This document shows, piece by piece, positions 1 through 1,446 of a stretch of 1,446 nt of DNA. The stretch lies in NCBI GenBank assembly GCA_000004985.1, contig GG739421.1. The stretch is one strand, 5' to 3'. The DNA is from Naegleria gruberi. Lineage: Eukaryota. The notes below the pieces were generated by a model that worked only from the letters and a program-made list of their open reading frames with translations, did no database searches and was not told the origin of the DNA. The translations under genes and the position numbers were made by a program. Every line of letters starts with the position of its first letter. The stretch's first letter is position 1.

Positions 1-26
1 TAATATATTTTAATAAATACTAATAT

Positions 27-32
27 TTTATT
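27..32 (-). promoter_or_regulatory. Candidate polyadenylation signal AATAAA (plus strand tttatt) 27-32 nt downstream of the TGA stop.
   Basis: Hexamer present at the expected distance 3' of the stop. In DNA this AT-rich, AATAAA occurs by chance quite often, so this is weak evidence. Confidence 0.25.
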
Positions 33-58
33 ATTATTTAATTAAACAATTTATGAAA

Positions 59-1078
59 TCATTTTAAATAATCAATTAAATTTAAAATAATTAAATTTTG
101 ATTATTTAAAGAAATTAAAATTTCATTTTTAGAAAATTGAATAAAATCATTAATATAATAATTTAAATCTAATTTAAATTTTAAAGTTCCATCAATATTC
201 CAAATAAAAATAAAATGATTACAAATTCCAATAATAAATTGATTAATAAATTTAATATTTTGACATTTACTTGAAATTATAATTTTAATTGGTTTACTTA
301 AATTATGAATTGAAAATAAAGTTAAATAATTAATTTCTCTACTTGAATGAATTAACCAATTATTATATTCATCTGTTGATATACTATTTATAGTAATATT
401 ATTTTCTAAAAATGGAAAATATTCATTTTCAATTATTAAATCTAAATTTAAAATTTTAATTTTATATAAACATGTAATAAATAATTTAGAATTAATTAAA
501 TTTATATTTAAAATACTTGAATCTAATTTAATTGATTTTAATAAATTTAAATCTTGATCTACCATATATAGAAATCCATTATCAAATCCAATATATAAAT
601 TATTATTAATAAAATTAATACAATTAATTATTTTTCCATTATTAATTTCATCCATATATAAATTTGGTGATAAAATTATTGATTTTTCTATATTTGTTAA
701 TAAATCTTCAATTTTAAATATTTTAATAAAATTACTTGTACAAATATAGATTGTATCTAAATTATTAATTATATTTAAAATTGGAAATGTATCTATTTTT
801 ATACTTGTTATTAATTCTAATTTTAAATTATAAATTTTAACTTGTCCAAAATCATTTCCAATTAAAATATATTCCATATTATTATTATTACTAGATATGG
901 TAGTATTATTATTAGTATCATTGGTATCATTATCATTAATTATTGTAGATATTGGTATATTCTTAATTTTTATCATACAAGTTGCTCTGATAGGTCTTTT
1001 TAATTCATCTTTTTGTATTTGATAAATTTCTTCTCTTGATGGATGAGAAAATTCTTGATTAAAAATTAGGCTTGTCAT
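59..1078 (-). CDS. Hypothetical Asn/Ile-rich protein, 339 aa; beta-propeller (WD40-like) repeat architecture suspected; intronless eukaryote-style gene. Coordinates include the TGA stop at 59-61.
   Basis: Single uninterrupted 340-codon frame (ATG at 1076-1078 as rev-comp cat; TGA at 59-61) in DNA where TAA/TAG/TGA should occur by chance about every 9-10 codons, so an open frame this long is essentially impossible without selection. It starts at the first ATG after an in-frame TAA 17 codons upstream. Codon usage is consistently AT-biased (AAT Asn, AAA Lys, AGA Arg, GGA Gly, CAA Gln, TGG Trp). The protein has repeated 'hydrophobic strand + G-x-D/N-G turn' units, for example GNDFGQVKIYNL (824-859), LYIGFDNGFLYMVD (557-598) and IWNIDGTLKFKL (170-205), about 7 units in all. 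No homology search was possible, so the fold and function assignment is inference. Confidence 0.8.
   Translation of the reverse strand: MTSLIFNQEFSHPSREEIYQIQKDELKRPIRATCMIKIKNIPISTIINDNDTNDTNNNTTISSNNNNMEYILIGNDFGQVKIYNLKLELITSIKIDTFPILNIINNLDTIYICTSNFIKIFKIEDLLTNIEKSIILSPNLYMDEINNGKIINCINFINNNLYIGFDNGFLYMVDQDLNLLKSIKLDSSILNINLINSKLFITCLYKIKILNLDLIIENEYFPFLENNITINSISTDEYNNWLIHSSREINYLTLFSIHNLSKPIKIIISSKCQNIKFINQFIIGICNHFIFIWNIDGTLKFKLDLNYYINDFIQFSKNEILISLNNQNLIILNLIDYLK
878..937 (-). repeat. In-frame low-complexity tract encoding NDNDTNDTNNNTTISSNNNN (residues 48-67). It includes a 9-bp tandem unit (plus strand AGTATCATT / GGTATCATT / ATCATT, 914-937) encoding (N-D-T)x2.7.
   Basis: Direct reading of the codons gives runs of AAT (Asn), ACT/ACC (Thr) and GAT (Asp). 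The plus-strand sequence agtatcatt-ggtatcatt-atcatt is a tandem 9-mer. Such tracts are typical of AT-rich eukaryotes (Dictyostelium, Plasmodium). Confidence 0.7.
1061..1075. repeat. Direct repeat copy A: AAAAATTAGGCTTGT (plus strand). It overlaps the start of the CDS (gene strand ATG-ACAAGCCTAATTTTT, codons T-S-L-I-F).
   Basis: 15-nt match (14/15 identities) with 1225-1239. The shared core TAGGCTTGT contains 4 G/C in a background of roughly 10% G+C, so a chance recurrence is unlikely. Confidence 0.6.
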
Positions 1079-1097
1079 ATCTTGAAGTATAAAGTTA

Positions 1098-1115
1098 ATG
1101 ATGATGGTGATGATA
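1098..1115. repeat. Imperfect trinucleotide tract ATG-ATG-ATG-GTG-ATG-ATA, i.e. (GAT)2-GGT-(GAT)2 in the other phase.
   Basis: Seen directly in the sequence. It reads (ATC/ACC)n on the gene strand. Confidence 0.5.
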
Positions 1116-1139
1116 TATTGATGTATTTAATGATCACTA

Positions 1140-1166
1140 GGTGGTGGTGATATTGATGATGAAAAT
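1140..1166. repeat. Imperfect trinucleotide tract (GGT)3-GAT-ATT-(GAT)2-GAA-AAT.
   Basis: Seen directly in the sequence. It is related to the tract at 1098-1115 and to TGATGATGAC at 1189-1198. The three tracts are in different phases and interrupted by stops, so they are not a continuous coding region. Confidence 0.5.
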
Positions 1167-1175
1167 ATTTTAGGC

Positions 1176-1211
1176 TTTTCCGAAGGCTTGATGATGACAA
1201 CTATCGGAAGA
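1176..1211. other. Candidate hairpin: stem TTCCGA (1178-1183) / TCGGAA (1204-1209), 6 bp perfect with 4 G:C. It extends to 8 bp with one G-U wobble (1177 pairing with 1210) and a T-A pair (1176 with 1211). Loop about 20 nt (1184-1203) containing AGGCTTGATGATGACAACTA.
   Basis: Inverted repeat read directly from the sequence. A GC-containing 6-mer inverted repeat is uncommon in DNA this AT-rich, but one such hit in 1.4 kb is not strongly significant. Confidence 0.25.
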
Positions 1212-1224
1212 TTTTAACAAGAGA

Positions 1225-1239
1225 AAAAACTAGGCTTGT
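1225..1239. repeat. Direct repeat copy B: AAAAACTAGGCTTGT (plus strand), 164 bp upstream (gene sense) of copy A.
   Basis: See copy A. On the gene strand it reads GCACAAGCCTAGTTTTTT. There is no ATG in front of it and stops follow in all frames, so it is non-coding. Confidence 0.6.
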
Positions 1240-1446
1240 GCTAATATTTTTTTTTGAAATTTGAAAAATAGAGAAATCATAACAATCATGTGATAAGATA
1301 TTGCCAATTTAATATGTTACTATAATAGATTTAGTATTTATTTTAGAATAATCGAAATGGATATTTATTTTTATTATTTACATTAAATATACCTTCAAGT
1401 ATTTACAAATATTGAATAATATGTTCAATAATTTCATTTGGAAGTA

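Follow-up and report, generated by a model that had tools for sequence, protein, structure and literature searches.

A clustered AAGCCT word in a G+C-rich island at the 5' end of a Naegleria gruberi WD40-propeller gene: a candidate gene-control region

Eukaryotes with very A+T-rich genomes, Dictyostelium and Plasmodium among them, have regulatory sites that stand out as short G/C-containing words set in A+T-rich spacers, and sites such as the GBF G-box, C,A-rich elements and ApiAP2 sites form homotypic clusters in their A+T-rich promoters. Within a homotypic cluster, transcription-factor sites are as a rule independent of orientation. Here we analysed a stretch of 1,446 nucleotides of Naegleria gruberi DNA (contig GG739421.1; hereafter the window), in which a G/C-containing word, AAGCCT, is likewise repeated in the roughly 170 bp upstream of a start codon, within an island of raised G+C that also holds a second repeated word and a run, CACCACCACC, resembling the C,A-rich elements. 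Unlike the Dictyostelium and Plasmodium sites, none of which it matches, AAGCCT(A) occurs in a single orientation and has one copy inside coding sequence. The island is also like motif systems of unstructured, G-poor 5' leaders, in that its words are sense-only, its sequence is C-rich with no upstream ATG and low predicted structure, and the AAGCCT cluster extends into the first codons; unlike them, it matches no described RNA family or motif, and its depletion of ATG is not significant. The island further resembles decayed microsatellites and short dispersed duplications, having both a 15-nt direct repeat and imperfect triplet runs of (ATC)n/(CAC)n, although Tandem Repeats Finder (TRF) detects no array and the hexamer sits in four different contexts.

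The island lies in an intergenic spacer of 324 bp (1079-1402) between two genes on the same strand:

59..1078, minus strand: WD40-type beta-propeller gene, 339 aa, seven-bladed, intronless, stop codon TGA at 59-61
1079..1241, minus strand: non-coding G+C-rich island, 163 bp, from the distal motif copy to the ATG
1403..1446, minus strand: probable 3' end of the upstream neighbour gene, ...LPNEIIEHIIQYL and then TAA (1405-1403)

Homologues of the propeller open reading frame (ORF) were found in Naegleria fowleri and in an environmental eukaryote (E values of 6e-21 and 8e-19). An exhaustive HMMER scan yielded only three hits, two of which were real homologues; a profile search for further ones added nothing, and no Dictyostelium or Plasmodium homologue was returned by either a word-indexed protein search or the HMMER scan. 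The ORF and its full-length homologues, of 342 and 415 aa, align from the first methionine, and the conserved block begins about 10 residues in. The ORF and start codon proposed in the first-pass annotation are thus genuine, and the flank carrying the motif is truly 5' of the gene. The A+T bias of the genome is among the strongest seen, with 4% G+C at coding third positions: in the WD40 ORF, where GC3 is 4%, third-position G+C is 12% in the first 60 codons and 0-3% thereafter, glycine is encoded by GGA only, unlike in Dictyostelium discoideum, and third-position G+C in the frame of the neighbouring gene is 0.

Against this background, the word AAGCCT (AGGCTT on the plus strand) occurs exactly four times in the window, counting both strands, at the places first reported for it and always in the sense orientation of the WD40 gene:

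1068..1073, minus strand: AAGCCT copy 1, +6..+11 from the A of the ATG
1172..1177, minus strand: AAGCCT copy 2 (AAGCCTA), -99..-94 from the ATG
1184..1189, minus strand: AAGCCT copy 3 (CAAGCCTT), -111..-106 from the ATG
1232..1237, minus strand: AAGCCT copy 4 (ACAAGCCTA), -159..-154 from the ATG, at the distal edge of the island

On the plus strand, three of the four carry the trailing G that had been noted (those at 1068, 1184 and 1232, not 1172), and a leading T (TAGGCTT) is found at 1067, 1171 and 1231. The earlier view that this cluster is non-random held up: four copies were observed against 0.06 expected, and none of 200 dinucleotide-preserving shuffles of the window reached four. The base composition on which that view had drawn, about 6% each of G and C, was slightly off (measured, 8.9% G and 7.7% C). 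Local G+C over 1079-1260 is 29.7%, above the rest of the window; when 1060-1260 alone was shuffled at its local composition, four copies of AGGCTT were reached in none of 5,000 dinucleotide shuffles, and any hexamer with at least three G/C reached four copies in 3 of 5,000, for a p value of about 6e-4 allowing for the choice of word. That the motif keeps to the start codon and its 5' flank is essentially correct, with three copies 94-159 nt upstream of the ATG and the whole cluster spanning -159 to +11, but copy 1 spares the ATG itself (1078-1076) and covers codons 2-4.

Copy 1 runs from the third position of codon 2 through codon 3 to the second position of codon 4, within ACA AGC CTA (Thr-Ser-Leu). 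Since AGC accounts for only 1 of the 24 serine codons in the ORF and CTA for 2 of the 39 leucine codons (the other 37 being TTA), this copy lies in codons that the gene otherwise avoids, and the residues aligned to its Ser-Leu are not conserved in the homologues. Taken from the sequence, these codons may point to constraint at the nucleotide level on the intragenic copy, and we counted them in favour of a regulatory role.

The surrounding island is compositionally distinct, with 27-37% G+C in 60-nt windows compared with 5-20% over most of the ORF and 5% in the 3' flank, and it is 6-8 times richer in G+C than the third-codon sites of the WD40 gene. Its gene strand is C-rich and G-poor, with a strong C>G skew (22% C versus 7.7% G). 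Stops interrupt all six frames, and G+C by codon phase is flat (0.35/0.31/0.31, compared with 0.19/0.20/0.04 in the ORF). The island, with stops in every frame and no codon-phase periodicity of G+C, is non-coding.

These observations leave it highly improbable that the island is an upstream exon or N-terminal extension of the propeller gene in which AAGCCT is read as Ser-Leu (AGC-CTN), including the version in which an F-box-like exon, LPNEIIEHIIQY, at the end of the window is joined to the propeller to give an F-box/WD40 protein. Such a protein would take its 13-residue F-box-like start from the same strand, 324 nt upstream; there is a possible GT donor at 1406-1405 of that segment and, by reading of the sequence, a TATTAG acceptor of matching phase just before copy 4. 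The three upstream copies do fall in one frame as AGC-CTN, and the structural neighbours of the product include F-box/WD40 proteins. Yet each frame is interrupted by stops, and among the GT/AG combinations traced by hand on the gene strand across 1079-1446, none opened a path into the ORF frame without an 18-nt intron. Besides their flat codon-phase G+C, the candidate frames abound in codons ending in C or G that are never used in the ORF, and the homologues, including that at the orthologous locus L001, lack an F-box and share their first methionine with the ORF. The weak F-box-like match at the neighbour's 3' end (profile positions 4-16, about 12 bits, E value of about 0.1) covers only positions 4-16/18 of a domain that is about 45 residues when complete, scores well below the cut-offs of 20.5-24.3 bits, and in Pfam scans of five candidate joins never ran past residue 13-15. 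Interrupted frames, the want of an open splice path and F-box-free homologues thus largely refute an upstream exon or F-box fusion. A plus-strand gene running through the island, suggested by the protein-like GGGDIDDENILGFSEGLMMTTIGRF, was also rejected, having no start codon, 26 codons and glycine codons unlike those of the ORF.

Part of the island is bracketed by a dispersed direct repeat, whose arms hold AAGCCT copies 1 and 4:

1061..1075, minus strand: proximal arm of the 15-nt direct repeat, ACAAGCCTAATTTTT on the gene strand
1225..1239, minus strand: distal arm of the 15-nt direct repeat, ACAAGCCTAGTTTTT on the gene strand

The arms match at 14 of 15 positions (93%) and lie 164 nt apart; a pair with at least 14 of 15 matches and at least four matched G/C arose in 4 of 400 region-preserving shuffles. 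Because these repeats flank 149 bp, and because raised G+C is typical of functional RNAs in A+T-rich genomes, the island might be a short insert with a 15-nt target-site duplication or an unannotated small RNA gene, for example a snoRNA, but we consider either very unlikely. Several UGAUGA (box C-like) words on the plus strand coincide with weak C/D-snoRNA hits, but no CUGA box D follows them on that strand. An Rfam scan gave no hit at the gathering score, its hits being far under it (12-19 bits versus 39-70, with E values of at least 2; 19 versus 45 bits for the best), ARAGORN found no tRNA, and folding of the island was no better than that of shuffles on either strand (z = -1.4 and -1.0, not significant). 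A small RNA gene was rejected on these grounds, with a best Rfam hit of 19 bits, an empty ARAGORN search and folds not above shuffles. Insertion with target-site duplication was rejected, since the validated start codon of the WD40 gene would fall within the supposed insert, which also has no terminal inverted repeats and no poly(A) tail distinct from the repeat itself.

The hexamer is accompanied by a second word, CATCATCA, and by an inverted repeat:

1099..1106, minus strand: CATCATCA word 1, within ATCATCACCATCATCATT, an imperfect (ATC)n run
1154..1161, minus strand: CATCATCA word 2, TTTTCATCATCAA, followed by CACCACCACC at 1140-1149
1189..1196, minus strand: CATCATCA word 3, TTGTCATCATCAA, directly upstream of AAGCCT copy 3
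1178..1209: 6-bp inverted repeat, TTCCGA (1178-1183) and TCGGAA (1204-1209), bracketing AAGCCT copy 3

Three exact copies of CATCATCA and nine one-mismatch matches occur in the island, an enrichment that none of 200 shuffles reached. Word 3 overlaps AAGCCT copy 3 by a single base (the shared A at 1189), and the three words are co-oriented with AAGCCT, placing all seven on the sense strand. A second, co-oriented word enriched in the same island has the usual look of a composite regulatory module, and we counted this, too, in favour of a putative regulatory role. The inverted repeat holds two of the three CpG dinucleotides of the window and forms a local stem in both minimum-free-energy folds, whose z-scores are not significant.

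We tentatively favour the reading in which the four AAGCCT(A) words belong to a cis-regulatory region of the WD40-propeller gene and are bound as a homotypic cluster. The region would comprise the core or proximal promoter and the 5' leader within the 324-bp spacer, and its 163-bp patch of 30-37% G+C would have been kept by selection under strong A+T pressure. AAGCCT(A) would be recognised by a single sequence-specific factor that binds at several copies and acts together with the second word, CATCATCA / CACCACC; binding of this factor, which is taken to act on DNA, would set transcription of the WD40 gene. The proposal of a repeated cis-regulatory site in the first-pass annotation thus keeps its footing as to the real start codon, the non-coding upstream location and the non-random cluster, and the site itself stays a candidate. 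As the copies all point one way and one of them lies in codons 2-4, there is room for a transcript-level reading as well.

Two observations run against the promoter reading. All four AAGCCT and all three CATCATCA words lie on one strand of an island with a strong C>G skew, and an RNA-level or mutational explanation fits this strandedness at least as well. Part of the island's G+C, moreover, comes from imperfect (ATC)n/(CAC)n runs, which replication slippage could make without any function.

At the RNA level, the island would be a transcribed 5' leader whose AAGCCUA and CAUCAUCA words are recognised in the mRNA by the translation machinery or by an RNA-binding protein, so that translation, stability or localisation is controlled and not transcription. 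We regard this as rather unlikely, although several features suit it. All seven repeated words are on the sense strand, which in the island is C-rich and G-poor (22% versus 7.7%), and one copy lies in rare codons of the coding sequence (codons 2-4), where a promoter site is less expected. The predicted leader is essentially unstructured (z = -1.4), as fits an accessible leader, and the sense strand has no ATG for 201 nt upstream of the start codon; however, 14% of shuffles are likewise free of ATG, so the stretch is not significant. Against an RNA element, too, many protists with compact genomes have leaders of just a few nucleotides, and with a leader so short three of the four copies would lie outside the transcript, and no known RNA motif in Rfam corresponds to the word. 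More doubtful still is a broader version, in which four AAGCCUA and three CAUCAUCA words in an unstructured, C-rich and G-poor 5' leader would make up a strand-specific, transcript-read module typical of gene starts in an ultra-A+T-rich lineage, a new post-transcriptional or initiation signal that would extend into the first codons and override a near-absolute choice of A/T-ending codons. Were this true, the word would mark a new signal rather than the promoter of one gene.

The mutational alternative, to which we likewise give a rather low probability, holds that the island is decayed simple sequence, in which slippage left (ATC)n/(CAC)n runs and a minor dispersed duplication gave the 15-nt repeat; the hexamer would be a remnant of this copying, and biased gene conversion centred on the promoter may have raised G+C. 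Much of the island does consist of imperfect triplet runs, ATCATCACCATCATCATT and TCATCATCAATATCACCACCACC, and two of the four AAGCCT copies belong to the arms of one direct repeat. Third-position G+C, 12% over the first 60 codons and 0-3% beyond them, also falls from 5' to 3', a gradient that recombination or gene conversion concentrated near the 5' end would be expected to leave. TRF, however, sees no array in the island, and copies 2 and 3 share only the hexamer with each other and with copies 1 and 4. To share the hexamer and nothing else, the copies would need to have arisen independently three or more times, or to have decayed strongly on either side of a core that was preserved, and such a core would itself imply constraint. 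Gene conversion is strand-symmetric and does not account for the C>G skew, and under A+T pressure that leaves a GC3 of 4%, unconstrained G/C should vanish quickly.

Duplication in tandem fared no better. The footprint suggested at first, a tandemly duplicated unit of 12-16 nt, is not borne out: TRF at a minimum score of 30 reported no array in 1060-1260 and nothing at all between 945 and 1361, and copies 2 and 3, whose starts are 12 nt apart, have only the hexamer in common. The dispersed 15-nt direct repeat is the only repeat actually present. It had, together with a by-eye likeness between LVIIKYINISS and MIKIKNIPIST, suggested a 164-nt tandem duplication; this was rejected, as in-register identity was 57 of 165 (expected, 49.7 +/- 5.5) and local alignment yielded the 15-mer only.

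Relatives that might carry the word are few. No close relative was found by exact 27-mer search of viral, metagenome and GTDB genome collections or by protein-guided locus search of metagenome and viral contigs, and a word-indexed protein search, like exact look-ups of the ORF product and of its versions from two shorter starts, gave no match. At the one readable orthologous locus, L001, AAGCCT is absent upstream, but at about 31% protein identity this locus is too distant to count against the word; its G+C, judged by eye, is about 40%. A literature search for AAGCCT returned only primer noise, and to our knowledge no nameable transcription-factor site matches it.

As far as sequence can indicate, the island is most likely an ordinary gene-control region. 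On present evidence it amounts to a single promoter-like region ahead of a single gene, familiar in its general kind, and it settles or opens no standing question. If the word is a genuine regulatory site, it would offer a handle on gene control in this A+T-biased genome, in which each G/C retained outside codons is informative, so that such islands could serve to read promoters from sequence.

The product of the WD40 gene was also compared by structure. An AF2 model (pLDDT 78) has WD40 propellers as its structural neighbours, F-box/WD40 proteins among them. Of the top PDB hits, human THOC6 (7apk_F) superposed best at full length (TMq 0.66 over 303 columns, rmsd 3.1), many WD40 proteins scoring similarly and one hit reaching TMq 0.69 at an rmsd of 18. 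THOC6 was not listed at an E value of 1 or below in a profile search of PDB sequences; hhalign against an approximate THOC6 sequence gave a probability of 61% (E value of 8e-5) and a colinear alignment over 238 columns.

AGGCTT occurs on the plus strand of the window at 1068, 1172, 1184 and 1232 (AAGCCT on the gene strand), with no further copy when both strands were scanned, and the non-randomness claimed in the first-pass annotation held: dinucleotide shuffles of the window (1,446 nt, 16.5% G+C; G 8.9%, C 7.7%) gave an expectation of 0.06 copies, and four were reached in 0 of 200. Because the surrounding region is locally G+C-richer and the word had been picked after being seen, we repeated the test more strictly on 5,000 dinucleotide shuffles of 1060-1260 alone; AGGCTT reached four copies in none, and a hexamer of any kind containing three or more G/C did so in three. 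The trailing G was indeed present on three copies (1068, 1184 and 1232) and a leading T on three (1067, 1171 and 1231), while an extended gene-strand word, (A/C)AAGCCTA with an A/T run after it, was found in three of the four. The cluster is thereby confirmed as real and statistically sound, spanning -159 to +11 around the validated start codon with all words co-oriented.

The minus-strand ORF at 59-1078 (339 aa) is a real gene. Its G+C content by codon position (0.19/0.20/0.04) is periodic and its codon usage extreme (Asn always AAT, Leu TTA in 37 of 39, Gly always GGA), with third-position G+C of 4% overall but 12% over the first 60 codons and 0-3% afterwards. Dictyostelium favours a Gly codon other than GGA. 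A word-indexed protein search returned no match; HMMER, run exhaustively against 1.84 billion representatives, revealed two homologues (E = 6e-21 and 8e-19), the only ones detectable in that scan, whose clusters include hypothetical proteins from Naegleria fowleri as well as one environmental eukaryote. No Dictyostelium or Plasmodium homologue appeared in either search, which, with the Gly codon choice, makes either genus an improbable source of the DNA. In the alignment, the full-length homologues, of 342 aa and 415 aa, begin at the ORF's own first residue, with the first block of conservation (HPSREEIYQIQK / APTSLDILKLQQ / HPNGQDILQMQK) about 10 residues further on; ATG 1078-1076 is therefore the true start, and the gene is intronless. 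The stop is TGA, not TAA, and TAA has its standard meaning in the source eukaryote.

AlphaFold confidently modelled the ORF as a seven-bladed propeller (pLDDT 78), for which Foldseek returned WD40 proteins. Among solved structures, the best full-length superposition was on human THOC6 (7apk_F; TMq 0.66, rmsd 3.1), one other match having a higher TMq but an rmsd of 18. Profile comparison with an approximate THOC6 sequence was colinear but weak (probability 61%), and THOC6 was absent from the matches in a profile search of PDB sequences. We regard the ORF as THOC6-like as a lead only, orthology being plausible but unproven. An imperfect (TAT)n / 24-nt repeat detected by TRF at 877-944 (plus strand; residues about 45-67) encodes an Asn/Thr/Asp-rich insert, NDNDTNDTNNNTTISSNNNN, which is missing from the homologues, was modelled at pLDDT <50 and is a low-complexity expansion within the first blade region.

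Between the ATG and the distal motif copy lies an island (1079-1241) of 27-37% G+C, compared with 14.5% in the ORF, 4% at its third positions and 5% in the 3' flank. A coding exon is unlikely, given stops in all six frames, G+C that is flat over the three codon phases (0.35/0.31/0.31) and candidate frames rich in C/G-ending codons never used by the ORF. A small RNA is likewise unlikely: the best Rfam matches reached 12-19 bits, where gathering scores are 39-70, no tRNA was found, and folding was not better than in shuffles on either strand (z = -1.4, -1.0). Insertion was also tested and judged unlikely. Nor is the island a tandem array, and the earlier alternative, tandem duplication of a roughly 12-16 nt unit, is not supported. 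Besides the hexamer, it contains the following elements.

1140-1149, gene strand: CACCACCACC run
1096-1115, gene strand: imperfect (ATC)n run
1178-1183 and 1204-1209: 6-bp inverted repeat TTCCGA/TCGGAA, 20 nt between arms, enclosing the third motif copy from the start codon

The inverted repeat holds two of the window's only three CpG and gave no significant folding signal. Another word, CATCATCA, has three exact copies, all on the gene strand and inside the island (1096-1196), two of them within a 13-nt repeat, TT(T/G)TCATCATCAA; its nine one-mismatch matches were reached in no shuffle. Since CATCATCA, CACCACCACC and the imperfect (ATC)n run, all confined to the island, lie on the gene strand, that strand of the island is skewed (C 22% versus G 7.7%).

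The most probable reading of the motif region is a cis-regulatory region of an ordinary kind, with a putative factor. Selection would maintain the island as the promoter-proximal region and/or 5' leader of the propeller gene, with AAGCCTA as the putative repeated recognition site of one factor; action at the DNA level via a transcription factor is our tentative reading of the sequence pattern. The main rival, in which the same architecture is read on RNA, is favoured by the shared orientation of all seven words, by the C-over-G skew of the gene strand and by one copy lying within coding sequence, but is weakened by the unmapped transcription start, and we consider it improbable. We attach a similarly low likelihood to a non-functional origin through triplet runs left by slippage, a dispersed duplication of small size and G+C raised by gene conversion, which fits the 5'-to-3' fall in third-position G+C and accounts well for CATCATCA but poorly for the hexamer, because the latter recurs in four different contexts. 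The single orthologous locus compared has no AAGCCT upstream, but comes from a distant organism of ordinary base composition and is uninformative.

The intragenic copy spans codons 2-4 (ACA AGC CTA), which include the only AGC among 24 Ser codons and one of two CTA among 39 Leu codons; the aligned residues are not conserved among homologues. Nucleotides rather than amino acids seem to have been kept here, or the copy seems to lie in a recently copied repeat arm: the first and fourth copies each form the core of one arm of a 15-nt direct repeat, ACAAGCCTA(A/G)TTTTT, the arms lying 164 nt apart, and a pair as good arose in 4 of 400 region-preserving shuffles. Upstream of the start, no sense-strand ATG occurs for 201 nt, as in 14% of shuffles. 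Directly distal to the island, 1242-1262 (plus strand) carries TAATAT, then T9, which the gene strand reads as A9, together with a TTTCAAA repeat, and could be a TATA-like or initiator region for either strand.

At the right end of the window, the gene strand reads ...LPNEIIEHIIQYL and then TAA at 1405-1403, with zero third-position G+C in that frame. This segment (1403-1446, minus strand) looks like the 3' end of an upstream neighbour, leaving a 324-bp spacer (1079-1402). It also resembles the first half of an F-box in textbook form (positions 4-16 of Pfam F-box-like, ~12 bits, E ~0.1), followed by a GT at 1406-1405. We found no open splice path from it to the propeller ORF, whose homologues are without an F-box. 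The F-box-like start sits at an apparent protein C-terminus, on the same strand and 324 nt upstream of the propeller gene.

Follow-up and report, generated by a model that had tools for sequence, protein, structure and literature searches.

The window (the whole stretch of 1446 nt that was analysed) carries on its minus strand one complete gene, preceded by a leader or promoter-proximal patch that is considerably richer in GC than the gene itself and in which most copies of a short repeated word are embedded. The features referred to in this analysis are, in order of position:

59-1078, minus strand: complete coding sequence without introns, 339 aa long and ending in TGA, predicted to encode a WD40-type beta-propeller; start codon at 1078-1076
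1061-1075, minus strand: copy A of the 15-mer, reading ACAAGCCTAATTTTT on the gene strand, with the core AAGCCT at 1073-1068
1079-1260, minus strand: GC-rich patch (29.7% GC), leader or promoter-proximal, with a gene-strand composition of A67 C40 G14 T61
1097-1200, minus strand: TCATCA / CACCAC triplet runs (TGATGA six times on the plus strand), interleaved with the cores
1171-1178, minus strand: fourth core copy, reading AAAGCCTA on the gene strand, 12 nt downstream of the third in the direction of the gene
1176-1211, no strand assigned: imperfect 8-bp inverted repeat TTTTCCGA / TCGGAAGA, the 20-nt spacer of which holds the third core copy
1183-1190, minus strand: third core copy, reading CAAGCCTT on the gene strand, with TCATCATC before it
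1225-1239, minus strand: copy B of the 15-mer, upstream of copy A, reading ACAAGCCTAGTTTTT on the gene strand, with the core AAGCCT at 1237-1232
1230-1289, minus strand: upstream open reading frame of 19 codons, MIVMISLFFKFQKKILAQA, the TAG stop of which lies inside copy B

The protein encoded at 59-1078 has few recognizable relatives. Exact look-up of the open reading frame returned no record and a word-indexed protein search no match, while an exhaustive HMMER search yielded only three distant matches and a profile search only one (P0001). The sequence relatives found were exclusively uncharacterised proteins of Naegleria fowleri and of one metagenome, and searches for related loci in viral contigs, metagenome contigs and GTDB genomes found none. 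The best full-length structural match was THOC6 (7apk_F, TM 0.70/0.71), the WD40 subunit of the THO/TREX mRNA-export complex. Other WD40 chains were found at TM 0.60-0.66, and matches extend to more than 1300 generic WD40 chains. The protein modelled here is like THOC6 in its full-length fold match and in its size of approximately 340 aa, and differs from it in that PDB and Pfam searches gave no THOC6 match at the sequence level, only sub-threshold generic beta-propeller matches, and in that generic WD40 chains match its fold too. Hence, the structural comparison suggests a WD40-type beta-propeller that is possibly THOC6-like. Glycine is encoded by GGA in all seven cases (7/7), which does not suit the codon usage of Dictyostelium; Dictyostelium discoideum is an improbable source of the sequence, as is Plasmodium falciparum, since either would be expected to have given database matches. 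Two alternative genetic codes were rejected as candidates: code 6 (ciliate), the 339-codon frame being free of TAA and TAG, and code 4, tryptophan being encoded by TGG twice.

The GC content of the patch at 1079-1260 compares with 14.5% in the coding sequence (3.8% at third codon positions, GC3) and 5.2% in the 3' flank (1-58). Since neutral DNA in this setting would be expected to be far more AT-rich, the patch is probably under constraint. Its gene strand is strongly C-rich and G-poor and lacks any ATG from 1280 down to the main ATG, which is compatible with a transcribed, unstructured leader. The frame of the main gene is closed upstream of its ATG by a stop at 1129-1127, and the 19-codon upstream open reading frame would be relevant only if transcription starts upstream of 1289. 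Besides the cores, three of which lie inside the patch, and the triplet runs, further short low-copy repeats occur here; TRF reported no significant tandem repeat. The inverted repeat at 1176-1211 forms the only local hairpin in the folds, seen on the plus strand, and is not significant (whole-patch z-score -1.8). A bacterial promoter/terminator scan, which is not applicable to a eukaryote, returned nothing significant.

Inspection of the sequence confirmed the 15-nt direct repeat described in the earlier note: on the plus strand AAAAATTAGGCTTGT occupies 1061-1075 and AAAAACTAGGCTTGT occupies 1225-1239, with a start-to-start distance of 164 nt, 14/15 identical positions and a T/C transition as the sole difference. 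Read on the minus strand, copy A (ACA AGC CTA ATT TTT) supplies codons 2-6 of the 339-aa frame (T-S-L-I-F), in agreement with that note; the title given there, according to which one copy spans the start codon, needs correction, as copy A only abuts the ATG at 1076-1078. The description of copy B as non-coding is right insofar as no long open reading frame runs over it, and has to be qualified for the TAG of the upstream frame that falls within it. In an information-weighted direct-repeat search of the whole window the 15-mer pair ranked top in the real sequence, and its score was equalled or beaten in 20/100 dinucleotide shuffles. Therefore, the pair is not clearly beyond chance and, taken alone, could be a chance occurrence. 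The fixed 15-mer pattern was matched twice in 0/200 shuffles, a figure that comes from a post hoc test.

Unlike the 15-mer pair by itself, the clustering of its core, which went unnoticed in the earlier note, does exceed chance. The core (AGGCTT on the plus strand, AAGCCT on the gene strand) is represented by four copies of a single orientation within 170 nt (1068, 1172, 1184 and 1232), and no further copies exist on either strand of the 1446 nt. The extended core CAAGCCTA, with up to one mismatch allowed, retrieves the same four sites and no others in the window. Local shuffles contained on average 0.05 copies of AAGCCT, with a maximum of 2 in 2000 shuffles, as compared to the four copies observed. 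Because the motif was picked after the sequence had been viewed, the honest figure is a look-elsewhere P of approximately 0.001 and not the raw 1e-7; it corresponds to the share of local shuffles (about 0.1%) in which any hexamer with at least three G/C reached four non-overlapping copies. With three or more copies of a short word near the gene start, in excess of what composition would yield, the arrangement makes a candidate homotypic cis-regulatory site cluster. The four sites have in common the core and 1-2 flanking bases only and differ in the remaining flanks, as would be expected of binding sites and not of duplicated segments. Successive cores lie 48, 12 and 104 nt apart, spacings without helical phasing. 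Nothing relevant on AAGCCT, AGGCTT or CAAGCCT as a named motif was found in the searchable literature. A further word, TTCCGAA, was compared by eye with the consensus sequences of STAT, HSE and ETS sites and matched none of them.

The copy that lies in the gene is set apart by its codons. AGC is used for 1/24 serines and CTA for 2/39 leucines, which makes them the rarest synonymous codons of the gene, in which only 6/339 codons end in a G or C that a synonymous codon would avoid. When the whole protein was re-encoded by the gene's own codon usage, AAGCCT appeared anywhere in the coding sequence in 0.7% of trials. Residues 1-10 vary among relatives and are predicted to be disordered (pLDDT 39), so that this part of the protein may be free to carry a signal at the nucleotide level. 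The use of the rarest codons within a variable, predicted-disordered N-terminus suggests that the codon pattern of copy A reflects such a nucleotide-level constraint.

Our preferred reading, to which we give a probability of roughly 45%, takes the two 15-mers as the closest-matching pair in a homotypic cluster of cis-regulatory motifs, a cluster that would extend as far as the gene's first codons. The putative element, as read on the gene strand, would have AAGCCT as its core, CAAGCCTA as its extended form and ACAAGCCTARTTTTT as its longest version, and a WD40 gene of an extremely AT-rich eukaryote, possibly a THOC6-like gene, would carry the cluster in its 5' leader or promoter-proximal DNA. 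The core might be recognised by a sequence-specific factor, which would bind it on DNA or, should the patch be transcribed, on the mRNA leader. Despite very strong mutation pressure towards AT, selection may preserve several sites of the same orientation. The last of these in the direction of the gene would extend into codons 2-4, where the protein appears unconstrained, and the requirement for particular nucleotides may dictate the rare codons AGC-CTA and hence the residues S-L. The element could serve this gene or the neighbour across the spacer of about 340 nt. A regulatory element overlapping the start of the coding sequence had been among the possibilities raised in the earlier note, and it is favoured by the core cluster, the GC-rich leader and the rare codons, which speak for it indirectly. 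The contig of a distant orthologue (L121) carries no such core cluster, and at 31% protein identity it is too diverged for this absence to count.

The main rival to the cis-element reading, which we consider less probable though far from negligible, is that the repeat is a neutral by-product of micro-duplications, by slippage or template switching, together with chance, in a leader whose higher GC content has other causes; the copies as such would then serve no function. The outcome of the dinucleotide shuffles for the 15-mer pair is in accordance with this explanation. The same patch is filled with other short low-copy repeats and triplet runs, among them the six TGATGA words, a sign that repeats are being generated locally; spacings in multiples of 3 (12 and 48 nt) separate the three upstream cores, as in the neighbouring triplet repeats. 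However, four copies of a hexamer with three G/C in one orientation stand against it, with a look-elsewhere P of approximately 0.001. Micro-duplication also leaves unexplained why the copy in the coding sequence would persist as the two rarest codons of the gene under AT pressure, and why the entire patch would stay at 30% GC.

A more specific proposal on the regulatory side would assign the signal to the whole of ACAAGCCTARTTTTT, acting as a dual-use DNA/RNA regulatory signal placed in codons 2-6 and repeated in the leader of its own gene. The 15-mer might then bind a regulator of transcription or of translation, or act at both of its positions as an initiator-like element, and it would dictate the rare codons together with the N-terminal residues, with one factor reading both the leader and the start of the coding sequence. 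We regard this stricter proposal as rather unlikely.

It is less likely still that the patch at 1079-1260 is an unannotated small ncRNA gene or a short exon or open reading frame, of which the AAGCCT copies would simply form part. GC-rich islands in the spacers of very AT-rich genomes are a classic signature of RNA genes, and a patch at 30% GC in AT-rich surroundings fits this description. In addition, the plus strand carries several C-box-like TGATGA words, Rfam gives weak, C/D snoRNA-like matches, and the open frames of the plus strand read like protein (GGGDIDDENILGFSEGLMMTTIGRF, closed by a stop). Membership in the C/D snoRNAs takes a score at the gathering threshold as well as both a C box (RUGAUGA) and a D box (CUGA); the best Rfam match reached 19 bits as against a gathering threshold of 45 bits, with E > 2, and the D box CTGA is absent from the plus strand of 1079-1300, where the TGATGA words are present. 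ARAGORN detected no tRNA, and the fold z-scores of the two strands amounted to only -1.5 and -1.8. Frames in the patch stay open for 41 codons at most, the longest ones lack an ATG, and no Pfam match was obtained. Moreover, copy A would lie outside such a unit, within the coding sequence. Comparison by eye of the patch with U2 snRNA and with the 3' end of 18S rRNA revealed no resemblance.

The earlier note had also considered a duplication of the N-terminal part of the gene with later decay of the upstream copy, or a slide of the translation start, here taken as one from copy B to copy A. The own frame of copy B reads T-S-L-V-F and is one conservative change away from T-S-L-I-F. The similarity between the copies, however, ends exactly at the edges of the 15-mer, and gapped local alignment recovers the 15-mer alone. 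In register, the flanks agree at 17/80 positions downstream and at 20/60 upstream, no more than the approximately 36% expected from composition, and alignments of the flanks only are no better than those of shuffled sequence, 59/1000 and 999/1000 shuffles scoring as high or higher. Immediately before copy B there is AGC instead of an adjoining ATG, and its frame runs into a TAG at 1203-1201 after 12 codons. Relatives place their start at the present Met: a conserved block (HPxxxEI..Q..TC) begins approximately 9 residues after Met both here and in the full-length relative P0005, which makes the ATG at 1078 the expected start, and the orthologue on contig L121 (39% GC) begins at the equivalent Met. 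The two extra cores within the interval would be left unexplained by duplication or start shift alike. Given the sharp edges of the 15-mer, the missing ATG at copy B and the starts of the relatives, a duplicated N-terminus and a slid start are not supported, and we consider either of them very improbable. The repeat region most likely consists of regulatory DNA of an ordinary kind, with neither a duplication nor a shift of the gene start behind it.

Least probable of all is a target-site duplication around an insertion of about 149 nt (1076-1224), for instance of a retroposon that had been truncated or of some other mobile fragment. In its favour, the repeats are sharp-edged with unrelated flanks, the intervening DNA differs in composition from its surroundings and an A-run precedes copy B on the plus strand. 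Against it, the gene that is left on excision of 1076-1224 meets a stop upstream before any ATG in its frame, which means that the start codon would have to have come with the insert; the repeat search lists no convincing terminal inverted repeats at the ends of the interval, two further cores lie within the putative insert, the exact 24-mer across the start has no match in viral contigs, and the matches to the 15-mer in metagenome contigs (at least 120, at background level) are single, with unrelated flanks, none of them being AT-rich or clustered likewise.

If the cluster is a genuine cis-element, it would add a regulatory word that has no name so far, from a poorly sampled eukaryote with very AT-rich DNA, and would neatly illustrate how a signal at the nucleotide level can override an extreme codon bias within a gene's first codons. 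It would be useful to promoter annotation in AT-rich genomes and would hardly surprise specialists, because clusters of short G/C-containing motifs in AT-rich promoters are a known pattern.

Three groups of known systems bear comparison with the locus. Like a target-site duplication, it shows two short, nearly identical and sharply delimited direct repeats on either side of DNA whose composition differs; it departs from such duplications in that the insert would supply the start codon, has no terminal repeats and contains extra cores, and in that no other copies were found. Entamoeba, Trichomonas and Giardia possess Inr elements at or near the start codon, together with very short leaders. The likeness to these is that a putative nucleotide signal adjoins or overlaps the ATG and the first codons would be doubly constrained; the Inr consensus is not matched here, and the present element recurs 94-159 nt upstream, which is unfit for a single initiator. 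The G-box/CAE elements of Dictyostelium, which are bound by GBF, and the ApiAP2 motifs of Plasmodium form homotypic clusters of short, G/C-containing transcription-factor sites in AT-rich promoters. The putative AAGCCT element resembles them in presenting several G/C-containing words of 6-8 nt within about 200 nt upstream, in the way the word stands out from AT-rich DNA and in flanks that vary between copies, whereas AAGCCT/CAAGCCTA is not a described element in the searchable literature and places one of its copies inside the first codons of the coding sequence.

Both copies of the 15-nt direct repeat described in the earlier note were found in the window, identical at 14 of 15 positions and 164 nt apart. 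Copy A adjoins the start codon (ATG, 1078-1076) directly rather than spanning it, as had been proposed. The repeat and the shorter core that it contains are located as follows, the gene strand being the minus strand:

1061-1075: copy A of the 15-mer, AAAAATTAGGCTTGT; gene strand ACA AGC CTA ATT TTT, codons 2-6 (T-S-L-I-F)
1225-1239: copy B of the 15-mer, AAAAACTAGGCTTGT, 164 nt from copy A
1068: core within copy A, gene strand, tgAC-AAGCCT-AATTTTT
1172 and 1184: two further cores, gene strand, gaA-AAGCCT-AAAATAT and atC-AAGCCT-TCGGAAA
1232: core within copy B, gene strand, gcAC-AAGCCT-AGTTTTT

A fixed-pattern test, which is post hoc, gave two matches to the 15-mer in 0 of 200 shuffles. When the best direct repeat was sought along every diagonal of the window, with matches weighted by information content, the pair was the top-scoring repeat of the real window, and 20 of 100 dinucleotide shuffles equalled or beat its score, so that the two-copy 15-mer alone is not significant. 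The repeat is real but modest.

The two 15-mers are more aptly regarded as belonging to a cluster of four copies of AAGCCT, a core overlooked in the original two-copy account. Reading AGGCTT on the plus strand, it occurs at 1068, 1172, 1184 and 1232 in one orientation, with no further copy on either strand of the window, and the extended core CAAGCCTA, at no more than one mismatch, recovers exactly the same four sites. The hexamer averaged 0.05 occurrences per local dinucleotide shuffle (region 28-30% GC) and never exceeded two in 2000 trials; in a look-elsewhere test over all hexamers with at least three G/C, four non-overlapping copies appeared in about 0.1% of shuffles. Common to all four sites are only the core and one or two neighbouring bases.

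The extremely AT-rich window (1446 nt) carries a single long ORF at 59..1078 on the minus strand (339 aa, ATG start, TGA stop). Since a stop-free frame of 339 codons is impossible by chance in such DNA, this is a real gene with standard stop codons. An antisense 41-aa ORF at 897-1022 (plus strand) is almost certainly spurious. The coding sequence has 14.5% GC, a GC3 of 3.8% and extreme codon bias (Asn AAT 52/52, Gly GGA 7/7, Leu TTA 37/39). The core enters it through AGC, used for just one of 24 serine codons, and CTA (2/39 leucine codons); avoidable third-position G/C is confined to 6 of 339 codons, codon 3 among them, and when the protein was re-encoded throughout from the codon usage of the gene itself, AAGCCT appeared anywhere in just 0.7% of trials. 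As the first ten residues show no conservation among relatives and are predicted to be disordered (pLDDT 39), nothing in the protein calls for particular residues here. The simplest reading would be that the nucleotides of copy A are kept and Ser-Leu is a mere by-product; alternatively, the codon anomaly may reflect a recent origin of the stretch.

A non-coding leader patch (1079-1260) of 29.7% GC contains the three upstream cores; its GC content is twice that of the coding sequence and about six times that of the 3' flank (5.2%) or of GC3 (3.8%). No other feature of the window is as anomalous in composition. On the gene strand of the patch C is abundant and G scarce to a marked degree (A67 C40 G14 T61), and no ATG occurs on that strand between 1280 and the main ATG. 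Because neutral positions in this genome have decayed to about 4-5% GC, constraint would be the simplest account of 180 nt of non-coding DNA at 30% GC, and its composition suggests that the patch is probably constrained.

The best explanation, to which we give a probability of 0.45, is that several copies of a short cis-element (core AAGCCT, best form ACAAGCCTARTTTTT) make up a homotypic cluster in promoter-proximal DNA or the 5' leader. These candidate sites would be recognized by a sequence-specific DNA-binding factor or, should the patch be transcribed, by one that binds RNA, and the last copy would overlap codons 2-4. A regulatory element overlapping the gene start, one of the suggestions of the earlier note, agrees with the observed clustering, orientation, composition and codon anomaly, whereas factor binding and function, like the transcription start and the flanking gene served, are what we infer. 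Judged from sequence, cluster and leader are probably unexceptional cis-regulatory DNA, of mild interest for the way the cluster runs on into the first codons.

The main rival, though less likely, is a neutral origin, in which chance and local micro-duplication within a leader prone to repeats would have produced the copies. It is favored by the many TCATCA/CACCAC triplet runs of the patch, by its further short repeats and by the spacing of the three upstream cores in multiples of three. More doubtful still, the patch could be an unannotated RNA or small ORF. Rfam gave no family near threshold (best 19 bits vs a 45-bit threshold, C/D-snoRNA-like); the weak snoRNA-like matches are spurious because of TGATGA words (six at 1097-1200, plus strand, within GATGAT/GGTGGT triplet runs), and the plus strand of the patch has no CTGA D box. 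Searches of the patch found no tRNA, no tandem array, no frame open beyond 41 codons and no Pfam match for the open frames, and its folding was not significant on either strand (z -1.5 and -1.8 vs shuffles). An imperfect 8-bp inverted repeat, TTTTCCGA...TCGGAAGA (1176-1211), surrounds the third core; the folds show no other local hairpin, and this one is statistically unremarkable. A 19-codon upstream ORF (1230-1289, minus strand, MIVMISLFFKFQKKILAQA) ends at a TAG within copy B; in its frame copy A reads CAA GCC TAA, after a TGA overlapping the main ATG (ATGA).

An N-terminal duplication or a slid start, both raised in the earlier note, is very improbable. Similarity between the copies stops exactly at the 15-mer borders: compared in register, the flanks agree at 17/80 positions downstream and 20/60 upstream, no more than the roughly 36% that composition predicts, gapped local alignment (±60-80 nt) recovers the 15-mer alone, and alignments of the flanks by themselves do not outperform shuffles. 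Immediately before copy B stands AGC instead of ATG, and the T-S-L-V-F frame of this copy ends after 12 codons (stop 1203-1201); upstream, the main frame is closed by a stop at 1129-1127, and no other start codon lies between that stop and the ATG. Both here and in P0005, a full-length relative whose contig has its start at the equivalent Met, the first conserved block (HPsreEIyqiQkdelkrPiraTC) follows the Met by about 9 residues. This points to the present ATG as the expected start and leaves an older one at copy B unsupported. Least probable of all is a target-site duplication flanking an insertion of the 149 nt between the copies: excision would deprive the gene of any in-frame ATG ahead of the next stop, and the interval lacks terminal inverted repeats and holds two further cores. 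In metagenome contigs the 15-mer had at least 120 single occurrences on unrelated contigs; the matches listed have unrelated flanks and at least 22%, mostly 30-50%, GC within ±250 nt, with at most 3 AGGCTT copies in that range (2/120 loci listed) and no cluster comparable to the window's. Such occurrences are the background expected of a 15-mer in so large a collection, and they speak neither for nor against a repeat family within the source genome, which lies outside that collection.

An exhaustive HMMER search (1.84 billion representatives) returned only three relatives of the encoded protein, two of them meaningful (33-38% identity): a cluster with a Naegleria fowleri hypothetical protein and a metagenome cluster, which identify a eukaryotic, protist-type nuclear gene. 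Pfam gave beta-propeller matches, all sub-threshold. AlphaFold predicted a WD40-type propeller (pLDDT 76, pTM 0.73), whose best counterpart over the full length in the PDB is THOC6 from the human THO-UAP56 mRNA-export complex (7apk_F, TM 0.70-0.71) among >1300 generic WD40 matches; sequence-level support for THOC6 identity was not found, and the modeled protein is possibly THOC6-like. Residues 42-65 (~884-955, minus strand) form an N/T/D-rich low-complexity insert, NDNDTNDTNNNTTISSNNNN, missing from relatives and predicted to be disordered; since a degenerate (TAT)n / 24-nt tandem array (TRF 877-944) occupies the same stretch, it looks like a triplet expansion in a predicted propeller loop. 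A neighboring gene may lie at 1378-1446 on either strand: on the minus strand a frame stays open from the edge of the window as far as TAA 1380-1378 (...YFQMKLLNILFNICKYLKVYLM), and a plus-strand frame from ATG 1421 (MFNNFIWK...) runs past the window end, with the word GTATTTACA 15-23 nt upstream.

Among named elements in the literature searched, AAGCCT/CAAGCCTA was not found, and the cluster is likened to known promoter motifs by arrangement and assigned to no specific family. Clusters of G/C-containing motifs punctuate the AT-rich promoters of protists, and the AAGCCT cluster appears to be arranged in a similar way. Protists with short leaders have start-proximal core-promoter elements, which copy A, placed beside the ATG, may resemble.

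Follow-up and report, generated by a model that had tools for sequence, protein, structure and literature searches.

The sequence immediately 5' of a WD40 gene in the stretch of Naegleria gruberi DNA analyzed here (1,446 nt in full, the window; 16.5% G+C overall) forms a G+C-rich island in which one hexamer, AAGCCT, recurs in a single orientation, and we regard it as moderately likely that this island represents the core promoter and 5' leader of the gene, with the AAGCCT cluster as candidate factor sites. The gene lies on the minus strand, and therefore the region 5' of its ATG is found at higher window coordinates; the sense strand below is always that of this gene. The features to be looked for in a promoter and leader, i.e., a position 5' of a genuine start codon, an over-represented motif, and a sense strand free of upstream AUGs, were each found. 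The first-pass annotation of this DNA had offered three interpretations of the island: a compact promoter or enhancer module, the relic of a former exon carrying (GAT/GGT)n tracts, and a structured RNA element in the 5'UTR. The first of these is favored, based on the homology-backed start codon that adjoins the island, the clustering of AAGCCT, the copy of this word (copy D) that runs against the codon bias of the gene, and the 201 nt of sense strand without an ATG.

The island is real and statistically solid. Its G+C content had been estimated by eye at about 30%; counting gave 49 G or C among the 151 nt of 1090-1240 (32.5%), against 14.5% in the coding sequence (CDS; binomial p = 2e-8 at the CDS rate) and 15.0% in the other non-coding DNA of the window (1-58 plus 1251-1446). 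The precise computation, which had been named as a check able to overturn the claim, thus sustains the enrichment over the CDS. The richest 151-nt segment of the whole sequence starts at 1091 (33.1%), a value reached in none of 20,000 permutations. Two-boundary likelihood segmentation placed the island at 974-1241, with 30.6% G+C inside and 13.3% outside (log-likelihood gain 20.8). Of the two edges originally proposed, 1090 and 1240, the upstream one agrees with the segmentation and the gene-side one does not, as the enrichment runs about 105 nt into the CDS; save for this boundary, the island had been rightly located. It comprises a non-coding part (1079-1241, minus strand, ~31-32% G+C), which we read as the promoter-proximal region and 5' leader, and a coding part (974-1078, minus strand, codons 1-35, 27.6% G+C). 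Exons of AT-rich eukaryotes typically contain 24-27% G+C. The description of the island as the inverse of the usual exon/intergenic pattern holds at this locus, and the unusually AT-rich CDS (GC3 3.8%) supplies part of the contrast.

The G and C residues are unevenly distributed between the strands. Within 1090-1240 the sense strand carries 37 C and 12 G (37 G and 12 C on the plus strand), and this 3:1 excess of C over G is the opposite of the slight G excess on the sense strand of the CDS. The compositional effect extends to silent sites near the 5' end of the CDS: all six synonymous G/C-ending codons fall in codons 3-110, five of them in codons 3-60, and third positions with G or C, Met and Trp included, number 8/70 in the first 70 codons vs. 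5/269 after them (Fisher p = 0.0012). The G/C of the island stems from four copies of AAGCCT and from short ATC/ACC tracts. These (ATC/ACC)n tracts of the sense strand, (GAT/GGT)n on the plus strand, are located at 1099-1165 (minus strand); they are short and mutually out of phase, and the triplet runs in the island reach only 13-16 nt. No tandem array was detected in 1079-1250 by TRF at a minimum score of 30, and a microsatellite or tandem repeat was rejected on the grounds that such triplet runs, with no head-to-tail array, are all that is present.

The WD40 gene is the sole convincing gene within the window. It is a complete single-exon gene on the minus strand (59-1078, 339 aa), with its ATG at 1078-1076 and a TGA stop at 61-59. 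G+C at first and second codon positions amounts to 19.4 and 20.3%, respectively, and codon usage is extreme: Asn is encoded by AAT in 52 of 52 cases, Asp by GAT in 19 of 19, Phe by TTT in 20 of 20, Tyr by TAT in 14 of 14, and Leu by TTA in 37 of 39, while no codon for Asn, Asp, Phe, Tyr, Cys, His, Gln, or Glu ends in G or C. The CDS equals the non-coding flanks in AT content, which is unusual among AT-rich eukaryotes, and Ile, Asn, Leu, Lys, Phe, and Tyr together account for 64% of the residues. A ciliate code and a code with TGA as Trp were set aside, as CAA is used for all nine Gln codons and TGG for both Trp codons, TAA and TAG are absent in frame, and the ORF is closed by TGA. In 1-58, 3' of the stop codon on the minus strand, AATAAA is found about 29 nt from the window end, a possible polyadenylation signal of a kind common in 5% GC sequence.

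Residues 1-35 of the encoded protein (…HPSREEIYQIQKDELKRPIRATC) align to the N-termini of the full-length homologs P0005 and P0007, the latter from Naegleria fowleri, and the Met at 1078 has its counterpart in the Met of P0005. In the same frame upstream of 1078, a TAA at 1129-1127 is reached without any ATG. Based on the N-terminal alignment of the homologs and the absence of an in-frame upstream ATG, the gene is complete in one exon, and whatever lies above 1078 is truly 5' to it.

The AlphaFold model of the 339-aa protein is a WD40-type seven-bladed beta-propeller (pLDDT 77.7). Its best natural match in the PDB is chain F of the human THO-UAP56 complex 7apk (E 1.5e-12, TM 0.65), which we take to be THOC6; THOC6 may tentatively serve as a name for the modeled protein, tentatively because many WD40 proteins score nearly equally. 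Relatives in sequence databases are few. A word-indexed search of 5.8 billion proteins with the single protein gave no match, the same kind of search with a profile gave P0001 as the only match, and an exact look-up with the 339-aa protein returned no record. In a full HMMER scan, which covered 1.84 billion representatives, two families came up at 1e-19 to 1e-21, together with one weak repeat match; the families are a metagenomic eukaryotic protein (P0001/P0005, E 6e-21) and a N. fowleri hypothetical protein (P0002/P0006/P0007, E 8e-19). The propeller family is thus very sparsely sampled, with N. fowleri and one metagenomic eukaryote among 1.84 billion representatives. At both homologous loci, L001 of the metagenomic eukaryote (1458-3895) and L002 of N. 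fowleri (3517-6496), the propeller gene is followed by a second, larger WD40 gene of canonical type (470 or 522 aa) in convergent orientation, which suggests that gene order is conserved between them. The protein also contains a low-complexity Asn/Thr/Asp/Ser insertion (…NDNDTNDTNNNTTISSNNNN…; 877-955, minus strand, residues ~42-66) that is missing from the aligned homologs and has a pLDDT below 50. Inside it, at 877-944, a period-3 array was called by TRF, and the insertion is probably a lineage-specific triplet-repeat expansion in a propeller loop.

AAGCCT in gene sense (AGGCTT on the plus strand) is present in four copies, starting at 1068, 1172, 1184, and 1232, all on one strand and found nowhere else in the window. 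From distal to proximal on the minus strand, they are copy A (1232-1237, gene sense ACAAGCCTAGTTTTT), copy B (1184-1189, CATCAAGCCTTCGG), copy C (1172-1177, GAAAAGCCTAAAAT), and copy D (1068-1073), and their consensus is (A/C)AAGCCT(A/T). One copy is therefore about 155 nt 5' of the ATG, two others, spaced 12 nt apart, precede the ATG by 94-111 nt, and the fourth falls on codons 2-4 of the gene (ACA AGC CTA). Shuffles of the whole window predict 0.06 copies. Local dinucleotide shuffles of 1060-1250 produced four AAGCCT copies in 0 of 5000 cases, and any hexamer with at least three G/C appeared four times in 1 of 5000. The shared orientation of the four sites counts for less, as chance alone would produce it in 1 case out of 8.

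Copy D is the most informative of the four. Its AGC is the only one among the 24 Ser codons of the gene, and its CTA is one of two among the 39 Leu codons. The gene's two rarest choices thus adjoin each other and spell the upstream word, which argues that AAGCCT is maintained as nucleotide sequence. Copies A and D are each embedded in a 15-mer, ACAAGCCTA(A/G)TTTTT, at 1239-1225 and 1075-1061 (codons 2-6), with 14/15 positions identical. The flanks of the motif copies share TCATCATCAA, with p values from 0.0055 to 0.16 (0.0055 for A vs. C, 0.07 for A vs. D); the resemblance is marginal, and these shared flanks are compatible with small local duplications and not with a decayed exon. No described promoter element matching AAGCCT/AGGCTT was found in the literature searched, and CAAGCCT is absent upstream of the propeller gene in the distant homologous loci L001 and L002. 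These two loci, with about 38% GC or for other reasons not comparable, belong to genomes of ~35-40% GC, and the intergenic regions 5' of their propeller genes are short, lie between tandem genes, and do not contain the motif.

Under scanning initiation, eukaryotic 5' leaders are depleted of upstream AUGs and poor in G. The sense strand 5' of the gene resembles such leaders in its 12 G vs. 37 C and in the absence of ATG from the 201 nt before the start codon (1079-1279, minus strand), in which the opposite strand contains 10 ATG. The chance of zero ATG in 201 nt is 0.0026 with the plus-strand composition and 0.15 with the actual, G-poor sense composition, so that the absence of ATG is by itself a weak, unremarkable observation, and the signal is the G depletion itself. 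G depletion would be the expected product of selection against upstream AUGs in an A/T-rich leader. Leaders of AT-rich protists are usually described as A-rich, and the candidate leader here differs from them in being C-enriched and in carrying a repeated motif.

The nearest sense-strand ATGs above the start codon are at 1280 and 1289. From either of them a mini-ORF of 16 or 19 codons, respectively, can be read (1230-1289, minus strand, MIVMISLFFKFQKKILAQA), and its TAG stop lies inside the distal AAGCCTAG motif copy (copy A); it would count as a uORF only with a transcription start upstream of 1280. Farther out, in 1379-1446, the minus strand has an open reading …YFQMKLLNILFNICKYLK with GTATAT after it, which may be a splice donor or else simply read through to a TAA, and the plus strand has an ATG at 1421 (MFNNFIWK…). 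These edge readings, which at no more than 22 codons in 15% GC are not significant, might mark where a neighboring gene ends or begins.

Based on these observations, the following mechanism can be proposed. In a near-pure A+T genome, the promoter-proximal region and the leader of the gene would stay richer in G+C under sequence constraint. The four AAGCCT copies would be candidate binding sites of one sequence-specific factor, acting at the level of the DNA or at the mRNA 5' end, and together with the ATC/ACC tracts they would give the sense strand its abundance of C, its scarcity of G, and its lack of upstream AUGs, as would fit a translated leader. We infer from the sequence that the transcript includes the region as its leader, that a factor binds through the motif, and that the expression of the WD40 gene is controlled in this way. 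Depending on where transcription starts, the island could also lie wholly upstream of the transcription start or wholly inside the leader. Homotypic clusters of binding sites in compact promoters are familiar from Dictyostelium, where GBF acts through G-box/CA-rich elements. The AAGCCT cluster resembles those clusters in that short G/C words stand in an A+T background, are repeated within ~170 bp, and lie near the start codon; it differs from them in that AAGCCT does not fit the G-box pattern, all copies have one orientation, and one copy is inside the CDS. It is conceivable, if unlikely, that the copies constitute a new cis-element, either an RNA-level cluster over the leader and start codon that is recognized by an RNA-binding protein in translation or mRNA stability, or an orientation-dependent core-promoter element that reaches past the ATG.

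A neutral origin of the island has the most to be said for it among the alternatives, although we still consider it unlikely. According to this explanation the island is not made of selected sites and arose incidentally from a regional process centered on the 5' end of the gene. Gene conversion biased toward GC, at a recombination hotspot associated with the promoter, could be such a process, as could a weaker AT bias of mutation in open chromatin or a nucleosome positioned by the sequence itself. The segmentation speaks for this in that the enrichment (974-1241) crosses the start codon, and the synonymous sites follow the island as described above; the GC3 gradient of the first 110 codons could reflect a neutral regional process rather than site selection, but it rests on small numbers, 13 GC3 sites in total. 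The size of the island, 163-268 nt, is about that of one nucleosome, and in Plasmodium falciparum local increases in GC are reported to accompany positioned nucleosomes at TSS and ATG landmarks (PMC4797266), a background that suits the promoter reading as well. The locus resembles that landscape in combining an AT-extreme genome with a nucleosome-sized G+C shift at the 5' end of a transcription unit that spans the ATG. It differs in that the shift in P. falciparum is a modest averaged trend in a genome whose exons are GC-richer than intergenic DNA (PMC4797266), whereas here a single locus, known from its sequence, has an upstream region with twice the GC of the CDS. What a neutral process fails to predict is the recurrence of one hexamer four times in the same orientation, and likewise a sense strand with three times as many C as G, a bias that reverses that of the CDS. 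Neutral enrichment and a cluster of sites may also coexist at this locus.

G+C-rich islands in AT-rich genomes are the classic signature of RNA genes. Accordingly, we considered that at the island a small non-coding RNA gene in its own right, for a snoRNA or for an RNA of some lineage-specific class, might adjoin the WD40 gene, or that a transcript runs there divergently or in antisense; we find this very unlikely. The island, 100-200 nt long and 32% GC in a 15% background, does resemble the G+C-rich snoRNA, tRNA, and snRNA genes of such genomes, and the C-box pattern RUGAUGA is matched in so far as the plus strand carries six TGATGA words (1099, 1108, 1154, 1157, 1189, and 1192, the last two outside the tract part at 1099-1165). 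Sub-threshold Rfam matches to C/D snoRNAs are also obtained over 1100-1246 on the plus strand. However, no Rfam match on the island passes its threshold: those found are all of the C/D-box type, with 12-19 bits vs. gathering scores of 39-70 and E values of 2.3-8.7, the best reaching 19.1 bits vs. a gathering score of 45. The D box CTGA is absent from both strands of 1079-1446, and a tRNA search found none. A box C/D snoRNA was therefore rejected, the C box being accompanied by neither a D box nor a terminal stem and the Rfam scores lying below gathering.

Folding speaks in the same direction. The sense strand folds at -15.2 kcal/mol (z -1.25, 17 of 200 shuffles fold as well) and the antisense strand at -30.4 kcal/mol (z -0.84, 43 of 200). 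The island thus differs from known RNA genes in having no D box, terminal stem, stable fold, or Rfam or tRNA match, and positive support for an RNA gene is lacking. The structured RNA element in the 5'UTR that the first-pass annotation had entertained was given up for the same z scores, the Rfam results being sub-threshold C/D-box noise. An inverted repeat of 6-8 bp, TTCCGA/TCGGAA at 1179-1209, was given no weight because the region folds no better than shuffles on both strands. Exact searches with a 38-mer and a 22-mer of the island gave a single hit, 22 nt (TTTTCCGAAGGCTTGATGATGA) at 142-163 of L003, a bacterial MAG of Candidatus Angelobacter; its flanks are GC-rich and unrelated, and it was dismissed as a chance match. 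Among viral, metagenome, and prokaryote contigs, no related locus was found, by protein patterns or by island DNA.

Decayed coding sequence is more doubtful still. The island would in that case be a former exon of Asp/Gly tracts (plus strand) or His/Ser/Ile tracts (minus strand), or a degenerate tandem duplicate of the 5' end of the gene, and the GAT/GGT triplet runs, the 15-mer shared with codons 2-6, and the TCATCATCAA flanks of the motif copies can be cited for it, as can a G+C content near typical exon values of AT-rich eukaryotes, e.g., 23.5% in P. falciparum (PMC4797266). The first-pass annotation had itself judged the region non-coding, and rightly so: none of the six frames is free of stops, and the longest ORF (1075-1200, minus strand) spans 41 codons, with a TTG start and no ATG. 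Period-3 power in the island is 0.02-0.57, vs. a shuffle mean of ~0.7-0.8 and 13.7-20.1 in the CDS, and no sub-segment is periodic. The best local alignment between the island and the first 300 nt of the CDS is the 15-mer alone, which is matched or beaten by 111 of 500 shuffles. Since the homologs moreover need no additional N-terminal exon, the Met of P0005 aligning where the gene begins, and there is no tandem array, the exon relic with (GAT/GGT)n tracts was abandoned, positive support for it being lacking.

Several further classes of element were rejected outright. A G-quadruplex is not indicated, the G4Hunter-type maximum being 0.64 at 1138 (threshold ~1.2-1.5) with no GGG run. The island is not a CpG island, which requires at least 50% G+C, a CpG observed/expected ratio of at least 0.6, and at least 200 bp: its GC is 31-32%, and two CpG were observed vs. 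3.2 expected. Bacterial-type promoters and terminators were counted at shuffle expectation, and such a scan is irrelevant to a eukaryotic gene.

The core promoter and 5' leader reading, which we prefer, does not make the 32% upstream block a new kind of object, and neither is such a block the default for genomes of this type, as follows from the trends described in P. falciparum (PMC4797266) and in Dictyostelium discoideum, in which the 500-bp regions 5' of genes contain, on average, less GC than the genome as a whole (PMC6511855). In near-pure A+T genomes, retained G/C is a cheap marker of constraint, and this locus shows that a compositional island combined with a violation of codon bias can point to a candidate regulatory word without comparative data. 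On the present evidence, the finding amounts to one unannotated promoter/leader with a candidate cis-motif, which helps annotation and is fairly ordinary. If AAGCCT recurs upstream of other genes, it would offer a way into the control of transcription or translation in a lineage for whose proteins the public databases contain almost no relatives.
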